The notes under the pieces are model-generated. The model did not search any database, had not been told where the DNA came from, and was given only the letters and a program-made list of their open reading frames with translations. The position numbers and the translations under genes were made by a program. From the sequence record OZ035849: DNA of 64,000 bases; one strand, 5' to 3'. Origin of the DNA: Escherichia phage vB_Eco_BGP. This document shows, piece by piece, positions 1 through 64,000 of the stretch; positions within the stretch are counted from its first letter, which is position 1; the number at the start of each line of letters is the position of its first letter.

Positions 1-923
1 GTGGAGCCGTAATTATTAATGTTTTCATCTGTTGTAATTGTACCAATTGCGAGTGAGCGTCGCAACACTAAAGACCCATCATTGCGAAGGCCCATTTGTT
101 TATTAACGGCTGTATTACCGGTCCACCAAGACAGTTCATCACTTTTTCCGGTTTGTGCAGAAGCTAATTCATGATAAATCGTACCACCAGATTTTGCACG
201 GAATTTACGAAGGTAATTAATTCCGTTTGTTTCACCAGTTCCAGGATAAACATATTGAACTAATGACTGCGAATCGTATTGTCCAAACGCTTTCGTATCA
301 AATGAAATATTTTTAGTTACAACAGATGGACCAATCAAAGAACCTGTTCTTGTTTCAATATTACTCTGAGCGACTAAATACCCACCAGATACTAATAAAT
401 TACCAGAATCAACTTGAAAATTACCTGAGCGCGCAAATGTCCAATATTTAGATTGACCAGTTTCATCAATATAATGAATCTTCAACGAACCTTCAGAAAC
501 TAAAGTACCTAATGAAAAAGTTCCATCTTTAAAGCGCTGTTTAATTATAGGATTATATTCAGATGTGGAAGTAGCTGAGCTTAAATCTACAAAAATTGGA
601 GCTTTCGCAGTATGTTGACCGGACCAAGCCCCACTTCCAGTAGTACGATAATTAAACTCAATATATCCACCACTTGCTATAATCTGTGGGCCAATTAAAT
701 TAAATTTTCCAGTCTGTGTATAATCACCAGTTTGAGTGATATTACCACTGATATTACCGCCAGCGGAAATGCTTAAGTCAATGATATTTCCTGAATCGTC
801 TTTAGTAAAAATTGTTCTATCTTTTAAATTTATAGCCAATTCACCTTCGGCTAATACTGAAGCAGCAGGACGTGCACCTGCGGTTTTGCTTCTTTTAAAT
901 TGTATTTGTTTTAAAGTAGCCAT
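1..923 (-). CDS. 37: long tail fiber distal subunit gp37, N-terminal part; CDS continues beyond window start
   Basis: Reverse complement from ATG at 923 (SD GAGGA upstream) translates MATLKQIQFKRSKTAGARPAASVLAEGELAINLKD..., matching the T4 gp37 N-terminus; position downstream of 36 fits T4 synteny. Confidence 0.9.
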   Translation of the reverse strand, partial: MATLKQIQFKRSKTAGARPAASVLAEGELAINLKDRTIFTKDDSGNIIDLSISAGGNISGNITQTGDYTQTGKFNLIGPQIIASGGYIEFNYRTTGSGAWSGQHTAKAPIFVDLSSATSTSEYNPIIKQRFKDGTFSLGTLVSEGSLKIHYIDETGQSKYWTFARSGNFQVDSGNLLVSGGYLVAQSNIETRTGSLIGPSVVTKNISFDTKAFGQYDSQSLVQYVYPGTGETNGINYLRKFRAKSGGTIYHELASAQTGKSDELSWWTGNTAVNKQMGLRNDGSLVLRRSLAIGTITTDENINNYGS

Positions 924-931
924 AAGTCCTC

Positions 932-1594
932 TTAATAATAGCCGAAATCTTGAACAGAATCCTTAATTACGATTTGGTCAAATCGTGGAACATGTGAAGG
1001 TTGAGATGCGGGATTCTGCGAGAAAAAGTTTGGTGCGGTTAAGTTACCCGTCATAGTGTCGCCAGATCGTAACACTCTAGAGTTTGCATTTGCTGTAACA
1101 GTATTTATTGCTCCATCAACATAGTCCTTTCTAGTAAGGTCATTCGCTGCTATAGGAGCAACTGCATTACTTCTTATTTGACCTACTGCTGTCACAACGC
1201 CTTTTGTACTAATATCACCATTACGTGCATTAATTACAACAGTTCGGTCTGCTGAACCTTGTGATGATTTAAAACCAATACCATTCCACGAAACGATGTC
1301 AATATTTGCCATAGCAAAAGTAGCTGCATCACCGTTACCTGGATAAACACCGCACTGTTGACTACTACCTATAGTAGGAACATGTACTCCTCCATTAAAT
1401 CGAACAGTCGCGGCGTAAGTACCACCATTAGCTTTAGAAACGAAATCGTTATCAGCAGCTTGTGGTTTATTATATTCTGAATATAGTTTAAATGATTTAT
1501 AGAGTACATCGTCACCGGCTGGATTCAATGGAAAATTTCCTTGATGCCAAATGACAGAGCCTCCGGTTGTTGAACCTACTTTTAAATCAGCCAT
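932..1594 (-). CDS. 36: long tail fiber distal connector gp36
   Basis: ORF track 220 aa; size and sequence as T4 gp36 (221 aa); lies between 35 and 37. Confidence 0.92.
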   Translation of the reverse strand: MADLKVGSTTGGSVIWHQGNFPLNPAGDDVLYKSFKLYSEYNKPQAADNDFVSKANGGTYAATVRFNGGVHVPTIGSSQQCGVYPGNGDAATFAMANIDIVSWNGIGFKSSQGSADRTVVINARNGDISTKGVVTAVGQIRSNAVAPIAANDLTRKDYVDGAINTVTANANSRVLRSGDTMTGNLTAPNFFSQNPASQPSHVPRFDQIVIKDSVQDFGYY

Positions 1595-1617
1595 TGTATG
1601 CCCCTTTATTTTAATAG

Positions 1618-1625
1618 TATTTATA
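1618..1625 (-). promoter_or_regulatory. late promoter TATAAATA upstream of gene 36
   Basis: tatttata on plus strand = TATAAATA on minus strand, ~25 nt upstream of gene 36 start. Confidence 0.6.
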
Positions 1626-1633
1626 AAGAAAAA

Positions 1634-1651
1634 GGGAACCCGAAGGCTCCC
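1634..1651 (-). terminator. GC hairpin terminator after gene 35
   Basis: gggaacccgaaggctccc inverted repeat; on minus strand followed by a T-run. Confidence 0.55.
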
Positions 1652-1656
1652 TCAGT

Positions 1657-2772
1657 TTAAACTTCTCTAAATTCTTGCCCAAACACTTTACCAGTTTTAG
1701 ACGATGCTTGTGTAGGAAGTACCATTATATCCGGAGGTGAAGCAGATTCGCAGATATAATTAACACGAATACCATTGACGCCAAATTCAGCAGGTTTTGA
1801 AATACCGCCGTTTCTTGATACTTCAGAAAAGCTTAAATTTCTCATGCCACCTTGTCCAGCTTGTGCAGTTCTTTGTGCATATATCGTAAATCCAACTGCA
1901 TTTTCTGGAACAACTACATAATCTTCCTTTAATTCCCAAGACCCAGCTTGTCCAGTAAACTCAGCTTGTGTCGAGGAAATATATCCGTTAGATGCATTAT
2001 AAAAACGGATAGATATATTTGTTGTTCCAAGAGCAAGTAAATCGTCATCAGCATATAACTGGGCTTTAAGATAAAGAACGTCACCAGGAATTAAATTATA
2101 ATCAGATAATTTACTTATAGCAGCTGAAGTTGGCAATCTCGCAATTTCGTTATTAGTTCCGCCAACTGCCGACATAAATTGCTCAACGCTTTCATATGTT
2201 CTTCTTGGAAACCCGGTAGCTCCAACGTCTTCTAAACTGTCAAATACAACATCTAAAATAGTTTGATAGTCATCTGTGCTTTTTCTATTACTTAGTTTAA
2301 CATGCTCCAATGCAATAGCTCTTTTAGAAGAAGTGTAAAAAGCAGCATATGATACGTCAAATCTTGACAATATAGAATCAGATGGAAAAGCAGACGTTCC
2401 TGCAGCTCTTAACCAAGATACTACTTCAGGAGGAAAATTAACCTTTCCGCTAGTTAATATAGCAACAAGTCTGTTATTCGTCAAAGAATTCATGAAACTA
2501 ACAAAAGCAGCTGATGTAGTATCGTTTGAAGTCGAAAAGGCGTATGACTTACTATCAACTAATGCTCCGGTGGAAGGGTCAAAAACTCTTAGATGAAGAC
2601 CTGCGCTAAATGTTTGACTTCCAACAGGATTATCCTGAAATTTAACGTATGGTCCTGCCGTAGAAAGCGGGCAAGAACCCGCTATACTTATTTTATATCT
2701 TACTGAATTACTTTCCGATAAAAATGGCGTTTGGACATATCCTTGTCCAAACTCTGCCATAAATTTTTCCAT
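1657..2772 (-). CDS. 35: long tail fiber hinge connector gp35
   Basis: ORF track 371 aa beginning MEKFMAEFGQGYVQTPF..., as T4 gp35 (372 aa). Confidence 0.93.
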   Translation of the reverse strand: MEKFMAEFGQGYVQTPFLSESNSVRYKISIAGSCPLSTAGPYVKFQDNPVGSQTFSAGLHLRVFDPSTGALVDSKSYAFSTSNDTTSAAFVSFMNSLTNNRLVAILTSGKVNFPPEVVSWLRAAGTSAFPSDSILSRFDVSYAAFYTSSKRAIALEHVKLSNRKSTDDYQTILDVVFDSLEDVGATGFPRRTYESVEQFMSAVGGTNNEIARLPTSAAISKLSDYNLIPGDVLYLKAQLYADDDLLALGTTNISIRFYNASNGYISSTQAEFTGQAGSWELKEDYVVVPENAVGFTIYAQRTAQAGQGGMRNLSFSEVSRNGGISKPAEFGVNGIRVNYICESASPPDIMVLPTQASSKTGKVFGQEFREV

Positions 2773-2780
2773 AATACCTC

Positions 2781-5700
2781 TTATTCAACCCATTCAAATT
2801 TAACCGTTTTATTCACTGGGTCAGGAATAATGCGAACATTACCAATTCGTAAGAAATCACGAATAGTAAGATTCCCCATTGTAGCATTATCAGATGGTAA
2901 AGCACCGATATCAGACGGCTGAGGAGGGTTACCTCCATCAAATACCTGAACAAAACTTGACCAAGAGTTTTTGGTTTTCTGCCATGTACGTGTCCAGCGA
3001 GTGGTACGTGCTTCTGGAGTCGTTGGATAAGTAATCCAATCTTGGTAAAGCGAATCAAGTGTGTTACCAAACTGAGTCAATGTACCAGGAGATTTAACTT
3101 CTTCGCCACGTTCTAAGTATGGAAGCCCAGTCACTTCATTAGTTTTTTCAACCATTTTAAAATAACCTGGGAACTGGTTATAAGTAGCTGAATCATTAAT
3201 ATCGATTGACCAGAATCCTACAGTATCAGACGTTGGCGCACGGGTATATAAGTCAGATGTTTTAGTGCCCTGAGAACGAATTCTCGAGTTAACAGTTAAA
3301 CCACCTGAATTTATAGTAGCACCTTTGGCAATGATTAAGCTTTCACCAATCGTTACTTGACCAGATGCATTATTAATAGCTAAAGGACGTAATCCATTAA
3401 ATCCGCCAGTCTGATCACCCGATGCAGTAAGCATAAAATAGGTGTTAGCAGCATCATTGCGAATAAAGAATCCATAGTCGCCATTTATTGCTCTGAAAGC
3501 ATTTGCAGACTTGCTGATGAATTCACCATTAGCAGTAACTGAACTACCAAATGTTGCAACGCCGTTCGCATTCAAAGAACCCGAAGCATTAACATTTATT
3601 GGCATTACAGTACCATTGATACTAAACGTTATATTCCCAGCTTTATTGCGTTGAGAATAAAAGTGATTAGACGTTTCATCACCAACTTCAAATACAGTAG
3701 AACGCATTGTATCTGAACCGCCACCAAACTGATTTCCCCAAACTCTGATAGTCATCGTCTGCGCTGGGTTAGTTCCAGTTTGAGGTCCTTTCTCAAAAAT
3801 CAGACGAGTTGCCGTTCCAGTATTAGAAATAGTTAATGTGCTGTTTGCCGAAACTGATCCGCCAAACGTAGCAGTACTAGATGATACAAGAGGGGCACTC
3901 AGATTCGTTTGTTGAGTTAAGGTTAGTGAACCATTAACTGTCTGTGCAATATCCCTACGAATGAACTGAGATGAATCTAGACCATCCAATAAATTTGTAT
4001 CAGCAGCTTTTGCTTTTAATGGCAAATAATTTGCTAATACACGGTTTAATTCATATGGTGATACTGCATAGCTGTTTTTCTCGTATAGCTCTAAGTCCTG
4101 CGTAGAACCAGCTGTATCATTACCAACGAATGTAATTGAACCAGATGAAGTTTTAACAAAGCCTCTTATCGCAGTAGTAGCTGCCCAAGTAGGTTCACTC
4201 TGCACAATCCATTTTAAATTTTTTGGAGATACAGCAGTATTTGCTGATGTTCCAGTCACAGTTTCAGACTGAGTTGCAACTTTAATAACACCTTCTTGCG
4301 ATTCGGTAGATTTAGTACCTAAAAGCTTTTTAGGAGTTATTAAAACATTATCTAATGTTCCTGCAGCAGCTTCAACCTGTGTAGCTACACGAAGTGTACC
4401 ACGCTGTGTCTCATTTGCTTCAAGAATATTAAGGGTATAATGGTCCCAGAGAGTTCCTGATTCAACTAATCCAGATAGAGCAACAACAGAAGTACGATCA
4501 GTACTATTAAATCTAGTTTTAATTTTTAATGGTGTAGAGATACGAGTATCGTCGACGCCTGCGTCGAATTCAACTTGTGTAGCAATTTCAGCTATACCAC
4601 TTAAACTTTCAGTTGCTCTACGGTCATTTAAAGTTTTAGGAGTGACTGCACGAGTATAATCAGTTCCTGTATTAACTTCACTTTGTGTAGCAATTTCAAT
4701 TAAACCAATTCTTCCATCAGTTGATGTCTTTTTATGTAACGTTTCTGGCGTTACAACAGCATTTGCCCATCCTTCCTGACTTTGTCCAGCAATTACTTCA
4801 CTTTCAACTGCTAAAATTACTGCACCTTGCTGTGTTGGAGTAGCTTTATACTGATCCAAAGCTTTAGGTGAAACAACTAAATTATTAGTGTTTTTATTAT
4901 AAACATTCGTACCATTTAATTCACGACTAGAAGCTGGAGTAGCACCTGCAGTAGATACAAAAGTTACAATACCAGATAATGATTCAGAACCTTGGCGAGC
5001 TTGAAGCTTTTTAGGAGTGATGATTGTAGTATCATCAGTACCTGTATTAGTTTCCTGCTGCGTAGCAATTTCAGCAACACCTCTACGAGTTTCTGTAGCA
5101 GTTCTTTCATTCAGCTTTTTAGGAGTAATGATAAGGTCATCTGCAAAAGAGAATGTGGTGTTCTGATTCACTTGAGCAGTAGTTGCTATTCTTGCGATAC
5201 CTCTACGAGTTTCAGTAGCAGTACGATTAGCTAATGTTTCTGGAGTAATTGCTAATTCTTTTTGTGGAGAATTTTCTAAATCGACATTAGCTTGAGCTTG
5301 TGTAGCTAAAGCAATTACGCCTAATCTTGCTCTAGTAGAATCATTTAAAGAGTCTACTCTTTCTACAGTTGGAACGTTTTGCTGTACAACCCAGTATTTT
5401 CCATCAGAATCTTCTATATAAGCAAGCTGTAAAACTGGAACATAATTAGTTTCACCGTTAAAAACTAATTCTTGAACAGTTACCCATTTAGTTTCAGGCG
5501 GATATTCTGAACGTTTTGGGAATTGCAGCAATTGAACTGAAGAAGCAATTTTATCTTCGCCCGCAGCTTTGATTTTAACTGTTTGTCCTTTTCTCATGTA
5601 ATTCATGGAAATTTTAACAGTATCACCAACAGAAATATTAGTTGGAAGCTGAAGCTCAATTGTTTGAGTTGTTCCGTTATTCGCACCAAATACCATGACT

Positions 5701-6650
5701 TCTTCGTTTGGACGAATATTAGAATTAGTCGTTATAATGCGTAAACGTGCTTTACTATCCCCGTCAAACAATCTCCACAATTTCTCATTATCATCAAACA
5801 TCAAGAAACCGTCAATCGATGTACGGCCTTCAATGGAATGAGTTCCAACTTCTTGTACTGAAGTCGTTTCATCGTATGTAGTAACAATTGTATGATAAAG
5901 TGGATTCAGTTTATCTAAATCAACGAAATTAATAATATCGCCATGATTAGCAAATCTTGGAAGTTTAACATTAATTGGTGCAGCAGAAGTAAATCTACGT
6001 ACGATAAAATCATTTGATTGCGCTTGATAAGTATTCGCTGGTGTTACAACTACAGCTTCTCTACTATAATCAGCAACATACATTTGCCACAGACGATTAC
6101 TAAAAATTAAAACTAGCTGTGACTTTGGATGAGTCATTAGTACTGAACGTACTTGCTCGCCTCTGAAGTTTACAATACTTTGCACCGGAGCTACAATTAA
6201 AACTTGGTTAACTCCAGGTTTTCCTCCAATATCTTGGAGAACGATAGTATCACCATCAATTGGGGTAGATGGTAAAGTAAATGTAATATCATTACCAGCT
6301 GCGGTGTTAACCGAAATAGCTTCACCAGATTTTAATTGATATGAACCAGATGAAACCGTAATCCAGTTAGCATCGGTACGTAATGCTCTCCAGCGTCCGC
6401 TATTAAAAGCTCCTGCCGGTTTTGGAATATCATTTATAGCAGCCCAAAAGCGGTTATCATAAATGATTACAAAATCTTTTAAATATCCACGAGTTGGATC
6501 GTATTGTTGAACTGTGTTTTCTTGAATTAAGTAATCAACGTTAACACCGTCAGTTCCTACGGTACGATCAGCTAAAGCTACGTTGATTATTTTATCACCA
6601 CCTGCGTCCAGACCGTCTTCTGCTCTGAACTTTCTTTTAATCTCGGCCAT
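2781..6650 (-). CDS. 34: long tail fiber proximal subunit gp34
   Basis: ORF track 1289 aa, identical length to T4 gp34; beta-rich repetitive fiber sequence; late promoter upstream. Confidence 0.95.
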   Translation of the reverse strand: MAEIKRKFRAEDGLDAGGDKIINVALADRTVGTDGVNVDYLIQENTVQQYDPTRGYLKDFVIIYDNRFWAAINDIPKPAGAFNSGRWRALRTDANWITVSSGSYQLKSGEAISVNTAAGNDITFTLPSTPIDGDTIVLQDIGGKPGVNQVLIVAPVQSIVNFRGEQVRSVLMTHPKSQLVLIFSNRLWQMYVADYSREAVVVTPANTYQAQSNDFIVRRFTSAAPINVKLPRFANHGDIINFVDLDKLNPLYHTIVTTYDETTSVQEVGTHSIEGRTSIDGFLMFDDNEKLWRLFDGDSKARLRIITTNSNIRPNEEVMVFGANNGTTQTIELQLPTNISVGDTVKISMNYMRKGQTVKIKAAGEDKIASSVQLLQFPKRSEYPPETKWVTVQELVFNGETNYVPVLQLAYIEDSDGKYWVVQQNVPTVERVDSLNDSTRARLGVIALATQAQANVDLENSPQKELAITPETLANRTATETRRGIARIATTAQVNQNTTFSFADDLIITPKKLNERTATETRRGVAEIATQQETNTGTDDTTIITPKKLQARQGSESLSGIVTFVSTAGATPASSRELNGTNVYNKNTNNLVVSPKALDQYKATPTQQGAVILAVESEVIAGQSQEGWANAVVTPETLHKKTSTDGRIGLIEIATQSEVNTGTDYTRAVTPKTLNDRRATESLSGIAEIATQVEFDAGVDDTRISTPLKIKTRFNSTDRTSVVALSGLVESGTLWDHYTLNILEANETQRGTLRVATQVEAAAGTLDNVLITPKKLLGTKSTESQEGVIKVATQSETVTGTSANTAVSPKNLKWIVQSEPTWAATTAIRGFVKTSSGSITFVGNDTAGSTQDLELYEKNSYAVSPYELNRVLANYLPLKAKAADTNLLDGLDSSQFIRRDIAQTVNGSLTLTQQTNLSAPLVSSSTATFGGSVSANSTLTISNTGTATRLIFEKGPQTGTNPAQTMTIRVWGNQFGGGSDTMRSTVFEVGDETSNHFYSQRNKAGNITFSINGTVMPINVNASGSLNANGVATFGSSVTANGEFISKSANAFRAINGDYGFFIRNDAANTYFMLTASGDQTGGFNGLRPLAINNASGQVTIGESLIIAKGATINSGGLTVNSRIRSQGTKTSDLYTRAPTSDTVGFWSIDINDSATYNQFPGYFKMVEKTNEVTGLPYLERGEEVKSPGTLTQFGNTLDSLYQDWITYPTTPEARTTRWTRTWQKTKNSWSSFVQVFDGGNPPQPSDIGALPSDNATMGNLTIRDFLRIGNVRIIPDPVNKTVKFEWVE

Positions 6651-6684
6651 TCTCCCGGGCTCCTATTGTGTTTTCAATAATAAG

Positions 6685-6692
6685 TATTTATA
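6685..6692 (-). promoter_or_regulatory. late promoter TATAAATA for gene 34
   Basis: tatttata on plus strand = TATAAATA on minus strand, ~35 nt upstream of gene 34 ATG. Confidence 0.7.
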
Positions 6693-6695
6693 CTT

Positions 6696-6725
6696 GTTTA
6701 CTTTAAGATTTGGATGGTATATAAT
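6696..6725 (+). promoter_or_regulatory. early promoter for rnh (GTTTAC -35, TATAAT -10)
   Basis: gtttac at 6696-6701, 18-nt spacer, tataat at 6720-6725; divergent from gene 34 late promoter. Confidence 0.6.
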
Positions 6726-6754
6726 AGAAATCTCACTAATTGAACGAGGTTCAT

Positions 6755-7672
6755 ATGGATTTAGAAATGATGCTGGATGAAGATTACAAAGAAGGAATTT
6801 GCTTTATTGACTTTAGTCAAATTGCTCTTTCAACTGCTCTGGTAAACTTCCCAGATAAAGAAAAAATTAATTTATCAATGGTTCGTCATTTGATATTGAA
6901 CTCAATTAAGTTTAATGTCAAAAAAGCAAAAACGCTTGGATACACTAAAATTGTACTGTGTATTGATAACGCGAAATCTGGATACTGGCGTCGTGATTTC
7001 GCTTATTATTATAAGAAAAACCGTGGAAAAGCGCGAGAAGAATCTACTTGGGACTGGGAAGGTTATTTTGAATCCAGCCATAAAGTTATAGATGAATTGA
7101 AAGCTTATATGCCATACATTGTTATGGATATTGATAAGTATGAAGCAGATGACCACATTGCTGTTCTTGTTAAAAAGTTCTCTTTAGAAGGACACAAGAT
7201 TTTAATCATTTCATCTGATGGTGACTTTACTCAACTTCACAAATATCCAAATGTTAAGCAATGGTCACCGATGCATAAGAAATGGGTTAAAATTAAAAGC
7301 GGTTCTGCTGAAATTGACTGTATGACTAAAATCCTTAAAGGCGATAAAAAGGATAACGTTGCTTCAGTTAAAGTACGATCTGACTTTTGGTTTACCAAAG
7401 TTGAAGGTGAACGAACTCCTTCAATGAAAACTTCAATCGTTGAAGCTATTGCTAATGACCGTGAGCAAGCTAAGGTGCTTCTCACAGAATCTGAATATAA
7501 TCGTTATAAAGAAAATCTAGTTCTAATTGATTTTGATTATATTCCTGATAATATTGCTTCAAACATTGTGAATTACTATAATTCATATAAATTACCACCG
7601 CGTGGCAAAATTTATTCATATTTTGTAAAAGCGGGTCTTTCTAAATTAACTAATAGCATTAATGAATTTTGA
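6755..7672 (+). CDS. rnh: RNase H (5'-3' exonuclease / flap endonuclease)
   Basis: Protein from ATG 6755 (MDLEMMLDEDYKEG..., 305 aa) matches T4 RNase H; ORF track start 6740 is a TTG; SD GAGG precedes 6755. Confidence 0.95.
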   Translation: MDLEMMLDEDYKEGICFIDFSQIALSTALVNFPDKEKINLSMVRHLILNSIKFNVKKAKTLGYTKIVLCIDNAKSGYWRRDFAYYYKKNRGKAREESTWDWEGYFESSHKVIDELKAYMPYIVMDIDKYEADDHIAVLVKKFSLEGHKILIISSDGDFTQLHKYPNVKQWSPMHKKWVKIKSGSAEIDCMTKILKGDKKDNVASVKVRSDFWFTKVEGERTPSMKTSIVEAIANDREQAKVLLTESEYNRYKENLVLIDFDYIPDNIASNIVNYYNSYKLPPRGKIYSYFVKAGLSKLTNSINEF

Positions 7673-7680
7673 GGTGAATA

Positions 7681-7950
7681 ATGGCTAAAAAAGAAATGGT
7701 TGAATTTGATGAAGCTATCCACGGCGAAGACTTGGCTAAATTTATTAAAGAAGCATCTGATCATAAACTGAAAATTTCTGGTTATAATGAATTGATTAAA
7801 GATATTCGAATTCGTGCCAAAGATGAACTTGGCGTTGATGGTAAGATGTTTAATCGTCTATTAGCTTTGTATCATAAAGATAACCGTGATGTGTTTGAAG
7901 CTGAAACTGAAGAGGTAGTTGAACTTTATGACACAGTTTTCTCTAAATGA
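7681..7950 (+). CDS. dsbA: dsDNA-binding protein DsbA (late transcription enhancer)
   Basis: 89 aa, MAKKEMVEFDEAIHGEDLAKFIKEASDHK..., as T4 DsbA. Confidence 0.93.
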   Translation: MAKKEMVEFDEAIHGEDLAKFIKEASDHKLKISGYNELIKDIRIRAKDELGVDGKMFNRLLALYHKDNRDVFEAETEEVVELYDTVFSK

Positions 7951-8266
7951 TATTCGTCCGGTCGATGAGACCGGTCTTTCAGAAAAAGAACTCTCAATTA
8001 AGAAAGAAAAGGATGAAATTGCAAAGCTTCTTGACCGCCAAGAAAATGGATTTATTATTGAAAAAATGGTAGAAGAGTTTGGAATGAGTTATCTTGAAGC
8101 TACAACAGCATTCTTGGAAGAAAATTCTATTCCTGAAACTCAATTTGCTAAATTTATTCCTTCGGGTATAATTGAAAAAATTCAGTCAGAAGCTATTGAC
8201 GAAAATCTTTTACGTCCTTCTGTTGTTCGTTGTGAAAAAACTAATACATTAGATTTTCTATTATGA
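7928..8266 (+). CDS. 33: late transcription co-activator gp33
   Basis: ATG 7928 with SD GAGGTAG; MTQFSLNDIRPVDETG... 112 aa as T4 gp33; overlaps dsbA 3' end. Confidence 0.92.
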   Translation: MTQFSLNDIRPVDETGLSEKELSIKKEKDEIAKLLDRQENGFIIEKMVEEFGMSYLEATTAFLEENSIPETQFAKFIPSGIIEKIQSEAIDENLLRPSVVRCEKTNTLDFLL

Positions 8267-8916
8267 TTAAACTCCGCATGCCTGCTGGTGGTGAAAGATA
8301 TATTGATGGTAAATCAGTTTATAAATTATACTTAATGATAAAACAACATATGAATGGAAAGTATGATGTAATTAAGTATAATTGGTGCATGCGGGTGTCT
8401 GATGCCGCTTATCAAAAGCGAAGGGATAAGTATTTTTTCCAGAAGTTATCAGAAAAATATAAATTAAAGGAACTTGCTTTAATCTTTATAAGCAATCTTG
8501 TTGCTAACCAAGATGCTTGGATTGGTGACATCTCTGACGCTGATGCACTTGTGTTTTATCGTGAATATATCGGACGCTTAAAGCAAATTAAATTTAAGTT
8601 TGAAGAAGATATTCGCAACATTTATTATTTTAGTAAAAAAGTTGAAGTTTCTGCTTTTAAAGAAATCTTTGAATATAATCCAAAGGTTCAATCAAGTTAT
8701 ATTTTTAAACTGCTTCAGTCGAATATAATTTCGTTTGAAACGTTTATCTTGCTTGATTCGTTTTTAAATATAATTGATAAACATGATGAACAGACTGATA
8801 ATTTAGTCTGGAATAATTATTCTATAAAGTTAAAGGCTTATAGAAAAATTTTAAATATTGATTCACAGAAAGCTAAAAATGTTTTTATTGAAACTGTGAA
8901 ATCTTGCAAGTATTAA
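8263..8916 (+). CDS. 59: helicase loader gp59
   Basis: 217 aa, MIKLRMPAGGERYIDGKSVYKLY..., same length as T4 gp59. Confidence 0.95.
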   Translation: MIKLRMPAGGERYIDGKSVYKLYLMIKQHMNGKYDVIKYNWCMRVSDAAYQKRRDKYFFQKLSEKYKLKELALIFISNLVANQDAWIGDISDADALVFYREYIGRLKQIKFKFEEDIRNIYYFSKKVEVSAFKEIFEYNPKVQSSYIFKLLQSNIISFETFILLDSFLNIIDKHDEQTDNLVWNNYSIKLKAYRKILNIDSQKAKNVFIETVKSCKY

Positions 8917-9015
8917 TTGCTTATTATAAATAGATTATAATTATCTCACTGACCAGCTATGAGGTCATACATCGTCATAGCACCAACTGTTAATTAAATT
9001 AAAAAGGAAATAAAA
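8917..9015 (+). promoter_or_regulatory. gene 32 mRNA translational operator (pseudoknot region plus UUAAA repeats)
   Basis: gaccagctatgaggtcatacatcgtcatagcacc followed by AU-rich ttaattaaattaaaaaggaaataaaa directly before the gene 32 ATG; matches the known gp32 autoregulatory leader. Confidence 0.8.
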
Positions 9016-9924
9016 ATGTTTAAACGTAAATCTACTGCTGAACTCGCTGCACAAATGGCTAAACTGGCTGGAAATAAAGGTGGTTTTTCTTCTGAAGATA
9101 AAGGCGAGTGGAAACTGAAACTCGACAATGCGGGTAACGGTCAAGCAGTAATTCGTTTTCTTCCGTCTAAAAATGATGAACAAGCACCGTTCGCAATTCT
9201 TGTAAATCACGGTTTCAAGAAAAACGGTAAATGGTATATCGAAAATTGTTCATCTACCCACGGTGATTACGATTCTTGTCCAGTATGTCAGTACATCAGT
9301 AAAAATGATTTGTACAACACTGACAATAAAGAGTACAGTCTTGTTAAACGCAAAACTTCTTACTGGGCTAACATTCTTGTTGTAAAAGACCCAGCTGCCC
9401 CAGAAAACGAAGGTAAAGTATTTAAATATCGTTTCGGTAAGAAAATCTGGGATAAAATCAATGCAATGATTGCAGTTGATGTTGAAATGGGTGAAACTCC
9501 AGTTGATGTAACTTGTCCGTGGGAAGGTGCTAACTTTGTACTGAAAGTTAAACAAGTTTCTGGTTTTAGTAACTACGACGAATCTAAATTCCTGAATCAA
9601 TCTGCGATTCCAAACATTGATGATGAATCTTTCCAGAAAGAACTGTTCGAACAAATGGTTGACCTTTCTGAAATGACTTCTAAAGATAAATTCAAATCGT
9701 TTGAAGAACTGAGCACTAAGTTCAGTCAAGTTATGGGAACTGCTGCTATGGGTGGTGCCGCAGCAACTGCTGCTAAGAAAGCTGATAAAGTTGCTGATGA
9801 TTTGGATGCATTCAATGTTGATGACTTCAATACAAAAACTGAAGATGATTTTATGAGCTCAAGCTCTGGCAGTTCATCTAGTGCTGATGACACGGACCTG
9901 GATGACCTTTTGAATGACCTTTAA
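9016..9924 (+). CDS. 32: single-stranded DNA-binding protein gp32
   Basis: 302-codon ORF; [48 protein letters not shown]..., acidic Ser-rich C-terminus, as T4 gp32. Confidence 0.97.
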
Positions 9925-9946
9925 TAGATTATATTACTAATTAATT

Positions 9947-9972
9947 GGGGACCCTAGAGGTCCCCTTTTTTA
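9947..9972 (+). terminator. rho-independent terminator after gene 32
   Basis: ggggaccctagaggtcccc hairpin followed by ttttttat. Confidence 0.8.
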
Positions 9973-9996
9973 TTTCAAAAATTTTTTCACAAAACG

Positions 9997-10026
9997 GTTT
10001 ACAAGCATAAAGCTTTATGGTACTAT
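9997..10026 (+). promoter_or_regulatory. early promoter (GTTTAC ... TACTAT)
   Basis: gtttac -35 hexamer, ~18-nt spacer, tactat -10; precedes the small-ORF cluster. Confidence 0.5.
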
Positions 10027-10069
10027 ACAACTATCGGCAATACTGCTGATGATTAAAGAGGAAAACAAT

Positions 10070-10300
10070 ATGGCTAAAGTTGATATTGACATCGTTGATT
10101 TTGAATATATTGAAGAAATTATTCGTAATCGTTATCCTGAACTTAGTATCACAAGTATTCATGATGATCCCAATTATTGCAATTTTTCTATTGTTATTGA
10201 AGGTCCTTTAGAAGTTCTTGAACGATTTATGGCTAATGAATACTGTGATGGTATGGATGCTGAAGATGCAGAATTTTACATGGGATTGATTGAACAGTAA
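10070..10300 (+). CDS. hypothetical protein (frd-region small ORF)
   Basis: ATG 10070 preceded by SD AAAGAGGA; ORF track ORF 10049-10300. Confidence 0.65.
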
Positions 10301-10344
10301 TTATCGAGGGGCTATCAAGCCCCTATTAAAATGAGGAAAACATA

Positions 10345-10710
10345 ATGTATATTGATAAAAAGTACGAACTTGTTCCAAGACTTATTGATACATTTATTAA
10401 TTATCGCCCGCGTTCTAATTCATTAATAGTTAAAGCTATTCAAGAAAATGGCGGATGGTTTGAAGTTAAAGAAGTTTTCTTTGCTGATGGATTTAAAGTA
10501 GTAAAACACGTAGAATGCGCCAATAGAAAGCATTTTTACTTCAACGTCTGCGAAGATGAATTTCATTGTTTTCGTGAGTATAAAGAACCGACTTCTGAAG
10601 AAGATGAAGTCAAAGACAAGGTTTCTGGCGTAACAAAAATTCACTGCATTGTTGACGAAAACAATGTAGATGAAATCATTGAACTTTTGCGAAAAACTTT
10701 CAAAAAGTAG
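10345..10710 (+). CDS. hypothetical protein (frd-region small ORF)
   Basis: 121 aa ORF with SD GAGGA 8 nt upstream. Confidence 0.7.
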   Translation: MYIDKKYELVPRLIDTFINYRPRSNSLIVKAIQENGGWFEVKEVFFADGFKVVKHVECANRKHFYFNVCEDEFHCFREYKEPTSEEDEVKDKVSGVTKIHCIVDENNVDEIIELLRKTFKK

Positions 10711-10769
10711 TTTACAGAAGGGTAGTAGTGTGATACTATTACCCTATCAAAACTAATGGAGAAAAGAAA

Positions 10770-10838
10770 ATGTTCGCACCTTATATTATGGCAGCAGTTA
10801 TGTTGGTCTGTTTATATCTTTTGATTAAAGCTTGCTAA
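10770..10838 (+). CDS. putative 22-aa hydrophobic membrane peptide
   Basis: ATG 10770 after SD GGAGAAAAG; MFAPYIMAAVMLVCLYLLIKAC; below ORF-track size cutoff. Confidence 0.4.
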   Translation: MFAPYIMAAVMLVCLYLLIKAC

Positions 10839-10848
10839 GGAGAATAAA

Positions 10849-11091
10849 ATGAGATTACAACGCCAGAGCATCAAAGATTCAGAAGTTAGAGGTAAATGGT
10901 ATTTTAATATCATCGGTAAAGATTCTGAACTTGTTGAAAAAGCTGAACACCTTTTACGTGGCATGGGATGGGAAGATGAATGTGATGGGTGTCCGCTTTA
11001 TGAAGACGGTGAAAGCGCAGGATTTTGGATTTATCACTCTGACGTCGAGCAGTTTAAAGCTGATTGGAAAATTGTGAAAAAGTCTATTTGA
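10849..11091 (+). CDS. hypothetical protein
   Basis: 80 aa ORF, SD AAGGAG upstream, tightly packed with neighbours. Confidence 0.7.
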   Translation: MRLQRQSIKDSEVRGKWYFNIIGKDSELVEKAEHLLRGMGWEDECDGCPLYEDGESAGFWIYHSDVEQFKADWKIVKKSI

Positions 11092-11101
11092 GGAAAATAT
11101 T

Positions 11102-11434
11102 ATGTCTGACATTCATGTAACTGGAATTTCACAAGTAAACATCCGCTGCCAATTTAAAACTGTACCTGGGGTGACTCATATTACTTTATCACACGACCCA
11201 TATTCTCGTGGAAGACAGTTAACTGGTATAATTAAGTTTTTCGGTGGAATTGGCGGAAACGAATTTACTATAGGCGATGACGAAATTGTTGGCTGTAAAT
11301 TAAAAGTTCAGAAGGGCGTGTTAGAACTTTTTAGTGATGAAGTTTTTGATGAAATCTCACGAGCAGTTAACAAAGGAATGTTAACGTTAATTAAAATGAT
11401 TAAAGCTAGCGGATATGTTCCTGATCCTTTTTAA
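11102..11434 (+). CDS. hypothetical protein
   Basis: 110 aa ORF, SD GAGGA upstream. Confidence 0.7.
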   Translation: MSDIHVTGISQVNIRCQFKTVPGVTHITLSHDPYSRGRQLTGIIKFFGGIGGNEFTIGDDEIVGCKLKVQKGVLELFSDEVFDEISRAVNKGMLTLIKMIKASGYVPDPF

Positions 11435-11445
11435 TAGGAGATAAT

Positions 11446-12642
<1,197 letters not shown>

Positions 12643-12687
12643 TTATTTAGCTTCATAAAATGTATTATAATTTATATAAGGTACTAA

Positions 12688-13548
12688 ATGAAACAATACC
12701 AAGATTTAATTAAAGACATTTTTGAAAATGGCTATGAAACCGATGACCGAACAGGCACAGGAACAATTGCTTTGTTCGGTACTAAATTGCGTTGGGATTT
12801 AACAAAAGGTTTTCCTGCAGTAACAACTAAAAAGCTCGCCTGGAATGCATGCATTGCTGAGCTTCTATGGTTTATTTCCGGTTCTACCAATGTTAATGAT
12901 TTACGTCTTCGCACTCATGGCAGTCTTATTCAAGGTAAAACTATTTGGGACGATAACTATGAAAACCAAGCTAAAGACCTAGGATATCATAGTGGTGAAC
13001 TTGGTCCTATATACGGTAAACAATGGCGTGATTTCGGTGGTGTGGATCAATTAGTTGAAACTATTGATCGTATTAAAAAATTACCAACTGATCGACGTCA
13101 AATCGTTTCAGCATGGAATCCAGCTGAAATCAATCAAATGGCATTACCGCCCTGTCATATGTTCTATCAGTTTAATGTGCGTAATGGTTATCTTGATTTA
13201 CAATGGTACCAAAGAAGTGTAGATGTTTTCTTGGGATTGCCATTCAACATTGCCTCGTACGCTGCCTTGACGCATATTGTGGCTAAGATGTGTAATCTTA
13301 TCCCAGGAGATTTGATATTTTCTGGTGGTAATACTCACATCTATATGAATCATACTGAGCAATGTAAAGAAATTTTACGTCGTGAGCCTAAAGAACTGTG
13401 TGAACTTAAAATTGATTGGCCTATAGAGTTTGGAAATTGTGACACCGAAACACAGCTTTACTGGTTAACTGAATACATGAAACCGAAAGATTTTATCCTT
13501 GAAAATTATGAATCGCATCCAGCAATTAAAGGGAAAATGGCAATATGA
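12688..13548 (+). CDS. td: thymidylate synthase, uninterrupted (no intron)
   Basis: 286 aa continuous [29 protein letters not shown]...; active-site region PCHMFYQF present; same length as spliced T4 TS. Confidence 0.95.
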
Positions 13549-13808
13549 TTTTACGATTTAAAGATACTTCTGGCGTTGTTCTTTTTACACTTCCTAACCC
13601 AAGCGAGTTAGAAGTTCCAGGACCAGAACAGCCTATTACCATTTATGGTAAAAAATACTATACTCATAAAATGACTCGTGAGTATTTTGATAATAAAATT
13701 TCCACAGTTAAAACTTCTTCTGACTGTTACTACGATATTACTGTTTTAACGGAAAAACAATATGACGAATTATTCCAGCGTGGGCCGTCTATGCCGGGTA
13801 GTGAATAA
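13545..13808 (+). CDS. hypothetical protein
   Basis: 87 aa ORF, ATGA overlap with td stop. Confidence 0.65.
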
Positions 13809-14088
13809 ATACAAATCCGACTTTGATGTTAATATTCACCGCGGTACATTTTGGGGAAATTACGTCGGTAAAGATGCTGGCAGCCGGGAGGCTGCCATTG
13901 AATTATTCAAAAAAGATTTTATACGTCGAATTAAATCCGGAGAAATAACTAAAGCACATTTAGAGCCTTTACGTGGAATGAGGCTAGGATGCACATGTAA
14001 ACCAAAGCCGTGTCATGGTGATATAATAGCTCATATAGTTAACCGATTGTTTAAAGACGATTTTCAAGTTGAGGACTTATGCAATTAA
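13762..14088 (+). CDS. hypothetical protein with Cys/His cluster ([11 protein letters not shown])
   Basis: 108 aa ORF immediately upstream of nrdA; start uncertain. Confidence 0.6.
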
Positions 14089-16343
14089 TTAATGTTATCA
14101 AAAGTAGTGGTGTTTCTCAGAGCTTTGACCCACAAAAAATTATTAAAGTTTTATCTTGGGCAGCTGAAGGAACATCAGTAGATCCTTATGAATTATATGA
14201 AAATATTAAATCTTATCTCCGTGATGGAATGACAACTGATGATATTCAGACTATTGTCATTAAGGCCGCTGCGAATTCTATTTCGGTTGAAGAGCCTGAT
14301 TATCAATATGTAGCTGCACGCTGTTTAATGTTTGCTCTTCGTAAGCATGTTTATGGACAGTATGAACCACGTTCATTTATTGACCATATTTCTTATTGTG
14401 TAAATGAAGGTAAATACGACCCTGAATTATTGTCAAAATATTCAGCAGAAGAAATTACATTTTTAGAATCAAAAATTAAGCACGAACGGGATATGGAATT
14501 TACTTATTCCGGGGCGATGCAATTAAAAGAAAAATATCTAGTTAAAGATAAAACCACTGGTCAAATTTATGAAACTCCACAGTTTGCATTTATGGCTATT
14601 GGAATGGCATTGCATCAAGATGAACCTGTTGATAGATTAAAACATGTTATCCGTTTTTATGAAGCAGTATCAACCCGACAGATTTCATTGCCAACTCCTA
14701 TTATGGCTGGTTGTCGTACTCCGACTCGACAGTTCAGTTCATGTGTTGTTATTGAGGCAGGTGATTCATTAAAGTCTATCAATAAGGCTTCCGCTTCAAT
14801 TGTTGAATATATCTCTAAACGCGCTGGAATTGGTATTAACGTTGGTATGATTCGTGCTGAAGGTTCTAAGATTGGCATGGGTGAAGTACGCCATACTGGT
14901 GTTATTCCTTTTTGGAAACATTTTCAGACTGCTGTTAAATCATGCTCACAGGGTGGAATTCGTGGCGGCGCTGCTACTGCTTATTATCCTATTTGGCATT
15001 TGGAAGTTGAAAATCTTCTCGTTTTGAAAAATAACAAAGGCGTAGAAGAAAACCGCATTCGTCATATGGATTATGGTGTTCAACTGAATGATCTAATGAT
15101 GGAACGTTTTGGAAAGAACGACTACATTACTTTGTTCAGTCCGCATGAAATGGGTGGCGAGCTTTATTATTCTTATTTTAAAGACCAAGACCGTTTCCGT
15201 GAATTATACGAAGCAGCAGAAAAAGACCCTAATATTCGTAAAAAGCGCATTAAAGCCCGTGAACTATTTGAATTGCTCATGACTGAACGCTCAGGAACAG
15301 CAAGGATTTATGTGCAGTTCATTGATAATACGAATAACTATACTCCATTTATTCGTGAAAAGGCACCTATTCGTCAGAGTAACTTGTGCTGTGAAATTGC
15401 TATTCCAACAAATGATGTGAATAGTCCTGATGCTGAAATTGGATTGTGTACTCTCTCTGCATTCGTACTGGATAATTTTGACTGGCAAGACCAAGATAAA
15501 ATTAATGAATTAGCAGAAGTTCAAGTTCGCGCTCTTGATAATCTGTTGGATTACCAAGGATATCCAGTTCCTGAAGCAGAAAAAGCTAAAAAGCGTCGTA
15601 ACCTTGGTGTAGGTGTTACTAACTATGCAGCTTGGCTGGCAAGTAACTTTGCTTCTTATGAAGATGCTAACGATTTAACACATGAACTATTTGAGAGATT
15701 ACAGTATGGACTCATTAAAGCATCCATTAAGCTCGCCAAAGAAAAAGGACCTTGCGAATATTATTCAGACACTCGTTGGTCTCGAGGCGAATTACCTATC
15801 GACTGGTACAATAAAAAGATTGACCAAATCGCAGCTCCAAAATACGTTTGTGACTGGTCGTCGCTGCGGGAAGACCTTAAGCTCTTTGGCATCCGTAATA
15901 GCACATTATCAGCACTTATGCCATGTGAGTCATCTTCCCAAGTTTCTAACAGTACAAATGGTATCGAGCCTCCACGTGGACCAGTCTCTGTTAAAGAATC
16001 AAAAGAGGGTTCCTTTAATCAAGTCGTGCCCAATATTGAGCATAACATAGACCTCTATGATTATACGTGGAAATTAGCTAAGAAAGGTAATAAACCTTAT
16101 CTTACGCAAGTAGCTATTATGCTTAAATGGGTATGTCAATCAGCTTCAGCGAATACATACTATGACCCGCAGATTTTTCCAAAAGGAAAGGTTCCAATGT
16201 CAATAATGATTGATGATATGCTATACGGATGGTATTATGGCATTAAAAATTTCTATTATCATAATACCCGTGATGGTTCTGGTACTGATGATTATGAAAT
16301 AGAAACTCCAAAAGCTGAAGATTGTTCATCCTGTAAATTATGA
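14079..16343 (+). CDS. nrdA: aerobic ribonucleotide reductase large subunit
   Basis: 754 aa, same length as T4 NrdA; ATP-cone N-terminus; SD GAGGA. Confidence 0.96.
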   Translation: MQLINVIKSSGVSQSFDPQKIIKVLSWAAEGTSVDPYELYENIKSYLRDGMTTDDIQTIVIKAAANSISVEEPDYQYVAARCLMFALRKHVYGQYEPRSFIDHISYCVNEGKYDPELLSKYSAEEITFLESKIKHERDMEFTYSGAMQLKEKYLVKDKTTGQIYETPQFAFMAIGMALHQDEPVDRLKHVIRFYEAVSTRQISLPTPIMAGCRTPTRQFSSCVVIEAGDSLKSINKASASIVEYISKRAGIGINVGMIRAEGSKIGMGEVRHTGVIPFWKHFQTAVKSCSQGGIRGGAATAYYPIWHLEVENLLVLKNNKGVEENRIRHMDYGVQLNDLMMERFGKNDYITLFSPHEMGGELYYSYFKDQDRFRELYEAAEKDPNIRKKRIKARELFELLMTERSGTARIYVQFIDNTNNYTPFIREKAPIRQSNLCCEIAIPTNDVNSPDAEIGLCTLSAFVLDNFDWQDQDKINELAEVQVRALDNLLDYQGYPVPEAEKAKKRRNLGVGVTNYAAWLASNFASYEDANDLTHELFERLQYGLIKASIKLAKEKGPCEYYSDTRWSRGELPIDWYNKKIDQIAAPKYVCDWSSLREDLKLFGIRNSTLSALMPCESSSQVSNSTNGIEPPRGPVSVKESKEGSFNQVVPNIEHNIDLYDYTWKLAKKGNKPYLTQVAIMLKWVCQSASANTYYDPQIFPKGKVPMSIMIDDMLYGWYYGIKNFYYHNTRDGSGTDDYEIETPKAEDCSSCKL

Positions 16344-16387
16344 TATAATGTGACTCATGGACGAGTCACTAACAAATGAGAAATAAT

Positions 16388-17179
16388 ATGAAATACTGTT
16401 CGGCAATAACCTACCCAGGTTCAAAACACAAATACATGGATTTTATTAATAGATTCGTATTGGGCTTTGATGATAATATAGTTTTAGATGCCTTTTGTGG
16501 CGGCCTCGGATTTTCTATGAATTGTGGTCGCCGTGTTGAGTGTAATGATATTAATTTTCATCTTATTAATATGTATAACAAGATGAAAGAGTCTTCATTT
16601 AATGATATACTCCAAATCATTGATGATTTTGGTTTAAATGACGTGGACCCTAAACCATTTTATTCTCTAGCAAAAGAATATGATAAAACCAAAAACGGGC
16701 TATATTTATATGTTCTGCATTTATTTGCATTCAGTTCGATGTTAAAATTTTCTAAAGATGATAAGTATATAGCTTCTTTTGCAAATAGAGCCAAATATTC
16801 TAGAACTTCTTTTAATAAATCACAACAAGATAAATTCGCAGCTTTTAAAAATCGTCAACATTTGTTAAGTTTTTCAAATAAATCATTCAGAGATTTAGAT
16901 TTTGAAAACAAGAACTTATTTATCGACCCACCATATCTTTCTACTAAATTTAAATATTCAGGGTGGGAAGAAAAGGATGAATTAGAATTATTAGATAAAA
17001 TTAAACGATCAAAGTCTAAATTTATTATTACTAATAATCTATCAGATGATATTGATAATAACATTCTAAAAGATTGGGCCCTTTCTAATAATTTCAAAAT
17101 TGAATATTTTAAAACCAGATACCAAAAAATATCAAAAGGCGTATCATTTCAGACTGAAGTGCTTATACATAATATGTGA
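16388..17179 (+). CDS. Dam-family DNA N6-adenine methyltransferase (putative)
   Basis: Motifs AITYPGSK, FCGGLGF, IDPPYL in the same order as T4 and E. coli Dam; alternative ATG at 16376. Confidence 0.75.
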   Translation: MKYCSAITYPGSKHKYMDFINRFVLGFDDNIVLDAFCGGLGFSMNCGRRVECNDINFHLINMYNKMKESSFNDILQIIDDFGLNDVDPKPFYSLAKEYDKTKNGLYLYVLHLFAFSSMLKFSKDDKYIASFANRAKYSRTSFNKSQQDKFAAFKNRQHLLSFSNKSFRDLDFENKNLFIDPPYLSTKFKYSGWEEKDELELLDKIKRSKSKFIITNNLSDDIDNNILKDWALSNNFKIEYFKTRYQKISKGVSFQTEVLIHNM

Positions 17180-17213
17180 TTAAATATTTAAACCTATAAT
17201 AAGAGAGAATAAT

Positions 17214-17889
17214 ATGTCTACAGTTTTTAATACAAATCCAGTTGATGTTTTAAAAGAACCTATGTTTTTTGGTTCAGGTCTTGGTATTGCACGTTATGAT
17301 ATTCAACGGCATCGAGTATTTGAAGAACTTACTGAGAAGTCCTTATCATTTTTCTGGCGTCCTGAAGAAGTAAACTTAATGATGGATGCTGCACAATTTA
17401 ATAAGCTTCCTCAGTATCAGCAAAATATTTTTACTAATAACCTGAAGTATCAATCACTTTTGGATAGCATTCAGGGTCGTGCGCCATCTGCTGTACTTAT
17501 GTCATTAATTTCAGACCCAAGCCTTGATACATGGGTTGCTACATGGACTTTTAGTGAAACTATTCACAGTCGTTCATATACTCATATCATGCGAAATCTT
17601 TATACTGATCCGTCAAAGGTATTTGATGAGATTGTATTAGATGAAGCTATCATGAAACGTGCTGAATCCATTGGGCGTTATTATGATGATGTTCTGATTA
17701 AAACCCGTGAATGGGAAAATGCTAAAGAATTTGTAGAACTAGCTAAAGAATCTCCTGATGCTGTCTTTCGTTTAAACCGAGCTATTAAACAAGAAGCCGA
17801 AGCTAAACGTGCTTTAATGAAATCTCTTTACCTCTGTTTGCACGTTATTAATGCCTTAGAAGCTATTCGTTTTTATGTATCTTTTGCGT
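17214..17889 (+). CDS. nrdB: ribonucleotide reductase small subunit, exon 1
   Basis: MSTVFNTNPVDVLKEP... reads to ...EAIRFYVSFA then hits a stop; conserved R2 sequence resumes in frame 1.09 kb downstream. Confidence 0.9.
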
Positions 17890-18980
17890 AAAATGCGCCT
17901 TTAAACGGTAACGTTTATCGAAAACTCCTTTAATTGCTGGAAAGTCCTTTATAGGAAAACTAGCAGCCAAGGTTTTGCTTGCACCTTTAATTAGTATAAT
18001 ATAAATATGATTATACTTTTAAGAGGATGCACAATTGAACTATAGAAAAATTTGGATAGATGCTAACGGACCTATACCTAAAGATTCCGATGGAAGAACA
18101 TACGAAATCCATCATAAAGACGGTAACCGTGAAAATAATGATTTAGATAATTTGATGTGCCTTTCTATACAGGAACATTATGATATACATTTAGCTCAAA
18201 AAGATTACCAGGCTTGTCATGCTATAAAGCTTAGAATGAAATATTCTCCTGAAGAAATTTCTGAATTAGCTTCTAAAGCCGCAAAATCTAGAGAAATCCA
18301 GATTTTTAATATCCCTGAAGTACGAGCTAAAAATATTGCCTCTATTAAATCTAAGATAGAAAATGGTACATTTCATCTTTTAGACGGTGAAATACAGCGT
18401 AAATCTAATTTAAATAGAGTTGCATTAGGTATACATAATTTTCAACAAGCTGAGCATATTGCAAAAGTTAAAGAACGCAATATTGCAGCTATAAAAGAAG
18501 GTACTCATGTATTTTGCGGTGGTAAAATGCAGTCAGAAACTCAATCAAAACGGGTAAATGACGGTTCACATCATTTCTTGTCAGAAGACCATAAGAAAAG
18601 AACATCAGCAAAAACATTAGAAATGGTTAAGAATGGGACCCATCCTGCACAAAAAGAAATCACATGTGATTTCTGCGGTCACATTGGTAAAGGTCCTGGA
18701 TTTTATCTAAAACATAATGACAGATGTAAATTAAATCCAAATAGAATTCAATTGAATTGTCCATATTGTGATAAGAAAGATTTATCACCATCAACATATA
18801 AACGATGGCACGGCGACAATTGCAAAGCAAGGTTCAACGACTAGTCTTCGGACGTAGGGTCAAGCGACTCGAAATGGGGAGAATCCCTCTGGGATTGTGA
18901 TATAGTCTGGTCTGCATAGTAATATGTAGCAGTTCATAAGAGAACGGGTTGAGAATTAGCGAGCTCAATCGAACATAACG
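17890..18980 (+). mobile_element. group I self-splicing intron in nrdB carrying an HNH homing endonuclease ORF
   Basis: Interrupts nrdB after a U (17889); ends in G (18980); joining exons restores frame (...SFA-C-TFNFHKNMEIMEGNAK...); contains HNH ORF; structured 3' segment. Confidence 0.85.
18035..18844 (+). CDS. intron-encoded HNH homing endonuclease, I-TevIII-like, full length
   Basis: 269 aa; HNH motif EIHHKDGNRENNDLDNLMCLSIQEHYDIH; C-terminal Cys-rich region CDFCGH...CPYCDKK; TTG start after SD AAGAGGA; TATAAATA just upstream. Confidence 0.85.
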   Translation: MNYRKIWIDANGPIPKDSDGRTYEIHHKDGNRENNDLDNLMCLSIQEHYDIHLAQKDYQACHAIKLRMKYSPEEISELASKAAKSREIQIFNIPEVRAKNIASIKSKIENGTFHLLDGEIQRKSNLNRVALGIHNFQQAEHIAKVKERNIAAIKEGTHVFCGGKMQSETQSKRVNDGSHHFLSEDHKKRTSAKTLEMVKNGTHPAQKEITCDFCGHIGKGPGFYLKHNDRCKLNPNRIQLNCPYCDKKDLSPSTYKRWHGDNCKARFND

Positions 18981-19483
18981 GTACCTTTAACTTCCACAAG
19001 AATATGGAAATCATGGAAGGTAATGCCAAGATTATGAAGTTCATTGCACGTGATGAGCAGCTTCACCTTAAAGGCACTCAATATATTATTCGTCAACTTC
19101 AACTTGGCACTGATGGCGATGAATGGGTTAAAATTGCTCAAGAGTGTGAACAAGAAGCAGTTGATATTTTCATGGAAGTTAACCGCCAAGAAAAAGATTG
19201 GGCAGTTCATTTATTTAAAGATGGCGATGTTCCTGGATTAAATACAAATAGCATGTGGAGCTTTATTGATTACTTAACTGTATCTCGTATGAAACAGTGT
19301 GGTCTTCCATGCCCGATTACCGATGCTCCGGTTAAACATCCATATCCTTGGATTCGTGAATATCTTAATTCTGATAATGTTCAATCCGCGCCACAAGAAG
19401 TAGAACTGTCATCTTACCTTGTTGCACAGATTGATAATGATGTTGATGATAAAGTTATGATGAGTTTTAAAAAATACTTTTAA
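18981..19483 (+). CDS. nrdB: ribonucleotide reductase small subunit, exon 2
   Basis: In-frame continuation ...MEGNAKIMKFIARDEQLHLKGTQ... through stop at 19483. Confidence 0.9.
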
Positions 19484-19510
19484 GGAGTGGGCCGCAAGGC
19501 CCATTTTATT

Positions 19511-21098
<1,588 letters not shown>

Positions 21099-21101
21099 GC
21101 T

Positions 21102-21155
21102 GTTTACAAGTCCCTCGTGTTGTGTTATAGTAGTCTTACTGACATAACATGAGGA
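21102..21155 (+). promoter_or_regulatory. early promoter cassette, copy 1 of a 54-bp exact repeat
   Basis: gtttac -35, 17-nt spacer, tatagt -10, imperfect stem-loop, SD gagga; identical 54 nt at 35377-35430. Confidence 0.7.
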
Positions 21156-21162
21156 CTTTATG

Positions 21163-21666
21163 ATGGATTTACAACTTATTACTACTGAAATGGTCGTTGA
21201 AGCATACGGTGATACTACAGATGGGATTTCTGTATTCAAAGGAAATCGTCGAGTTGGATATATCACCGATCTTAAGAAAGATTTAGCTAAGCAAGTCAAG
21301 CGGAAAACGACCATTAAAGAATATCGAAATCGTCGTCTTGAGCAAGCCCGTGATATGCTTCCTGATGCGGTTGAAGAGATGAAAGTCTTTTTAGAAAATC
21401 AACTCGCTAAGTATGATTGTGAAGTGTTCATTAATCAGACTCAACCTAATGTTCATATCAATAGCTGTAAATGCTATATCATCGTTAATCCTTTAACGGG
21501 AAAACATCGTCTTGGAATTAGTAATCCAAATCGTAGCGCATCGGATATGGCAGAAGATGTTGAGGCATGCTTTAAAATTTCTAAATCTCCGGCTGAACAT
21601 CATATTTTAATTAACGGTCTTTCTCAAGACGATATTATAGAGGTTATTAAAACTTTATGCAATTAA
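21163..21666 (+). CDS. alc: Alc, host transcription unfolding/termination protein
   Basis: MDLQLITTEMVVEAYGDTTDGISVFKGNRRVGY..., 167 aa as T4 Alc; ORF track starts one Met earlier at 21160. Confidence 0.92.
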   Translation: MDLQLITTEMVVEAYGDTTDGISVFKGNRRVGYITDLKKDLAKQVKRKTTIKEYRNRRLEQARDMLPDAVEEMKVFLENQLAKYDCEVFINQTQPNVHINSCKCYIIVNPLTGKHRLGISNPNRSASDMAEDVEACFKISKSPAEHHILINGLSQDDIIEVIKTLCN

Positions 21667-22010
21667 GTAATACGACAGCAGGCTTGCTATTAATTGTAAT
21701 TGCATTGGGCGGAACTTCTTTAATTTTAAAAAATAAAATTGAAAGATTAGAAACGTCTGTTGTAGAAATTACAAAAACGGCCAATGAAAACGCTTTAGCA
21801 TTAAATAATTTGCGAATTCAGTATAATTATATTGATGCGATGAATAATAAAAATCGTGAGGCAATTGCTGCTATTGAGCGTGAAAATGAAAAACTGCGCA
21901 AAGACGCAAAGAAGGCGGATGTGGTGGCTCATAAGCCAGGATTGGTTGAAAAACAAATCAACAACTCCTTCAACAAGTTCGCAGAAGACATCCAGGACCT
22001 TTCTAAATGA
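21657..22010 (+). CDS. i-spanin (inner membrane spanin subunit; T4 pseT.3-like)
   Basis: 117 aa; N-terminal TM segment TAGLLLIVIALGGTSLIL then coiled-coil-like region; overlaps o-spanin start. Confidence 0.75.
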   Translation: MQLSNTTAGLLLIVIALGGTSLILKNKIERLETSVVEITKTANENALALNNLRIQYNYIDAMNNKNREAIAAIERENEKLRKDAKKADVVAHKPGLVEKQINNSFNKFAEDIQDLSK

Positions 22011-22306
22011 TTAGACTATCAGCAGTAATATTATCTATTGGTCTTCTAGTTGGTTGTTCGACAAAGCCTCTAGAAGTAAAGAAAGAAACAGTTCATCCTA
22101 ATTGGCCAGTACAAATAAAGTCATACGATGAAGCTAAACTATCCTGGCAAGTTAAAGTTATTGATGGTAAAGCTTGGGTCGGTATGCCATTCGAAGATTC
22201 CCAGGAATTTCGTATTTGGCTTAATGATGTAAAACGATATGTACATGATCAGAAAACTATGATATGTTATTATCGCCAAGAGTTAAAAGAGGATAAATGC
22301 AAATGA
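22007..22306 (+). CDS. o-spanin lipoprotein (T4 pseT.2-like)
   Basis: 99 aa; signal peptide with lipobox LLVGC|S; position immediately after i-spanin. Confidence 0.75.
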   Translation: MIRLSAVILSIGLLVGCSTKPLEVKKETVHPNWPVQIKSYDEAKLSWQVKVIDGKAWVGMPFEDSQEFRIWLNDVKRYVHDQKTMICYYRQELKEDKCK

Positions 22307-22527
22307 TTTCATGGCATCAATTTGAACATCTCAAAGGATTGATTTATGAATCCGAGATGGCTGCAATGATTTACGGACGCCAGATTCAGCGGTTAGAATC
22401 TTTACCTCCAACTAATGATGTTTTATTAGCTCAATCTCGTGCTAATCTTAAAAATGAATACCAAAATAAGTGGGGTAAAGCATCTAAAGACCTGCATGAT
22501 TATATTCAATCATTGGTTGAGAAATAA
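22297..22527 (+). CDS. hypothetical protein
   Basis: 76 aa ORF between spanins and pseT. Confidence 0.6.
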   Translation: MQMISWHQFEHLKGLIYESEMAAMIYGRQIQRLESLPPTNDVLLAQSRANLKNEYQNKWGKASKDLHDYIQSLVEK

Positions 22528-22530
22528 TAA

Positions 22531-23755
<1,225 letters not shown>

Positions 23756-23756
<1 letters not shown>

Positions 23757-23953
23757 TGGCGTGGCATCATGAAACTTGGTCTATTGTTATTGTAAATAGT
23801 GGTTTAGTTGGTACTAGTAATGGGCAATTTTGTGTATTCACTAGTGAAATCAGAGCTTGGGAGGAATGCCTTAAATTAAGAGAAAAGAATCCTGATATTG
23901 AACTAACAGTAAAGAAAACTAAACTGCCTTTACCATGGAAAACTTATGAATAA
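23756..23953 (+). CDS. hypothetical protein
   Basis: 65 aa ORF, ATG overlapping pseT stop. Confidence 0.55.
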
Positions 23954-24146
23954 TATAGAAAAGATTTATCGTCTTTGTGATAAAATTGAAAAAGAAAAGA
24001 AATATCTATTTTGTTTATGGCCTATTGTTGACGGAAGAGTAGGCCTAGATGTTCTTGATTATGAAACAGAAGACAAAGTAGATGGTTCAACTTTTGATAA
24101 CGCTTTGGATGTTATTGATTGGCTCGAAGAAAATTATGTGAGGTAA
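23946..24146 (+). CDS. hypothetical protein
   Basis: 66 aa ORF. Confidence 0.55.
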   Translation: MNNIEKIYRLCDKIEKEKKYLFCLWPIVDGRVGLDVLDYETEDKVDGSTFDNALDVIDWLEENYVR

Positions 24147-24148
24147 AT

Positions 24149-24424
24149 ATGTTTCCGACTTACTCTAAAATCGTAGAAGTAGTGTTTAGCCAAATTATCG
24201 CTAATAACATGTTTGAAAAGCTTGATAATGCAGCTGAACTTCGAATCCACGCTCAAGTGACTCATGTATTGAATACTTTGCTTCCAGACCAGGTGGATTC
24301 TGTTGCCATCACGTTGTATCCAGGTTCCGCGCATATCATTGTTGTATTCGGTCTTGATGCTGAGCTAGTCATCAAAGGCGATATTCGCTTTGAATCACAG
24401 ACATCAGAATTCAAAGCAATTTAA
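24149..24424 (+). CDS. hypothetical protein
   Basis: ATG 24149 with SD GAGGT; ORF track ORF 24119-24424. Confidence 0.55.
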   Translation: MFPTYSKIVEVVFSQIIANNMFEKLDNAAELRIHAQVTHVLNTLLPDQVDSVAITLYPGSAHIIVVFGLDAELVIKGDIRFESQTSEFKAI

Positions 24425-24486
24425 TAGTTTACTTTACGGTAGAGTTGTGATATTATAGCTCTACCAAAACAAATGAGGAAATTGAA

Positions 24487-25014
24487 ATGAGCGAATGGTT
24501 TGAAGAAGATAAGGTTTATCGCTTTAAAGCTGGATATAAAGATATTTTTAATGAAACTTGCGGGGCTAATAAACGAATTGCCCAGTTTATTGGGGAAAAT
24601 TCATTTAAAGTAAAAATAGATCCTGCGAAAAATGTTATTAGCATTAAACGCGAAATTGATGATTGTTGGTATAAAGCTGTTGATGTAATGGGCGAATCTT
24701 ATAAAGTTAGCCCGTTATTTTCAATTGCTTATATGTTAGAATATTCTTTTTTCGAAGAAGTTCAAAAAGATGATTCTGTCAGTAAATTTGAAATTAAAAC
24801 TGATAAAGAAATTAAGTGGAAAGTAGTAGGTATTACTGGTTGTATGTTTTATATCTATGCTCAAACTGATACGAAGGAAGAAGCTAAAAAGAAAGCTCTA
24901 GAATATCTTGAAGAGTATGAAGAAGGCCCGGTAATGATTACTCAAGATGCTGAATTAGTTTCTGTCAAATTAGTTAAAAACGTTGAAAGTAAGGAGCTGG
25001 GATCAACATGCTAA
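24487..25014 (+). CDS. hypothetical protein
   Basis: 175 aa ORF after an early-promoter-like gtttac...tattat element; SD GAGGA. Confidence 0.7.
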   Translation: MSEWFEEDKVYRFKAGYKDIFNETCGANKRIAQFIGENSFKVKIDPAKNVISIKREIDDCWYKAVDVMGESYKVSPLFSIAYMLEYSFFEEVQKDDSVSKFEIKTDKEIKWKVVGITGCMFYIYAQTDTKEEAKKKALEYLEEYEEGPVMITQDAELVSVKLVKNVESKELGSTC

Positions 25015-25244
25015 GTGAAAAACCAATTACTGTTAAAGAATTCCAAGAAAAAGTTAAACTATTTGCACAGGAATTAGTAAATAAGGTTTCTGAACGATTT
25101 CCTGAAACATCGGTTCGTGTTATTACCGAAACTCCTCGTTCAGTATTAGTAATTGTGAATCCAGGTGATGGCGATCAAATATCGCATCTTAAACTGGATT
25201 TTGATGGATTAGTTGAAGCACAAAGGGTGTATGGCGTACTATGA
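25008..25244 (+). CDS. hypothetical protein
   Basis: 78 aa ORF. Confidence 0.6.
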   Translation: MLSEKPITVKEFQEKVKLFAQELVNKVSERFPETSVRVITETPRSVLVIVNPGDGDQISHLKLDFDGLVEAQRVYGVL

Positions 25245-25579
25245 TGAATTTAACTGATATAATTGATAATTGTCTTGAAAATGATACTGGCGATCATAGA
25301 GCGCTTGACTCTGAAACAGCAAAGTTCATTAGAATAACTTTAATGAATGATACTCTAGTGAATAGTATTCATCCTTCTGTGTATGATGCTATTATTGTGA
25401 CGAAGTATCCGGTTGAGCTTCACAAAAAGATGGTTGGTGCAATTTTTATTGATAAGAAAAACCGCTTTAAAGATGGGCAGAATATAATTAGTTCTGTTAT
25501 TAAAAGTATAACTAAACTTCGTCACGAAATTTATCGTGTTGAAACTGCTAAATCTGCTTATCTGGTGATTATGAAATGA
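25241..25579 (+). CDS. hypothetical protein
   Basis: 112 aa ORF, ATGA overlap with upstream ORF. Confidence 0.65.
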   Translation: MMNLTDIIDNCLENDTGDHRALDSETAKFIRITLMNDTLVNSIHPSVYDAIIVTKYPVELHKKMVGAIFIDKKNRFKDGQNIISSVIKSITKLRHEIYRVETAKSAYLVIMK

Positions 25580-26157
25580 AAGCGAGTACAGTACTTCAAA
25601 TTGCATATTTAGTATCACAAGAATCAAAATGTTGCTCCTGGAAGGTAGGAGCGGTAATTGAAAAGAATGGACGTATTATTTCTACCGGATATAATGGTTC
25701 ACCTGCCGGGGGTGTGAATTGCTGCGATTATGCTGCTGAGCAAGGTTGGTTGCTGAATAAGCCTAAACATACTATCATTCAAGGTCATAAGCCTGAATGC
25801 GTATCATTTGGTTCAACTGATCGTTTTGTTTTGGCGAAAGAACATCGTAGTGCTCACTCGGAATGGTCATCTAAAAATGAAATTCATGCTGAACTAAATG
25901 CAATTTTGTTTGCTGCACGAAATGGTTCTTCTATTGAAGGTGCTACTATGTATGTAACACTTTCTCCTTGCCCAGATTGCGCAAAAGCGATAGCTCAATC
26001 TGGTATTAAAAAGCTGGTTTATTGTGAAACATACGACAAAAATAAACCTGGTTGGGATGATATTCTGCGAAATGCAGGTATTGAAGTGTTTAATGTTCCT
26101 AAGAAAAACTTGAATAAGTTAAACTGGGAAAATATCAACGAATTCTGCGGTGAATAA
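25576..26157 (+). CDS. cd: dCMP deaminase
   Basis: 193 aa; zinc-binding motifs HAE (HAELNA) and PCPDC; same length as T4 Cd. Confidence 0.95.
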   Translation: MKASTVLQIAYLVSQESKCCSWKVGAVIEKNGRIISTGYNGSPAGGVNCCDYAAEQGWLLNKPKHTIIQGHKPECVSFGSTDRFVLAKEHRSAHSEWSSKNEIHAELNAILFAARNGSSIEGATMYVTLSPCPDCAKAIAQSGIKKLVYCETYDKNKPGWDDILRNAGIEVFNVPKKNLNKLNWENINEFCGE

Positions 26158-26393
26158 TGAAATTTCGTTTGGTAAAGCTCACAGCAATTAGTTCTTATTC
26201 TAACGAGAACATCTCATTTGCTGTAGAGTATAAGAAATATTTTTTCTCTAAATGGAAACAGTATTATAAAACTGATTGGACTAGTATTGATAGACCATAT
26301 AGTTGGAAATCTGATTTAGAAAAATGCCAAAAATTACTTTCCACCCTTAAAGAACGTGGAACAACTCATATTAAAACTGTGATAGGTAAATAA
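26157..26393 (+). CDS. hypothetical protein
   Basis: 78 aa ORF. Confidence 0.6.
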   Translation: MKFRLVKLTAISSYSNENISFAVEYKKYFFSKWKQYYKTDWTSIDRPYSWKSDLEKCQKLLSTLKERGTTHIKTVIGK

Positions 26394-26702
26394 ATGAAAC
26401 TAACAACTGAGCAGAAAGTAGCAATTCGTGAAATTTTGAAAACTAAATTGTCCATGGGTGTTTCAAACGTAGTTTTTGAAAAGTCTGATGGTACTATTCG
26501 TACTATGAAAGGTACTCGTGATGCAGACTTTATGCCAACCATGCAAACCGGTAAATTGACTGAATCTACTCGGAAAGAATCTACGGATATGATTCCAGTA
26601 TTTGATGTTGAGCTCGGTGCATGGCGAGGTTTTTCTATTGACAAATTGATTTCTGTTAATGGTATGAAAGTTGAGCATTTGCTTCAATTTATTGGTAAAT
26701 AA
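26394..26702 (+). CDS. hypothetical protein
   Basis: 102 aa ORF. Confidence 0.65.
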   Translation: MKLTTEQKVAIREILKTKLSMGVSNVVFEKSDGTIRTMKGTRDADFMPTMQTGKLTESTRKESTDMIPVFDVELGAWRGFSIDKLISVNGMKVEHLLQFIGK

Positions 26703-26728
26703 ATGCTTTAAGAATTATTTGTTATTAT
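26703..26728 (+). promoter_or_regulatory. middle promoter (MotA box ATGCTTTA plus TATTAT -10) for gene 31
   Basis: atgcttta at 26703-26710, 12-nt spacer, tattat at 26723-26728. Confidence 0.6.
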
Positions 26729-26758
26729 TAACTCATCTGTTAACAAAAAGGAAAAACG

Positions 26759-27094
26759 ATGTCTGAAGTACAACAGCTACCAATTCGTGCTGTCGGTGAA
26801 TATGTTATTTTAGTTTCTGAACCTGCACAAGCCGGTGATGAAGAAGTTACAGAATCAGGACTTATTATCGGTAAACGTGTTCAAGGTGAAGTTCCTGAAC
26901 TGTGTGTAATTCACTCTGTCGGTCCTGATGTTCCTGAAGGTTTCTGCGAAGTTGGTGATTTGACTTCTCTCCCAGTTGGTCAAATTCGAAATGTTCCGCA
27001 TCCTTTTGTAGCTCTGGGTCTTAAGCAGCCAAAAGAAATTAAACAAAAATTTGTTACCTGTCACTATAAAGCTATTCCGTGTCTTTATAAGTGA
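26759..27094 (+). CDS. 31: co-chaperonin gp31 (GroES analogue for capsid folding)
   Basis: 111 aa [45 protein letters not shown]..., as T4 gp31. Confidence 0.95.
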
Positions 27095-27241
27095 TATAAA
27101 TAATAATATGAATTGGGTGTCGGAATAATAAGTTAACCGAACAATTCTATGTGGTAGTCTACAACTGAGAGATCTGTCGAAAGAAGATGAAATTCAGAAG
27201 AACGTGACTACCGAGTTTTAATCTCTAACGAGAATTTTTAA

Positions 27242-27490
27242 ATGATTAAACAATTACAACACGCTCTTGAACTGCAACGAAACGCATGGAATAATGGTCA
27301 CGAAAACTATGGCGCATCTATTGATGTTGAAGCCGAAGCTCTTGAAATCCTGCGTTATTTCAAACATCTGAATCCTGCTCAAACTGCATTAGCTGCTGAG
27401 CTTCAGGAAAAAGATGAACTTAAATATGCTAAGCCTTTGGCTTCTGCTGCACGAAAAGCAGTTCGTCACTTTGTGGTAACACTGAAGTAA
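27242..27490 (+). CDS. rIII: lysis inhibition accessory protein rIII
   Basis: 82 aa MIKQLQHALELQRNAWNNGHENYGASIDVEAEALEILRYFKHLN..., as T4 rIII; TATAAATA further upstream (27096-27103). Confidence 0.93.
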   Translation: MIKQLQHALELQRNAWNNGHENYGASIDVEAEALEILRYFKHLNPAQTALAAELQEKDELKYAKPLASAARKAVRHFVVTLK

Positions 27491-27888
27491 TTTACTGGAG
27501 ATTCACTGCCTTAGTGTGAGCTAAAATCGAGGAGCCGTCGAACTGTCTGATTAATGATTTGCGAATCATTATAGTTTTAAGACCCCGGCAGTTTTACGGT
27601 GTACCTCTTGAATGTTATTCTTATAGCGGCAAGTGCATGCTACCCCGAGGTGATGGCCAATCGGGAGTACGCCTCAAGGCCTATATATCCATCAGTATAT
27701 ATCTTATCCTCGAGAAATCGAACCCGGAACCTTTAAGCTAACGGTGTGCAACAGATAAGAGCTATAAGGTATGATGACGGGTTTATGGTTATCCTGGTCG
27801 TTAAATATCCAAAAACCTATGTTCCCCTTGAGGGCTTGCGCAGGCAATGCCAATAAGTCCTGCATTTTCATTTAAAAGAGAATTTATA

Positions 27889-28065
27889 ATGGCAAAACAA
27901 GCTAAAGCAAAGAAAGCAGTTGAAAAGAAAGTTGGTGATTCTAAACGCGCTGGCTACAAGCGTGGGTCGAACTCTCGTATCAATCAAACTGTTGAGAAGA
28001 TCATGCGCCGAGCACGTGCGGTTCTTCGAGATGATGCTTCTCGTTTTGGTAAGCAGAAAGCATAA
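27889..28065 (+). CDS. small basic Lys/Arg-rich protein (hypothetical)
   Basis: 58 aa from ATG 27889 (MAKQAKAKKAVEKK...); followed by a strong terminator. Confidence 0.55.
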   Translation: MAKQAKAKKAVEKKVGDSKRAGYKRGSNSRINQTVEKIMRRARAVLRDDASRFGKQKA

Positions 28066-28070
28066 GTTGA

Positions 28071-28096
28071 GGACTCCTTCGGGAGTCCTTTTTTTA
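28071..28096 (+). terminator. rho-independent terminator
   Basis: ggactccttcgggagtcc hairpin followed by ttttttta. Confidence 0.8.
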
Positions 28097-28176
28097 TTTT
28101 CCAAAGATTGCATAAAGTTGTTTACAGTATGGTTCCTTTGTGATAGTATTATCTTACACAAACAAAGGAGAATAAA

Positions 28177-28509
28177 ATGAAAACGATTAATCTGAACGCT
28201 ACAGTTAAAACTAAATGCTTCAATGGTAAATATGATGAAACTATGTGGTTCTTAATGGCAGTTGAAGGTGATATCATTGAAGTAGAAACAACAGAAGGTA
28301 TGGGAACAGATTTCACCTTTACAATTCAAGTTCATAATTTCTTTACTGGTTGGATTTATGAATTGAATACAGTAATCGTTGGAAAAATTGAACAAAATGA
28401 ATTAGGTGAATGGTATTATGTTACAGCTCGCCAACGTGCCGAACGCTTAATTGAGAAGATGAAAAAAGTTGGTAAACTTGACATGCAGCATTGGAAAGTA
28501 GTAAAATAA
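28177..28509 (+). CDS. hypothetical protein
   Basis: 110 aa ORF, SD AAGGAG, preceded by early-promoter-like gtttac...tagtat. Confidence 0.7.
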   Translation: MKTINLNATVKTKCFNGKYDETMWFLMAVEGDIIEVETTEGMGTDFTFTIQVHNFFTGWIYELNTVIVGKIEQNELGEWYYVTARQRAERLIEKMKKVGKLDMQHWKVVK

Positions 28510-28576
28510 TTGTTTACTTTGGTACAGGACATGATATTATATACCTGTACCGCAATTAAACATCTTGGAGAATAAA

Positions 28577-28942
28577 ATGAACTACATTAACTTTGAACGT
28601 AAATATGTTTCTAATGGTATTGCAGGTTCTATTGATACCATCTGCCTTTGGAAACATCAAAATGGATCAGTATGCGAAATCGAACAGTATATGACTCCTA
28701 ACTACGTTTATATGCGATTTGAAAACGGTATCACGGTTTCAATCACGATGGAAGGTTCCAACTTTAAAATCGCTCTGGATGATGATTTCCGTCAACGTGA
28801 TTTAGGGACTCATCCTTGCTGGAATGGTGCTAATCGTAAACTCTTAGTTAAAACTTGGATTCGTCATATTCTGAGTAACAAAGCTAAACCTGAGCACTTG
28901 GAAGCAATCTTTGATGTAGTTCTTAACGAATTTGATATTTAA
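28577..28942 (+). CDS. hypothetical protein
   Basis: ATG 28577 with SD GGAG; ORF track start 28565 is TTG. Confidence 0.7.
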   Translation: MNYINFERKYVSNGIAGSIDTICLWKHQNGSVCEIEQYMTPNYVYMRFENGITVSITMEGSNFKIALDDDFRQRDLGTHPCWNGANRKLLVKTWIRHILSNKAKPEHLEAIFDVVLNEFDI

Positions 28943-28981
28943 AATAAATGAGGGGCTTCGGCCCCTATTGAGGAAAATATT

Positions 28982-29269
28982 ATGTTTATGACTACTTATT
29001 TTGATACCCGCAAAAATTTCTGTGAAGTTGTTTTCTCAAAGGCACCTAAAGACCTTCCTGCACATTTGCAACCTACTAGCGAATCGATTAAAAACTACGT
29101 TGATGTGGTTTGTCCTTTAGAGTTCCGTACTGTAAATGGGCGTGATACTTTAGCTATCACTAAACTCAATCGCGAAATTGACATTGACCCTTCAATTGCG
29201 CGCGAAATTAATATCTCTGATATTGGCGGCGGTAATGTTAAATCGCACGGTTTTCAGATGAGGTTCTAA
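28982..29269 (+). CDS. hypothetical protein
   Basis: 95 aa ORF after hairpin aggggcttcggcccct; SD GAGGA. Confidence 0.7.
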   Translation: MFMTTYFDTRKNFCEVVFSKAPKDLPAHLQPTSESIKNYVDVVCPLEFRTVNGRDTLAITKLNREIDIDPSIAREINISDIGGGNVKSHGFQMRF

Positions 29270-29466
29270 TGAAATTCTTTTTAGGTCAAACTGTTGAATT
29301 AAAGGGAGTTGGTATACCTGGATTAATTTCTAAGGTTCTACCTCCATTTAAATGGAGTGGTATTCAAATAAAAGAGGCTTATATTGTTTCCTGGGTAGAT
29401 GGAAATGAAGACCTTCGTATGGGTGATGAATTATCTCCTATCTACGGATTAAAGGAATTAGTATGA
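29269..29466 (+). CDS. hypothetical protein
   Basis: 65 aa ORF, start overlaps upstream stop. Confidence 0.6.
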   Translation: MKFFLGQTVELKGVGIPGLISKVLPPFKWSGIQIKEAYIVSWVDGNEDLRMGDELSPIYGLKELV

Positions 29467-29669
29467 ATATAATTAATAAGATTTTTGGAATTCAGTACAT
29501 TAAGGTCACATATAAAGTAACAGATAAAAATCCATATACTGATGAACGTGAAGAACCACGAGTTGAGTCTATTATATTAGAAAAGGACCCTAACTGGCCA
29601 GTTGAATTTCGTCTTCCTTGCTATGGTCATTGGGCTGATGTTGAAATTATAAGCATTGAAAATGTCTGA
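29463..29669 (+). CDS. hypothetical protein
   Basis: 68 aa ORF, ATGA overlap. Confidence 0.6.
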   Translation: MNIINKIFGIQYIKVTYKVTDKNPYTDEREEPRVESIILEKDPNWPVEFRLPCYGHWADVEIISIENV

Positions 29670-30120
29670 GTTAGAGATTAGAAGCAATTTTAGGTGGCCA
29701 TCATGTGCATTAAGTAATTTCGCCCAATGGCCTTTCGTTATGGATGGTATTCAATTTGGAGGTCTTGAAGGATTCCTCCAAGGATGCAAGGTGAAAAACG
29801 TTGAACAACAACGTCGTATATTTGGGTTATCCGGGCTTGCCGCTCAACAAGCTGGAAGGTCTTATGCTAGAGCTCAGGACCGTGGGACCCTCTTCTGGCT
29901 TGGAGTTCCATTTTCAAGATACTCCCCGGCGTGGAAAGAATTATACACAAATGCATATTTTGAAGCAGCGATCCAAAACAAGGGCTTTCGTGATGCATTA
30001 CAAGCCTCGAAAGGAAAAGTTTTGAAGCACAGCATGGCTAGTGGTCTAACAAAAGATGATACAATACTAACCGAAGCTGAATTTATTGATGTGTTAAACC
30101 TATTAAGAGACTCTCTATGA
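29656..30120 (+). CDS. NADAR / YbiA-like (DUF1768) domain protein, putative ADP-ribose-processing hydrolase
   Basis: Segment LSNFAQWPFVMDGIQFGGLEGFLQGCKV resembles E. coli YbiA FSNFAAWPIKVDGKTWPTSEHYFQAQKF; C-terminal half also similar. Confidence 0.65.
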   Translation: MKMSELEIRSNFRWPSCALSNFAQWPFVMDGIQFGGLEGFLQGCKVKNVEQQRRIFGLSGLAAQQAGRSYARAQDRGTLFWLGVPFSRYSPAWKELYTNAYFEAAIQNKGFRDALQASKGKVLKHSMASGLTKDDTILTEAEFIDVLNLLRDSL

Positions 30121-30956
30121 AGCCTACTATTTTAACTGATATTGATGGAGTGTGTTTAAGCTGGCAATCAGGCCTTCCTTATTTTGCTCAGAAATATAAT
30201 CTTCCGTTGGAACATATTTTAAAAATGATCCAAGATGAAAAATTTATTTCTCCTGGTAAACTTTTTAATTGTGATGAAGAACTTGGTGTCAAGTTAATTG
30301 AAAAATACAATCGTTCAGATTTTATTCGTTACTTGTCTCCATATAAAGATGCTCTGTGTGTAATTAACAAATTAAAAGAAGATTATAATTTTGTAGCTGT
30401 TACAGCGCTGGGTGATTCTATTGACGCTCTGCTGAATCGTCAATTTAATTTGAATGCTCTTTTTCCTGGTGCCTTCTCAGAAGTACTGATGTGTGGTCAT
30501 GATTCTTCAAAAGAAGAGTTGTTCAAAAAGGCAAAAGAGAAATATAACGTAATTTGTTATATTGACGATCTCGCTCACCACTGCGATCACGCGAGTGAAA
30601 TATTAAGTGTTCCTGTTTATTGGATGGCTCGAGGGGAACGTGACAGTATTCCAAAAACTGCTCAGCGAGTTTATACATGGAACGATGTAGAGAATAAGCT
30701 TTTTTCACCAAAGGAAAATAAAGAAAGTTTTGATAGTGAAAAAGCTATAAAAGATGTAATTGAAAAGATGATTAAAAACGATTCTTTTCGTTGGAACACT
30801 ACCTGGAGAACTCCTGGATTTAATCCTTATAATCATCTATATCATCCATATCAGACACATCCGTTTCAGACATGGAACTATATTAAACCCGGCGGTATAG
30901 AGTATTTGTATAATAGACCTACTTGTGGTGATAATATTTTCCAAGGAGCATTCTAA
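30117..30956 (+). CDS. HAD-superfamily hydrolase (putative nucleotidase/phosphatase)
   Basis: N-terminal motif ILTDIDGV (HAD motif I DxDG[TV]); 279 aa. Confidence 0.55.
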   Translation: MKPTILTDIDGVCLSWQSGLPYFAQKYNLPLEHILKMIQDEKFISPGKLFNCDEELGVKLIEKYNRSDFIRYLSPYKDALCVINKLKEDYNFVAVTALGDSIDALLNRQFNLNALFPGAFSEVLMCGHDSSKEELFKKAKEKYNVICYIDDLAHHCDHASEILSVPVYWMARGERDSIPKTAQRVYTWNDVENKLFSPKENKESFDSEKAIKDVIEKMIKNDSFRWNTTWRTPGFNPYNHLYHPYQTHPFQTWNYIKPGGIEYLYNRPTCGDNIFQGAF

Positions 30957-31225
30957 TGTTTGTTGTTCACACTATTTATGAAAATGAAGGTAATACTACA
31001 CGTGATTACGGTCACGTAAATCAATTTTTTAGATGCAATCCAGAATTCCGAGCTCAAAAAGACGAACGAATTTTTAAAAAATGTGTAGAGCAAGGTTTCA
31101 TTTATATCAAGCACTGGATGCAAGGAAATAAAGTTAGAACTACATATCATAGGTCTTTAACTGAGCTTAATGATGAATTGATTTATAATAGAGCTGTAAA
31201 TCAAACTCTGAAGGATGAACAATGA
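30956..31225 (+). CDS. hypothetical protein
   Basis: 89 aa ORF directly upstream of DNA ligase, overlapping start/stop. Confidence 0.65.
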   Translation: MFVVHTIYENEGNTTRDYGHVNQFFRCNPEFRAQKDERIFKKCVEQGFIYIKHWMQGNKVRTTYHRSLTELNDELIYNRAVNQTLKDEQ

Positions 31226-32685
31226 TTCTTAAAATTCTGAACGAAATAGCATCTATTGGTTCAACTAAGCAGAAGCAAGCAATTCTTGAAAAGAATAAAG
31301 ATAATGAATTGCTTAAACGAGTATATCGTCTGACTTATTCTCGTGGGTTGCAGTATTATATCAAGAAATGGCCTAAACCTGGTATTGCTACCCAGAGTTT
31401 TGGAATGTTGACTCTTACCGATATGCTTGACTTCATTGAATTCACATTAGCTACTCGGAAATTGACTGGAAATGCAGCAATTGAGGAATTAACTGGATAT
31501 ATCACCGATGGTAAAAAAGATGATGTTGAAGTTTTGCGTCGAGTGATGATGCGAGACCTTGAATGTGGTGCTTCAGTATCTATTGCAAACAAAGTTTGGC
31601 CAGGTTTAATTCCTGAACAACCTCAAATGCTGGCAAGTTCTTATGATGAAAAAGGCATTAATAAGAATATCAAATTTCCAGCCTTTGCCCAGTTAAAAGC
31701 TGATGGGGCTCGGTGCTTTGCCGAAGTCAGAGGTGATGAATTAGATGATGTTCGTCTTTTATCACGAGCCGGTAATGAATATCTAGGATTAGATCTTCTT
31801 AAGGAAGAATTAATCAAAATGACCGCTGAAGCCCGCCAGATTCATCCAGAAGGCGTGTTAATTGATGGCGAATTGGTATACCATGAGCAAGTTAAAAAGG
31901 AGCCAGAAGGCCTAGATTTTCTTTTTGATGCTTATCCTGAAATTAGTAAAGCCAAAGAATTCGCCGAAGTAGCTGAATCACGTACTACTTCTAATGGAAT
32001 CGCTAATAAATCTTTAAAGGGAACCATTTCCGAAAAAGAAGCTCAATGCATGAAGTTTCAGGTCTGGGATTATGTCCCGTTGGTAGAAATATACGGTCTT
32101 CCGGCGTTTCGTTTGAAATATGATGTACGTTTTTCTAAACTAGAACAAATGACATCAGGCTATGATAAAGTAATTTTAATTGAAAACCAGGTAGTAAATA
32201 ACCTAGATGAAGCTAAGGTAATTTATAAAAAGTATATTGACCAAGGTCTTGAAGGTATTATTCTCAAAAATATCGATGGATTATGGGAAAATGCTCGTTC
32301 AAAAAATCTCTATAAATTTAAAGAAGTAATTGATGTTGATTTAAAAATTGTAGGAATTTATCCTCACCGTAAAGACCCTACTAAAGCGGGTGGATTTATT
32401 CTTGAGTCAGAGTGTGGAAAAATTAAGGTAAATGCTGGTTCAGGCTTAAAAGATAAAGCCGGTGTAAAATCACATGAACTTGACCGTACTCGCATTATGG
32501 AAAACCAAAATTATTATATTGGAAAAATTCTAGAGTGCGAATGCAACGGTTGGTTAAAATCTGATGGCCGCACTGATTACGTTAAATTATTTCTTCCGAT
32601 TGCGATTCGTTTACGTGAAGATAAAACTAAAGCTAATACATTCGAGGATGTATTTGGTGATTTTCATGAGGTAACTGGTCTATGA
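31222..32685 (+). CDS. 30: ATP-dependent DNA ligase
   Basis: 487 aa, MILKILNEIASIGSTKQKQAILEKNKDNELLKRVY...; adenylation lysine motif KADGAR; same length as T4 ligase. Confidence 0.97.
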   Translation: MILKILNEIASIGSTKQKQAILEKNKDNELLKRVYRLTYSRGLQYYIKKWPKPGIATQSFGMLTLTDMLDFIEFTLATRKLTGNAAIEELTGYITDGKKDDVEVLRRVMMRDLECGASVSIANKVWPGLIPEQPQMLASSYDEKGINKNIKFPAFAQLKADGARCFAEVRGDELDDVRLLSRAGNEYLGLDLLKEELIKMTAEARQIHPEGVLIDGELVYHEQVKKEPEGLDFLFDAYPEISKAKEFAEVAESRTTSNGIANKSLKGTISEKEAQCMKFQVWDYVPLVEIYGLPAFRLKYDVRFSKLEQMTSGYDKVILIENQVVNNLDEAKVIYKKYIDQGLEGIILKNIDGLWENARSKNLYKFKEVIDVDLKIVGIYPHRKDPTKAGGFILESECGKIKVNAGSGLKDKAGVKSHELDRTRIMENQNYYIGKILECECNGWLKSDGRTDYVKLFLPIAIRLREDKTKANTFEDVFGDFHEVTGL

Positions 32686-32870
32686 AAGCTTACTTAGAAA
32701 CAATTGTCATTGCTCAAAAAGAAGGTGGAGATGTTTCTACTTCTGTATCACAAGTCATTCTCGAATTTGTAGATGCATACGCTTATAATAAATTTACAGA
32801 AACATTTGATGCCTATGAAAAAGGACCAAAGTTTGAAATATATCGTACTCTCTTACCACTAGATTACTAA
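32682..32870 (+). CDS. hypothetical protein
   Basis: 62 aa ORF overlapping ligase stop; followed by hairpin aggccttcgggcct. Confidence 0.55.
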   Translation: MKAYLETIVIAQKEGGDVSTSVSQVILEFVDAYAYNKFTETFDAYEKGPKFEIYRTLLPLDY

Positions 32871-32891
32871 AGGCCTTCGGGCCTTTAATTT

Positions 32892-32899
32892 TATAAATA
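32892..32899 (+). promoter_or_regulatory. late promoter TATAAATA upstream of alt
   Basis: tataaata ~20 nt upstream of the alt ATG; consistent with late expression of a virion-packaged protein. Confidence 0.65.
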
Positions 32900-32919
32900 G
32901 AATAAACACTAGAGAGGAT

Positions 32920-35016
32920 ATGATGGAACTAATTACAGAATTATTTGACGAAGATACTACTCTTCCGATTACAAACTTAAATCCAAAGAAGAAAATACCA
33001 CAAATTTTTTCAGTTCATGTTGATGATGCAATTGAACAACCAGGCTTTCGTTTATGTACCTATACATCTGGAGGTGATACTAATCGTGATTTAAAGATGG
33101 GCGATAAAATGATGCATATTGTTCCTTTTACATTAACCGCTAAAGGTTCAATTGCTAAATTGAAAGGTCTTGGTCCAAGCCCAATTAATTATATCAATTC
33201 GGTTTTTACTGTTGCAATGCAAACAATGCGTCAGTATAAAATTGATGCCTGTATGCTCCGTATTCTTAAGTCTAAAACTGCTGGTCAAGCTCGACAAATT
33301 CAAGTTATTGCTGATAGACTTATCCGTAGTCGTTCAGGTGGCAGATACGTCCTTCTTAAGGAACTCTGGGATTATGATAAAAAGTATGCATATATTCTTA
33401 TACATCGCAAAAATGTATCACTAGAAGACATTCCAGGGGTTCCGGAAATTAGTACCGAGCTCTTTACTAAAGTTGAATCGAAGGTCGGTGATGTTTATAT
33501 CAATAAAGATACTGGAGCTCAAGTAACTAAAAATGAGGCAATTGCAGCATCTATTGCACAAGAAAATGATAAACGTTCTGACCAAGCTGTAATCGTTAAA
33601 GTTAAAATTTCCCGTAGAGCAATTGCACAAAGTCAATCATTAGAGTCTTCTAGATTTGAAAGTGAATTATTCCAGAAGTATGAATCTACAGCAGCTAATT
33701 TTAATAAACCAGCTACTGCACCTTTAATTCCCGAAGCAGAAGAAATGAAAATTGGAATTAATTCATTAGCTTCTAAAACTAAGGCAGCAAAAATCATTGC
33801 CGAAGGAACTGCAGATGAACTTCATTATGACTATAAATTCTTTTCAAAAAGTGAGGTTAATGAAGTTTCTGAAAAAATTAAAGATGTAATTCTTAATGCG
33901 ATTAAAAATGAACCGACTACTTCAATAAAATGTTTAGAGAAATACGCAGCAGCTGTTAATCAATTATTTGAAGAATATAAAGATACTTGGCTTGATAAAC
34001 ATAATAAAACCCGTAAAGGACAGCCAGATGAAGTCTGGGAAGAAATAACTAAAAATTCCTGGAACGCGACAAAAACTAAATTCCTCAAAAGAATGATTTA
34101 TAGTTTCTCTGGAATTGGTGCAGGTCCAATGATTGATATTACTATTGCCCGTGATGGTTCTAAATATACTCCATCACAAAAGCGTGGCATTAGAGAGTAT
34201 TGCGGTTCAGGATATACTGACATCAATAATCTTCTTTTGGGTCGTTATGATCCAGAACGTTATGAAGTAATGAGTGAAAAAGAAATTGAAGCTGCTATAA
34301 CTAATTTAGATTCTGCTTTTGAAAATGGTGATCGTATACCAGAAGGCATTACAGTTTATCGTGCTCAAAGTATGACTGCTCCTATATACGAAGCACTAGT
34401 TAAAAATAAAGTATTCTATTTCAGAAATTTTGTATCTACTTCTTTAACTCCTATCATTTTTGGACGTTTTGGAATTACACATGCTGGTATTGGTCTTTTA
34501 GAACCAGAAGCTCGCAATGAATTAACAGTTGATAAAAATGAAGAAGGAATAACTATTAATCCAAACGAAATAAGAGCGTATAAAGAAAATCCTGAATACG
34601 TTAAAGTTCAAATAGGATGGGCAATTGATGGAGCTCATAAAGTTAATGTTGTATATCCAGGAAGTCTCGGAATAGCAACAGAAGCTGAAGTTATTCTACC
34701 GCGTGGATTGATGGTCAAAGTTAATAAAATAACTGATGCTTCTAATAATGACGGAACAACATCTAATAATACAAAACTCATTCAAGCTGAAGTTATGACC
34801 ACGGAAGAGCTCACCGAATCGGTAATCTATGATGGAGACCATTTAATGGAAACTGGTGAATTGGTTGCAATGACAGGTGATATTGAAATAGAAGACAGAG
34901 TTGACTTTGCATCATTTGTTTCATCAAACGTTAAACAGAAAGTAGAATCATCTCTTGGAATTATTGCGTCTTGCATAGATATTACAAACATGCCTTACAA
35001 GTTCGTTCAAGGATAA
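32920..35016 (+). CDS. alt: Alt, capsid-packaged ADP-ribosyltransferase
   Basis: 698 aa; ART motifs in order R (VYRAQSM), STS (FVSTSLT), E-x-E (ATEAEVILP); N-terminus MMELITELF...; T4 Alt is ~682 aa. Confidence 0.92.
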   Translation: MMELITELFDEDTTLPITNLNPKKKIPQIFSVHVDDAIEQPGFRLCTYTSGGDTNRDLKMGDKMMHIVPFTLTAKGSIAKLKGLGPSPINYINSVFTVAMQTMRQYKIDACMLRILKSKTAGQARQIQVIADRLIRSRSGGRYVLLKELWDYDKKYAYILIHRKNVSLEDIPGVPEISTELFTKVESKVGDVYINKDTGAQVTKNEAIAASIAQENDKRSDQAVIVKVKISRRAIAQSQSLESSRFESELFQKYESTAANFNKPATAPLIPEAEEMKIGINSLASKTKAAKIIAEGTADELHYDYKFFSKSEVNEVSEKIKDVILNAIKNEPTTSIKCLEKYAAAVNQLFEEYKDTWLDKHNKTRKGQPDEVWEEITKNSWNATKTKFLKRMIYSFSGIGAGPMIDITIARDGSKYTPSQKRGIREYCGSGYTDINNLLLGRYDPERYEVMSEKEIEAAITNLDSAFENGDRIPEGITVYRAQSMTAPIYEALVKNKVFYFRNFVSTSLTPIIFGRFGITHAGIGLLEPEARNELTVDKNEEGITINPNEIRAYKENPEYVKVQIGWAIDGAHKVNVVYPGSLGIATEAEVILPRGLMVKVNKITDASNNDGTTSNNTKLIQAEVMTTEELTESVIYDGDHLMETGELVAMTGDIEIEDRVDFASFVSSNVKQKVESSLGIIASCIDITNMPYKFVQG

Positions 35017-35019
35017 ATC

Positions 35020-35405
35020 ATGGAACTTATTACAGAATTATTTGACGGCGCTTCGGCGCCGGTTGTTAACTTAAATCCTAAGCATAAAATACCTCAAATT
35101 TTTGCTATTCAAGCCGGTGAAGAAAGCGTACTTCCTGGATTTAGATTTTGTACATACACCTCTGACGGTGATACAAATAAAACGTTAAACCAGGCGATAA
35201 AATGATGCATATCGTAATGATAGGTGTTAATGAGAAACTATCATTAGTTAAGCTTAAAAACTTGAGTGGAAATCCAATTGGTGTCATTAATGCTGTTTTT
35301 GATACTGCTCTTCAAACAATGAAACAGTATAAAATCGACGCATGCCTATTCCGCGTACTAAAAAGTTCAAAATGTAGTTTACAAGTCCCTCGTGTTGTGT
35401 TATAG
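35020..35405 (+). pseudogene. partial tandem duplicate of the alt N-terminus, split into two overlapping ORFs (61 and 67 aa)
   Basis: MELITELFDG...PGFRFCTYTSDGDTN and MMHIV...QTMKQYKIDACLFRVLKS parallel Alt residues 1-125; frames joined by ATGA overlap; 3' end runs into the promoter repeat. Confidence 0.6.
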
Positions 35406-35430
35406 TAGTCTTACTGACATAACATGAGGA
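35377..35430 (+). promoter_or_regulatory. early promoter cassette, copy 2 of the 54-bp exact repeat
   Basis: Identical to 21102-21155 over 54 nt (gtttacaagtccctcgtgttgtgttatagtagtcttactgacataacatgagga). Confidence 0.7.
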
Positions 35431-35437
35431 ACACAAA

Positions 35438-35728
35438 ATGAAATCTTCTTTACGCTTTTTAGGTCAAGAACTTGTAGTTGAAGGCGTTATTCCTGCTGAT
35501 AATGCTTTTAACGAAGCGGTTTACGATGAATTTATTAAAATTTTTGGAACAGATAAAAAGTTCGGAATTTTTCCTTCTGAAAATTTTTCAAAGCCAGAAC
35601 AGACTGAAAGTATTTTTCAGGGTGTAGTAACAGGTAAATTTGAGTCAGAAGCTCCGGTAAAAATTGAAGTTTATATTGAAGACAGTTTAGTTGCTTCAGT
35701 TTCTGCTTTCATTTCATTCCGCAAATAA
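35438..35728 (+). CDS. hypothetical protein
   Basis: 96 aa ORF driven by promoter cassette copy 2; followed by bidirectional terminator. Confidence 0.65.
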   Translation: MKSSLRFLGQELVVEGVIPADNAFNEAVYDEFIKIFGTDKKFGIFPSENFSKPEQTESIFQGVVTGKFESEAPVKIEVYIEDSLVASVSAFISFRK

Positions 35729-35734
35729 AAATAT

Positions 35735-35752
35735 GGGGACCGAAAGGTCCCC
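35735..35752. terminator. bidirectional GC hairpin terminator between the plus-strand early block and gene 54
   Basis: ggggaccgaaaggtcccc perfect hairpin with T-runs on both sides. Confidence 0.75.
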
Positions 35753-35756
35753 GTTG

Positions 35757-36722
35757 TTATATTGCTCCTAATATTTTACTTTGCGAATTGACAATTCCTG
35801 TCATAGTATTAATGTTTGAAATGCTTCCTGCAGTTCCACCTAATCTACTGAGTCGTGAAAGCGAATTAGATAGTCCAGTAACACCTCCACTATTTCCGAG
35901 AACGCTTTGAATACCATTTATAGCAGCAGATTCAAGCCATTCAAGCGCAGCTTGCCTATCAACTGCTCCAGCCTGCATCACTCTATACGCAAAAGTAACA
36001 TCAAATGTAGTTATTTGGTTATCTCCATCATATGATAGCTCAGGAGCGCTCACTGATATTGGAATGCATCCGGTGAACATCACCGCAGTATGAGGCAATC
36101 CATTGCGAGAATGAAGATTAACCTGAATATCTGCCTCGACATCTTGCGGCAAAGCACGTAGTCCAGTTACTGGGTCTTGAACAGAGTTAACCCAGTCTTG
36201 CATTGCACGATAGTTACAAGCTTCTGAATCCATTCTAAATGAAATAACCAAAGGGTCTAATTCTCTCCCAGTTATACGAATATTAGGAGAATTATAGTTC
36301 CAGTCAGTTTCATAGGATAATCTATTCTCTGGCATTTTTACAGAGTATATCATCAATCCAGATGAGTTATATGCCATGTTAAAGAAGTCAATTAAATATG
36401 TACCAACTGTAAATGAGCCTAATAAACTTTGAACTGTACGTTGACTCATGGCACCAATAAGATATTTACTAATCCCTGATTTTCTTATCAGTTTTTGTGT
36501 GCCAGCTGTAATTAGCGTGGTAATTCCCTGATTAATATCACCTTGAGTTAATCCTAACCAATTTGAATTTAGGCCCAAGTTATTATAAGAAAAGTTGCTA
36601 ATTGAACTTATCAACGAAGAGCTTTTAGTTGATGGAGTTGTTGCAAAAACGCAGCTAAACATATTATTACGTTGGAAATCTGCGTTTATTGCTTGATTAT
36701 TAAATTCCTCTAAAGAATACAT
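35757..36722 (-). CDS. 54: baseplate tail-tube initiator gp54
   Basis: 321 aa, MYSLEEFNNQAINADFQRNNMFSCVFATTPSTKSS..., as T4 gp54. Confidence 0.95.
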   Translation of the reverse strand: MYSLEEFNNQAINADFQRNNMFSCVFATTPSTKSSSLISSISNFSYNNLGLNSNWLGLTQGDINQGITTLITAGTQKLIRKSGISKYLIGAMSQRTVQSLLGSFTVGTYLIDFFNMAYNSSGLMIYSVKMPENRLSYETDWNYNSPNIRITGRELDPLVISFRMDSEACNYRAMQDWVNSVQDPVTGLRALPQDVEADIQVNLHSRNGLPHTAVMFTGCIPISVSAPELSYDGDNQITTFDVTFAYRVMQAGAVDRQAALEWLESAAINGIQSVLGNSGGVTGLSNSLSRLSRLGGTAGSISNINTMTGIVNSQSKILGAI

Positions 36723-37816
36723 TAAAAAGTCCCCGCATATAAAGAAGCACGGTTTAACGTGATAATTTCTCTCATAGTAATCTCGAGAGTAAATGTACTA
36801 GGGAGGTTTGGAGCAATAGCTAATCCGTTAAAGTTACCATTAGGTGTTTTATCAAATCTAATGCTCTGTATTTGGCATGGACCAAATATTTCCGTTTTTC
36901 CATCAAACTTAGATGTTGCACCAAAGTTTTTCACCATCCAAACTGTCGGGTTTGAAACTACAAGAACGTTCGTTAAACTTGCTGTCATTTTCTCAAATAG
37001 TGTTTTATTTTTAGCTGCGTCTTCCGGAGATAAAGGTTCAATTAATGTAGAACGATACCAATCATCTAAATACCCCTTTATTTCAGCAGCATATTGAGAT
37101 TTACCTGTTTCACCATAAGAAAAATAGTTAAAATACTGATAGATATTAATAATAGCCATTAAATCTTCTGTTGAACGTGGAGTCAAATCCCATGTAAACA
37201 CTTTAGTTCTATTTTCAGCACCACCGTACATACTTCTGGCTGTCGTATAAATCTGCTCATTATTATCAGCCATTATACCTTGTGTTATACTTTCCAGTGC
37301 CCCAAATACTGCAGTTGAAGCAACATTACTTAGCACACCAGTAGCAGTACCTCCGCCTCTACTGATAAGGCTTTCTTGAACATCATTAAATCTATGTGAT
37401 GATGTGTCAACATCAGATTTAGATCTCGGTAAAAGAATGTTTGCGACAGGAGCTTTACTTATTGTTCCTGAATTATTATTTGATATTAATCCATTTGATA
37501 GTTTTGATACTGTACTACTAATAGTGTTTCTAGCTGTACTTAAAATACTCGAAGATGAAGAAGAGTAGTTAGATCTCATCGATCTAAGACTTCCAGAATC
37601 CCTAGATGACATATTGTATGCAGTAAATAATAATCCATTCTTATATAGATCTGTTACCTGGAAGTCCCCTGTAGTGTCATTACCACTAGCACGCCCAGTT
37701 GGAAACTGGGCAGTGTATGTTTTAGTTACTACTTCTGATTTAGTGCTCTGTCCGGCTGAAATTTTCTCACCGGACTTTTTAATTAAATCAGTAGTTATTT
37801 CTTTAACAATTGCCAT
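36722..37816 (-). CDS. 48: baseplate tail-tube junction protein gp48
   Basis: 364 aa, same length as T4 gp48; synteny. Confidence 0.95.
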   Translation of the reverse strand: MAIVKEITTDLIKKSGEKISAGQSTKSEVVTKTYTAQFPTGRASGNDTTGDFQVTDLYKNGLLFTAYNMSSRDSGSLRSMRSNYSSSSSSILSTARNTISSTVSKLSNGLISNNNSGTISKAPVANILLPRSKSDVDTSSHRFNDVQESLISRGGGTATGVLSNVASTAVFGALESITQGIMADNNEQIYTTARSMYGGAENRTKVFTWDLTPRSTEDLMAIINIYQYFNYFSYGETGKSQYAAEIKGYLDDWYRSTLIEPLSPEDAAKNKTLFEKMTASLTNVLVVSNPTVWMVKNFGATSKFDGKTEIFGPCQIQSIRFDKTPNGNFNGLAIAPNLPSTFTLEITMREIITLNRASLYAGTF

Positions 37817-37824
37817 ATTATTCC

Positions 37825-39597
37825 TTAATTAACTCCAGTCGCATCAAATACACCAGGAGCAGTCGTGCTCGTTACGGGTGTCATATTATGAACGACAGTA
37901 TTTTTCTTAATAACATTATTAGTATTATTGATTGAAGGAGATGCTTGCTGAACAGGAGCTTGCTGTGCTTTGTTCTTTTCAATAACCTGGACCTGTTTCG
38001 CTTCTGGCGATTTAGCAGAAGTTTCAGGTTTGGCATTAGGCTGATTTTTCTTGAGCTCTTGATAAGTAGCATCAATTTTAGAAAATCTAGCAGCAAGTTC
38101 TTTTTTAACTGCCGGTGAATTGTTTAAATCCGGGTCATCCATCCGTTTTTTAAGGTCTTCATAGGCAGATTCAACAGATTTAACCGTTGAGTCTTTACTC
38201 ATATCAGCTGAATCAGCATATTTTTCAAAGCGAATCATTGCGGCACGGGCTTCATTAGCCTTCATTAAAGCATTTTTTCTTTCTTCAGGTGAAAGTTGCT
38301 TTAATTTTTCTTCTTCTGCTGCGCGTTCTTCGTCGGTAGTTAGTGCTTCTTTATTATCAACCCCACGAATCCAATTAGATGCACGAGTTTTCCAATTAGC
38401 AATTTTATCTAATCCTTTTGCTATCGGACCAAGGTCTCCGTTCATTCGTTTATCTTGATAATTTGCAACTTTTTCTTGGTCTTCTTTATTGAGAGATGCT
38501 CCAGTAGAATTTTGGAAATTTTCCAATGCTCTTCCTTCTACTTCATCAGCAGTATCCTTCATACCAGGAATGACTCGAAGAATTGCTGCAGATAATTTAG
38601 CCATACCTAATTGAATAAGCTCTCCTAAATTAAAAAGAACACTTCCAAGTCCTTCTATGATAGCTGTTGTCAATCCACCCCAATCTCCCGCTTCCCAAAG
38701 TTGTTTAATTTTATCAATAGAATCAAAGATGCTCTGTAATAAAGGACCCCATGTTCCGGTTTCGCTAGAGAATTTAGTAAAATCAGTACTATATAAATCC
38801 CAGGCTTTTGAAAATTTATCTGACCAGTATTTAAAATGAACCATCAACAGGTCTATTCCAACAACAACAGCCAATATCATTGCAGTCATTTTAGCAGCTT
38901 CAATAGCAGCACTGACGGTGTACTTAAATAGCATGCTTGATATTTTATCAGTAATTGAAATGGATTTCTTAAATCCAAAATCAACTGTCTTTGTTAATTT
39001 ATCTAAAGCTTGAGATAATTTTAAGTTAAATGCTTCTTTTTTCTGTTTTTCTTCTGGTGATTCTTGTTTGGGTTCAACTGGTTGAGGGGCAGGGAAAAAA
39101 TCAGCGTCAGGATCATTATTAACTGCTTCGGGAGCTGGTAATAAAGGACCCACAGATTCAGCAGTATCATCCTCAACGACTTTAACAGGAATAGCGCTTT
39201 CAACTGTGGCTAAACTAGTCCCAGTCTGTTGAATTCCAGCTGTCTGAATTTTTTGTTCTAATAAACTCGTTAATTTATCTAATTTGCTTCCGAGTGATTC
39301 ACCAATTTCTTTATTAATATTGTTGCCAATTTCGACAGTTTCAGCAATTAACTCAGAACCGGCAGTAGTATCACTCACTGCGCTTTCTACGTTATCAATT
39401 GCTCCAATTATTTCATTCGATTTTTCTTCGACAGTTTGAGCTATTAATTCAGAGGCAGCTTGAGCATCATCCAATTTCGTAGATATATCATTAAGTCCAG
39501 ATAAAGTATTAGAAGCGGATTTAGCCGCTTCCTGTGTTGGTTTATTATCTGAAATAACTTTTCTACGCATCGTTTGCATTTCTTGTGGCTTTTTCAT
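37825..39597 (-). CDS. 29: baseplate hub / tail length tape-measure protein gp29
   Basis: 590 aa, same length as T4 gp29; synteny. Confidence 0.95.
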   Translation of the reverse strand: MKKPQEMQTMRRKVISDNKPTQEAAKSASNTLSGLNDISTKLDDAQAASELIAQTVEEKSNEIIGAIDNVESAVSDTTAGSELIAETVEIGNNINKEIGESLGSKLDKLTSLLEQKIQTAGIQQTGTSLATVESAIPVKVVEDDTAESVGPLLPAPEAVNNDPDADFFPAPQPVEPKQESPEEKQKKEAFNLKLSQALDKLTKTVDFGFKKSISITDKISSMLFKYTVSAAIEAAKMTAMILAVVVGIDLLMVHFKYWSDKFSKAWDLYSTDFTKFSSETGTWGPLLQSIFDSIDKIKQLWEAGDWGGLTTAIIEGLGSVLFNLGELIQLGMAKLSAAILRVIPGMKDTADEVEGRALENFQNSTGASLNKEDQEKVANYQDKRMNGDLGPIAKGLDKIANWKTRASNWIRGVDNKEALTTDEERAAEEEKLKQLSPEERKNALMKANEARAAMIRFEKYADSADMSKDSTVKSVESAYEDLKKRMDDPDLNNSPAVKKELAARFSKIDATYQELKKNQPNAKPETSAKSPEAKQVQVIEKNKAQQAPVQQASPSINNTNNVIKKNTVVHNMTPVTSTTAPGVFDATGVN

Positions 39598-40127
39598 TCA
39601 AATAATCCAATAATATTGCCAATTCCAGTTATTGGACCATTAGGGCCAGGAATTGCTAAAGTTGTAAAAATATCATTTGCCCATTTTAAAACGAATGCTG
39701 GCATCTCAAGAAAATTAATTTCTTTAACTTCATCATTGACCTTAAGCAAGCATTTAGATAACATATCGCTCACCGTTAAAAATTGTTCAAATTTTCCAGG
39801 AGGTCTAAAATAAAATGTATTTCCTTGGTATTGAAATTCTAATCTTTGGCATACATAGACATCATTAATGTCATAAGTATAGCCATCTATTTCTTTACGA
39901 GATTTAATCTTTCCATTAAATTCCAATAAATGAATAGAAACGAAATCAACTTCTGCCGGTGATAAATTCGGACAAATAGAATCAATAAGAAGTTTTAAAT
40001 TTTCATCAGGACCTTTAACATCCTTTAAAATGTTATAATGTTTAAGACCCATTTTAGGAATAGAAACTTCTTTATTGCTTATTGGAAGAACTACTTTCTT
40101 CAGTGGTAGTATCAGATTTAAATTCAT
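39594..40127 (-). CDS. 28: baseplate hub distal subunit gp28
   Basis: 177 aa; synteny between 27 and 29. Confidence 0.9.
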
Positions 40128-41247
40128 TTTTAACCTTAACTGGGTCTATTGTTTCCAGTTTCGTTGCATTAGTGAACATATATAGATGAGTTACTGAATT
40201 ATTATTGGATAATTCATGGATAACTTCATCAACGTAAAATTCTGTTTTAAATTGGTTTTTACTATCATTAAAAATAATTTTAACACCAGGAGTCAAGTTA
40301 AAATTACCGACAGTAGAACATTTAGCATAGCCGTCATATTGCGCCATAGTTTGAAGACGAATAGCTTCTTCATAGCCATTCCTATAAGTCATTTCAGAAT
40401 AAGCACCTGACCTTGACACTACAATAGAGTTTTCGCCCTTTCCTGTAGTAATCATTGGCAATGAAGAATCTAAAAATGAATGAGCATAGATAGTAGCATT
40501 TTTCATTGGGTCACGTTTGTGAGGATTCGATTTAGTCAACCAAACGAAATCATATGCTAATGGATATTTTAATTCTTGGATGAATTGACCTATTAAAGAT
40601 GGCTCACCGACAATCATTGGATACGGTTCTTGATTTATCATCATATCATAGTCCATCATGTTAACTCCCATGATGTCTTGCCACACAAATACAAATTTGT
40701 CACTTCCTACAGCTAGAGCAACTTCCCTGACATACGACAAATAGTTTTCAAATGTGCTAGTCCATGGAATATCAGGAACATAAGCATTTATAGCATTTAT
40801 TGCTGGAGTTAATAACGTGCGATCCTGATAAATGACACCAAGCATTTCCTTTATAGATTCACCTGCATCAGAAAAAAACGGTCTGCCAAATTTAAGATTT
40901 TCTATAGAATGAATAGTTCCCAATTCAATAGCAATGATGTTATCACCCTTTGAATCTACTGACACTGAAAAATGCTTACATCCATAAATTCGTGTTTTAA
41001 CATTATTAATATCATTTGCATTAGCTACAGAAATCTGAATTATTTCATTTCCATCCATTTTTGTATGGATGTTTTTAGAATCATAAAACTGCAGCATTCC
41101 TTCATTTCGGCCATAAAGAGAATCCCGCATAGTTAATGTGGTAATAGTAGCAGCTAATTCAACAAATCTATTATTACTCCAAGCGTCGTAGCTATCAAAT
41201 AATTTAACGCTGAGATTTGGATATCCGGGGCGTTGCAACATACTCAT
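40072..41247 (-). CDS. 27: baseplate hub subunit gp27
   Basis: 391 aa, same length as T4 gp27. Confidence 0.95.
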
Positions 41248-41996
41248 TATTGTTTATCCTTCTCAATCAGTTTTAATACGAATCCGCGCTCGGCAGGAAT
41301 CATTTTCATTATTGAATTTAAGCTATAATTACTTTTTACGAGTGTGTGATTAATTTGATAAAAAGTAAATATTTCATCTGGGTTAACTAATAGCTTAAAC
41401 ACGTCTACTATATCAGTGTATTTTTTAATGTACTTATTACAGCATGACATATGTAGAGTTAAATTAATAGGATTCATTGCATCGAGAATTTTTTCTAATG
41501 TTTCTATCTCGATGGCATCAACAAGTTCTATTTGACTTGATTCGCTAATTTCCTTCCAATCATACCATATTTCATCTACTTGAACAGAATGAATATTTTC
41601 AGTAATCATCTTTGCTTTATTTTCATAAAACTCAGAAGGAAACTTTAATTTAATTTTAACATTAGCTACATCAAAAACAGGTTCCTTTAATTCTTTTTGA
41701 TATATTTCAAATGGAACTGTCTTTTCTTTTTTACATTTTGGACATACGAATGTGACTGGTACTTTTGTTTTACCTATTGACCCTACAAATACCTGCAAAA
41801 ATATAAATGGTTGCCAAGTCTTCGGATAGTCTCCAAAATAATCATCAATTAAATCAGTAATTATTTCTTTTTGTTCTTGTGGTGACCGATGTTCTATATC
41901 GTTTCGAACTAACAAAAAATCTCGATAATCTTCTACCGTAAATGGTTTAAAACGATGAACACCATCTGGTAATTTACAACGAATAATGTTTGCCAT
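41247..41996 (-). CDS. 51: baseplate hub assembly catalyst gp51
   Basis: 249 aa, same length as T4 gp51; Cys-rich segments. Confidence 0.93.
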
Positions 41997-42013
41997 AGAT
42001 GCTCCTTTTATTC

Positions 42014-42025
42014 TATTTATAAATA
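42014..42025. promoter_or_regulatory. palindromic divergent late promoters (TATTTATAAATA) for genes 51 and 26
   Basis: 12-nt palindrome contains TATAAATA on both strands, placed ~18-22 nt upstream of each divergent ATG. Confidence 0.65.
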
Positions 42026-42046
42026 TGATAAATAAAGGAGCTAAAT

Positions 42047-42673
42047 ATGTATGAATACAAATTTGATGTGAGAGTTGGTTCTAAAATAATCAATTGTCGC
42101 GCATTCACGCTTAAAGAATATCTAGAACTTATTACTGCCAAAAATAATGGTTCTGTAGAAGTAATTGTTAAAAAGCTAATCAAAGACTGCACAAATGCAA
42201 AAGATTTAAACCGCCAAGAATCAGAACTACTGCTGATTCATTTATGGGCACATTCTCTCGGCGAAGTTAATCACGAAAACTCCTGGAAGTGCACCTGTGG
42301 AACTGAAATACCAACCCATATAAATCTATTACATACACAAATAGATGCATCAGAAGACCTCTGGTATACACTGGGTGACATTAAAATTAAATTCCGATAC
42401 CCTAAAATTTTTGATGATAAAAATATAGCCCATATGATAGTATCATGCATAGAAACGATTCACGCTAACGGGGAAAGCATTCCAGTTGAAGACTTAAATG
42501 AAAAAGAACTGGAAGATTTATATTCTATCATCACAGAGTCAGATATTGTAGCTATAAAAGATATGCTTTTAAAGCCTACCGTTTATTTGGCTGTTCCAAT
42601 TAAATGTCCAGAGTGTGGAAAAACCCATGCTCACGTAATAAGAGGCCTCAAAGAGTTCTTTGAGTTACTATAA
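42047..42673 (+). CDS. 26: baseplate hub subunit gp26
   Basis: 208 aa, same length as T4 gp26; SD AAGGAG. Confidence 0.93.
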
Positions 42674-43071
42674 TGGCAAATATTAATAAGCTTTATTCTG
42701 ATATTGACCCGGAAATGAAAATGGATTGGAACAAAGATGTTTCCAGATCCCTTGGATTAAGGTCAATTAAAAATAGCCTTTTGGGAATTATTACAACCAG
42801 AAAAGGGTCGAGACCGTTTGACCCGGAATTTGGATGTGATTTATCTGACCAGCTTTTTGAGAATATGACTCCTCTTACTGCTGATACTGTTGAGCGTAAT
42901 ATTGAAAGCGCAGTAAGAAACTATGAGCCACGTATTGATAAATTATCAGTTAATGTGATACCAGTTTATGATGATTATACTCTGATAGTAGAAATACGCT
43001 TTTCAGTCATCGATAACCCTGATGATATTGAGCAGATAAAACTACAACTGGCTTCCAGTAACAGAGTATAA
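42673..43071 (+). CDS. 25: baseplate wedge protein gp25
   Basis: 132 aa, [54 protein letters not shown]..., as T4 gp25. Confidence 0.95.
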   Translation: MANINKLYSDIDPEMKMDWNKDVSRSLGLRSIKNSLLGIITTRKGSRPFDPEFGCDLSDQLFENMTPLTADTVERNIESAVRNYEPRIDKLSVNVIPVYDDYTLIVEIRFSVIDNPDDIEQIKLQLASSNRV

Positions 43072-43097
43072 TGCTTCACGTATAAACGTGGTATAAT
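43071..43097 (+). promoter_or_regulatory. middle promoter (MotA box ATGCTTCA plus TATAAT) for uvsY
   Basis: atgcttca at 43071-43078, 13-nt spacer, tataat at 43092-43097. Confidence 0.65.
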
Positions 43098-43137
43098 GAA
43101 TCTAAGTCCATCCAATAACAATTGAATAGAGAACAAT

Positions 43138-43551
43138 ATGAGATTAGAAGATCTTCAAGAAGAATTGAAGAAAGATGTGTTTATAGATTCGACTAAATTA
43201 CAGTATGAAGCAGCTAATAATGTGATGTTATATAGTAAATGGCTTAATAAGCATTCAAGTATTAAAAAGGAAATGCTTAGAATTGATGCACAGAAAAAAG
43301 TTGCTCTTAAAGCTAAATTAGACTACTACTCGGGACGAGGAGATGGTGATGAATTTAGTATGGATCGTTACGAGAAATCAGAAATGAAAACAGTTCTATC
43401 AGCTGATAAGGATGTTTTAAAGGTTGATACTTCATTGCAATATTGGGGAATTTTATTGGATTTCTGTAGCGGAGCTCTTGATGCTATTAAATCACGCGGA
43501 TTTGCTATTAAGCATATTCAAGACATGCGAGCATTTGAGGCTGGAAAATAA
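43138..43551 (+). CDS. uvsY: recombination mediator UvsY
   Basis: 137 aa, MRLEDLQEELKKDVFIDSTKLQYEAANNVMLYSKWLNKH..., as T4 UvsY. Confidence 0.95.
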   Translation: MRLEDLQEELKKDVFIDSTKLQYEAANNVMLYSKWLNKHSSIKKEMLRIDAQKKVALKAKLDYYSGRGDGDEFSMDRYEKSEMKTVLSADKDVLKVDTSLQYWGILLDFCSGALDAIKSRGFAIKHIQDMRAFEAGK

Positions 43552-43775
43552 TGAGATATAGCATTGATGATGCTTTTAATTATGAAGAAGAATTTGAAAC
43601 GGAAATTCAATTCTTAATGAAAAAGCATAATCTTAAGCGTCAGGATATTCGTATCCTGGCCGACCACCCGTGCGGTGAAGATGTCCTTTATATTAAAGGA
43701 AAATTTGCCGGATATCTTGATGAATATTTTTATTCTAAAGATATGGGCATTGATATGCATATGAGAGTTGTATAA
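43551..43775 (+). CDS. hypothetical protein (uvsY.-1-like)
   Basis: 74 aa ORF, ATGA overlap with uvsY stop. Confidence 0.7.
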   Translation: MRYSIDDAFNYEEEFETEIQFLMKKHNLKRQDIRILADHPCGEDVLYIKGKFAGYLDEYFYSKDMGIDMHMRVV

Positions 43776-43803
43776 ATAGATATATAATTCAGAGGAGACA
43801 ATC

Positions 43804-43971
43804 ATGTCAGATAAGATTTGTGTTGTCTGTAAAACTCCAATCGATTCTGCATTGGTTGTTGAAACAGACAAAGGTCCTGTACATCCTGGGCCTTGCTATA
43901 ATTACATTAAAGAACTACCAGTTTCAGAAAGTTCGGAAGAACAATTAAATGAAACACAACTTTTGCTATAG
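43804..43971 (+). CDS. small Cys-containing hypothetical protein (uvsY.-2-like)
   Basis: 55 aa from ATG 43804 after SD GAGGAG; MSDKICVVCKTPIDS...; TATAAATA at 43771-43778; below ORF-track cutoff. Confidence 0.55.
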   Translation: MSDKICVVCKTPIDSALVVETDKGPVHPGPCYNYIKELPVSESSEEQLNETQLLL

Positions 43972-44026
43972 TGTGACCTTTAGTCTATAGTTTTGGCCCT
44001 TCCTTTTTGGTTGGGCCTTTTTTAAT

Positions 44027-44269
44027 TTAAAAGCTTTCTTCTACTTCATCGTCTGAATCTTCTAATTCAGCTCTTTTTCCTGCCAAAGCATCTCTTACAG
44101 AGATGTCATCAGTATCTTTTAATTCAGTTTCTTTGACTCTTTTCTTATAATAAGCTTCAAGTTCTTCTAAACCTTCTAATGTTTGACAAGAGGCAATTTT
44201 ACCCATAAATTCATCAATAGAAGCTTCATAAAGAAATTGTTTAAATCCTAGTAACATCTTTTTCTCCAA
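44027..44269 (-). CDS. UvsW.1 small acidic protein
   Basis: 80 aa ORF immediately downstream of uvsW on the same strand. Confidence 0.75.
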   Translation of the reverse strand: MEKKMLLGFKQFLYEASIDEFMGKIASCQTLEGLEELEAYYKKRVKETELKDTDDISVRDALAGKRAELEDSDDEVEESF

Positions 44270-44282
44270 AGGGCCGAAGCCC

Positions 44283-45794
44283 TTATAAATTAACTGTTTT
44301 CATTACGTAATTAAATTTTTCATCTGCGTAGCGCTGAATACGATCAATGCCGTGTTTTAAAAGATAGTTCAAATGAACATATTTCTTTTTCGTATTAGCA
44401 GATTTTGGCTTAACGCCCGCGTCATCTATAAGATCCCAGACTGTTGCTATTGTCTTAGAACCATGCTTACGTAATACACGACCGATTGTTTGTAATACAA
44501 TGATTTTTGATTTAACACCGTGCGCTAAAACAACGTGATGTAGATTTTTAACTGAAATACCAGTAGAAAATACACCATAACTAGCTACTATAATTATTCC
44601 TTTACCATTTTCAGCTAAGGTTTTCATTATATTGCGGGTTTCGGTATCAACTTCCCCTGATACGTAATAAACTTTATCGTATTCATTTTTAATTAAATCG
44701 AAAATAGCTTTACCATGCGATACATGTTTAAACATGACAAAAGCGTTTTCATCTTTTTGTGCAAGCTTAATAGCTAATTTAGCGATCCATTTATTTCTTT
44801 TACTGAGCCCAGTAATAATTTTTATTTCTTCTTGGTAAGTTTTTCCCTTTAATTTAGTAGTGAACTCATCGGGATAGCGAAGAAAAATACTATTAATTTT
44901 TAACTCAGTTACTTGTCCATCTTCCATTAATTTAGAGGTCGTTACTGGCTTAAATATTTCACCAAACATTCCAACATACTGCATGATATTGGCTTTGCCG
45001 TCACGTAATGAACCAGACAAACCAAATTTAAACATACAGTTATTTAAACCTGATATGATAGATGAAATACTTTTTCCTGTAGCAAGATGGCATTCATCAT
45101 TCATCATCATTCCAAACTGTGAGAACCATTCTTTCGGTTGTTTTACTACAGTTTGCCATGTACCAACAACGACTGGTGCATCATTTTTATATTTATCATC
45201 TTTTGATGCTCCGCCACCAATTTTCTTTATCATTGCATGACTGAATAGACGATAGTCGACGAAGTCATCAGCCATCTGAGTTGTCAGAGCAGTTGTTGGA
45301 ACAATGATAAGAATTTTACCTTCATAATTTTCCAAATAATATCGCGCAAGCAAAGCTTGAATTAACGATTTACCAGCGGATGTTGGAAGATTAAGAATTC
45401 TACGACGATTAACTAATCCTTCGAACACTGCATCTTTTTGATACCAGTGTGGTTCAATTCTTTTATTTCCTGAATAGATTTCTAATTTAGAAAGCCATTC
45501 ATCAAAATCTTTTCTTGATAATTCTTCTTTTTCATTAATTTGTGGGTCAATCCAGGCTTTATAGCCAAAGTTATCACAGAACTTTTTAATTTGCCCGACT
45601 AAGCCGAATGGAAGAAGACGATTATAATCTAAAAGACGGATTCGTCCATCCCAGTGGCCATATCTGTACTTCGGATTAAAACGATACCCATCAGCTTCAA
45701 AGCTAAAGAAATCACGGAGTTCATGAAATGTACTTTCTTCACAATCAATTCTCACGTGACTAAAATCATAAAAATGTACTTTAATGTCAGTCAT
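44283..45794 (-). CDS. uvsW: UvsW SF2 DNA helicase
   Basis: 503 aa; Walker A LPTSAGKS, DECH box (MMNDECHLAT); same length as T4 UvsW. Confidence 0.95.
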   Translation of the reverse strand: MTDIKVHFYDFSHVRIDCEESTFHELRDFFSFEADGYRFNPKYRYGHWDGRIRLLDYNRLLPFGLVGQIKKFCDNFGYKAWIDPQINEKEELSRKDFDEWLSKLEIYSGNKRIEPHWYQKDAVFEGLVNRRRILNLPTSAGKSLIQALLARYYLENYEGKILIIVPTTALTTQMADDFVDYRLFSHAMIKKIGGGASKDDKYKNDAPVVVGTWQTVVKQPKEWFSQFGMMMNDECHLATGKSISSIISGLNNCMFKFGLSGSLRDGKANIMQYVGMFGEIFKPVTTSKLMEDGQVTELKINSIFLRYPDEFTTKLKGKTYQEEIKIITGLSKRNKWIAKLAIKLAQKDENAFVMFKHVSHGKAIFDLIKNEYDKVYYVSGEVDTETRNIMKTLAENGKGIIIVASYGVFSTGISVKNLHHVVLAHGVKSKIIVLQTIGRVLRKHGSKTIATVWDLIDDAGVKPKSANTKKKYVHLNYLLKHGIDRIQRYADEKFNYVMKTVNL

Positions 45795-45844
45795 GTCTAA
45801 ATACCATGTAATAAATATATCTATATTTATACTGAGGAAATATT

Positions 45845-46525
45845 ATGATAGATAAAGATTATATTGCAGAGCTGAAGGCTCTTGATGATAACAAAGAAGC
45901 TAAAGCTAAATTAGCTGAATATGCTGAACAGTTTGGTATAAAGGTCAAAAAGAATAAATCTTTTGATAATATCGTTGTTGATATTGAAGAAGCCCTCCAG
46001 AAGCTCGCTAGTGAACCTATGCCAGAGACTGATGGGTTATCTATTAAAGACTTAATTGATGCTGCTGATGCTGCAGAGGGATTAAAATATGACGATGAAG
46101 AAGTCAATCCAGAAGCAGCACTTCTGATTGATTCTCCGGTTAAATCTGACATTAAAATTGAAGTAGTAGAAACGGATAAAATTCCTGAAAATACCGATGT
46201 TTTGATTGAAGATACTCCTTTTGTTGAAGAAAAATTCGAGCAGGCTGTAGCTGAGATTATTGAATCTGAAAAGCTGTCTGTATTTACTCTTCCGGAAAAC
46301 TTTAGTCCGAATCTTCAGCTGATTGGAAAAAATCCAGGATTCTGCACCGTTCCTTGGTGGATTTACCAGTGGATTGCTGAAACTCCGGATTGGAAATCTC
46401 ACCCAACTAGTTTTGAGCATGCGTCAGCACACCAAACTTTATTTAGCTTAATTTATTACATTAACCGTGACGGATCAGTTTTAATTCGTGAAACACGCAA
46501 TTCTTCTTTCGTAACATTAAAATAA
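45845..46525 (+). CDS. inh: Inh, inhibitor of prohead protease
   Basis: 226 aa, same length as T4 Inh; synteny beside hoc. Confidence 0.9.
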   Translation: MIDKDYIAELKALDDNKEAKAKLAEYAEQFGIKVKKNKSFDNIVVDIEEALQKLASEPMPETDGLSIKDLIDAADAAEGLKYDDEEVNPEAALLIDSPVKSDIKIEVVETDKIPENTDVLIEDTPFVEEKFEQAVAEIIESEKLSVFTLPENFSPNLQLIGKNPGFCTVPWWIYQWIAETPDWKSHPTSFEHASAHQTLFSLIYYINRDGSVLIRETRNSSFVTLK

Positions 46526-46534
46526 GGATAACTT

Positions 46535-47953
46535 ATGACTTTTACAGTTGATATAACTCCTAAAACACCTACTGGAGTTATAGATCAGACTCAGCAGTTT
46601 ACTGCTACACCCAGTGGTCAAACTGGAGATGGACCTATTACATATGCTTGGACTGTAGACGACGCTCCACAGGAAGAAACGTCAGCAACTTTTAGTTATG
46701 TACTAAAAGGACCTGCCGGTCAAAAGACTATTAAAGTAGTTGCAACCAATCAAGTTGCAGAATCTGAACCTGAAACAGCTGAAATTAGTACAACTATCAC
46801 AGTTCAAAATAAAACTCAGTCAACTACGTTGGCAGTAACTCCTGGTAGCCCTGATGCTGGAGTGATTGGAACCCCAGTTCAATTTACCGCTGCCTTAGCT
46901 TCACAGCCATCAGGTGCAAACGCTACGTATCAATGGCACGTTGACGGTTCTCCTGTAGACGAAGCAACTGACGCTACATTCAATTACACTCCTGACACAA
47001 GCGGAGTTAAAAAAATCAAGTGTGTAGCTCAAGTAACTGCGGCAGATTATGATACACTAAGCGTTACTTCTAATGAAGTATCACTGACTGTTAATAAAAA
47101 GACGCAGACGACTACTTTGGCAGTAACTCCTGATAGTCCTCCAGCAGGAGTAATTGGAACCCCAGTTCAATTTACTGCTGCCTTAGCTTCGCAGCCGCTA
47201 GGAGCATCTGCTACGTATCAGTGGTATGTAGATGATTCACAAGTTGGTGGAGAAACTACTACTACATTTAACTATACTCCTACCACAGTTGGAGCTAAAA
47301 CAGTTAAGTGTGTAGCGCAAGTAACTGCAGAAAATTACAATGAAAAGGAAGTTACTTCTAATGAAGTATCATTAACAGTTAATAAGAAAACAATGAATCC
47401 ACGGGTTACATTGACTCCTCCTTCTATTAACGTTCAGCAAGATGCTTCGGCTACATTTACTGCTAATGTTACGGATGCTCCAGAAGAAGCACAAATCGAA
47501 TATTCATGGAAGAAAGATTCTTCTCCAGTAGAAGGGTCAACTAATGTATACACTGTTGATACATCATCTATTGGAAGTCAAACTATTGAAGTTACTGCAA
47601 CTGTTACTGCTACTGATTATGATAGCAAAACTATCACAGCAGAAGGTCAAGTTCAGGTAACTGATAAAGTTGCTCCAGAACCAGAAGGTGAATTGCCTTA
47701 TGTTCATCCTCTTCCACATCGCACTTCAGCTTACATCTGGTGCGGTTGGTGGGTTATGGATGAAATCCAAAAAATGACTGAAGAAGGTAAAGATTGGAAA
47801 ACTGAAGATCCAGATAGTAAATACTACCTGCATCGTTACACTCTTCAGAAGATGATGAAAGACTATCCAGAAGTTGATGTCCAAGAATCGCGTAATGGAT
47901 ACATCATTCATAAAACTGCTTTAGAAACTGGTATCATCTATACCTATCCATAA
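46535..47953 (+). CDS. hoc: Hoc outer capsid decoration protein, extended form with an extra Ig-like domain
   Basis: 472 aa (T4 Hoc ~376 aa); N- and C-terminal sequences as T4 Hoc; internal 96-aa Ig-like unit present twice in tandem. Confidence 0.92.
   Translation: MTFTVDITPKTPTGVIDQTQQFTATPSGQTGDGPITYAWTVDDAPQEETSATFSYVLKGPAGQKTIKVVATNQVAESEPETAEISTTITVQNKTQSTTLAVTPGSPDAGVIGTPVQFTAALASQPSGANATYQWHVDGSPVDEATDATFNYTPDTSGVKKIKCVAQVTAADYDTLSVTSNEVSLTVNKKTQTTTLAVTPDSPPAGVIGTPVQFTAALASQPLGASATYQWYVDDSQVGGETTTTFNYTPTTVGAKTVKCVAQVTAENYNEKEVTSNEVSLTVNKKTMNPRVTLTPPSINVQQDASATFTANVTDAPEEAQIEYSWKKDSSPVEGSTNVYTVDTSSIGSQTIEVTATVTATDYDSKTITAEGQVQVTDKVAPEPEGELPYVHPLPHRTSAYIWCGWWVMDEIQKMTEEGKDWKTEDPDSKYYLHRYTLQKMMKDYPEVDVQESRNGYIIHKTALETGIIYTYP
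46811..47386 (+). repeat. tandem duplication (2 x 288 bp) inside hoc encoding two copies of an Ig-like domain
   Basis: ttggcagtaactcct... recurs with a 288-nt period (46829 and 47117); encoded units QTTTLAVTP...EVSLTVNKKT ~75-80% identical. Confidence 0.85.
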
Positions 47954-47958
47954 TCATA

Positions 47959-47980
47959 AGGGGCTTCGGCCCCTTTCTTC
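47959..47980 (+). terminator. rho-independent terminator after hoc
   Basis: aggggcttcggcccct hairpin followed by ttctt. Confidence 0.7.
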
Positions 47981-48042
47981 ATTTTGAAAGCACACAAAAC
48001 ACACTCAGAAAATGATGTATATAATGGCACCAACTCGATAAC

Positions 48043-48258
48043 ATGAGATTGATTATGAGAACTGAGGTTGTGGTGTTTACTCTCCATGAGTCTGGAAAGT
48101 CATTCATTGAAATTGCTCGTGAATTGAACTTACAGGCAAAAGAGGTGGCTGTATTATGGGCTCGAGCTATGACTGCTAAGAATAAATTTGAAACTCGAGA
48201 AAAAGTTGTCTATAGAAAAAGACATATCAATAAAAAGGTGAAAAATGGAACAGTATGA
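48043..48258 (+). CDS. hypothetical protein
   Basis: 71 aa ORF; start uncertain (alternative ATG 48055). Confidence 0.55.
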   Translation: MRLIMRTEVVVFTLHESGKSFIEIARELNLQAKEVAVLWARAMTAKNKFETREKVVYRKRHINKKVKNGTV

Positions 48259-48523
48259 TCTTTATGAAAATGAATCTTTTGCTAATCAATTACGCGAAAA
48301 AGCATTCAAAAGTAAACAGTTTAAGCTAGAGTGTTTTATTAAAGATTTTTCGGAACTTGCTAATAAAGCAGCTGAACAAGGTAAAACACATTTTAATTAT
48401 TATTGTACTGCTCGCGATAAATTGATTACTGAAGAAATTGGTGATTGGCTGAGAAAAGAAGGATTCAGCTTTAAAGTTAATAGTGATCAGCGTGATGGTG
48501 ATTGGTTAGAAATTACATTTTGA
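48245..48523 (+). CDS. hypothetical protein
   Basis: 92 aa ORF upstream of rnlB. Confidence 0.65.
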   Translation: MEQYDLYENESFANQLREKAFKSKQFKLECFIKDFSELANKAAEQGKTHFNYYCTARDKLITEEIGDWLRKEGFSFKVNSDQRDGDWLEITF

Positions 48524-48532
48524 GGATTAATT

Positions 48533-49537
48533 ATGTTTAAAAAGTATAGCAGTCTTGAAAATCATTACAACTCTAAATTTATTGAAAAACTTTATAGCTT
48601 GGGATTGACTGGCGGCGAATGGGTAGCTCGTGAAAAGATTCACGGCACAAATTTCTCATTGATTATTGAGCGTGATAAAGTAACTTGCGCTAAACGTACT
48701 GGACCAATTCTTCCTGCTGAAGATTTCTTCGGTTATGAAATTATTTTAAAGAATTACGAAGATTCTATTAAAGCTGTCCAAGAAATTATGGAAACTTCAG
48801 CTGTTGTGACTTATCAAGTTTTTGGCGAATTCGCTGGACCTGGCATTCAGAAGAATGTTGATTATGGCGATAAAGATTTTTATGTATTTGACATTATTGT
48901 CACTACCGAAAGTGGTGATGTAACTTATGTTGATGATTACATGATGGAATCGTTTTGTAATTCATTTGGGTTTAAAATCGCTCCACTTTTGGGTCGTGGT
49001 AAATTTGAAGATCTTATTAAACTTCCAAATGATTTGGATTCTGTTGTTCCGTCTTATAATTTTACCGTAGATAATGCAGGTTTAATTGACGCTAACAAAT
49101 GTGTTTGGAAAGCTGAAGCCAAAGGCGAAGTATTTACCGCTGAAGGATATGTATTGAAACCTTGTTATCCTTCTTGGCTGCCTAATCGCAATCGTGTAGC
49201 CATCAAATGCAAGAATTCTAAATTTAGTGAAAAGAAAAAGTCTGATAAGCCTATTAAAGCTAAAGTTGAACTGTCAGAAGCTGATAACAAATTGGTGGGG
49301 ATTTTAGCTTGTTACGTTACACTAAACCGAGTAAATAACGTTATTTCTAAAATTGGCGAAATTGGTCCAAAAGATTTTGGAAAGGTGATGGGACTAACTG
49401 TTCAAGATATTTTGGAAGAAACTTCTCGTGAAGGTATTACTCTAACTCAAGCGGATAATCCTTCTTTGATTAAAAAGGAATTAGTTAAAATGGTACAAGA
49501 TGTACTTCGTCCGGCTTGGATTGAATTGGTAAGTTAA
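48533..49537 (+). CDS. rnlB: RNA ligase 2
   Basis: 334 aa, [45 protein letters not shown]..., ligase lysine motif KIHGTN; as T4 Rnl2. Confidence 0.95.
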
Positions 49538-49544
49538 ATAAAAA

Positions 49545-49560
49545 GGGACCGAAAGGTCCC
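49545..49560. terminator. bidirectional GC hairpin between rnlB and gene 24
   Basis: gggaccgaaaggtccc perfect hairpin between convergent genes. Confidence 0.7.
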
Positions 49561-49566
49561 TTTGTT

Positions 49567-50850
49567 TTATTCATCAATGATAATTTTTGGTAGCTTAACA
49601 CCTAATAAAACAGACAAATCTGAACGACCCGCCATTTTATCCATGTCTCCACCATCAATTACTCTTGCTTCTTTTTCATCTTTTGCTACGGTGTAAGGAT
49701 TTGCAGATAAAGCATATCTAACTAATAAACCGATAGATGGCTGCAAACTTTCTGGGTCAACAACAACTTTAAATGCACCTACATGTTCAGGGTCATCTAA
49801 GTCGAGACCTTCTGTATACGGAGCATAGAAAATTGATCCAACAATTTCTTTTTCACCGATATTTTCTACTACACCAACGATTACATAATCTAATGGGCTG
49901 TTAGTATCGCAATAAAGCGGTAAACCATTAGCTAAGAACCCGTAGGCATTTTGTGAAAGATATTTATCATCTTCTGGTTTATGTTTTAACCAACCTGATG
50001 CAGCAAGAATCGCAGCGGCACGAGCAGAAGCAACACAGAACGTTGCTGTATAAGTTGATTCTTTTTGGATATGTGAAACCATTTCACATACCATTCGGTA
50101 TAATGAACGACCTGCTTCAGGAGCAGATGCATAACTCAAATCGATGAATCCAGTATCAGTAATTCCTGTAACTTTATAGCGTTTTGACACTGTAATCAAA
50201 GACTGCAGAATATCTTTATTGATTTCATCTGCCATTTCGGTTGCAAGCAAATCTTCCAAGAAATTAGGAGCATCGAATCCATTTGCTTCTAAATCTTGTG
50301 CTAATTCAACTGTAATGCCAGTTTTAAGTTTACGAGATTTAACTGCGGTTTGCCATTTATTAATCTGGAATCTAGCATCCGCAATTTCACTATCAGAGCT
50401 TTCAAATTTGCTTGTTACTGCAGCATCAGAAAATAGACGAACCTTTAAAAGAACAATTGCAATCTGAAGAGCTAATTCTAAATCACTTTCTTCAATATCA
50501 GCAAATGGTGTATCTTCTAATACTTTATAAACGATATTATTATATTTGAATAAATCGCCTTTATTGAGAGTTAATTTAGACTCTTCTGTTAATTCTGTGA
50601 TTTGTTCTCGATCTACATATCCAGCTTCGCCGGCATAAGTAGCACCAGTTTTAAATGTAAATTCATTGTCTGGGTTAAGGTATTTGATACCATAAAAAGC
50701 AGCAACAGGTTGATTAGTTCTTTGCGTTGCTACAATGTCAGAATATATTAATTTAGTGGTAGCGCGAGTCAAAGCAACGAGATTTGGGCGACCGATTGAG
50801 TTGCTATTCGTTGTGGTTGATTCGCGCAGAAGTTCGTTGATTTTAGCCAT
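49567..50850 (-). CDS. 24: head vertex protein gp24
   Basis: 427 aa, same length as T4 gp24; paralogous to gp23. Confidence 0.95.
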   Translation of the reverse strand: MAKINELLRESTTTNSNSIGRPNLVALTRATTKLIYSDIVATQRTNQPVAAFYGIKYLNPDNEFTFKTGATYAGEAGYVDREQITELTEESKLTLNKGDLFKYNNIVYKVLEDTPFADIEESDLELALQIAIVLLKVRLFSDAAVTSKFESSDSEIADARFQINKWQTAVKSRKLKTGITVELAQDLEANGFDAPNFLEDLLATEMADEINKDILQSLITVSKRYKVTGITDTGFIDLSYASAPEAGRSLYRMVCEMVSHIQKESTYTATFCVASARAAAILAASGWLKHKPEDDKYLSQNAYGFLANGLPLYCDTNSPLDYVIVGVVENIGEKEIVGSIFYAPYTEGLDLDDPEHVGAFKVVVDPESLQPSIGLLVRYALSANPYTVAKDEKEARVIDGGDMDKMAGRSDLSVLLGVKLPKIIIDE

Positions 50851-50902
50851 TGCGCTTTCCTTTTGGTTTATATGATTTATTTATACCATAAAAACAACTA
50901 AA

Positions 50903-50918
50903 GGGACCCGAAGGTCCC
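50903..50918 (-). terminator. GC hairpin after gene 23
   Basis: gggacccgaaggtccc hairpin just downstream of gene 23 stop on the minus strand. Confidence 0.6.
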
Positions 50919-50933
50919 TTAAATCGTCAAAGA

Positions 50934-52499
50934 TTAGATACCTTTAACATATACACGGCGGAAGTAAGCGTTTTTACCAAGGCTATTCAGAATAGAAGGC
51001 ATACCGCTCTGGATGCGAGAAGCCGGAGCCTGAGCAGCGGATTCTGCAAATGGGTTGATACCGATACCGTAACGAGTTTTGAATCCCATTACCGGTTGGA
51101 AGTTCTTCGGATCGGAACCACGCAGCGGAGTCAGAGCTACATATGGAGCATAGTAAATACCAGCATCCATTTCGTTCGGACCTTTATAACCTACAGTGAA
51201 ATAATCCTGTTTAGCATACTGGTCGATATATACACGGTATTTACCACCCAGAACACCAGCAAATACTGACTTGGTAGTATCAGTGTTAAAGCCGGTAGCC
51301 AGACCTTGTGCAGCATAAGAAATGCCGGTATCAACTGAAGCCAGAACGTTAACTACGTTACGGGAAGCGATAATGAAGTTACCTTCACCACGACCGGTCT
51401 GACGAGCAATTTCAACTGCTTCTTTGTCAATCTGGAACAACAGAGCTTTAAAGGATTCACCTGCCCAGCGAGCACCACGAATATCGATTGGGTCCTGGAA
51501 GTCAAATACACCAGCTTTAGAACCCGGAGTCAGGGTCATACCAGATTTACCAACCTGAGCGGAGTAGTTAATCCAATCAACAACTTCGCGGTTGATTTCC
51601 AGCATAATTTCGGTAGCCAGAATACCAGACAGTTCAGCATCAGCATCCATACCGTGAACAGCGCGAAGGTCTTGTGCTAATTCAATAGAGTAAGCAGCTT
51701 TCAGCTGACGAGATTTAGCTTCGATAACTTGCTTATCGATACGGAAGCCCATTTCATTCCATGGGTTATCGGTAGAACCGTTAAAACCTTCCTGAAGTTC
51801 AGCGATAGAAGTAGCCATACCTTCAGCGATTTCTACCAGTACACCTGCTTCCATTTGTTTCTTAATTTCAGCATCTAATTTGTCTGCGTCAGATGCGCCT
51901 GAATCAATTTGTTTAACTTCTGTAGCTTGCAGATATACTGTACCAGTTTCCTGGAAGAAGTGAGTGTAAATAGTTCCGACTTCAAGAGTATCACTTGCTT
52001 TCAAAGCAGCGAATTTCTTAGCAGCACCCTGACCAGAGAACATTGCATCTGGACCATACATTGGGTGGAATGCTTCTTTAGCACCGGAAGCGATTGGGTC
52101 TTTACCGTATACTGCGCGCAGTGCGAATACCTGGCCAGTCGGGCTGTTCATCGGCTGAACACCACAAATATCGAAAGCAATCAGGTTAGGAATAGCACGA
52201 CGTACCATACCCATAACAGCTGGGCCAATCTGAGTTACTGCGCCAGAAGTCTGACCTGCAGCGATGTTAGTAGCATTGTAACCATGGTCACCGCCGATTT
52301 CAGCTTCTGTTAAGAAAGAACCAAATGCCTGAGCAATTTTTTCGTCTTTATATTCCGGAGCTGTCTGGAAATCTTTTTCCTGGTTTTCAAAGATTTTAGC
52401 GATAATCGCTTGTTTGCTATTAGCAATTTCCGGTAAACCTTCACCTTCCAGTAATGGCTTCCATTTGTTCAAAAGTTCAGCTTTAGTTTTGATAGTCAT
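50934..52499 (-). CDS. 23: major capsid protein gp23
   Basis: 521 aa, MTIKTKAELLNKWKPLLEGEGLPEIANSKQAIIAKIFENQEKDFQTAPEYKDEKIAQAFGSFLTEAEIGGDHGYNATNIAAGQTSGAVTQIGPAVMGMVRRAIP..., as T4 gp23. Confidence 0.97.
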   Translation of the reverse strand: MTIKTKAELLNKWKPLLEGEGLPEIANSKQAIIAKIFENQEKDFQTAPEYKDEKIAQAFGSFLTEAEIGGDHGYNATNIAAGQTSGAVTQIGPAVMGMVRRAIPNLIAFDICGVQPMNSPTGQVFALRAVYGKDPIASGAKEAFHPMYGPDAMFSGQGAAKKFAALKASDTLEVGTIYTHFFQETGTVYLQATEVKQIDSGASDADKLDAEIKKQMEAGVLVEIAEGMATSIAELQEGFNGSTDNPWNEMGFRIDKQVIEAKSRQLKAAYSIELAQDLRAVHGMDADAELSGILATEIMLEINREVVDWINYSAQVGKSGMTLTPGSKAGVFDFQDPIDIRGARWAGESFKALLFQIDKEAVEIARQTGRGEGNFIIASRNVVNVLASVDTGISYAAQGLATGFNTDTTKSVFAGVLGGKYRVYIDQYAKQDYFTVGYKGPNEMDAGIYYAPYVALTPLRGSDPKNFQPVMGFKTRYGIGINPFAESAAQAPASRIQSGMPSILNSLGKNAYFRRVYVKGI

Positions 52500-52517
52500 T
52501 TGTGTTAACCTTTAAAA

Positions 52518-53327
52518 TTAGAAACGAGATGCGACTTTCGCATATACACTTACAATATCTTCTGCACCCTGTGCAGCTTTATCTTCTACAGCTTCAGTGA
52601 CGAAATTCAGTCCGGCTGCTTCAGTATCAGGAGTATTTATACTCTCAGTAATAGTGCTTTCATCTTTATTAGATTTCTTCACCATTTCTACGATTGCACT
52701 CAATTTACTTGAGAATGCATCTGAATAATCCATACCTTCGACCAGAGCAGAGACTTTTTCTTTTTGAGACTCAGTCAGATCTTTAGTACTTTCGCTCAAT
52801 GCCACTTCACGCTGCACATAATTGATATATGCGTCACGCTTATTGAGTTCTTCGAACAGACGAGCTGATTCTTCTTTATGTTCTTGCAGCTCTTCTTCCA
52901 TTTCAGCTACAACATCAACTGATTCTTCTGGAACAACAACGTTGTGTTCAACAAAGAGCTCTTTTAATCCACCGAGCATGGATTCAAACAGTTCGGCTTT
53001 GATGCCTTTATCAACTGCTAATTTATTTTCAGCGAGCCATTCTTTCGCAAGATGGTCAATGAATTTAGAAGCTTGCTCAGCGATTTTCTTCTCAGCTTTT
53101 TCTTCGGCTTCTTCTTTATTTTTTTCTACTTCTTCTTCTGCTTTTTCAGCAATTTTAGCGATATGAGATTCAGCTAATTTAACGGCGTGCTGCTTGACGG
53201 TAGCTTCGAATACAGTGCCGAAAGTTTCTTTTGCTTCCGGAGAAATATTAACTGATTCGAAAATACTATCAAGAGCAACGGAAGCATCAATTTTCTGCGC
53301 TTCGGCAATCAGTTGTTCTTTAAGCAT
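52518..53327 (-). CDS. 22: prohead core scaffold protein gp22
   Basis: 269 aa, acidic coiled-coil-rich, same length as T4 gp22. Confidence 0.95.
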   Translation of the reverse strand: MLKEQLIAEAQKIDASVALDSIFESVNISPEAKETFGTVFEATVKQHAVKLAESHIAKIAEKAEEEVEKNKEEAEEKAEKKIAEQASKFIDHLAKEWLAENKLAVDKGIKAELFESMLGGLKELFVEHNVVVPEESVDVVAEMEEELQEHKEESARLFEELNKRDAYINYVQREVALSESTKDLTESQKEKVSALVEGMDYSDAFSSKLSAIVEMVKKSNKDESTITESINTPDTEAAGLNFVTEAVEDKAAQGAEDIVSVYAKVASRF

Positions 53328-53357
53328 TTTGTAGTCCTGTTGTTTAGATAATAATAT

Positions 53358-53996
53358 TTATAACGCTTTTTTCATGGCCTCTGCGAGAGCCATATAGGCG
53401 TCATCGGCACTTGTATCGGCTTCCGCCGTCTGTGATTCGGTAATTTCCTTAGGAGTTACCCATGCATCTGGAGCACTTGGACCCCATACTGCATCAACAC
53501 CTACAGTTAATTTGAATCCTTCGTTTACGATACGATAACCTTTATTTGTGTCAGTCAATGAACCTAATCCACGAGAAGAAACTCCTGGAATCCATCCGGC
53601 ACGAATATTAGCTGCTAATTTATCTCCAGGACCATGGTCACCTTCAATAACACGAGCTCGTCCGTATACGTCATTTCCTTTCCACCACATATCTTCTATA
53701 ATGATAGCGGCTTGCATCGGGTCAACATTAGCGCGTGGAGGATGATTTAATTCTCCGAGAGCTTGTTTAGTTAAAACTTGCTCATTAATATAGTCTTTTA
53801 CCGCTTTTTCTAATATGCGTTTTGGATAAAGACGTTTATTTCTATTGACGACTTCCGCTTGCATGAATATTCCTTCGATGTATAAACCCGGTTTTAAACC
53901 TAAGTCTTTTCCATCATGAGATTCAAGCATTGGTACGCCATCAATAATTTCGCCAGGTTGACCCCAAGTTTCAATTAGTAATTGGGGTTCATTCAT
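53358..53996 (-). CDS. 21: prohead protease gp21
   Basis: 212 aa, same length as T4 gp21. Confidence 0.95.
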   Translation of the reverse strand: MNEPQLLIETWGQPGEIIDGVPMLESHDGKDLGLKPGLYIEGIFMQAEVVNRNKRLYPKRILEKAVKDYINEQVLTKQALGELNHPPRANVDPMQAAIIIEDMWWKGNDVYGRARVIEGDHGPGDKLAANIRAGWIPGVSSRGLGSLTDTNKGYRIVNEGFKLTVGVDAVWGPSAPDAWVTPKEITESQTAEADTSADDAYMALAEAMKKAL

Positions 53997-54421
53997 TAGC
54001 TTAATCCTAATGCTTTACGGCGTTTAAGAGCTTTTTTACGCTTACGCTGAGCACGAGATTGACCTGCTGGATTGGCAATCTTCGTTTTGGTAGCTTTACG
54101 AGCAATTTGTCTACGTTTTGCTTTAGACAGCCCAGTGGTTTGAAATGCATTACGTTCACGCGTTTTGCGGTCTTTAGTGCGAGTAATTTCACCACGGGCA
54201 GAAACATGTTTAACGATGAATTCATTTAACGGCATATTTTCATTAATAGAAGCTAATGCAACCGCTAAATCAGTTTCATCATCAAGCATATTCTCGACAA
54301 TTGTATTTATATCGTCTTTATTTAAAGCAGAAGACAATTCGTCGAAGCGACCCTGTGCTTCAGGAATAAGTGCTTCGACATTCTCGAGAACTAATTCATG
54401 AGTTTCAGGGATCAGAAGCAT
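53996..54421 (-). CDS. 68: prohead core protein gp68
   Basis: 141 aa; synteny between 67 and 21. Confidence 0.9.
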
Positions 54422-54674
54422 TATTCATCATCCTCGTCTTCGTCATCTTCATCAGAGTCTTTGTCTTTTTTGTCGTCTTTATCATCGCTATCTTCGTCAT
54501 CATCTTCATCTTCATCCTCGTCTTCAGGTTCTTCACCTTCAATTAAGAAATTACGAGCGATAGCAATTTTTTCTTCTTTAATTAAATCAATCGTTCTTGC
54601 AGCCATGGCTTCAGCAAATAATTTACGAGCGGCTACGAGGTCGTTTGATTTAATAGCTTCAATTAAACCTTCCA

Positions 54675-54675
<1 letters not shown>
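54421..54675 (-). CDS. 67: prohead core protein gp67 (acidic)
   Basis: 84 aa with poly-Asp/Glu tail ([10 protein letters not shown]...); synteny downstream of gene 20. Confidence 0.9.
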
Positions 54676-56300
<1,625 letters not shown>

Positions 56301-56332
56301 TTAAGCAGGATGGGGATTTCTCCCCATTCATT

Positions 56333-56824
56333 TTATTCCCAATAATCGAGAGCAAGAGTTACTTCAAAGGTTTGGATTTCATTGTTTGAATCCCAATCTA
56401 ATTGAAGTTCACCCACGTTAGTAGGCCACAGACCTTTAATTTCAATTTCTTTTGTTACTGTTTTAGCGTCACGAGCATATTGACGAACGATAGCGCTCTT
56501 TTTATACTCTGCAGGTTTTCCACCAGTAATTTCGTTTCCTTGTCCCGCAGCAATGCTTTGCCAATCAACGAACTTCTGGCGAGCATCATGAGCTTCATCG
56601 TTCATTACTGTAACAGTCCAGTCATCGAATGTACGATCGCCTGCTACGTTAATTTTACGGTTCATAAATCCGACTGGAATTTTTTCTACAATACCAGCTG
56701 GTAAAGCAGTAGCTTTACATTGGAACGTAAAATTTTGTCCAAGATAAGAAATTTCTACTTGGAATAAGTTAGGTCGAGCAAAATCACCAGATTCAAACGC
56801 TCGTGTTACATCATCTACAAACAT
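56333..56824 (-). CDS. 19: tail tube protein gp19
   Basis: 163 aa, same length as T4 gp19. Confidence 0.95.
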   Translation of the reverse strand: MFVDDVTRAFESGDFARPNLFQVEISYLGQNFTFQCKATALPAGIVEKIPVGFMNRKINVAGDRTFDDWTVTVMNDEAHDARQKFVDWQSIAAGQGNEITGGKPAEYKKSAIVRQYARDAKTVTKEIEIKGLWPTNVGELQLDWDSNNEIQTFEVTLALDYWE

Positions 56825-56940
56825 ATTAGCCTCTGTAGTATTTATATCCCTATGTTTAACCTAGGGCATATAGAATTAAAGAATTAAGGATATAGTGTAT
56901 TTATATGGCCTGCCGAAACAGGCCTTTAGAATGCACCGTA

Positions 56941-58920
56941 TTAACCTGCAAGACCAGTTAACTCATCGAAATCTGCACCAGTAGCAGTTGCTACGAAGTT
57001 TAAGGTAATGTAGTTAATGCTTCTAGCCGGTTGGATGTAGAATGTTGCAACAAACTCATTTCTATCAATTACTGACGGAGTGTTATTTGTTGTATCGCAA
57101 ACTACACGATATTCATAAATTCCACCGAGAGCTTTAATTCCCTGTAAGTACTGGGCAGTTTCTGTGCGGAATGATGAACGAGTAAACGCGTTGTTTAATT
57201 CGAACAAACGATATTTTGAACTACGTCCGATGTTCGTTTTCAACATATTAAACAGACGACGAACGTTAATACGATCAAATGGAGAAGGAACAGAAGTAGC
57301 TGTTTTATCACCATACAATACGTAACCATCACCACCTGTACCAGTTACCGGGTTGATAGCTTCTTGGTATAAACGGTCGCGCTGAGCCTGGCGAGTTTCA
57401 ATAGCCAGTTTAATAACGTTAAGAATCTGGCCACGATTATAACCAGCTGGAGACATCCAAGTCTGAGATACGTTATCGGTTCTTGCGCATAAACCAGCAA
57501 TATCAGCTGCTAATGGAACCCAACGATTCACATCATTATATTTGTCATACTGATACTTGTAGTTACCATCAATTGCTGCGTAGGTTGAACTGATATTAAA
57601 GTTATTATCAGTGTATGAACCTGCTGCAGTTCTCCAGTTAACTAAATTATCTACTGCACGAGTTACAGGAATTCCAACTACAGTTTCACGCGGTGGTGAG
57701 CACAGTACTAAGCAATCCTGGCGAGCATCCCCAATTGAAACGACGTGTTTTTGGACAGTAGATGCTGTTTCTAAAGATTCACCGGCACAAGAACCCGCAA
57801 TAAACAACTGAACATCAACAGATTCGCGGTCAGCAAAGAAGTCCCAAGCTTCCATCAAATCTCCTGCTGTTACTTCAGCATTTGATGATAAACCACCAGA
57901 CAGAGTTAAAATTCCAGAGAAGCCTTCTGGCCAGTTTTGTGCAGTTGCGAAAATATATTCTGAACCACCTTTTGCGAAAAAGTCATCAATATAGATGTTA
58001 CTATCGTAAATATCTTTTTCACCACGCTTCGTTGAAAGAACAACGCTTTGAACAATAGCATCATTACGACGAACTATAATAGCATACTGTGAATCAGTTT
58101 GTGGTCCATATCCAAACACTGCTTTAGCAGTAGATGCACGAGTACCACCACCTGGATAAATTGGGAGTAATGCAGAAGCTCCTTTTGCGTAGTCAGCTTT
58201 AGATACGATTTCAATTTCAATTTTATCGCCTAATTCGCCTGGATAAAGAGCTACTACTCCTGGAATTCCGTATTTTTTAAGATTTGTTTGAAAGTCAACC
58301 GCTGTCATAGCAGCTTCAGCATTTTCAATTTCAGCTAATAAAATACCAGAATCAGTAATAATTTTTCCAAGAGTTATTACTGCAGCTAAACCAGAGGAAG
58401 ACGAAGAAATTTCTGCAGTCCAGTTAGAACCTAGTGCTGGATATTCACCGACTTCTTTCGCTTTAGCGATAATTTTTGCAGTAGGAATATTAATTTTCTT
58501 AATTTTTCCATCTGCGTCTACTTCGGTAATTTTACCTTCAGTTTCAATATCATCTGAAACATATTTGACCGTGATTTTATCTCCAACTGCATAGTTACTA
58601 CCTGGGGTAGAAATTGTGTATTCAATATTACCAGCAATTGGCGATGAGTTTTTAGCGGTATCTCTATCAACAGCACGAACAACTCGTAAGTCATTTCCAT
58701 ACTGCAAGAAATTCATCGCAGACATAAAATAGTCAGCAGTTTCAGCGGTTGGTTGACCAAAAGTATTAACTAAATCTACTTCATTTGTAACCTGTTTAAT
58801 TTGAAAAGCAGGACCCCACTGGAATTTACCGGCCAAAGCTGCTGTACCAGTAGAGTTATTAACCACGGTGCTTTGAACCGTAGTTTCTTTGAGCTCAATG
58901 CCCGGAGATAATAAAGTCAT
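56941..58920 (-). CDS. 18: tail sheath protein gp18
   Basis: 659 aa, same length as T4 gp18. Confidence 0.96.
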   Translation of the reverse strand: MTLLSPGIELKETTVQSTVVNNSTGTAALAGKFQWGPAFQIKQVTNEVDLVNTFGQPTAETADYFMSAMNFLQYGNDLRVVRAVDRDTAKNSSPIAGNIEYTISTPGSNYAVGDKITVKYVSDDIETEGKITEVDADGKIKKINIPTAKIIAKAKEVGEYPALGSNWTAEISSSSSGLAAVITLGKIITDSGILLAEIENAEAAMTAVDFQTNLKKYGIPGVVALYPGELGDKIEIEIVSKADYAKGASALLPIYPGGGTRASTAKAVFGYGPQTDSQYAIIVRRNDAIVQSVVLSTKRGEKDIYDSNIYIDDFFAKGGSEYIFATAQNWPEGFSGILTLSGGLSSNAEVTAGDLMEAWDFFADRESVDVQLFIAGSCAGESLETASTVQKHVVSIGDARQDCLVLCSPPRETVVGIPVTRAVDNLVNWRTAAGSYTDNNFNISSTYAAIDGNYKYQYDKYNDVNRWVPLAADIAGLCARTDNVSQTWMSPAGYNRGQILNVIKLAIETRQAQRDRLYQEAINPVTGTGGDGYVLYGDKTATSVPSPFDRINVRRLFNMLKTNIGRSSKYRLFELNNAFTRSSFRTETAQYLQGIKALGGIYEYRVVCDTTNNTPSVIDRNEFVATFYIQPARSINYITLNFVATATGADFDELTGLAG

Positions 58921-58951
58921 TTTTAATCCTCTTTAATATGCTTTAATATAT

Positions 58952-62089
<3,138 letters not shown>

Positions 62090-62130
62090 GATTTCTCCTA
62101 ATCTGGGCTTTAATTAGTTTATAATATTTA

Positions 62131-63832
<1,702 letters not shown>

Positions 63833-63844
63833 TTAAAAATCCTT

Positions 63845-63860
63845 TGGGGCCTTGCGGCCC
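63845..63860 (-). terminator. GC hairpin after wac
   Basis: ggggccttgcggcccc perfect hairpin between wac stop and gene 13 start. Confidence 0.65.
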
Positions 63861-63864
63861 CATG

Positions 63865-64000
63865 TTATGCTGGTGATAAAAAGGTAGAAAGTAATACCCA
63901 TTCGCCGTCTTTACGAACGTAAGCTTGACCATCTTTTGGAGCTTCAGGAATATAACCTGCTTCTTGTAGAGCTTGAACATCACCTTGCAGAGAAGATATA
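63865..64000 (-). CDS. wac: fibritin (whisker) C-terminal end including foldon; CDS begins beyond window end
   Basis: Reverse complement translates ...[40 protein letters not shown], the fibritin foldon and C-terminus. Confidence 0.92.

Follow-up and report, generated by a model that had tools for sequence, protein, structure and literature searches.

The gap between nrdA and nrdB in Escherichia phage vB_Eco_BGP (hereafter BGP; sequence record OZ035849) holds an intact gene that is predicted, from sequence and modelled fold, to encode a D12-class (Dam-family) N6-adenine methyltransferase of the T4 Dam branch. We judge, with a probability of about 70%, that it is best explained as a maintained orphan methylase borne on an 840-bp cassette in this slot, a second Dam in BGP that has spread by recombination and would give the phage added protection. 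The analysis covered a 64,000-nucleotide stretch of BGP DNA, referred to here as the window. Exact matches to BGP proteins within it include Hoc (CAL1641315.1) and gp30.2 (CAL1641271.1). The features of the locus, in window coordinates, are as follows.

14079..16343, + strand: nrdA, 754 aa, left flank of the slot (from the ORF list; protein identical to CAL1641201.1)
16341..16349, + strand: TGATATAAT, the nrdA stop overlapping an extended −10-like TGnTATAAT (read from the sequence)
16350..16369, + strand: hairpin or palindrome with a 7-bp stem, GTGACTC ATGGAC GAGTCAC (from folding and conservation)
16374..17213, + strand: methylase cassette, an 840-bp insertion (from its junctions and alignments against the empty phiD1 allele)
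16388..17179, + strand: methylase gene, D12 alpha-group, subtype A, 263 aa (from Pfam and PHROG matches and the fold model)
16493..16510, + strand: motif I, FCGGLG, residues 36–41, AdoMet binding (from alignment with T4 Dam and E. coli Dam)
16730..16789, + strand: target-recognition β-hairpin region, residues 115–134, FSSMLKFSKDDKYIASFANR (from alignments)
16925..16936, + strand: catalytic motif IV, DPPY, residues 180–183 (from the translation)
17214..17891, + strand: nrdB exon 1, right flank of the slot (ORF; 96.7% identical to phiD1)
18035..18844, + strand: I-TevIII ORF, full length, within the group I intron of nrdB, outside the cassette (matches RB3 I-TevIII at 268 of 269 residues)

The original prediction assigned the reading frame at 16388–17179 to the Dam family from three motifs, all of which are present in the order it gave: SAITYPGSK (containing K13), FCGGLGF (residues 36–42) and IDPPYL (residues 179–184). 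Profile searches bear the assignment out, with Pfam PF02086 (MethyltransfD12), whose curated cut-off is 22 bits, matching at E=1e-19 and 71.7 bits over residues 9–245 of the protein and positions 1–251 of the 253 in the profile, and PHROG_56 ('DNA methyltransferase') matching at E=1.5e-25. T4 Dam is the best sequence match in the PDB (E=8e-30, 31–33% identity); at E≤0.01 the solved structures reached by the search were T4 Dam entries only, with no match to E. coli Dam (EcoDam) or DpnM. An AlphaFold (AF2) model, built from a nine-sequence alignment, has a pLDDT of 85.4 and a pTM of 0.85. Foldseek placed T4 Dam at the top of the matches to this model (TM 0.79–0.89), followed by EcoDam (0.69–0.75) and DpnM (0.73), and the predicted architecture is that of Dam, a Rossmann-like catalytic domain with a helical DNA-binding domain that carries a β-hairpin. 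The motifs follow the alpha-group order, with FCGGLG at residues 36–41, the helical domain plus hairpin at 57–140 and DPPY at 180–183. K13, FCGGLG and DPPY align with functional residues of both T4 Dam and EcoDam, and across 116 family members all three vary little or not at all: D180 and P182 show no variation, conservation of P181 and Y183 reaches at least 90%, and F36 and G38 are invariant or nearly so. Another in-frame ATG lies upstream at 16376 and would extend the protein to 267 aa. The copies of subtype B, defined below, have ACG at this position, the copy in phage CF-SP2 has a GAGGAG Shine-Dalgarno sequence ahead of the downstream ATG, and comparison of the relatives places their conserved start at 16388. 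Taken on its sequence and model, the gene looks functional.

The gene had also been said to occupy the whole nrdA–nrdB gap, and this is borne out by the nrdA stop, TGA at 16341–16343, and the nrdB ATG at 17214. The nrdA of the window is 96–98% identical in nucleotide sequence to other Tequatrovirus nrdA genes, and of the phages in the database phiD1 comes nearest in the flanks (97.9%); its slot contains a 51-bp spacer only. Homology to this empty allele stops after ...GAGTCACTAAC (16373) and restarts at the nrdB ATG, so that the cassette takes the place of 21 bp of the phiD1 spacer, TATTAACTAAGAGGAAAATTT. The lost 21 bp held the original Shine-Dalgarno sequence of nrdB, and the cassette brings a new ribosome-binding site for that gene. 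Its GC content is 25–31%, against 34–42% for the flanks. Neither the ORF list nor Pfam gave a second ORF or a nuclease domain within the cassette, and no terminator-like site was found in the cassette and hairpin region. The segments around its two ribosome-binding sites, GAGAAATAATATG at 16378–16390 and GAGAGAATAATATG at 17203–17216, are similar to each other. We considered excision between them and rejected it, since a repeat finder returned no direct repeat of at least 10 nt flanking the cassette and no excision 'scar' allele occurs among 50,697 phage records.

Immediately downstream of nrdA, the hairpin at 16350–16369 exists as originally described, with a folding energy of −10.7 kcal/mol (z = −2.98 against shuffles). 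It had been noted between the nrdA stop and the ORF, but it does not belong to the insertion: empty-slot phages such as phiD1 have both the hairpin and the TATAAT that precedes it, and we therefore rejected the hairpin as part of the cassette. The TATAAT is kept directly 5′ of the hairpin in all lineages, even in CF-SP2 and fDHCT2, in which the box falls beyond the end of nrdA. In hairpins of the Marfavirus type, paired changes preserve the stem, GACTC/GAGTC becoming GGCTC/GAGCC, with a T.A pair replaced by A.T in PhiKpNIH-6. By these comparisons the hairpin clearly belongs to the ancestral nrdA–nrdB spacer and marks the left recombination edge. No Rfam family matched it. A role as a terminator was rejected, as the hairpin is followed by no U-tract and the region has no terminator-like site. 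A MotA-dependent middle promoter was also rejected, as the strict pattern TGCTT-N(13-15)-TAnnnT has no match at the 3′ end of nrdA or of the methylase gene; besides TGnTATAAT, we found only a TGCTT at 17160 with a poor −10 downstream. In phages without mobE, the element TGATATAAT is a candidate for the nrdB promoter. Initiation some 7 nt past this −10 would fall within the 5′ arm of the stem, so the hairpin could act as an RNA element in nrdA read-through transcripts or as a DNA palindrome spanning the start site.

This arrangement resembles the PeSL/PmSL modules (Arbiol 2010; Comeau 2014, PMC4122927) in placing a promoter-like box and a stem-loop at the edge of an inserted ORF. It differs in that the stem-loop lies downstream of the −10 box, whereas the PeSLs of PST and T4 lie upstream of the promoter. 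The module is found at the left edge only, with no second copy on the other side, and the cassette is in this respect not bounded by PeSLs.

What occupies the slot varies among relatives. As the original prediction stated, the T4 gap contains mobE, there truncated and accompanied by nrdB.1; RB3 has a full-length mobE, phage U5 has hef (AY262133), and the window, with its methylase, does carry a different cargo at this known endonuclease slot. The empty junction was found in 377 of 509 spacer-matching records, or about 74% of Tequatrovirus records. Most of the non-empty Tequatrovirus slots hold mobE or hef. The methylase is seen in about 1% of the Tequatrovirus records, compared with the roughly one quarter in which the slot is not empty. 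With a nucleotide identity of at least 80% required, seven carriers emerge from the 50,697 phage records: Salmonella phage CF-SP2 (Gelderlandvirus), the unclassified fDHCT2 and five Tequatroviruses (236Ecol005PP, EP02SG, T4_ev240, ECO07P2 and NR1). A copy of 72% protein identity is present in Klebsiella phage PhiKpNIH-6 (Marfavirus), and more were found in metagenome contigs from sewage and gut and in a 167.6-kb phage contig that is part of a 'Shigella flexneri' assembly. Wherever the flanks are visible, the gene is bordered by nrdA and nrdB, and more than 20 independent loci have it with an unbroken frame. The clade makes up a single 50%-identity cluster among 1.84 billion representatives, with the next relative 32% identical, and four 90%-identity clusters among 5.8 billion. 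Scans of IMG/VR with the single protein and then with the clade alignment gave no further copies. A few GenBank records already call the gene 'DNA adenine methylase', and a search for literature on the slot methylase gene found nothing. By this distribution, the methylase cassette adds a third type of cargo, and a rare one, to those of the mobE/hef slot.

The position of the methylase next to an intron-interrupted nrdB had been singled out as an unusual pairing, which proves coincidental. Such an nrdB occurs at only 2 of the more than 20 methylase loci, namely the window and one 2-kb metagenome contig. The intron of the window, in addition to its I-TevIII ORF, gives an Rfam Intron_gpI match at 18689–18929 with 33.9 bits (E=3.6e-6), which is under the gathering score of 50. 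Since most carriers have an intron-less nrdB and lack mobE, we rejected a functional link of the methylase to the I-TevIII intron or to mobE.

Comparison of the gene with its flanks suggests exchange between genera. The window methylase is 91.5% identical in nucleotide sequence to that of CF-SP2 and 90.2% identical to that of fDHCT2; for the flanks, identity to these two phages is 79–83% in nrdA and 78–82% in nrdB. The difference between the methylase (91.5%) and the flanking nrdA (79–82%) and nrdB (78%) in CF-SP2 indicates transfer across genera. Conversely, the window methylase is only about 80% identical to the other Tequatrovirus copies, whose nrdA genes are 96–97% identical. The copies form two subtypes, A (the window, CF-SP2 and fDHCT2) and B (236Ecol005PP and others). 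From nucleotide 481 to 705 of the gene, A and B are 91–92% identical (81–83% at third codon positions), compared with 71–78% (48–70% at third codon positions) from nucleotide 1 to 480, a pattern by which the methylase gene is itself mosaic; the Marfavirus-type lineage has no such high-identity block at 481–705. An identical methylase protein was found with differing combinations of td intron and nrdB intron. On these alignments, the exchange is most simply explained by homologous recombination within the conserved nrd flanks. The MobE nick site in T2 nrdB is codon 42 (PMC2790892), and codon 42 of nrdB in the window is AAG (17337–17339), the form seen in mobE-less phages. With this codon and a full-length I-TevIII nearby, break-stimulated co-conversion could shift or delete the cassette.

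The original prediction offered two readings of the gene, a second methyltransferase or a relocated dam, of which the former is supported and the latter is not. It was right to place the T4 dam elsewhere: in T4 this gene lies at 16846–17625, between genes 56 and 61, and the window corresponds to the T4 map from about gene 34 to gene 20, with the gene 56/61 region outside it. Our slot gene is absent from T4, lies between nrdA and nrdB and is only 31–33% identical to T4 Dam in the alignment that had been proposed as a check; it is thus not the canonical T-even dam, and this low identity also argues against a relocated orthologue. T2, T4 and Geo Dam fall into one 90%-identity cluster, apart from the slot methylase. 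The phages BGP, Geo and EL are reported to carry a T4-like Dam gene, with a restriction-enzyme-like ORF beside it (PMC13390438). Over a 25-kb stretch compared, the window is 98.5% identical to Geo, a relative of BGP at 98.7% identity, in agreement with the BGP–Geo figure in that paper. Geo has an empty nrdA–nrdB slot and, between genes 56 and 61, a 780-bp dam whose protein is identical to T2 Dam, followed by a 186-aa ORF; the Geo/T2-type Dam sequence is common to 177 contigs. On the basis of the published text and of the Geo relative, the slot gene is probably a second Dam-family methylase in BGP.

The enzyme appears to have been overlooked in this phage. Its GenBank entry, CAL1641203.1 ('hypothetical protein BGPTRB_144'), is truncated to residues 17–263 of the methylase, and the published study of BGP DNA modification covered only the nrdD–rIIA region (PMC13390438). 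The LC-MS study of BGP DNA makes no mention of methyladenine or adenine methylation.

If BGP has two Dam-family enzymes, this argues that the target of the slot enzyme is not simply GATC. In EcoDam the main discriminator is R124, which contacts the guanine of the fourth base pair; P134 and L122 touch the neighbouring pair, Y119 intercalates, and K9 has also been assigned a role (PMC4417163). Among the GATC-contact residues, the window enzyme has the lysine (K13) and the intercalating aromatic (F115), the arginine is replaced by K120 (16745–16747), which aligns with R116 of T4 Dam and R124 of EcoDam, and the proline is replaced by S130, which aligns with P126 and P134. Subtype B has arginine in the K120 column. 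In the 112 nearest cluster representatives, this column is arginine in 94 and lysine in 4. The proline column is serine or alanine throughout the methylase clade, and serine is common there among the same 112. The position of G128 is alanine clade-wide and glycine in 102 of the 112 relatives. Between subtypes A and B, 9 of the 14 residues at 117–130 differ, as against 43 of the 249 elsewhere (Fisher p=2e-4), making the recognition hairpin, as aligned, the most divergent part of the protein between the two. The specificity of subtype A may not be GATC. Because of the lysine substitution, the divergence of the hairpin and the T2-type Dam reported to coexist in BGP, an altered or relaxed target is plausible, at roughly one chance in three; lysine in place of the guanine-contacting arginine could also weaken the enzyme rather than retarget it. 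A bolder proposal, which we hold only tentatively and consider rather doubtful, is that the slot houses a swappable specificity cassette, in which subtype A (Lys120) would not recognise GATC, subtype B (Arg) would recognise a different motif, the recognition halves would be shuffled separately from the catalytic half, MobE or I-TevIII breaks would stimulate the spread among T4-like genera by recombination in the nrd flanks, and the resulting methylation would be complementary.

A simpler possibility is that the slot gene is the phage's only dam, equivalent to T4 Dam in methylating GATC and sited at a replaced or relocated locus. All seven database carriers would fit, as tblastn found a single Dam place in each and so no T4-type dam, and in T4_ev240 and 236Ecol005PP the 56–61 interval is about 270 bp long and contains no dam. 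Subtype B moreover retains the arginine equivalent to R116, and T4 Dam is the nearest solved relative. The dam-less 56–61 junction is, however, the majority state of the genus (about 300 of 518 records), so the seven carriers are weak evidence that slot gene and dam replace each other; T6 also gave a single match, 76% covered. With this majority state, and with BGP reported to have both genes, we dropped strict complementarity with the canonical dam. The report of a T4-like dam in BGP, the T2-identical Dam of its close relative Geo and the low identity to T4 Dam all count against the slot gene being the only dam, and we regard this explanation as unlikely for BGP: the gene is not a relocated dam, and its occurrence does not strictly complement that of dam. 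In the seven dam-less carriers, it may stand in for dam and methylate GATC.

Less probable again is that the methylase forms the modifying partner in a selfish or defence-related pair, shielding phage DNA from a phage-encoded nuclease (the restriction-enzyme-like gene beside dam, for example) or from MobE or I-TevIII, or that it serves regulation instead of anti-restriction, in the manner of P1 Dam at pac. The restriction-enzyme-like ORF beside dam in BGP, Geo and EL and the location of the gene at a homing-endonuclease hotspot, with the I-TevIII intron adjoining, would suit a pair. The cassette itself has neither a second ORF nor a nuclease domain, though, the nuclease-like ORF of Geo and EL occurs with no cassette in the genome, and most carriers lack both the intron and mobE, leaving us with little belief in such a pairing. 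We give slightly less credence still to an inactive or decaying passenger that is kept by its position between essential genes and by the nrdB ribosome-binding site it supplies, an idea that parallels one put forward for mobE, whose internal nrdB promoter was argued to guard it from deletion (PMC2790892). The lysine in place of a conserved arginine and the clade-wide alanine at G128 could be signs of decay. Set against them are a frame kept intact in more than 20 independent loci, the conservation of all catalytic and cofactor motifs, an excess of synonymous (45) over non-synonymous (14) codon differences between the window and CF-SP2 genes, and a confident model that resembles T4 Dam.

We accordingly retain the maintained orphan methylase as the preferred account and picture its operation as follows. 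The gene would share its transcript with nrdB, the RNA either running on from nrdA or starting at the TATAAT element. Using AdoMet and base flipping, the enzyme would methylate adenine within a short motif of the phage DNA, and this methylation would further shield the phage from host restriction or from other defences that sense DNA. The cassette would move among T4-like genera through homologous recombination in the nrdA and nrdB flanks, and breaks made in nrdB by homing endonucleases may aid its movement.

The nearest known counterpart is the Dam of T4 and T2 (M.EcoT4Dam, a GATC orphan; PDB 1Q0S, 1YF3, 1YFJ and 1YFL), which belongs to the same Pfam family and has the same alpha-group order. 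The slot enzyme conserves its N-terminal lysine, intercalating aromatic (F115, equivalent to F111), S116 and DPPY, and both are orphan enzymes of T4-like phages. Apart from the 31–33% identity, they differ in locus (nrdA–nrdB as opposed to genes 56–61), in the recognition hairpin, where the slot enzyme has K120 for R116 and S130 for P126, and in the segment that follows it, which is six residues longer in the slot enzyme, like that of EcoDam. EcoDam and DpnM, both GATC enzymes, share the fold (TM 0.69–0.75), the equivalent of K9 and DPPY at about 17–21% identity. With mobE and hef the methylase shares the nrdA–nrdB slot, a sporadic occurrence among close relatives and a reliance on nrd transcription, which was shown for mobE (Wilson & Edgell 2009, PMC2790892) and is inferred for the methylase. 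All mobE genes have an internal intrinsic terminator (PMC2790892), whereas the methylase cassette has none. Nor is it a homing-endonuclease cassette, since its only domain is the D12 methyltransferase, with no HNH or GIY-YIG endonuclease, and it would thus have no self-mobilising activity.

The T-even phages are the reference for DNA hypermodification and for the mobility of homing endonucleases, and the locus described here indicates that their classic mobE/hef slot can hold non-endonuclease cargo, in this case a divergent Dam-like methyltransferase that crosses genera and that probably coexists with an ordinary dam in at least one phage. BGP, with the cassette, and Geo, about 98.5% identical and with an empty slot, make a natural pair for studying the effects of a second methylase on restriction, BREX-type and other defences, and subtypes A and B offer a natural experiment on the evolution of the Dam recognition hairpin. 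The practical weight of the finding is modest and concerns mainly host-range prediction and the annotation of therapeutic T4-like phages. Should the slot prove to carry swappable specificities, BGP-like phages would gain a further layer of adenine methylation, complementary to the first, with which to counter host defences.

Over nt 481-705 of the methylase gene, the catalytic C-terminal block, subtypes A and B are 91-92% identical (window 16388-17179 against the comparison loci L002 and L025), whereas the N-terminal AdoMet/TRD half retains 71-78% identity in the same comparison. The gene is mosaic, and this unequal identity suggests recombination within it.

The public record OZ035849.1 carries the methylase as CAL1641203.1 (window 16436-17179), a 247-aa 'hypothetical protein' whose start, an internal Met, cuts off the N-terminal YPGSK segment, including Lys13, a predicted DNA contact. 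The paper that examined DNA modification genes in BGP (PMC13390438) considered nrdD-rIIA alone and makes no reference to the methylase gene. An identical methylase is encoded on contig ABOVAD010000001.1 of a 'Shigella flexneri' assembly (GCA_033635405.1). This 167,585-bp contig is a complete T4-like phage genome, and NCBI lists its proteins as Shigella proteins.

The two ends of the cassette carry similar translation-initiation regions, as the following segments are near-identical:

Window 16378-16390: ribosome-binding-site/start segment of the methylase, GAGAAATAATATG
Window 17203-17216: ribosome-binding-site/start segment of nrdB, GAGAGAATAATATG

A deletion allele joining these two segments was found in none of 50,697 phage records.

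Around the canonical dam, which lies between genes 56 and 61 and beyond the window, two open reading frames are of note:

L021 (phage Geo) 2945-3505: 186-aa ORF directly 3' of canonical dam
L003 and L004 (dam-less phages) ~6196-6426, and L006 (T4) ~3240-3440, plus strand: small ORF MVQKLMALVNAIKGNK... in the dam-gene 61 interval

The 186-aa ORF, a nuclease-like neighbour of an orphan dam, adjoins the canonical gene in Geo, EL, BGP, T2 and many other Tequatroviruses, and has been termed 'restriction enzyme-like' (PMC13390438). The small ORF is still present in the phages that lack dam, so that deletion or insertion of dam is a clean single-gene polymorphism. The dam-less junction occurs in ~58% of Tequatrovirus records.

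Two further loci concern the nrdB and td introns:

Window 18035-18844: full-length I-TevIII ORF, inside the nrdB intron
Window 12688-13548: uninterrupted td, 286 aa

Compared with the active enzyme of RB3, I-TevIII in the window has one substitution, D23Y, immediately ahead of the HNH segment EIHHKDGNRENN. Shortly 5' of this ORF, within the intron, lies a candidate middle promoter, TGCTTGCACCTTTAATTAGTATAAT (17976-18000; MotA box and TATAAT match). The td intron with I-TevI, absent from the window, is present in its close relatives Geo, CF-SP2 and several metagenome contigs, the last encoding a methylase identical to that of the window. The td intron, the nrdB intron and the methylase cassette thus assort independently among near-identical phages.

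Follow-up and report, generated by a model that had tools for sequence, protein, structure and literature searches.

The stretch of DNA analysed here, referred to as the window, comprises 64,000 nucleotides of Escherichia phage vB_Eco_BGP (sequence record OZ035849). In it, nrdB is interrupted by an insert of 1091 nt that carries an open reading frame (ORF) of its own. Reading of the sequence and of the ORF listing places the start of nrdB at the ATG at 17214, from which the frame runs to ...EAIRFYVSFA and then meets TAA at 17889–17891; this part encodes the first 225 residues of the small subunit of a class Ia ribonucleotide reductase. The base preceding the insert, 17889, is T (U in the RNA), and the final base of the insert is G. 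The gene is divided as follows:

17214 to 17889, + strand: nrdB exon 1, 225 codons and the opening base of codon 226 (Cys), ending in the U at the 5' splice site
17890 to 18980, + strand: predicted group I intron of the full-length RB3 type, 1091 nt, 3 nt different from that of RB3 and of the same length
18981 to 19483, + strand: nrdB exon 2, the in-frame continuation to the stop at 19483

When 17889 is joined to 18981 in silico, the codon TGT (Cys) is formed and the frame continues as CTFNFHKNMEIMEGNAKIMKFIARDEQLHL... up to the stop at 19483. The spliced NrdB is 392 aa long with zero internal stops, and it gives one Pfam Ribonuc_red_sm match (residues 33–335) that bridges the junction. A 199-nt in silico spliced junction aligns to many phage nrdB genes in one unbroken piece, and the intronless nrdB of phage JK1 is unbroken precisely between ...GCGT and GTACC..., which fixes the intron boundary. 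The first-pass annotation, made from the sequence of the window, had claimed that nrdB stops after EAIRFYVSFA and resumes in frame 1091 nt later, and that the break follows a U and the insert ends in G; the 392-aa product and the bases at 17889 and 18980 confirm this. The other features it listed were likewise found where it had placed them.

Two metagenome contigs, L013 and L014, hold an uninterrupted 392-aa nrdB with the same methyltransferase gene upstream as in the window. These are the closest intronless alleles, and in exon 1 they differ from the window at two synonymous positions, 17885 (−5) and 17888 (−2). The G at exon position −2 is a P1 pair, so the empty and occupied alleles differ exactly where exon pairing is needed. 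Past these synonymous differences at −2 and −5, no clean co-conversion tract was evident against L013 and L014.

We next compared the insert with known introns. A megablast search of 17214–19483 against 50,697 phage records matched 830 of them, 77 covering at least 80% of the query, and the introns of the window, RB3, and T4 were placed in a three-way alignment. The RB3 nrdB intron (X59078, KM606994) occupies the same insertion site in the same gene, has the same 1091-nt length at 99.7% nucleotide identity, and shares with the window the 269-aa ORF, its TTG start, the promoter, and the hairpin. Three of the 1091 nt differ, one of them coding (D23 in RB3, Y23 here), and whereas the intron diverges by 0.27%, the flanking exons diverge by 3.6%. 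The RB3 record KM606994 is annotated with a joined nrdB CDS and an internal I-TevIII CDS, the same 810 nt. Upstream of nrdB the two phages part, with mobE in RB3 and a methyltransferase gene in the window. The RB3-type nrdB intron and I-TevIII were reportedly described by Eddy and Gold in 1991. I-TevIII was biochemically characterised in 2007, when the RB3 intron was also shown experimentally to be mobile in an I-TevIII-dependent manner (Robbins et al. 2007, PMC1865063).

The T4 nrdB intron (598 nt) equals the window intron minus 491 nt and two single-base indels. It shares with the window the ribozyme core, splice sites, promoter, Shine-Dalgarno hairpin, and ORF C-terminus, and its few point differences include compensatory ones in P9. 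The deletion reaches from window position 18093/18102 to 18584/18592, between imperfect 9-nt repeats; with it the HNH motif is gone and the frame shifted, and the T4 annotation holds a joined nrdB with a 97-aa defective I-TevIII. The alignment agrees with what the first-pass annotation had cited from published work, a deleted T4 intron with a truncated endonuclease and a full-length RB3 form. The T4 intron relies on the adjacent mobE for its inheritance (PMC2790892), a neighbour that is absent from the window. In phage vB_vPM_PD112 the nrdB intron is reduced to 304 nt: the entire ORF is gone by a clean deletion between two ACAATTG repeats (18031–18037 and 18816–18822 in the window), and what remains outside the ORF matches the window but for a 2-nt indel. 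The T4 td (I-TevI) and nrdD (I-TevII) introns are likewise group I introns of nucleotide-metabolism genes in the same phage group, and their endonuclease ORFs are placed in a peripheral loop. These ORFs have middle and late promoters, and a hairpin covers their ribosome-binding site (RBS) (PMC2988022). I-TevIII is a dimer of the HNH type, in contrast to the GIY-YIG monomers I-TevI and I-TevII.

The ORF within the insert has these features:

18035 to 18844, + strand: I-TevIII ORF, 269 aa from a TTG start, with the start as in the RB3 annotation and the Robbins 2007 numbering
18044 to 18178, + strand: HNH catalytic domain, residues 4–48 (H26, H27, N39, H48), Pfam HNH_3
18665 to 18727, + strand: zinc finger 1, CDFCGHIGKGPGFYLKHNDRC, residues 211–231, by motif, with mutagenesis in PMC1865063
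18758 to 18823, + strand: zinc finger 2, CPYCDKKDLSPSTYKRWHGDNC, residues 242–263, by motif, with mutagenesis in PMC1865063
17873 to 17876, in exon 1, no strand assigned: putative I-TevIII cut positions from the in vitro mapping of Robbins et al. 2007 (PMC1865063), placed by sequence identity; it is relevant only in an intronless allele, as the recognition site is here split by the intron

The full-length HNH ORF with a TTG start and a Cys cluster had been proposed from the first reading and is borne out by the domain searches. The Pfam HNH_3 match has 48.7 bits (cut-off 24.8), and the C-terminal Cys cluster consists of two intact CX2CX12-13HX3C motifs. From alanine substitutions at H26, H27, N39, and H48, Robbins et al. 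concluded that the H-N-H residues are catalytic, and both CX2CX12-13HX3C zinc fingers (C211, C214, C242, C245) bind zinc and are required for DNA binding (PMC1865063). All eight of these mutated residues are kept in the window. Overall, 268 of 269 residues are identical to the RB3 enzyme, the one difference being Y23 for D23, so the claim that the window carries an intact form of the endonuclease gene holds to within one residue of an experimentally active protein. By its sequence the ORF is full-length I-TevIII. A sequence search of I-TevIII against solved structures gave no match at E ≤ 0.01. Pfam FlgM (anti-sigma-28) gave a marginal match to the linker at residues 74–114 (26.2 bits, cut-off 25), which we rejected as probably due to chance.

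By tblastn, at least 87 phage records carry 80% or more of the ORF. The carriers include Tequatrovirus, Gelderlandvirus (S16), and Dhakavirus (Bp7); in Mosigvirus (AV114) the form is truncated. The exact window protein, with Y23, is found on 164 public contigs, in one source under the name 'homing endonuclease [Escherichia phage AV121]'. The intact form is not rare.

Upstream of the ORF we identified four elements that could control its expression:

17976 to 18000, + strand: putative middle-promoter-like element, TGCTTGCA ... TATAAT, read from the sequence
17980 to 18031, + strand: RNA hairpin predicted by folding to bury the Shine-Dalgarno sequence in read-through nrdB transcripts
18000 to 18007, + strand: T4 late promoter motif TATAAATA; T4 and RB3 have the same letters here
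18021 to 18027, + strand: Shine-Dalgarno sequence AAGAGGA, 7 nt upstream of the TTG start

The late promoter motif and the Shine-Dalgarno sequence had both been claimed upstream of the ORF and were found there, at 18000–18007 and 18021–18027. The hairpin, which pairs the Shine-Dalgarno sequence, has a folding energy of −14.7 kcal/mol (z = −4.64), and 0 of 200 shuffles were as stable; an RNA starting just past TATAAATA is essentially unstructured (−1.4 kcal/mol). The late promoter and the RBS-sequestering hairpin are identical in sequence to those of T4, and RB3 has the same promoter, Shine-Dalgarno sequence, and hairpin. TATAAATA occurs 20 times in the window, where chance would give about 9, and is weak evidence on its own; the motif is meaningful only in its conserved context, shared with T4 and RB3. 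The stretch at 17976–18000 is annotated as a predicted middle promoter in fPS-2. A sigma-70 promoter and terminator scan of 17100–19700 gave no enrichment over shuffles; the sigma-70 scan is uninformative for T4 middle or late promoters. Intron ORFs are driven by middle and late promoters, and for I-TevIII the read-through transcripts are translationally silent, while late transcripts start within the hairpin and so free the RBS (review PMC2988022). This T4-type arrangement, which would provide temporal control, is present in the window, where the late promoter is nested in the hairpin that masks the Shine-Dalgarno sequence.

Just upstream of the late promoter, GCACCTTTAATTAG (17981–17994) is alike at 10 of 14 positions to the start of exon 2, GTACCTTTAACTTC (18981–18994). 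It has been suggested that I-TevIII may repress its own promoter by binding an operator that resembles one half of the homing site (PMC2988022), and the likeness fits this putative operator.

One alternative is that the intron splices but that its copy of I-TevIII is non-functional or unexpressed, which would leave the element immobile by itself, like that of T4. The Tyr for Asp at residue 23 lies three residues ahead of the catalytic His pair, the start codon is TTG rather than ATG, and decayed copies of the ORF are frequent among relatives, for example in T4, G8, AV114, U5, and PD112. However, alignment shows an uninterrupted full-length ORF, free of frameshifts and stops, that keeps the eight residues defined by mutagenesis. 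The TTG start is also used by RB3, and promoter, Shine-Dalgarno sequence, and hairpin match those of RB3 exactly. Y23 occurs in fPS-2 I-TevIII as well, and the uniformity of the Y23 protein across the 164 contigs argues against a dead allele, since a dead allele would be expected to decay. We regard a defective or unexpressed endonuclease as very improbable.

The secondary structure of the insert was mapped by hand and includes P1, P2, P3, P4, P5, P6, P6a, P7, P7.1, P7.2, P8, P9, P9.1, and P9.2 as well as the RBS hairpin. The elements of the predicted ribozyme core are located as follows:

17886 to 17898, + strand: P1, exon GCGU (17886–17889) with intron GCGC (17895–17898), a U17889·G17895 wobble at the splice site
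17902 to 17917, + strand: P2 hairpin with a GUAA loop; A-U to G-C compensatory change in phage S16
17925 to 17930, + strand: P3 5' strand, partner 18876–18881
17935 to 17965, + strand: P4-P5-P4' domain, hand-mapped pairing
17966 to 17983, + strand: P6 and P6a 5' strands, partners 18821–18833, with the ORF looped out of P6a
18821 to 18833, + strand: P6a and P6 3' strands, within the final codons of the ORF
18839 to 18843, + strand: P7 5' strand GACUA, partner 18903–18907, overlapping the ORF stop codon at 18842–18844
18844 to 18870, + strand: P7.1 (UUCG loop) and P7.2 hairpins, hand-mapped pairing
18876 to 18896, + strand: P3 3' strand and P8 hairpin, from hand-mapped pairing and the Rfam alignment
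18903 to 18907, + strand: P7 3' strand UAGUC, hand-mapped pairing
18912 to 18970, + strand: P9 (GUAA loop), P9.1, and P9.2 hairpins; A-U to G-C compensatory change of P9 in T4
18980 to 18980, + strand: terminal G of the intron (omega G), from the sequence, with the boundary given by intronless alleles

In the window, 89 of the 89 mapped pairs are standard, and P7 forms a pseudoknot with P3. The last nine codons of the ORF double as P6a', P6', J6/7, and the P7 5' strand. Across 7 distinct relatives, pairing is kept in 99.7% of cells, compared with 37–43% when the partners are slid by 1–3 columns. There are two compensatory double changes (P2 in S16 and P9 in T4) together with several wobble-compatible single changes. 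This covariation is thin because the available copies are all approximately 97% identical, and it is supportive of the fold but no proof alone; the P3–P8 core helices are invariant and therefore give no covariation evidence in either direction. P7.1 and P7.2 agree with the subgroup IA2 to which the T4 introns are assigned.

The covariance-model search that the first-pass annotation had proposed was also carried out. Rfam at the gathering threshold gave no hit on the whole window. Under relaxed settings, RF00028 matches 18689–18929 with 33.9 bits (E = 1.5e-06; gathering score 50), in an alignment that is correct in its J6/7-P7-P3'-P8-P9 half and mis-threaded through the ORF in its P1–P6 half. 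The window falls below the gathering score because the ORF splits the core, and the T4, RB3, and G8 nrdB introns fall below it from the same cause. The ORF-less PD112 intron reaches 68.6 bits (E = 1.1e-15), over the gathering score of 50; its core and that of the window are the same but for an indel of 2 nt in the P6a loop. The earlier claim of a group I intron is thus upheld by the ORF-less sibling, the splice-site U·G pair, and the terminal G, and by its sequence features the insert belongs to the group I intron family. Guanosine-dependent self-splicing is experimentally established for the T4 copy of the nrdB intron, and with a core identical in sequence to that of T4, the window intron would be expected to splice in the same way.

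It is conceivable in principle, but exceedingly improbable, that nrdB is disrupted, a pseudogene, or two genes around a non-splicing insert (a free-standing endonuclease cassette, a group II intron, or an intein), as might be read from the many genome records that annotate the nrdB halves as separate CDSs and from the missing Rfam match at the gathering score in the window, since this is opposed by the RF00028 scores of the ORF-less sibling and the window (68.6 and 33.9 bits), by the presence of the splice-site U·G pair, the terminal G, and P1–P9.2, and by the T4 version of this sequence, a classic case of a spliced intron in nrdB, with a joined CDS annotated in T4, RB3, and U5. The intein was rejected separately: a stop lies directly behind exon 1 and the insert is out of frame, so it is not an intein.

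Taken together, we consider it highly probable (about 95%) that 17890–18980 is the full-length, RB3-type, self-splicing group I intron of nrdB in a T4-like phage, with an intact I-TevIII. The window sequence holds nothing that contradicts this explanation. Splicing, endonuclease activity, and homing in the window phage are expected from the near-identity to T4 and RB3; the biochemistry of I-TevIII was done on the D23 protein of RB3, and the window allele is Y23. The intron RNA would fold, bind guanosine, and excise itself from the nrdB pre-mRNA, so that NrdB would be made normally. In early and middle read-through transcripts the endonuclease would stay untranslated because the hairpin covers the Shine-Dalgarno sequence, and late transcripts, starting just after TATAAATA and lacking the 5' arm of the hairpin, would allow I-TevIII to be translated. 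In an intronless recipient, recombinational repair would copy in the intron along with part of the exon sequence beside it.

The nrdB intron was found in four Tevenvirinae genera, on otherwise differing nrdB backgrounds. This spread, together with the low divergence of the intron relative to its exons, is consistent with recent horizontal transfer. The identical methyltransferase neighbour is present next to both empty and occupied nrdB. Deleted forms can be traced to sequences that the window retains. In T4 and G8, 491 nt were lost between the imperfect repeats GAAGAACAT and GAAGACCAT, which are still in the window at 18093–18101 and 18584–18592, 491 nt apart; after the deletion, T4 retains the A variant of the repeat and G8 the C variant. 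The two ACAATTG copies that form the ends of the PD112 deletion are likewise still present, 785 nt apart. In G8 and U5, 6 nt are missing from the late promoter. As a whole, the mobility data agree with the classic cycle in which a homing intron invades, decays, and is lost.

The element in the window is the RB3 nrdB intron, which is already known and common in sequenced phages. Its practical value is in annotation, as many pipelines split nrdB in two and label the endonuclease hypothetical. The gene is annotated as a joined CDS in T4, RB3, and U5 and as two separate CDSs in many other records, the latter through an artefact of the pipelines. With the exact splice coordinates and the structural map given here, nrdB can be annotated correctly as a joined CDS. 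Natural nrdB alleles have the intron at full length, partly deleted, without its ORF, or not at all, a series that shows the life cycle of a homing intron and to which this locus contributes a further case.

Several neighbouring features were also noted. Directly after the nrdB stop, a GC-rich hairpin (GGGCC GCAA GGCCC) with a T-rich run lies at 19487–19515 on the + strand and overlaps the start of denA; it is a terminator in the fPS-2 annotation and was missed by a simple terminator scan. The thymidylate synthase gene td (12688–13548, + strand) is a single uninterrupted ORF of 286 aa, so this phage is without the td intron and I-TevI, both of which are present in T4. The nrdA gene (14079–16343, + strand) is uninterrupted as well, encoding 754 aa, and in fPS-2 and 236Ecol005PP it is split by an endonuclease gene.

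The gap between nrdA and nrdB, the position of the homing endonuclease mobE in T4 and RB3, is filled by a gene at 16376–17179 (+ strand) for a 267-aa D12-class N6-adenine DNA methyltransferase (Pfam PF02086, 71.6 bits). Its protein is approximately 31% identical to the canonical T4-type Dam, and its DNA matches 8 of the 50,697 phage records, the best at 91%. This rare second Dam-like (D12) gene is the least ordinary, if mildly unusual, feature of the locus. It is a speculative and rather unlikely notion that the cassette itself travels with the nrd homing hot-spot as a mobile element, carried along by co-conversion after nrdB is cut by I-TevIII or mobE, and that it might also modify sites relevant to the nucleases or to host defence. 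The identical methyltransferase gene lies beside an intronless nrdB in two metagenome contigs and beside a split nrdB in another.

Follow-up and report, generated by a model that had tools for sequence, protein, structure and literature searches.

A 54-nt early-promoter hairpin cassette at alc and alt.-3 of T4-like phages: genus-wide conservation and a proposed ancient leader replacement

In the 64-kb stretch of phage DNA analyzed here (the window), one sequence of 54 nt stands 5' of two genes, alc and alt.-3, at sites 14 kb apart. The original prediction took the two copies for a mobile promoter-stem-loop (PeSL) cassette that was copied recently and that bounds genes shuffled as modules. The locus raises two questions, namely whether the repeat is a recent arrival or an inherited feature, and what a stem-loop that spans a promoter and a Shine-Dalgarno sequence (SD) would do.

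The repeat and its distribution in Tequatrovirus

The window comes from a Tequatrovirus closely related to T4, with 98–100% identity to T4-like coliphages (nearest relatives vB_Eco_Geo, vB_Eco_EL and UoN_LDJ77_1), and is oriented opposite to the standard T4 map. The identity of the two sites was confirmed: the whole window contains exactly two occurrences of the 54-mer (GTTTACAAGTCCCTCGTGTTGTGTTATAGTAGTCTTACTGACATAACATGAGGA), both on the plus strand and with 54/54 nt identical. None of 100 dinucleotide shuffles gave any match to it. When the flanks of both copies were aligned, identity broke off sharply on the left and on the right, and a window-wide repeat scan revealed no other long exact dispersed repeat of such kind. 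The features at the two sites are listed below.

19974–21098, plus strand: rnlA (gene 63, RNA ligase 1), upstream of copy 1; open reading frame with 98.7% identity to T4 RnlA.
21102–21155, plus strand: cassette copy 1 (putative native position), alc early promoter, leader hairpin and SD; exact 54-mer between the rnlA stop codon (21096–21098) and the alc ATG (21160).
21160–21666, plus strand: alc, served by copy 1 and encoding an inhibitor of host transcription; open reading frame with 99% identity to T4 Alc, and annotations.
32920–35016, plus strand: alt (packaged ADP-ribosyltransferase, late gene), upstream of copy 2; open reading frame and T4 annotation; late in T4 (PMC9697503).
35020–35405, plus strand: alt.-1/alt.-2, remnant of a second alt gene, identified by tblastn against Alt and alignment to the intact T6 paralog; A-run frameshift at 35179–35182, surviving repeat CTAAAAAGT at 35358–35366, last paralog codons and TAG at 35367–35377.
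35377–35430, plus strand: cassette copy 2 (putative derived position), alc-type promoter and leader before alt.-3; exact 54-mer, where outgroup genera have a different, unstructured leader.
35438–35728, plus strand: alt.-3 (96 aa), served by copy 2; open reading frame with 99% identity to T4 Alt.-3.
35733–35754, both strands: bidirectional intrinsic terminator that ends the alt.-3 unit and is common to the convergent gene 54; terminator scan of both strands.

Copy 2 thus follows alt, alt.-1 and alt.-2 and lies directly 5' of alt.-3, an uncharacterised and dispensable gene in which mutants with a C-terminal extension escape the CmdTAC defence (PMC11618068). Transcripts of rnlA would read through copy 1, and alt transcripts could run on into copy 2.

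The search for further copies that had been proposed with the original prediction found none in the window with three or fewer mismatches, and in T4-like genomes it found two places each: blastn with the 54-mer alone matched 499 phage records at 997 places. The best copy per record was perfect in 257 records, 95–99% identical in 237 and 90–95% identical in 5. Records with a T4-like alc region also number 499, so that 499/499 carry the cassette. T4 itself has 54/54 nt 5' of alc and 53/54 (G40A) 5' of alt.-3, and T6 likewise has both copies at the same two junctions. Copy 1 was found at the rnlA→alc junction in all sampled Tequatroviruses, and the flanks were either rnlA and alc or an alt paralog and alt.-3 in every sampled genome and in 10/10 metagenome hits. 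No third cassette context was seen in the IMG/VR scans, which were anchored in the flanks and covered 5 Tequatrovirus genomes, or in the metagenome scan of 10 stretches.

Divergence of the cassette was compared with that of its surroundings in nine genomes, picked partly for divergence. At alc the 54-mer had a pairwise identity of 0.956 and at alt.-3 one of 0.934, against 0.954–0.969 for flanking coding DNA. In the sample of about 12 genomes that represents within-genus variation here, the copies differed at 1–5 positions in 9 of the 12 genomes having both. Among the nine genomes picked above, differences between the two copies of one genome ranged from 0 to 5 positions (mean 2.6), and those between the alc copy of one genome and the alt.-3 copy of another averaged 3.1. 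The similarity of these two means, and of cassette and flank identities, indicates that the copies drift almost independently at the background rate. On these comparisons, the window copies are identical because both still hold the consensus sequence.

The variants C15T, G16A, T27C, G29A and G32A, five types in all, were found at both loci, with a hypergeometric P of 0.0025 to 0.10 depending on the number of sites free to vary. The two-site haplotype G29A+G32A is present at both loci of UFV10, and GBLB0003 has G16A and T27C in both copies. The shared variants suggest occasional conversion or parallel change. Among transitions at paired sites in Tequatrovirus, 7 keep pairing and 2 break it, where 58% keeping would be expected, a difference too weak to stand alone.

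The truncated alt paralog beside copy 2 had been read as a sign of insertion or recombination at that place. An intact second alt gene (~685 aa) is present in T6, KIT03, UFV10, HZ_ZJUN4, GBLB0003 and IMG/VR contig L005, and in these six genomes the cassette is at the same place, the TAG stop codon of the paralog overlapping G1 of GTTTAC. Alignment with T6 showed two losses in the window: 1,699 bp are deleted between a pair of 9-bp direct repeats (CTAAAAAGT) that lie within the paralog, and 1 nt is missing from the A-run, which accounts for the alt.-1/alt.-2 frameshift. The last paralog codons and the stop codon are still intact beside the cassette. Since the cassette also stands next to intact paralogs, and the deletion is bounded by repeats inside the gene, the cassette is older than the truncation and was not its cause. 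About 90 of 503 records appear to have the T4-like truncated arrangement, as inferred from coverage (colinear upstream of copy 2).

Judged by these distributions, the repeat is fixed throughout the genus of T4-like coliphages, T4 included, and represents inherited conservation and not a recent jump. Perfect identity had been taken as evidence of recent copying; both copies at the same junctions in all 499 records, including T4 and T6, and divergence at the background rate contradict this. Equal identity and placement of the two promoters across T-even phages, which the original prediction had itself named as pointing to ordinary conservation, is what was found at the level of the genus Tequatrovirus.

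A hairpin that joins promoter and Shine-Dalgarno sequence

In the numbering of the 54-mer, the -35 element TTTACA occupies nt 2–7, TG nt 22–23, the -10 element TATAGT nt 25–30 and the SD GAGGA nt 50–54. The start site is predicted near A37, within the hairpin and 3' of its 5' arm (nt 12–25), giving a 5'UTR of 22 nt. The positions in the window are as follows.

21103–21131, plus strand: promoter of copy 1; -35 TTTACA 21103–21108, 17-nt spacer, TG 21123–21124, -10 TATAGT 21126–21131; scan score 10/12 plus TG, predicted start near A 21138.
21113–21154, plus strand: predicted hairpin of copy 1; 5' arm 21113–21126, apical stem 21129–21132/21137–21140, 3' arm 21141–21154, SD GAGG 21151–21154.
35378–35406, plus strand: promoter of copy 2; -35 35378–35383, TG 35398–35399, -10 35401–35406; scan score 10/12 plus TG, predicted start near 35413.
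35388–35429, plus strand: predicted hairpin of copy 2; 5' arm 35388–35401, 3' arm 35416–35429, SD GAGG 35426–35429.

The promoter scan and the fold bore out that each copy combines a strong early promoter of the sigma-70 type, a stem-loop and an SD, and in one GenBank record (MT682714) the 30 nt equivalent to the copy 2 promoter carry the annotation 'promoter'. The stem-loop that had been called imperfect is present, but is far stronger than that word implies. In the RNA fold, nt 12–25 pair with nt 40–53 to form 14 bp, including three G.U pairs; above this helix a 2-nt bulge is followed by a 4-bp apical stem (28–31/36–39). The stability is -22 kcal/mol (z = -5.4), and none of 200 shuffles was equally stable. 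The 5' arm consists of the promoter spacer and the extended -10 element, and the 3' arm of the 5'UTR including the SD. Only 11–15 nt separate the upstream stop codon from the 5' arm.

The sense strand folds at -22.0 kcal/mol, the antisense strand at -12.8 kcal/mol, and with DNA parameters only -9.6 kcal/mol was obtained, which points to a structure in sense-strand RNA. In silico, the probability of an unpaired SD in read-through RNA was 0.00 for both copies at every length tried, compared with approximately 0.5–0.7 in RNA from the own promoter (copy 1). RNA that begins at nt 36–38 has local structure of just -1.8 kcal/mol (alc) or -2.2 kcal/mol (alt.-3); in the alt.-3 own transcript this is a predicted weak 5-bp SD helix, GAGGA/UCUUC.

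No intrinsic terminator was called at either copy, where the 3' sequence (CTTTATGA or ACACAAAA) contains no U-tract, and genuine terminators were called in the window at 35733–35754, 28069 and 32868. At the gathering threshold, Rfam 15 had 0 matches across the 64-kb window. A terminator and a known Rfam family were both rejected as explanations on these grounds.

According to published data for T4, alc and alt.-3 are early at the RNA and protein levels, alt is late and rnlA RNA is early (PMC9697503), so that substrates for read-through plausibly exist. A polymerase at the cassette's own promoter would start near nt 37, inside the hairpin, and would produce an mRNA without the 5' arm, leaving the SD open. 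Read-through RNA, from rnlA or from late alt and its paralog, would contain both arms, hold the SD in the strong helix and be translated poorly. Synthesis of Alc and Alt.-3 would thus depend on the early promoter of each gene and would end when early promoters shut off. From the modelled structures we infer that the hairpin limits Alc and Alt.-3 synthesis to RNA from the own early promoter. Through translational coupling, ribosomes that terminate at the stop codon, 11–15 nt away from the 5' arm, might unwind part of the helix. There is precedent in T4 e, soc, 49 and I-TevI, where the SD is sequestered in long transcripts and translatable RNA comes from a promoter that overlies the 5' strand (PMC3014915).

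The outgroups used for comparison (11 lineages) comprised RB69, VR5 and loci surrounding gene 31 from IMG/VR, which were named with a concatenated alc query. The orders rnlA→alc and alt→alt.-3 were syntenic in all outgroup lineages containing them. JS98/VR5 (Dhakavirus), STML-198 (S16-like), CF1/Moon/Merlin, CBH8, Marfa and the metagenomic L026 share one alc leader design, in which GTTTACA adjoins or overlaps the stop codon of the upstream gene and the SD region has its complement in the spacer. The arm pairs themselves differ by lineage (TCTCCTCAT/ATGAGGAGA, TCTCCGTTT/AAACGGAGA, TCTCCATTTGGTT/AACCAAATGGAGA, TCCTCATTTCGTT/AACGAAATGAGGA and, in Marfa/L026, CCTCGTTTGTT/AACAAACGAGG). Hairpins in the alc leaders of 13 of 15 lineage representatives had stabilities of -15.6 to -25.4 kcal/mol (z -3.9 to -7.3). 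With pairs indexed by 5'-arm position, 8 of approximately 12 helix columns contained at least two canonical pair types, and SD and anti-SD switched jointly between GGAG/CTCC and GAGG/CCTC. The SD was within the helix in all six lineages with a native alc-type leader.

These observations were supported by an alignment-free chimera test, in which the 5' half of one lineage was joined to the 3' half of another and folded. Cognate alc leaders had a mean of -20.8 kcal/mol compared with -11.2 kcal/mol for non-cognate ones, and of 40,320 permutations just one, the true one, reached the observed mean. The control with outgroup alt.-3 leaders gave no signal (513/720). MAFFT with RNAalifold on ten alc leaders yielded no consensus structure, the arm registers being shifted by 1–3 nt between lineages. 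A covariance model from four alc leaders retrieved both Tequatrovirus copies as well as alc leaders from other genera, and its alignment also took in antisense hits and other early-promoter cassettes.

Some lineages depart from this design. In RB69 a long hairpin is lacking from the alc leader. In TG1/fHe-Yen9-01 and PEi20 the alc hairpin is strong and takes in the -10 element but ends 4–6 nt before the SD; together with RB69, these lineages indicate that SD occlusion is not universal. Cassettes of the TG1 type also occur in JS98, VR5 and the window, at a locus other than alc. VR25-like phages contain a partial alc duplicate and have no promoter directly 5' of alc. As judged from the folds and chimeras, the module is conserved as a covarying hairpin at the rnlA→alc junction in at least six T-even lineages.

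The hairpin is not special to alc, and early-promoter cassettes with hairpins are common. The claim that other early promoters of the window share only the hexamers was roughly right with respect to sequence (among eight early-promoter-like cassettes, the alc/alt.-3 pair matched at 54/54 positions, the next best pair at 39/54 and the median pair at 26/54), but the hairpin architecture is common to them. Six of the eight had a fold z of -2.2 or lower. In the cassettes at 10710, 24427 and 28512 the stems enclose the -10 element and stop before the SD, and in the cassette at 28120, 5' of the 30.8 homologue, the spacer pairs with its own SD. Hairpin-bearing early-promoter cassettes were also found in other genera, in keeping with the PeSL idea, which pairs an early promoter with a stem-loop (PMC2839356). 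The many hairpins that enclose the -10 element and make no contact with the SD indicate that the general role of such hairpins may differ.

Exchange of leaders and competing explanations

At the alt→alt.-3 junction of Dhakavirus, Erwinia, Klebsiella and Enterobacter phages another, conserved leader type is present (GTTTACAACACCACAAGGAYGTGGTA). These outgroup alt.-3 leaders fold no better than shuffled sequences (z +0.2 to -1.9), compared with z -6.1 for the T4 alt.-3 leader, and the ACACCACAAGGATGTGG-type alt.-3 leader was found in no Tequatrovirus alt.-3 locus among the genomes compared. At alc, a relationship between the T4 5' arm (CCTCGTGTTGT) and the Marfa/L026 arm (CCTCGTTTGTT) is recognisable. 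A hairpin at alc in the outgroups, together with an unstructured, different leader at outgroup alt.-3, indicates that the alc module replaced the alt.-3 leader. The most parsimonious interpretation of the leader sequences places the native module at alc, from which it took over the alt.-3 promoter and leader in the Tequatrovirus ancestor. The most likely route would be non-reciprocal ectopic recombination (gene conversion), with putative end points in short ends common to both leaders, TAGTTTACA (left) and ACATGAGGA (right). After the replacement, both copies were passed on vertically. Copying between the two loci, as originally proposed, thus did take place, at the base of the genus. The proposed shuffling of cassette-bounded genes was not borne out, as rnlA→alc and alt→alt.-3 were syntenic in every genus examined and it was the promoter and leader that moved.

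The alc leader of VR5 has a Dhakavirus alc 5' arm, and its 3' 32 nt are identical to the alt.-3 leader of VR5 itself. The alc leader of JS98 differs from the alt.-3 leader over the 3' part that is shared in VR5. At the sequence level, VR5 shows a second, independent and partial exchange in the opposite direction, from alt.-3 to alc. A reverse exchange considered for RB69 (alt.-3-type leader at alc) was dropped, the two leaders being no more alike than other RB69 early promoters, and the small spacer hairpin belonging to a common promoter type.

Two other accounts of the repeat's history can be weighed against an ancient replacement. According to one, the cassette was newly copied or inserted in this phage lineage as a mobile PeSL and marks modular gene shuffling. 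The 54/54 identity in the window would fit this account, as would the variable region 5' of copy 2 (only 90/503 records are colinear) and the recombination between promoter-stem-loop motifs that is documented for RB49/phi1 and inferred for PST/T4 (PMC2839356, PMC4122927). The same two junctions in 499/499 records, with syntenic flanking genes in all genera, make it extremely improbable, as do divergence at the background rate, intact alt paralogs beside the cassette (the truncation being an internal repeat-mediated deletion) and the lack of a third context in IMG/VR or metagenomes. Ongoing gene conversion between the copies (concerted evolution), which would keep the window copies identical, is improbable. 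It could account for the five variant types seen at both loci, including the shared changes of UFV10 and GBLB0003, and VR5 shows that exchange between the alc and alt.-3 loci can happen; but the copies differ in 9/12 genomes, the within-genome difference (2.6) is near the between-genome one (3.1), both window copies equal the consensus so that conversion is unneeded, and parallel mutation at few free sites could explain the sharing.

With regard to function, the main rival is a hairpin that acts on the transcript, as an attenuator or insulator against upstream transcription or by stabilising the 3' end of the upstream mRNA, the SD being included incidentally. This corresponds to the 'terminator/attenuator' model of PeSL and could coexist with a translational role. 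An RB49 PeSL stem-loop placed between promoter and lacZ lowered expression in a transcriptional-fusion vector (PMC2839356), and hairpins that enclose the -10 element are common and often fall short of the SD (window cassettes 10710, 24427 and 28512; TG1 and PEi20 alc leaders). We regard it as rather unlikely, given that neither copy has a U-tract or a terminator call while nearby genuine terminators are called, and that the helix includes the SD in six native alc-type lineages, with SD and anti-SD switching together. A DNA-level element, in which the inverted repeat would be a protein operator or a cruciform regulating the promoter, for example in early shut-off, appears very improbable: the arm sequences are wholly different between genera yet complementary, which argues against a sequence-specific protein site, and the G.U pairs, the sense-strand excess (-22.0 vs -12.8) and the DNA-parameter fold of -9.6 kcal/mol are against it as well, even though the repeat brackets the -10 element and the predicted start, and how early promoters are shut off has been termed 'not completely understood' (PMC3014915). 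The reading that we favor, with a probability of about 0.6, is that an old copy of the alc module overwrote the alt.-3 leader by gene conversion and that the hairpin confines translation to RNA from the own promoter.

A broader and doubtful proposal is that T-even early promoters as a class are self-insulating cassettes, with a spacer complementary to their own leader and often to the SD, which are also exchanged between loci by gene conversion. If this were true, early genes would be translated only from RNA of their own promoter, and early-promoter shut-off would automatically stop early protein synthesis despite ongoing read-through. Proposed examples of cassette exchange are alc to alt.-3 (Tequatrovirus), alt.-3 to alc (VR5) and a cd-region type at alc (Yersinia phages).

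If taken for a mobile cassette, the repeat holds nothing unusual. The alc hairpin predicts translational insulation like that of e, soc and I-TevI, tied here to the early promoter, and may contribute to the shut-off of early proteins, the step termed 'not completely understood' (PMC3014915). The comparisons also suggest that promoter/leader modules swap between distant loci while the genes stay, which would refine the 'modular shuffling' of PeSL in that the mobile unit is the regulatory cassette and not the ORF. In Tequatrovirus, alt.-3, which is linked to CmdTAC escape (PMC11618068), would be driven by a borrowed alc promoter. New in the current study are the SD-containing, covarying alc hairpin with an early promoter inside, the putative alt.-3 leader replacement at the base of Tequatrovirus and the apparent partial exchange in VR5. 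In the searchable literature, with classical T4 promoter compilations outside its scope, no account of these three was found.

Comparison with known systems

The T4 early 'uber' promoters (UP/-35/TGn/-10; Hinton 2010, PMC2988021) resemble the cassette promoters in GTTTAC, the 17-nt spacer, TG and downstream genes that are early in T4, and both sites have the T4-type early promoter sequence (TTTACA-17-TATAGT, TG, 10/12). They differ in that the A/T-rich upstream region lies outside the repeat, the 40 nt upstream being 75% A+T at copy 1 and 60% at copy 2. Within the window, only the alc/alt.-3 pair consists of two promoters near-identical over the full 54 nt.

With PeSL (Arbiol 2010, PMC2839356; Comeau 2014, PMC4122927) the cassette shares an intergenic arrangement of stop codon, early promoter, stem-loop, SD and ATG, repetition in the genome and an apparent ability to recombine with another copy. 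Its promoter matches the PST/T4 form TTTACW-N17-TAYWAT at 11/12 positions. In the PST/T4 figure the stem-loops lie just 5' of the promoter (PMC4122927), whereas the cassette stem extends from the spacer to the SD, a position that falls within the RB49/phi1 PeSL placements (PMC2839356). Unlike PeSL, the cassette has syntenic flanking genes in Tequatrovirus and 10 other lineages, and no insertion, deletion or replacement of flanking ORFs is bounded by it; the cassette itself was apparently exchanged, as seen in the chimeric VR5 alc leader and the genus-level alt.-3 replacement.

The published RBS-occluding examples in the searchable literature do not include alc or alt.-3, and alc is unmentioned in the review PMC3014915. 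With T4 e, soc, 49 and I-TevI (PMC3014915) the cassette shares an SD predicted to be buried in upstream-initiated RNA, a promoter in or over the 5' strand whose RNA would be free of that strand and translatable, and a structure conserved in relatives. In those genes, late promoters (TATAAATA) delay translation, whereas the internal promoter of the cassette is an early sigma-70 promoter and its effect is predicted. With an early instead of a late internal promoter, the cassette would work like the e/soc class but is not a strict member of it as published.

Cassette and leader types at differing loci

One type of early-promoter cassette, GGTAGGACT...AGTCCTACC, lies 5' of alc in the Yersinia phages TG1 and fHe-Yen9-01 (loci L024, ~4360-4420, and L025, 4250), and occurs at a locus other than alc in JS98, VR5 and the window (L008 8015, L010 7679 and window 24427). 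Because this type is found at alc in the Yersinia phages and elsewhere in the other three, the sequence comparison suggests that promoter cassettes move between loci from genus to genus. In many Klebsiella T4-like phages, cassettes resembling the alt.-3 leader of Dhakavirus (81-84% similarity; matches H211-H236) are located at the cef gene, another hint of leader types recurring at unrelated loci.

The alc leader of VR5 (L010 3885-3945, and L039; NC_028881.1) is chimeric. The 5' arm is of the Dhakavirus alc type, but over the 32 nt at the 3' end the sequence matches the alt.-3 leader of VR5 itself exactly, an identity absent from JS98. In VR25-like phages (L016, L017 and L018) no GTTTAC promoter was found immediately 5' of alc, and the alc N-terminus (aa 4-58) is partly duplicated just 5' of the full gene.

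Partial alc duplicate in VR25-like phages
L016 3640-3804
L017 3655-3819
L018 2966-3130

The second alt gene and other repeats

The remnant alt.-1/alt.-2 (window 35020-35405) is a second alt gene that has lost 1,699 bp, deleted between 9-bp direct repeats, CTAAAAAGT, of which the surviving copy is at 35358-35366. It has also lost 1 nt in the A-run at 35179-35182. This paralog is whole in T6, KIT03, UFV10 and others.

Window 46799-47391 contains repeats that recur every 288 nt and have diverged to 76-88% identity; judging by position on the T4 map, they are probably the Ig-like domain repeats of hoc. At window 4273-5249 a 68-nt unit is present in four diverged copies (65-71%), irregularly spaced by 306, 483 and 120 nt, which probably reflect repetition within a coding sequence.

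Hairpins in cassettes and between genes

A second early-promoter cassette in the window has a spacer complementary to its own SD (TTCCTTTG/CAAAGGAG; z, fold stability relative to shuffled sequences, -2.2). Similar cassettes in CF1, STML-198 and Merlin, possible orthologues of it by their comparable positions, form 11-bp stems sequestering the SD (-21.4 kcal/mol, z about -6).

Cassettes with SD pairing
Window 28120-28176, 30.8-type cassette, 5' of ORF 28177-28509 (homologue of T4 30.8)
L020 12207, similar cassette
L019 11679, similar cassette
L023 12204, similar cassette

Three terminator-like hairpins (window 35733-35754, 49545-49560 and 50903-50918) share the core GGGACCGAAAGGTCCC, the first being bidirectional and lying between alt.-3 and gene 54.

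Early-promoter cassettes at window 10710, 24427 and 28512 (+ strand) form strong hairpins (z -3.4 to -4.9), which enclose the -10 box and end short of the SD. This architecture was found again in RB69, JS98, VR5, VR25 and Marfa.

Follow-up and report, generated by a model that had tools for sequence, protein, structure and literature searches.

Comparative evidence for a new family of structured RNA between rIII and 30.9 of T-even-type phages

Introduction

What occupies the DNA between rIII and the next gene of Escherichia phage vB_Eco_BGP (sequence record OZ035849)? The window, by which we mean the whole stretch of 64,000 nucleotides that was analyzed, is of the T4 type and belongs to the genus Tequatrovirus; positions 27200-28200 are 99.9% identical to the Escherichia phages slur03, slur08 and slur14. 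An earlier note on the window had singled out about 400 bp downstream of rIII as a GC-rich island with no credible open reading frame (ORF), and had named a structured non-coding RNA, a decayed gene and a remnant of foreign DNA as candidates. The question is which of these accounts for the interval, and how the element that we find at its center may act.

Results

Layout of the rIII–30.9 interval

The whole region lies on the plus strand in T4 gene order, and gene 30.8 comes after the terminator that closes it. The interval is framed by the following features.

26759-27094, plus strand: gene 31
27095-27102, plus strand: TATAAATA, read directly; identical to the T4 late-promoter consensus and located between gene 31 and rIII
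27242-27490, plus strand: rIII, 82 amino acids (PHROG 1457, 'lysis inhibition accessory protein', E = 4.7e-44; GenBank annotations)
27889-28065, plus strand: 30.9 homologue, 58 amino acids, Lys/Arg-rich (PHROG 1427, E = 2.3e-31; T4 annotation)
28069-28090, plus strand: intrinsic terminator, a UUCG-loop hairpin with a T run, which ends the rIII–30.9 unit

The small Lys/Arg-rich neighbor with a terminator behind it, as it had first been described, proves to be the homologue of 30.9, for which no Pfam family was matched. By the established T4 consensus TATAAATA is a putative late promoter, a likely candidate for the late start of a transcript that would span rIII, the interval and 30.9.

The interval itself extends over 27491-27888 (398 nt). 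No PHROG family corresponds to the ORFs inside it (60 amino acids from a TTG at 27559-27741, 45 amino acids from a GTG at 27599-27736, and others), and no frame is conserved, in agreement with the gap of about 400 bp that had been seen after rIII. Such gaps are as rare in this DNA as had been claimed: by a crude count of ATG-initiated ORFs there are three ORF-free gaps of at least 150 nt in the window, the other two being the nrdB intron and a tail-fibre gene cut by the window edge. The GC enrichment is real and modest. The GC content is 42.5% for the interval and 46.7% for its central 150 nt, compared with 36.0% for the window, and among 398-nt windows (sd 3.6%) the interval ranks at the 96th percentile, a high value and not an extreme one; other windows reach 47%. 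On comparative grounds the interval is a non-coding chain of conserved, predicted RNA structures and not a decayed gene. Its members are listed below.

27527-27611, plus strand: module U, a long irregular hairpin also present in T4 (RNAalifold, 14 distinct copies)
27620-27768, plus strand: element X, a conserved structured RNA domain of about 150 nt (alignments A2 and A4, RNAalifold, pair counts)
27776-27799, plus strand: downstream hairpin GACGGG...CCTGGTC, then the conserved GTTAAATATCCAAAAC (reading of aligned sequences)
27824-27834, plus strand: small hairpin CCCC-TTGA-GGG, then CTTGCG; it contains the octamer ccttgagg of the earlier note
27840-27873, plus strand: hairpin GCAGG...CCTGC, then the U-rich ATTTTCATTT, just 5' of the 30.9 ribosome-binding site (by reading)

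Distribution and conservation of element X

A covariance model of X (model R1) scores 181 bits at 27621-27770, its one match in the 64-kb window. By BLAST, X was found at 411 places in 410 GenBank phage records from at least eight genera. The groups that carry it are Tequatrovirus, the JS10 group of Escherichia phages, the Citrobacter Moon/Merlin group, the Klebsiella T4-like phages, Marfavirus, Karamvirus, Kanagawavirus, Muldoonvirus and Roskildevirus. In all loci whose context was examined X lies on the gene strand, right after rIII and before the 30.9 homologue, and these two genes were its upstream and downstream neighbors in each genome examined. Across genera X is 80-96% identical, as against 58-89% (DNA) for gp31, rIII and 30.9, and the intergenic sequence around it is unalignable between genera. 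Within the core (27627-27761) identity reaches 95.6% in Klebsiella phages, and it is 80-95% in those of Kosakonia, Enterobacter, Citrobacter, Serratia and Erwinia.

Gapped-pattern scans of IMG/VR and scans anchored on the rIII and 30.9 proteins returned the known phage lineages plus one divergent copy, L292; of the rIII loci in this collection, 15 of 40 bear X. Scans of genome and metagenome collections with a 17-mer recovered about a dozen genuine phage contigs; the pattern is too short, most of the matches listed (81 genome stretches plus those from metagenomes) are due to chance, and X is absent from all the bacterial contigs that were hit through a shared 17-mer. The collection scans were seeded with exact patterns, by which copies outside the T-even lineage or the rIII context could be missed. 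A BLAST comparison of X with 5,426 complete E. coli genomes gave no match, in a test to which short antisense seeds are invisible. A MITE-like repeat does not describe X, which occupies 411 places in 410 records and a single insertion site in the loci examined. Among the GenBank records listed, X is not annotated as an RNA (the site holds no feature or a short 'hypothetical protein'), and it is absent from the searchable literature in full-text queries that included sequence strings.

Fold of element X

An alignment of 30 distinct copies of X (MAFFT, alignment A2) analyzed with RNAalifold gave seven helices with 44 pairs, of which 21 show compensatory changes. The helices and the loop-loop contact between two of them are located as follows.

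27623-27627 / 27761-27765, plus strand: P1 (in this phage 27620-27627 / 27761-27768)
27628-27630 / 27679-27681, plus strand: P2
27639-27650 / 27657-27672, plus strand: P3
27682-27688 / 27695-27701, plus strand: P4
27702-27708 / 27754-27760, plus strand: P5
27710-27713 / 27718-27721, plus strand: P6, with a GAAA loop
27722-27726 / 27742-27747, plus strand: P7
27651-27656, plus strand: 5' half of the kissing loop, UGAUGG in the apical loop of P3, pairing with 27689-27694
27689-27694, plus strand: 3' half of the kissing loop, CCAUCA in the loop of P4, pairing with 27651-27656

Helices P1, P2, P4 and P5 abut without linker bases and make a perfect four-way junction. The arm formed by P2 and P3 holds a conserved internal loop, while the P5 arm forks into the P6 hairpin, mostly with a GNRA cap, and the P7 hairpin, with a large and nearly invariant loop. 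In the 44-pair fold 98.7% of the cells are paired, compared with 27-43% in slid controls. With the kissing loop included, the 30 copies show 49 pairs and 99.0% of the cells paired (slid controls, 29-40%). For both folds none of 500 shuffles reached any of the measures, a control that overstates significance and is not a probability, as the copies are mutually related; the case is made by the number of independently changed pairs. When L292 is added (31 copies), 99.1% of the cells of the 49 pairs are paired and 28 pairs are compensated, with at least one compensated pair in every helix. The 31-copy alignment is model-fitted, and the MAFFT alignment gave the same picture.

The kissing loop is paired at six of six positions in all 31 sequences, and three positions carry compensatory changes. 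Among the 30 copies these positions are C-G in 21 and U-A in 9; G-C in 26, A-U in 2 and U-A in 2; and G-C in 28 and A-U in 2. A scan of all column pairs for other tertiary pairs in X placed only the kissing loop above the phylogenetic noise. The divergent copy L292, recognized by model R1 with 106 bits, has 37% GC and the same gene context. Its P3 stem is wholly replaced in sequence with the pairing kept (GCAUCAAU / AUUGAUGC), a C-G pair of P2 has become U-A, a G-C pair of P7 has become A-U, and the two halves of its kissing loop read CAAUGA and UCAUUG. Pairs of the G-U type are frequent in X (at two positions, for example, in 13 and in 8 of the 30 copies) and would be A-C mismatches if the other strand were the active one. 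The functional strand is therefore the gene strand and the molecule an RNA.

Conservation extends to bases outside the helices. Of 150 columns 62 are invariant, including 28 of the 52 unpaired ones; the invariant unpaired bases comprise AAG.GCAU in the P2/P3 internal loop, ...GCUAA in the P7 loop and GCAACA in the junction strand. The P6 loop is UAAA or UAAU in 5 of the 31 copies and hence not strictly GNRA, and a strict GNRA tetraloop-receptor contact for P6 was rejected on this ground. Minimum-free-energy folding of the single sequence recovers most of the local hairpins and misses the full junction fold, with z = -1.8 for X and -1.4 for the interval; since these z-scores are unremarkable, thermodynamics alone would miss X. 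Comparative data could hardly support the predicted fold better. The structured non-coding RNA among the earlier candidates is thus the one borne out, by 49 pairs, 28 of them compensated, in the central 150 nt, with more modest support for the hairpin upstream.

Structures flanking element X

That upstream hairpin, module U, has 25 pairs in its 14 distinct copies, five of them with compensatory changes. Its tip, which is separate from X, is the 8-bp-stem hairpin taatgatt-tgcg-aatcatta that had been picked out earlier; it is real, lies at 27552-27571 (one base from the position first given) and shows compensatory changes in relatives. Downstream of X, the hairpin at 27776-27799 recurs, with altered stem sequences, in T4 and several other genera (covariation by eye), and the CCCC-TTGA-GGG hairpin with its CTTGCG motif is found, by reading, in nearly all relatives. 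The last hairpin (27840-27873) is kept between genera with a varying stem (GGGAGC/GCTCCC, GAGAG/CTCTC); a simple terminator scan did not call it.

A long-range helix between the octamers CCTCAAGG and CCTTGAGG, suggested earlier from their complementarity, finds no support in the relatives. T4 retains the second octamer without the first, the Kosakonia phage 305 alters both without compensation (CCTCATGG vs CCTAGAGG), and about one such inverted pair of 8-mers is expected by chance per 400 nt (estimated as 400²/2 / 4⁸). The octamers are instead engaged locally: cctcaagg (27672-27679) sits in the internal loop and P2 of X, and ccttgagg (27826-27833, four bases from the position first given) forms the CCCC-TTGA-GGG hairpin.

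The empty site in T4

In T4 the spacing between rIII and 30.9 consists of 244 non-coding bases with no ORF. The alignment to T4, which had been proposed as a way to detect an insertion or a disrupted ORF, reveals that the block at about 27621-27772 is missing from T4 and its close relatives, with both flanks about 99% identical. With no ORF in T4 and no frame conserved in relatives, the decayed gene among the earlier candidates is not supported. At the site GAATGT / ... / G(T/A)ATGATGAC, T4 is empty and in other phages about 70 nt of unrelated sequence, CTATCACGCGTCAGAAAAAGGTTATCTGTCTAAGTCGTGG, fill the place. X can be absent from phages whose rIII protein is identical to the one in the window. 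Depending on the genus, X begins 12 nt (in Citrobacter phages) to about 130 nt after the rIII stop, and the downstream hairpins follow it at a distance of 8 to about 70 nt. One metagenomic copy of X is 98.7% identical and stands beside a truncated 30.9.

Read from these alignments, X is a discrete cassette, present or absent relative to T4 and swapped with another short cassette. The idea of a foreign-DNA remnant accordingly survives in part: the center of the interval does come and go and exchange as a cassette, and it is intact and conserved, no remnant. Because T4 and many relatives lack X, it is dispensable under laboratory conditions.

Comparison with known RNA classes

At gathering thresholds Rfam 15 gave no match in the 64-kb window. 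At E ≤ 10 on 27400-28150 it returned only terminator look-alikes at 28021-28104 and none on X, and on 15 related loci, 8 of them X-bearing, it found nothing on X or on the alternative cassette; the Rfam-type covariance scan proposed earlier as a check therefore matches X to no family. Such negatives are imperfect, as the nrdB group I intron of the window was missed because a homing-endonuclease ORF splits it, and the result is more meaningful for X because X, unlike that intron, is contiguous. ARAGORN found no tRNA or tmRNA gene in the window, and Rfam no tRNA or tmRNA match at E ≤ 10. Nor did any Rfam ribozyme family match X at E ≤ 10. A stand-alone small-RNA gene is not indicated by the scan of 27491-27888, which omits T4-specific middle promoters and which found no sigma-70-like promoter or intrinsic terminator. 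Resemblances to tmRNA PK1 (CAAGGUGCAUGCCGAGG) and to RNase P J11/12 (GUGCAACAGAGAGCA) were both rejected, as there is no covariance-model match and the shared 7-10-mers are about as many as chance expects.

A riboswitch would be a conserved fold in the 5' leader of a gene, on the same strand and with no gene between, and X is placed in this way relative to 30.9. It would also have an expression platform with mutually exclusive pairing, and none that is conserved was seen in a by-eye reading of 30 lineages. In architecture X resembles the purine (L2-L3) and lysine (P2-P3) riboswitch aptamers, which likewise have a junction closed by P1, neighboring arms joined by loop-loop Watson-Crick pairing, many invariant unpaired bases, and a location in a 5' leader before a U-tailed hairpin. 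X resembles no riboswitch of Rfam in sequence or by covariance model, and it has no conserved switching helix to the downstream hairpin; moreover, the T4 leader does without X and 30.9 hints at no ligand. The natural hairpin and Varkud satellite ribozymes share with X a size of about 150 nt, a perfect four-way junction, two arms lying side by side and a conserved internal loop, and the Varkud satellite ribozyme has in addition a loop-loop kissing contact. X differs from both in having no Rfam model match and no identifiable cleavage site.

The T4 RNAs rnaC and rnaD (species 1 and 2) are also phage-encoded in T-even phages, are 120-140 nt long and have no known function; they are released from a longer transcript by processing. 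They lie at another locus, in the tRNA cluster, X has no tRNA-like end, and model R1 with its filters off scored at best 7.6 bits (E = 0.33) at a place off rnaC/rnaD, so that this candidate was rejected. The tRNA cloverleaf, like X, is a four-way junction with few or no linkers, an end-joining stem and a loop-loop tertiary contact; X is about twice its size, makes its contact between adjacent arms and not between D and T arms, and lacks T-loop, anticodon-loop and CCA features. Promoter-early stem-loops were reportedly described by Arbiol et al. in 2010 as mobile regulatory cassettes of T4-type genomes. They too are short intergenic non-coding modules in variable regions, shuffled by recombination, yet each consists of an early promoter with a simple stem-loop, whereas X has no promoter-like site, a large multi-helix fold and strong constraint. 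In its anatomy X is closest to the junction-plus-kissing-loop aptamers and the junction-organized ribozymes, and it is a member of none. No counterpart of it turned up in Rfam or the literature, and we place it as a new family among conserved structured phage RNAs of unknown function.

Discussion

The comparative evidence leaves us highly confident that X is genuine, a conserved structured RNA that represents a new family. As X has no promoter or terminator of its own, it would be made within the rIII–30.9 message, early by read-through and late probably from the match at 27095. Concerning its mode of action, the reading that we tentatively prefer, while giving it somewhat less than an even chance, is that X is an autonomous RNA module whose tertiary fold would be recognized by a host or phage protein or by a small ligand. 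Recognition may take place while X is embedded in the mRNA, or after its excision as a stable small RNA; the latter would need nucleolytic processing, as no promoter- or terminator-like site flanks X. Pairing with the flanks is apparently not how X acts. Several observations argue for an autonomous module. P1 is self-contained and joins both ends of X, X is gained and lost as a unit with the flanks unchanged, and, by reading, there is no conserved alternative pairing between X and its neighbors. The constraint on its sequence exceeds that on the adjacent genes, and one copy persists beside a truncated 30.9. The sequence of the downstream hairpin changes between genera while X stays constant. 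Taken together, a structured RNA of a new family that acts by autonomous binding of a partner is an account we hold to be slightly favored by the sequence data.

The main rival to the autonomous module is a riboswitch-like leader, in which X would be the sensor domain through which a metabolite, an ion or a protein controls termination or translation of 30.9. We regard this as improbable, although it ranks above a ribozyme or a passive stability element. The location of X in the 30.9 leader, in all loci examined upstream on the same strand with no intervening gene, and ahead of a U-tailed hairpin and a sequestered ribosome-binding site, is just as compatible with a cis-regulatory role. In most genera the stretch from X to the 30.9 start codon contains a hairpin followed by AUGUAUUUCUCC or AUUUUCAUUU, as well as a UCUCC...GGAAGA pairing that covers the ribosome-binding site. 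Its aptamer-like anatomy, a multi-way junction fastened by a loop-loop contact and with many invariant bases outside the helices, is typical of aptamers such as those of the purine and lysine riboswitches. However, in T4-type phages, which lack X, the downstream hairpins and 30.9 are still about 99% identical, from which it follows that the putative expression platform is independent of X. The distance from X to the hairpin and the modules between them vary, the stem of the hairpin differs from genus to genus without a corresponding change in X, and the covarying stem P1 is self-contained and shares no bases with the downstream sequence. Nor does 30.9, a tiny basic protein, suggest a ligand, and X has been kept in one case despite the truncation of 30.9. 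A new class of catalytic RNA, self-cleaving or of another kind, that processes the rIII–30.9 transcript would be in keeping with the size of X, its docked-arm four-way junction and its invariant internal-loop and junction bases, all of which recall the hairpin and Varkud satellite ribozymes. Phage genomes commonly contain self-cleaving ribozymes, and processing could release X, which has no promoter or terminator of its own. Against this stand the lack of a match to any Rfam ribozyme family even at E ≤ 10, the lack of a conserved candidate cleavage site in X, and comparative data that give no specific pointer to catalysis; we rate such an activity as unlikely, a little below the passive role considered next.

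As a passive mRNA structure, X would determine how stable the rIII and 30.9 segments are by blocking exonucleases or RNase E, or would be a spacer between them. Stable hairpins follow one another along the interval, X can be replaced by other short structured cassettes, and T4 mRNAs are shaped by RegB, RNase E and stabilizing hairpins (PMC9409239). A passive structure would have no need for 28 invariant unpaired bases or a covarying kissing loop, it leaves unexplained why X is so well conserved across genera in which the genes have diverged, and the folding energy of X is unexceptional for its composition (z = -1.8); we consider this role unlikely. Coding and DNA-level roles are effectively excluded. 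That X acts as DNA, as a site of recombination or replication or of protein binding, is suggested by its being swapped between phages as a cassette at fixed boundaries, and is very improbable: the covariation maintains intramolecular pairing, including G-U pairs that fit one strand only, which argues for an RNA rather than a duplex DNA site, and there is one copy per genome with no repeats. Least probable of all, to the point of being negligible, is a small or decayed protein gene, the 'hypothetical protein' of 35-45 amino acids in some GenBank records. A short CDS has been placed over X in several Klebsiella and Erwinia phage records, and some copies have a stop-free run of 39-45 codons, but no frame is open in all copies, and in those of Serratia, Erwinia and other phages the longest stop-free run of any plus-strand frame is no more than 25-26 codons. 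The substitutions compensate each other in pairs and do not follow third codon positions, the indels do not keep to multiples of three (7 nt inserted in L030, changes of 1-2 nt elsewhere), the ORFs of X have no PHROG family, and T4 has no ORF at the site.

As the fold is well supported and its conservation is above that of the neighboring protein genes, a partner must read X. The T-even phages are among the most intensively studied viruses, yet X escaped annotation as an RNA, the likely reason being that T4 itself lacks it, and gene callers put spurious small ORFs over it in hundreds of therapeutic-phage genomes. More speculatively, and with clearly less confidence than in the module itself, X may be the first of a new class of RNAs of T-even-type phages, an aptamer, a ribozyme or a decoy or sponge for a host factor, residing in a slot that swaps such modules. 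If this is true, the host factor captured by an X decoy could be a defense protein or a protein of RNA metabolism. Natural variants with near-identical flanks, carrying X, the empty T4-type site or the other cassette, make the role of X directly testable, and its partner could reveal a new RNA-based way in which these phages control their own expression or manipulate the host.

Small ORFs and translation of 30.9

Hypothetical proteins of 35-45 aa are called over the conserved RNA domain of the rIII–30.9 interval in many GenBank records of Klebsiella, Erwinia and Escherichia phages. Three of the related loci compared (L-numbers) serve as examples of these gene-caller annotations, alongside many other GenBank records.

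L003, 2007-2132: annotated small ORF over the RNA domain
L023, 1195-1329: annotated small ORF over the RNA domain
L025, 1183-1287: annotated small ORF over the RNA domain

Comparative data indicate that these hypothetical proteins are spurious ORFs called on a structured RNA.

In the phages of Klebsiella, Citrobacter, Kosakonia and Enterobacter, a common motif, AUGUAUUUCUCC-AAAAU-GGAAGA, was read by eye directly before the start codon of 30.9.

L003, ~2190-2218: example of the 30.9 leader motif, read by eye

Inspection by eye also reveals that UCUCC within this motif is able to pair with the GGAAGA ribosome-binding site, which suggests that in these phages translation of 30.9 is controlled independently of the RNA domain.

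In the metagenome contig L151, the RNA domain (98.7% identical to that of the window) is followed by a small hairpin, CCCCTTGAGGG, joined by a deletion to the middle of 30.9. The deletion removes the 5' half of 30.9 and the hairpin that precedes the gene; as it is seen in a single contig, it may be recent or an assembly artefact.

A T4-derived copy in a phi92-like phage

A copy of T4 DNA, 97-99% identical, was matched within the tRNA gene array of a Justusliebigvirus, a phi92-like phage unrelated to T4.

L276 (Escherichia phage vB_vPM_PD06, NC_052653), 3498-3845: T4-derived copy

The copy is circularly permuted, the T4 interval lacking the RNA domain being followed by the final 40 codons of rIII. 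It is bounded on both sides by 13-nt direct repeats, TTTATTGGAGATT, and a tRNA-Gln gene is directly continuous with the second of them. The arrangement suggests that a T4 fragment was circularised and integrated, and that a relationship exists between a tRNA 5' end and the first bases following the stop codon of rIII in T4.

An alternative cassette at the same site

Comparison of the loci reveals a different short cassette, CTATCACGCGTCAGAAAAAGGTTATCTGTCTAAGTCGTGG, at the junction in some phages that lack the RNA domain.

L235, ~1875-1945 (also L240, L241, L246, L250 and L252): alternative cassette, at the site equivalent to window 27616-27772

The inner stem of this cassette covaries (CAGA/UCUG versus CAGC/GCUG), and in L252 the cassette is located within the terminator-like hairpin preceding 30.9. 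It matched no family in the Rfam scan. An Rfam-negative scan does not prove the absence of a known RNA, since the group I intron of nrdB in the window was unreported both at gathering thresholds and at E ≤ 10, presumably because it is split by a homing-endonuclease ORF.

17180-18154: group I intron between the nrdB exons
17214-17891: full-length homing-endonuclease ORF (225 aa) inside the intron

The rIII–30.9 interval looks like a slot for small structured modules that can be interchanged.

Follow-up and report, generated by a model that had tools for sequence, protein, structure and literature searches.

One of the questions raised by the alt region of this phage is why two very small reading frames should sit directly behind alt, and whether they specify proteins of their own or are what is left of a larger gene. 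The window, by which is meant the whole stretch of 64,000 nucleotides analysed here, comes from Escherichia phage vB_Eco_BGP (record OZ035849), which by its matches is a Tequatrovirus. An earlier note on this DNA, made from the letters alone, had seen in the two frames a partial duplicate of the 5' end of alt, cut off by a promoter cassette, and had left the choice between a decaying pseudogene and small proteins that retain a packaging signal. The answer reached here is that the stretch from 35020 to 35377 is very probably a decaying pseudogene remnant of a second, tandem paralogue of alt, referred to as alt2. What is demonstrated is the homology to Alt, the intact state that came first, the exact point at which the deletion joined its ends, the place of the slip and the decay seen in relatives.

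The two small frames and their relation to Alt

On the plus strand the region runs from gene 30, for DNA ligase (31222-32685), through alt.1 (32682-32870) to alt itself (32923-35016), which encodes the full-length packaged ADP-ribosyltransferase and is the intact paralogue of the remnant. The alt frame opens at 32920, with the T4 annotation taking the second ATG as the start; the gene is annotated as alt in both T4T and T4, and a Pfam search places PF03496 (ADPrib_exo_Tox) at residues 378-627 of the window's Alt with an E value of 1.9e-36. Behind it on the same strand lie alt.-1 (35020-35205, 61 aa), alt.-2 (35202-35405, 67 aa) and alt.-3 (35438-35728, 96 aa), these being the names that the three small frames carry in T4 and T4T, and 3' of alt.-3 come genes 54 and 48 on the minus strand. 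Both mini-ORFs are present as first described, and the ATG at 35202 does overlap the TGA at 35203-35205 to give the ATGA that had been noticed. Minus-strand ORFs of 33-49 aa also cross the region and were set aside, there being no evidence in their support. A terminator-like hairpin reading on both strands (GGGGACC-GAAA-GGTCCCC, 35733-35754) stands between the convergent alt.-3 and 54 genes, and the annotation of Yersinia phage fPS-2 places terminators on both strands at the same alt.-3/54 boundary.

How are the mini-ORFs related to Alt? In BLASTP against the window's own Alt, Alt.-1 matches residues 1-62 (36/62 identical, E 1e-24) and Alt.-2 matches residues 63-117 (32/55 identical, E 9e-22), with 58% amino acid identity between Alt 1-117 and the remnant as a whole. 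The paralogy proposed earlier is borne out, with its extent drawn in from about residue 125 to residue 117. At the DNA level, families of repeats with a spacing of about 2,094 nt tie 32920-33228 to 35017-35321 (repeat finder and DNA alignment), and the nucleotide alignment with the alt 5' end that had been suggested as a check has a positive outcome. The two products fall side by side on the Alt-like profile phrog_802 (Alt.-1 at positions 2-60, Alt.-2 at 64-120), and each also matches a further profile over its whole length, namely phrog_23015 for Alt.-1 (E 7.8e-46, 1-61/61) and phrog_15247 for Alt.-2 (E 2.3e-49, 1-67/67). The repaired remnant of 128 aa has no Pfam match. T4 Alt (gpAlt), which is packaged and ADP-ribosylates RNA polymerase, is thus a paralogue with an identical MELITELFD N-terminus, but unlike T4 Alt the remnant has neither a catalytic domain nor a single ORF, and in T4 proteomics its protein product was not detected. 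The homology to the Alt N-terminus is present, and the R / STS / ExE ADP-ribosyltransferase catalytic domain (PF03496, R-S-E type) is absent.

The third small frame is a different matter. The earlier note had placed alt.-1, alt.-2 and alt.-3 of T4 in this position, perhaps all as paralogues of the Alt N-terminus; this holds for the first two and fails for alt.-3, an intact gene whose product shows no similarity to Alt (E 2.2) and is a member of PF17602 (DUF5498; E 5.4e-64), which rules it out as a part of the duplication. C-terminal extension mutants of T4 Alt.-3 escape the CmdTAC defence by blocking the degradation of CmdA, the wild-type protein being neither the trigger of CmdTAC nor required (PMC11618068). 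A likeness of 34 nt at 71% identity between the start of gene 30.5 (29277-29310) and the start of alt.-3 (35455-35488) was judged to be probably due to chance.

The mini-ORFs of the window are the alt.-1 and alt.-2 of T4 (AAD42534 and AAD42535; UniProt P39495 and P39494), which occupy the same place between alt and alt.-3 and share with the window the lengths of 61 and 67 aa, the ATGA overlap, the deletion junction and the A4 frameshift, and T4T is identical to the window both at the junction of the 1,699-nt deletion and at the A5-to-A4 site. Only point differences separate the window from T4, G49D in Alt.-1 (35165, GGC to GAC) and G22S in Alt.-2 (35266, GGT to AGT), both nonsynonymous and, among the sampled alleles, found together in just the window and one IMG/VR contig. 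Over 34900-35800 a megablast against GenBank phages returns 502 matching Tequatrovirus records, with T4 at 98.0% nucleotide identity and three records (UoN_LDJ77_1, vB_Eco_EL and vB_Eco_Geo) at 100%. The damage to the second copy has been described before: the T4 record AF158101 refers for alt.-1 and alt.-2 to 'a duplication of the first part of gene alt, into which a stop codon and new ...', the T4T record to 'a deletion and further frame shift in the second copy of gene alt', Nolan et al. 2006 place T4 alt.-1 and alt.-2 among paralogous duplications of alt (PMC1524935), and the annotators of fPS-2 call the homologue a 'putative pseudogene'. The mini-ORFs are, in short, an already known damaged duplicate of alt, real but ordinary.

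The intact second gene and the two lesions

What did the second copy look like before it was damaged? When the remnant is repaired and used as a 118-aa query in tblastn, it is found as one uninterrupted piece within an Alt-like ADP-ribosyltransferase gene in most Tequatroviruses. In PP01 (L004:4501-6558), RB27 (L005), vB_SsoM_113 (L006), EcNP1 (L014) and T6 (L017), the five intact loci used here, this alt2 gene has 2,058 nt, encodes 685 aa, occupies the same place as the remnant, begins 3 nt past alt and ends just 5' of alt.-3. It goes under several names, being 'alt.-2' in RB27 and RB51 and 'alt_2' in vB_SsoM_113. The junction is spanned as in the window in only 90 of the 502 matching records, a proportion with which an evenly spaced sample of the match ranking agrees, and intact alt2 is found in about 80% of Tequatrovirus records; T6 carries the gene and T2 probably does too.

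Over their whole lengths Alt2 and Alt are 42% identical, with about 65% identity over the first 235 residues and a much lower value in the centre, and Alt2 has the PF03496 domain, with R / S-T-S / E-x-E motifs that align with those of Alt. Among the five intact copies dN/dS is 0.02-0.06, and over the first 116 codons any pair of them differs at 0-1 nonsynonymous versus 7-21 synonymous sites. Because domain and motifs are retained and dN/dS is so low, alt2 is a functional gene in those phages that keep an intact copy; a search of the literature found no studies of Alt2 targets. The remnant occupies the orthologous locus, the first 348 nt being 96-97% identical to intact alt2, in contrast to only about 70% identity with alt, and the flanks, the 3' end and the promoter being the same. 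The difference is that intact alt2 has its ADP-ribosyltransferase domain and is under purifying selection, whereas the copy in the window is frameshifted and short of 1,699 nt.

A separate observation concerns ECML-134, where a single alt gene of 686 aa (L013:1460-3520) is a hybrid of alt and alt2, 96-98% identical to alt from nt 1 to about 450 and, from about 500 on, matching alt2 at 81-99% identity in each block of 100 nt. It looks as though the two tandem copies recombined unequally inside the N-terminal module that both conserve.

The first lesion of the remnant is a deletion. By blastn the window and the intact loci are colinear in two blocks, one reaching 35366 and the other beginning at 35358, and the 1,699 nt that separate these blocks in the intact loci are absent. 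In the intact gene CTAAAGAGT stands at codons 114-116 (PP01 L004 4840-4848) and CTAAAAAGT stands 11 nt 5' of the stop (6539-6547 of the same locus), so that the deletion ends share a microhomology of 8/9 nt; in the window a single CTAAAAAGT forms the junction on the plus strand (35358-35366, from the blastn offsets and a three-way junction display). The sequence that follows it, TCAAAATGTAG (35367-35377, with the stop TAG at 35375-35377), is the native 3' end of alt2 and is identical to PP01 L004 6548-6558. The ADP-ribosyltransferase domain, residues 416-620 of intact alt2, lies wholly within the deleted 1,699 nt. The deletion is out of frame (1,699 = 3 x 566 + 1), and the native stop is out of frame with alt.-2. 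The second lesion is the loss of one A from a run of five, which in the window compared with PP01 is now an A4 run at 35179-35182 on the plus strand. Five As are present in the 5 intact alleles and also in AV121, SG1, AV119 and fPS-2, and four in 12 deletion alleles. The 1-nt frameshift that had been noticed relative to alt is therefore real, but its site is not near 35195 as was thought. As a result of these lesions alt.-1 consists of alt2 codons 1-53 followed by 8 out-of-frame codons and a TGA, and alt.-2 runs from a formerly internal Met62-Met63 through alt2 codon 116 and then, out of frame, past the junction.

The following course of events accounts for these observations. The ancestral locus, which most Tequatroviruses still have, comprised alt, 3 nt and an alt2 gene of 2,058 nt whose stop codon abuts the alt.-3 early promoter. 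In the lineage of T4 and the window, illegitimate recombination between the 9-nt near-repeats CTAAAGAGT and CTAAAAAGT removed 1,699 nt, and alt2 lost codons 117 to about 680 and with them its entire ADP-ribosyltransferase domain. The slip in the A5 run, which probably came later than the deletion, split the leftover into alt.-1 and alt.-2, ending the first frame at a TGA that overlaps the former Met62-Met63, with alt.-2 beginning at this pre-existing Met-Met. The ATGA overlap and the end of an ORF within a promoter are by-products of the two lesions.

The element into which alt.-2 runs is a 54-nt cassette of early promoter and leader at 35377-35430 on the plus strand, which serves alt.-3, is outside the pseudogene and is an exact repeat of 21102-21155, upstream of alc. 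It consists of a -35 element GTTTAC (35377-35382) that matches the T4 early -35, an extended -10 TGtTATAGT (hexamer 35401-35406) and a Shine-Dalgarno sequence GAGGA (35426-35430), and it can also be read as a promoter-like site with TTTACA, a 17-nt spacer, TATAGT and an upstream TG, giving 10/12 matches. The GTTTAC begins with the G of the alt2 stop codon, and the second ORF ends, as had been reported, within this copy of the cassette, its TAG (35403-35405) lying inside the -10 hexamer. Both alc and alt.-3 are early in T4 in RNA and in protein (PMC9697503).

Could the second copy, then, have been partial from the outset, a duplication of the 5' part of alt that acquired a stop and a new start, or one truncated by an inserted promoter cassette? 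The AF158101 wording speaks for a duplication of just the first part of alt, and the end of alt.-2 within a repeated promoter element fits a cassette that did the cutting. These origins are nevertheless given an extremely small probability, since a full-length alt2 with identical flanks is present in most relatives, the last 11-20 nt of alt2 with the native stop are kept 3' of the junction, and the remnant is much closer to intact alt2 than to alt, while the low dN/dS and the wide distribution of intact alt2 make it implausible as a secondary reconstruction. The cassette did not truncate alt2, because in relatives with the intact gene, PP01 among them, the same promoter as in the window comes directly after its stop, and the cassette is to be seen as a neighbour of the pseudogene and not as the cause of its truncation. 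The earlier claim that the duplicate breaks off exactly where the cassette begins also fails, as similarity to the alt 5' end stops at 35366, 11 nt 5' of the repeat, with the end of alt2 between. What had been taken for a partial duplicate cut off by the cassette is instead a tandem paralogue that once had its full length and then lost an internal part.

The cassette shares its anatomy with the PeSL cassettes of T4-type phages (Arbiol et al. 2010; Comeau et al. 2014), that is, an upstream stop codon in an A-rich stretch, sigma-70-like -35 and -10 elements, a stem-loop over the -10, a Shine-Dalgarno sequence with a start codon, and repetition in the genome; here, too, the A-rich stretch 5' of the cassette holds the stop codon of the upstream gene. 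A PeSL-mediated deletion was considered and rejected. In contrast to an exchange between two PeSL elements, the alt2 deletion has its left end in coding sequence (codons 114-116) and not in a cassette and its right end 11-19 nt upstream of the -35, and the ends share only the 8/9-nt microhomology.

Decay among the deletion-type alleles

If the remnant is a pseudogene, what has become of it in other phages? The comparison covered 16 deletion alleles (the window, 13 GenBank phages and 2 IMG/VR contigs) and 5 intact alleles; in IMG/VR the junction sequence is found in only these 2 contigs, and the allele survey rests on GenBank phage records. The same junction is present in 16/16 deletion alleles, and because it is common to them all it would imply one deletion event. 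From this shared state the alleles can be arranged by the lesions that they carry. AV121 (n=1) has the deletion only and a single ORF of 128 aa. In SG1, AV119 and fPS-2 (n=3) the deletion is accompanied by a nonsense mutation at codon 6 (GAA to TAA), and in the window, T4T and the 2 IMG/VR contigs (n=4) by the slip to A4. Deletion, nonsense codon and A4 occur together with no further indel in ELT1, ACG-C40, pSe_SNUABM_01 and SP21535 (n=4), and with a further indel in HY03, CE1, IME537 and F1 (n=4), this being a 7-nt duplication in HY03, a change from T5 to T4 that cuts alt.-2 to 39 aa in CE1 and IME537, and a 9-nt deletion in F1. Overall E6* is carried by 11/16 deletion alleles and A4 by 12/16. 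A 61-nt probe with the E6* variant has an exact match in 45/489 records, and all of the nonsense alleles inspected (11/11) are of the deletion type.

The pattern of substitution points the same way. Those private to the deletion alleles comprise 8 nonsynonymous (the nonsense mutation included) versus 8 synonymous, in contrast to 1 nonsynonymous versus 29 synonymous segregating sites in the same 348 nt of the intact copies (Fisher p 3.6e-4), with substitutions and lesions counted per site, with no resolved tree, in a small sample of 16 deletion and 5 intact alleles. On such counts the remnant appears to be unconstrained. Remnant alleles also show SNP mosaicism, being mixed with patterns of the intact alleles, which makes recombination between alleles at this locus evident from the alignments. 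Of the two alternatives left by the earlier note, that of a decaying pseudogene is strongly supported, with relatives that show continued decay and with T4 proteomics in which neither protein appears.

Expression and possible products

Upstream of alt, a terminator-like hairpin after alt.1 (32868-32887) is followed by a late-promoter motif TATAAATA (32892-32899), an arrangement that fits late expression of alt for packaging. A terminator scan found no terminator between alt and the remnant. An AGGA Shine-Dalgarno-like motif lies on the plus strand within the end of alt (35010-35013), 6 nt 5' of the alt.-1 ATG, and goes back to the second gene in its undamaged form, the alignment showing the same sequence 5' of intact alt2 in PP01. 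The remnant is still transcribed together with alt, and as alt.-1 keeps the ribosome-binding site of alt2, short peptides may be made; these would presumably be unstable or inert, with no catalytic domain, no selection and no function.

For T4 there are time-resolved omics data, in which alt.-1 and alt.-2 RNA is detected and classed as 'middle', and the protein entry for both is NA, that is, not detected in a whole-cell time course (PMC9697503, Table S2). The same proteome includes Alt.-3 (early), Alt.1 (62 aa), gp30.4 (68 aa) and gp30.5 (65 aa) (PMC9697503). Translation of alt.-1 and alt.-2 in T4 and in the window is plausible, since the ORFs are open, a good AGGA site stands 5' of alt.-1 and RNA is present; the shotgun non-detection of two such small proteins is weak negative evidence, consistent with the decay in relatives.

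Do the mini-ORFs then encode functional small proteins, with Alt.-1 packaged or competing with Alt, or with the two forming a coupled two-peptide module? The idea draws on frames that are open in both the window and T4, on the AGGA site, on an ATGA overlap that permits coupling and on the RNA detected in T4, and it is helped by the N-terminus. MELITELFD is common to Alt, Alt2 and Alt.-1, and its I-T-E at residues 4-6 is, on general gp21 specificity, presumably the (L/I)-x-E site at which gp21 cleaves Alt. In the T4 head gp21 cuts small N-terminal peptides from IPI-III and from gpAlt, of which about 40 copies are present in the core (PMC9958956), and with the first 9 aa the same as in Alt, Alt.-1 might conceivably still carry a packaging signal. 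Yet the stop at codon 6 in half of the deletion-type records (45) speaks against Alt.-1 having any role maintained by selection, alt.-2 is again frameshifted or truncated in HY03, CE1 and IME537, and substitutions are relaxed. Neither protein is seen in T4 proteomics, although neighbours of 62-68 aa are, and the split falls within the N-terminal module, which is conserved and about 235 aa long. With no protein detected in T4 and ongoing decay in relatives, the suggestion of functional mini-proteins is left as highly improbable. A narrower version, to which we allow a very faint chance, is that a prohead-targeting, cleavable N-terminus may survive in Alt.-1, or in the 128-aa product left unsplit in alleles of the AV121 type, and that the fragment might then be packaged or compete with Alt. 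An AlphaFold2 model of the Alt N-terminal module has a mean pLDDT of 49 and is unusable (the alignment held 5 close homologues only), no solved structure covers the Alt N-terminus, and in precomputed Pfam matches the region is marked by PF26846.

Could the remnant matter as nucleic acid rather than as protein? A hairpin at about 35388-35429, overlapping the -10, has a predicted stability of -23.3 kcal/mol (z -3.6, with 0/200 shuffles as stable), and no T-run follows it. Its 3' arm contains the Shine-Dalgarno sequence of alt.-3 and its 5' arm precedes the point at which early transcription is expected to start; because of this, read-through transcripts from alt could mask the alt.-3 Shine-Dalgarno sequence, and promoter-proximal transcripts would not. 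The known cases behind this analogy are e, soc and I-TevI of T4. The pairing, along with the mosaic SNPs that suggest recombination with intact alleles, might be taken to mean that the remnant serves as a spacer or structure modulating read-through from alt to alt.-3, or as a patch of homology for regaining alt2. We find such a non-coding role scarcely conceivable, as the hairpin is in the cassette and not in the remnant, is also present in phages with intact alt2, and the remnant itself accommodates indels of 7 and 9 nt. Structured RNA in the remnant was likewise rejected, with no Rfam match in 35020-35436 and three sub-threshold matches further downstream.

As a decaying pseudogene the pair alt.-1/alt.-2 is itself of little weight, the T4 annotation having already recorded a damaged alt duplicate. 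Were the fragment nonetheless to compete with Alt for incorporation into the core, it might tune the dose of injected ADP-ribosyltransferase. The locus also offers a clean natural series of decay, in which the intact gene is followed by alleles with just the deletion, then by those with an added nonsense codon, frameshift or both, and finally by those with further indels, and it shows, in the alt/alt2 hybrid of ECML-134, the instability between tandem paralogues. A useful side point is that T4, the model phage, is the exception, in that most Tequatroviruses keep a second, strongly conserved Alt-like ADP-ribosyltransferase.

Follow-up and report, generated by a model that had tools for sequence, protein, structure and literature searches.

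The hoc gene in the stretch of Escherichia phage vB_Eco_BGP DNA analysed here (64,000 nt from record OZ035849; hereafter, the window) is very probably the two-unit allele of an array of Ig-like modules that varies in copy number among the Hoc proteins of Tequatrovirus. The array is laid out as D1, one, two or three D2 units, D3 and a capsid-binding domain, which yields proteins of 376, 472 or 568 aa, respectively. The extra D2 unit of the window is a common allele that is present in many public genomes, and variation in domain number is already known from this family. In T4, Hoc forms the capsid fibre that has been implicated in adhesion to mucus and bacterial surfaces; as a display scaffold, it is in wide use for vaccines and vectors. 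The present analysis adds the series of D2 unit numbers together with a form that lacks D3, old unit types combined with an apparently labile copy number, and an independent duplication of D3 in Klebsiella phages.

The hoc locus

The gene order around hoc, uvsW / inh / hoc / DUF2774 / Y10B / rnlB, is that of T4 (open reading frames compared with the T4 annotation), with hoc located between inh and 24.3 / 24.2 / rnlB as in T4 and related loci. The features of the locus are as follows.

44283-45794, minus strand: uvsW (open reading frame list)
45845..46525, plus strand: inh, prohead protease inhibitor, ending 9 nt before hoc (open reading frame list, T4 annotation)
46535..47953, plus strand: hoc, 472-aa highly immunogenic outer capsid protein, stop codon included (open reading frame list)
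47958..47985, plus strand: intrinsic-terminator-like hairpin (AAGGGGC-TTCG-GCCCCTT) with a T-rich tail, directly after hoc (terminator scan)

The encoded protein matches PHROG 1149 at E=1e-146 and T4 Hoc in the PDB (5vf3_Z, 376 aa) at E=3.8e-220, and its C-terminus is matched by PHROGs 1149, 21694, 14282 and 11091, all of which are labelled 'Hoc-like head decoration'. Thus, the profile, the structure database and the T4 gene order concur with the identification as Hoc that had been made in a sequence-only reading of the window. The Pfam domains Phage_Inh_N and Phage_Inh_C were found on the inh product of a metagenome contig (L023), which is identical to that of the window. The hairpin after hoc consists of 7 pairs, 5 of them G-C, and is a consensus match only; no exact match to the T4 late promoter TATAAATA was found on the plus strand between 45700 and 48200, near inh and hoc. 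Over 22 kb, the window shares ~98% identity with UoN_LDJ77_1, vB_Eco_Geo, fPS-90, Lutter and Kelasse, without an exact match to any of these; the segment belongs to a T4-type (Tequatrovirus) genome.

A 288-bp in-frame tandem repeat

Tandem Repeats Finder reported one array, at 46823-47385, with a period of 288, 2.0 copies, 77% matches and 1% indels. An ungapped repeat search paired 46799-47049 with 47087-47337 (76%) and 47063-47103 with 47351-47391 (88%), both at a spacing of 288 nt. In codon register, the two units are identical at 219/288 nt (76%) and 72/96 aa (75%); given that the highest in-frame 288-nt self-match at other offsets reaches 42%, the repeat is far beyond chance. The components of the repeat are listed below.

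46817..47104, plus strand: D2 unit 1, aa 95-190, of the 'first-unit' type; the extra domain relative to T4
47063..47103, plus strand: conserved 3' end of unit 1 (VTSNEVSLTVNKK), 88% identical to 47351-47391
47105..47392, plus strand: D2 unit 2, aa 191-286, of the 'later-unit' type; the closer counterpart of T4 D2
47351..47391, plus strand: conserved 3' end of unit 2, partner of 47063-47103 (repeat search)

The in-frame 288-nt tandem duplication at roughly 75-80% identity that the sequence-only reading had described is therefore real, with 76% identity at the DNA level in codon register. The extent proposed for it, 46811-47386, covers the same repeat but is off in phase by 6 nt, the codon register being 46817-47392. 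The period is a multiple of 3, the copies are arranged head-to-tail without a spacer, and the unit corresponds to one domain, that is, the arrangement is an in-frame tandem duplication of a domain. Both units are free of stop codons and of indels at the codon level, so both copies are intact. Between the two units of the window, codons 85-96 show zero non-synonymous changes, and these conserved unit ends, 47063-47103 and 47351-47391, are a likely substrate for unequal homologous recombination.

The hoc gene of T4 (NC_000866) spans 1131 bp and encodes 376 aa. T4 Hoc aligns with the window protein in two blocks, window residues 1-128 with T4 1-128 and window residues 189-472 with T4 93-376, and therefore the window protein contains exactly one extra 96-aa unit. 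The length difference given in the earlier reading, 472 against 376 aa, is thus accounted for by a single 96-aa unit in both NC_000866 and the PDB alignment, and T4, with its one D2 unit, does not already have the domain count of the window.

Predicted domain architecture

Outside the two D2 units, the protein comprises three further domains.

46535..46816, plus strand: Ig-like domain 1 (D1), aa 1-94; beta-sandwich in the AlphaFold2 model, pLDDT ~90-95; aligns with T4 Hoc 1-94
47393..47662, plus strand: Ig-like domain 3 (D3), aa 287-376; beta-sandwich in the AlphaFold2 model; aligns with T4 Hoc 191-280
47663..47950, plus strand: C-terminal capsid-binding domain, aa 377-472; nearly identical to T4 Hoc 281-376

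An AlphaFold2 model of the window Hoc, built on 38 homologs, contains four beta-sandwiches, with pLDDT ~90 across residues 1-376; residues 95-190 and 191-286 display the same strand pattern, in blocks of pLDDT 89-96. The C-terminal domain is modelled with low confidence because the alignment is shallow in this region; by sequence, it is homologous to residues 281-376 of T4 Hoc, which have been defined as the capsid-binding domain (Fokine et al. 2023, PMC10385173). Among the Pfam profiles, PKD (PF00801, clan E-set) matches two stretches, the best at aa 195-265, with E=2.1e-10 and 40.9 bits (cutoff, 23.5), such that the repeated unit scores above the curated threshold for an Ig-like/PKD domain. 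BiPBP_C also scores above its cutoff (32 bits against 26.8), several Ig families match more weakly than PKD, and the matches of Ig_3 / I-set at aa 289-373 fall under the gathering cutoff. The top PDB matches found by Foldseek are the four-Ig proteins Sidekick, Dscam and ICAM-5 D1-D4, with a tandem-Ig adhesin also among the best, all at E ~1e-12.

The model, the Foldseek matches and the PKD matches all indicate an N-terminal string of Ig-like domains. In this predicted architecture, the window Hoc consists of four Ig-like domains followed by a T4-type capsid-binding domain, and each D2 unit is predicted to form a complete, independent Ig/PKD-like beta-sandwich. Accordingly, the proposal that the extra unit is a complete Ig-like domain holds at the level of prediction.

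Two-unit alleles are common in Tequatrovirus

A megablast search with the window hoc gene matched 656 phage records. Nearly all of the best-first matches listed are a single 1419-bp piece at 94-97.7% identity, and they include Kelasse, ime09, teqsoen, fPS-90, HP3, pSs-1 and phiD1, whose 472-aa Hocs (cluster P0009) are identical to that of the window in architecture and length, with only allelic differences (up to 98% protein identity). The proportions of the unit numbers come from one sample taken at even steps down the megablast ranking, in which 54 Tequatrovirus records could be classified.

1 D2 unit, ~1131 bp: 38/54 sampled records (T4, T2, T6, RB6, RB18)
2 D2 units, ~1419 bp: 14/54 sampled records
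3 D2 units, ~1707 bp, 568 aa: 2/54 sampled records

The two-unit form thus accounts for ~26% of the sampled Tequatrovirus records, across many named species and hosts, and with about a quarter of the sampled T4-type phages sharing it, the feature of the window is an ordinary variant. The novelty of the extra domain that the earlier reading implied does not survive this comparison, in which 568-aa alleles are found as well. The best 120 protein clusters show the same range of lengths, with 74 at 376 aa, 29 at 472 aa and 8 at 568-570 aa. Three D2 units were verified in the isolates OMNI12 and UGKSEcP2, and the Hoc of RPN187 (283 aa) consists of D1, one D2 unit and the capsid-binding domain, without D3, an architecture published for PhiPNJ-9 (Fu et al. 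2024, PMC11853027). The 2072-bp hoc span of KNP5, considered as a larger array, was rejected because it contains a 990-N assembly gap.

Homologs of Hoc have been reported to contain 1 to 10 Ig-like domains (PMC10385173). In Fokine 2023, Wu 2024, Fu 2024, two Hoc papers from 2026 and a paper on the evolution of the T4 virion, we found no explicit mention of the 472-aa form or of the D2 duplication series, only general statements on variable domain number.

Age, selection and mosaicism of the D2 units

The two units of the window differ by dS 0.755 and dN 0.18. Divergence within and between the unit classes, computed across a small panel, is given below along with that of the flanking domains.

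Among first-position units: dS 0.10, dN/dS 0.28
Among later-position units: dS 0.42, dN/dS 0.20
Between first- and later-position classes: dS 0.92, dN/dS 0.16
Window vs T4, D1: dS 0.34
Window vs T4, D3 and C-terminus: dS 0.27

Because the dS between the classes is 0.92 compared to ~0.3 in the flanks, the unit types must predate the split of the hoc alleles sampled here. Judging from these ratios, both D2 units evolve under purifying selection and neither copy is decaying. Both unit types are also found as the sole D2 of 376-aa Hocs: unit 1 of the window shares 95.5% nucleotide identity with the only unit of phage PYPS2T, and unit 2 shares 92.4% with that of phage Geo. Compared to T4 D2, unit 1 and unit 2 are 79.5% and 84.4% identical, respectively.

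These comparisons bear on the original explanation of the feature, namely, a duplication specific to this lineage, with copies that diverged in place and made this Hoc unusual. Such an origin would fit the 24% divergence of the copies and the one-unit, 1131-bp genes of T4, T2, T6, RB6 and RB18. However, it is extremely improbable given the wide distribution of the 1419-bp gene over species and hosts, the similarity of each unit to its counterpart in PYPS2T or Geo, which is far above that between unit 1 and unit 2, and the between-type dS, which exceeds that of the regions flanking the array in the comparison with T4. The statement that the duplication is 'old enough to have diverged' holds for the unit types, which are ancient (dS ~0.9), but not as a date for the duplication in this lineage. 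Instead, the presence of both types as a sole D2, together with the variation of copy number on the same backbones (see below), indicates that the divergence of the units reflects an old pool of unit types in which reshuffling continues.

The units themselves are patchworks of loop cassettes on a conserved framework. Variable cassettes occupy unit positions 10-13, 20-22, 44-53, 60-68 and 76-82 and recur in different combinations, and at the nucleotide level the units alternate between unit-1-like and unit-2-like tracts. In the window, unit 1 is 100% identical to unit 1 of the three-unit contig L023. Unit 2 equals unit 2 of Kelasse and of L023 up to nt 143-154 and the single unit of Geo from there to its end, with 2 mismatches across the whole hybrid; the cassette set of its 3' half, TTTFNYTPTTVGAKTVK, differs from that of the other 472-aa Hocs and is shared with the Geo unit and the third unit of UGKSEcP2. 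Across 133 distinct units, the predicted loops vary more than the strands (mean entropy 0.63 vs 0.26, p=0.01). Mutagenesis of the DGR type was rejected as the source of this variability because the adenine bias is absent: the 69 sites that differ between the units carry A at 28% in unit 1 or 41% in unit 2, and all substitution classes are represented (43 transitions, 26 transversions).

The hybrid nature of unit 2 raises the question of whether the second unit was produced by mis-assembly of the repeat or by mixing of two co-occurring hoc alleles, given that tandem repeats and strain mixtures can yield chimeric assemblies and that the exact 472-aa protein of the window is absent from the database records. 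We consider such an artefact very improbable: the reading frame runs unbroken through two complete units, the identical length and unit order recur in dozens of isolates that were sequenced independently, and hybrid units are the rule among isolate genomes as well. Moreover, with copies that are only 76% identical, an assembler would not confuse them.

Copy-number change on shared backbones

The case for the two-unit allele of a variable array is strengthened by closely related genomes that differ in the number of units. Phage Geo has one unit, with D1 and D3 plus the C-terminus 100% identical to those of the window, and the metagenome scaffold L023/L030 has three units and is ~98% identical to the window over 20 kb. 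L030 equals the window exactly in a 5.9-kb block, 43674-49577, save for a stretch that begins within unit 2, at 47259, and continues as far as the array does; likewise, five parts of L023 match the window at 100%, namely, D1, unit 1, unit 2 in its first half, D3 and the C-terminus. We rejected the possibility that the window and the three-unit contig are the same genome because the match is perfect only in the 5.9-kb block. From these alleles, the copy number of D2 appears to be labile whereas the unit types are old.

By the proposed mechanism, the conserved unit ends would be sites of unequal homologous recombination, through which D2 arrays grow and shrink, and co-infecting phages would swap loop cassettes by recombination over short tracts. 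One clean unequal crossover linking the alleles was rejected because the units are multi-tract patchworks: the best hybrid of window unit 1 (5' part) and unit 2 (3' part) leaves 15 mismatches to the Geo unit, and the best hybrid of L023 units 2 and 3 leaves 18 mismatches to window unit 2. Among one-unit alleles, 25 combine a first-type 5' cassette with a later-type 3' cassette and 3, including T4, show the opposite arrangement, counted over representatives of 90%-identity clusters, which are not independent events. This asymmetry would be expected if many of the 376-aa alleles are collapsed arrays.

The L030 array comes from a metagenome scaffold and could be mis-assembled. The 25-to-3 asymmetry could also arise from homologous exchange in which cassettes stay linked to D1 or D3.

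Proposed effect on the capsid fibre

T4 Hoc forms a 180-A fibre that is present in 155 copies per capsid, and attachment to E. coli surfaces has been reported for its domains 2 and 3 (PMC10385173), the former being the type that is duplicated in the window. By analogy, the C-terminal domain of the window protein would place a single Hoc in the middle of each gp23* hexamer, as its near identity to the capsid-binding domain of T4 suggests, and the four Ig-like domains would project as a fibre longer than that of T4 by about one domain, or approximately a quarter (an extrapolated ~40-45 A). With the extra unit, the fibre would gain another adhesion surface of the D2 type, with loops that differ from those of the first and one more SLT motif, which plausibly would raise valency or broaden binding to glycans or cell surfaces. 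Thus, by comparison with T4, the most likely outcome would be a longer fibre with a second, loop-divergent adhesion domain.

In the Hoc of PhiPNJ-9, S183/L184/T185 in D2 are needed for binding of MUC2 (fucose) (Fu et al., PMC11853027). The window protein contains two copies of this motif.

47081..47089, plus strand: S183-L184-T185, first SLT copy, in unit 1; numbering matches PMC11853027, putative function by analogy
47369..47377, plus strand: S279-L280-T281, second SLT copy, in unit 2, identified in the sequence; putative function by analogy

Domain 2 alone of the PhiPNJ-6 Hoc failed to bind MUC2, and therefore the doubling of the motif may not matter.

The variation in length could also be real but functionally neutral, with Ig units gained and lost by recombination slippage in a decoration protein that the phage can do without. 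Under laboratory conditions, Hoc is not essential (PMC10385173), some records contain a frameshifted hoc (the gene is annotated in two parts in FriedrichMiescher, and match spans of 1418-1420 bp are found among the records), and forms with one, two and three units, as well as the D3-less form, coexist in close relatives, all of which would be compatible with neutrality. On the other hand, purifying selection acts on both units (dN/dS 0.2-0.28), the framework is invariant and no copy is decaying, the distinct first and later unit types have long been kept in a stable order, variation is concentrated in the loops, and independent duplications appear in phages of another genus (Klebsiella phages). 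In view of this evidence, we regard neutrality as unlikely.

The two-unit allele and its relatives can also be interpreted in adaptive terms, with the D2 array acting as a fast-evolving, contingency-like adhesin module in which old unit types stay in fixed order whereas their number (1-3) and cassettes are reshuffled by recombination over ecological time. The basis for this suggestion, which we put forward tentatively and hold to be doubtful, is the occurrence of one-, two- and three-unit arrays on identical backbones inside the identical 5.9-kb block. If true, it would enable T4-like phages to adjust the length, valency and glycan specificity of the fibre to different mucosal or bacterial surfaces. 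From a practical standpoint, the Hoc scaffold tolerates whole Ig modules inserted between D1 and D3, and the natural alleles with one, two and three units, along with the D3-less form, provide a ready series for testing fibre length and valency against mucosal retention and phage-therapy efficacy.

Comparison with other Hoc proteins

T4 Hoc (NP_049793; PDB 5vf3, 8t1x; 376 aa) shares with the window protein the gene position and the fibre architecture of an Ig string; the two are orthologous in D1, D3 and the capsid-binding domain (85-91% nucleotide identity) and D2 is of the same type, with one unit in T4 versus two in the window. T4 D2 is closer to unit 2 of the window, yet carries a 3' cassette (TDYDALS) of the first-unit type. 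The 568-570-aa Hocs (OMNI12, UGKSEcP1, UGKSEcP2 and the contig L023/L030) have the same unit order but three D2 units, that is, five Ig-like domains. The D3-less proteins of PhiPNJ-9 and RPN187 (283 aa) share D1, a D2 unit and the capsid-binding domain with the window and have one domain fewer, the variable module in this case being D3 rather than D2.

Beyond Tequatrovirus, the Hocs of Klebsiella T4-like phages (Marfa, 471 aa; relatives of 282, 377 and 471-472 aa) belong to the same family, have the same capsid-binding domain and are likewise polymorphic in domain number via tandem duplication of an Ig unit. In Marfa, whose protein is ~47% identical to that of the window, the duplicated unit is of the D3 type (65/80 identical at a 94-aa offset), and this duplication is an independent event in another lineage. 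The Hoc homolog of Serratia phage Muldoon (1174 aa, 10 Ig-like domains; PMC10385173) resembles the window protein in combining a C-terminal anchor with a variable Ig string but, according to the published description, has far more domains and a distant sequence.

Mosaicism of the hoc region

Over 5.9 kb (window 43674-49577), the window and L030, a metagenomic T4-like scaffold with three D2 units, are perfectly identical, the identity being broken only within the D2 array, and outside this block L030 shows 97-98% identity to the window. The block, which comprises uvsW, inh, hoc and rnlB, looks like a mosaic segment that was exchanged recently.

Hoc loci of related phages (coordinates within each locus)
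L031, 801-1652: hoc of Escherichia phage vB_EcoM-RPN187, 283 aa, consisting of D1, a single D2 unit and the capsid-binding domain, with D3 missing
L007, 1501-2916: hoc of Klebsiella phage Marfa, with a D3-type unit in tandem duplicate (65/80 aa identical)
L025, 934-2646: hoc of phage UGKSEcP2, a 570-aa allele with a 2-aa insertion in a D1 loop
L029, 1733-2722: hoc of Shigella phage KNP5, interrupted in the reference record by 990 consecutive N

The RPN187 record is classed as Mosigvirus, yet the hoc that it carries belongs to the Tequatrovirus type, with 88.5% nucleotide identity to the window; this combination hints at exchange between genera.

The segE homing-endonuclease gene is absent from the uvsW-inh intergenic region of the window (45795-45844), as it is in Kelasse, Geo and the metagenomic locus L023, whereas T4, PYPS2T and contig L024 carry segE between uvsW and inh. 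Speculatively, homing-associated co-conversion in adjoining DNA might contribute to the mosaicism of hoc.

Length variation and disrupted alleles

The Klebsiella T4-like phages form their own series of Hoc lengths, with 282, 377 and 471-472 aa (L006, L007, L008 and L012). The D1 loop with the insertion in UGKSEcP2 reads …ESEAEPETAE… versus …ESEAETAE…, and several one-unit hoc alleles on record encode 379 aa; thus, variation in Hoc length also stems from small indels in loops.

In several phage records (MZ501066, FriedrichMiescher; MZ234018; MZ234042; LC465543), the two-unit hoc measures 1418 or 1420 bp, and these genes are frameshifted, the annotation being split into two coding sequences ('Hoc part 1 / part 2'). 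Such frameshifts are consistent either with sequencing errors or with Hoc being dispensable when the phages are propagated in the laboratory. Because of the N run in KNP5, the annotated 'Hoc-like head decoration' of that phage is a mere 3' fragment.

Putative transcription signals near hoc

The T4 late-promoter motif TATAAATA has no exact match on the plus strand of window 45700-48200. The uvsW-inh spacer (window 45795-45850) contains TATTTATA; read on the minus strand, this gives TATAAATA, directed towards uvsW. Directly 3' of hoc (window 47958-47985), the sequence can form a strong hairpin that resembles a terminator and has TTCG as its loop.
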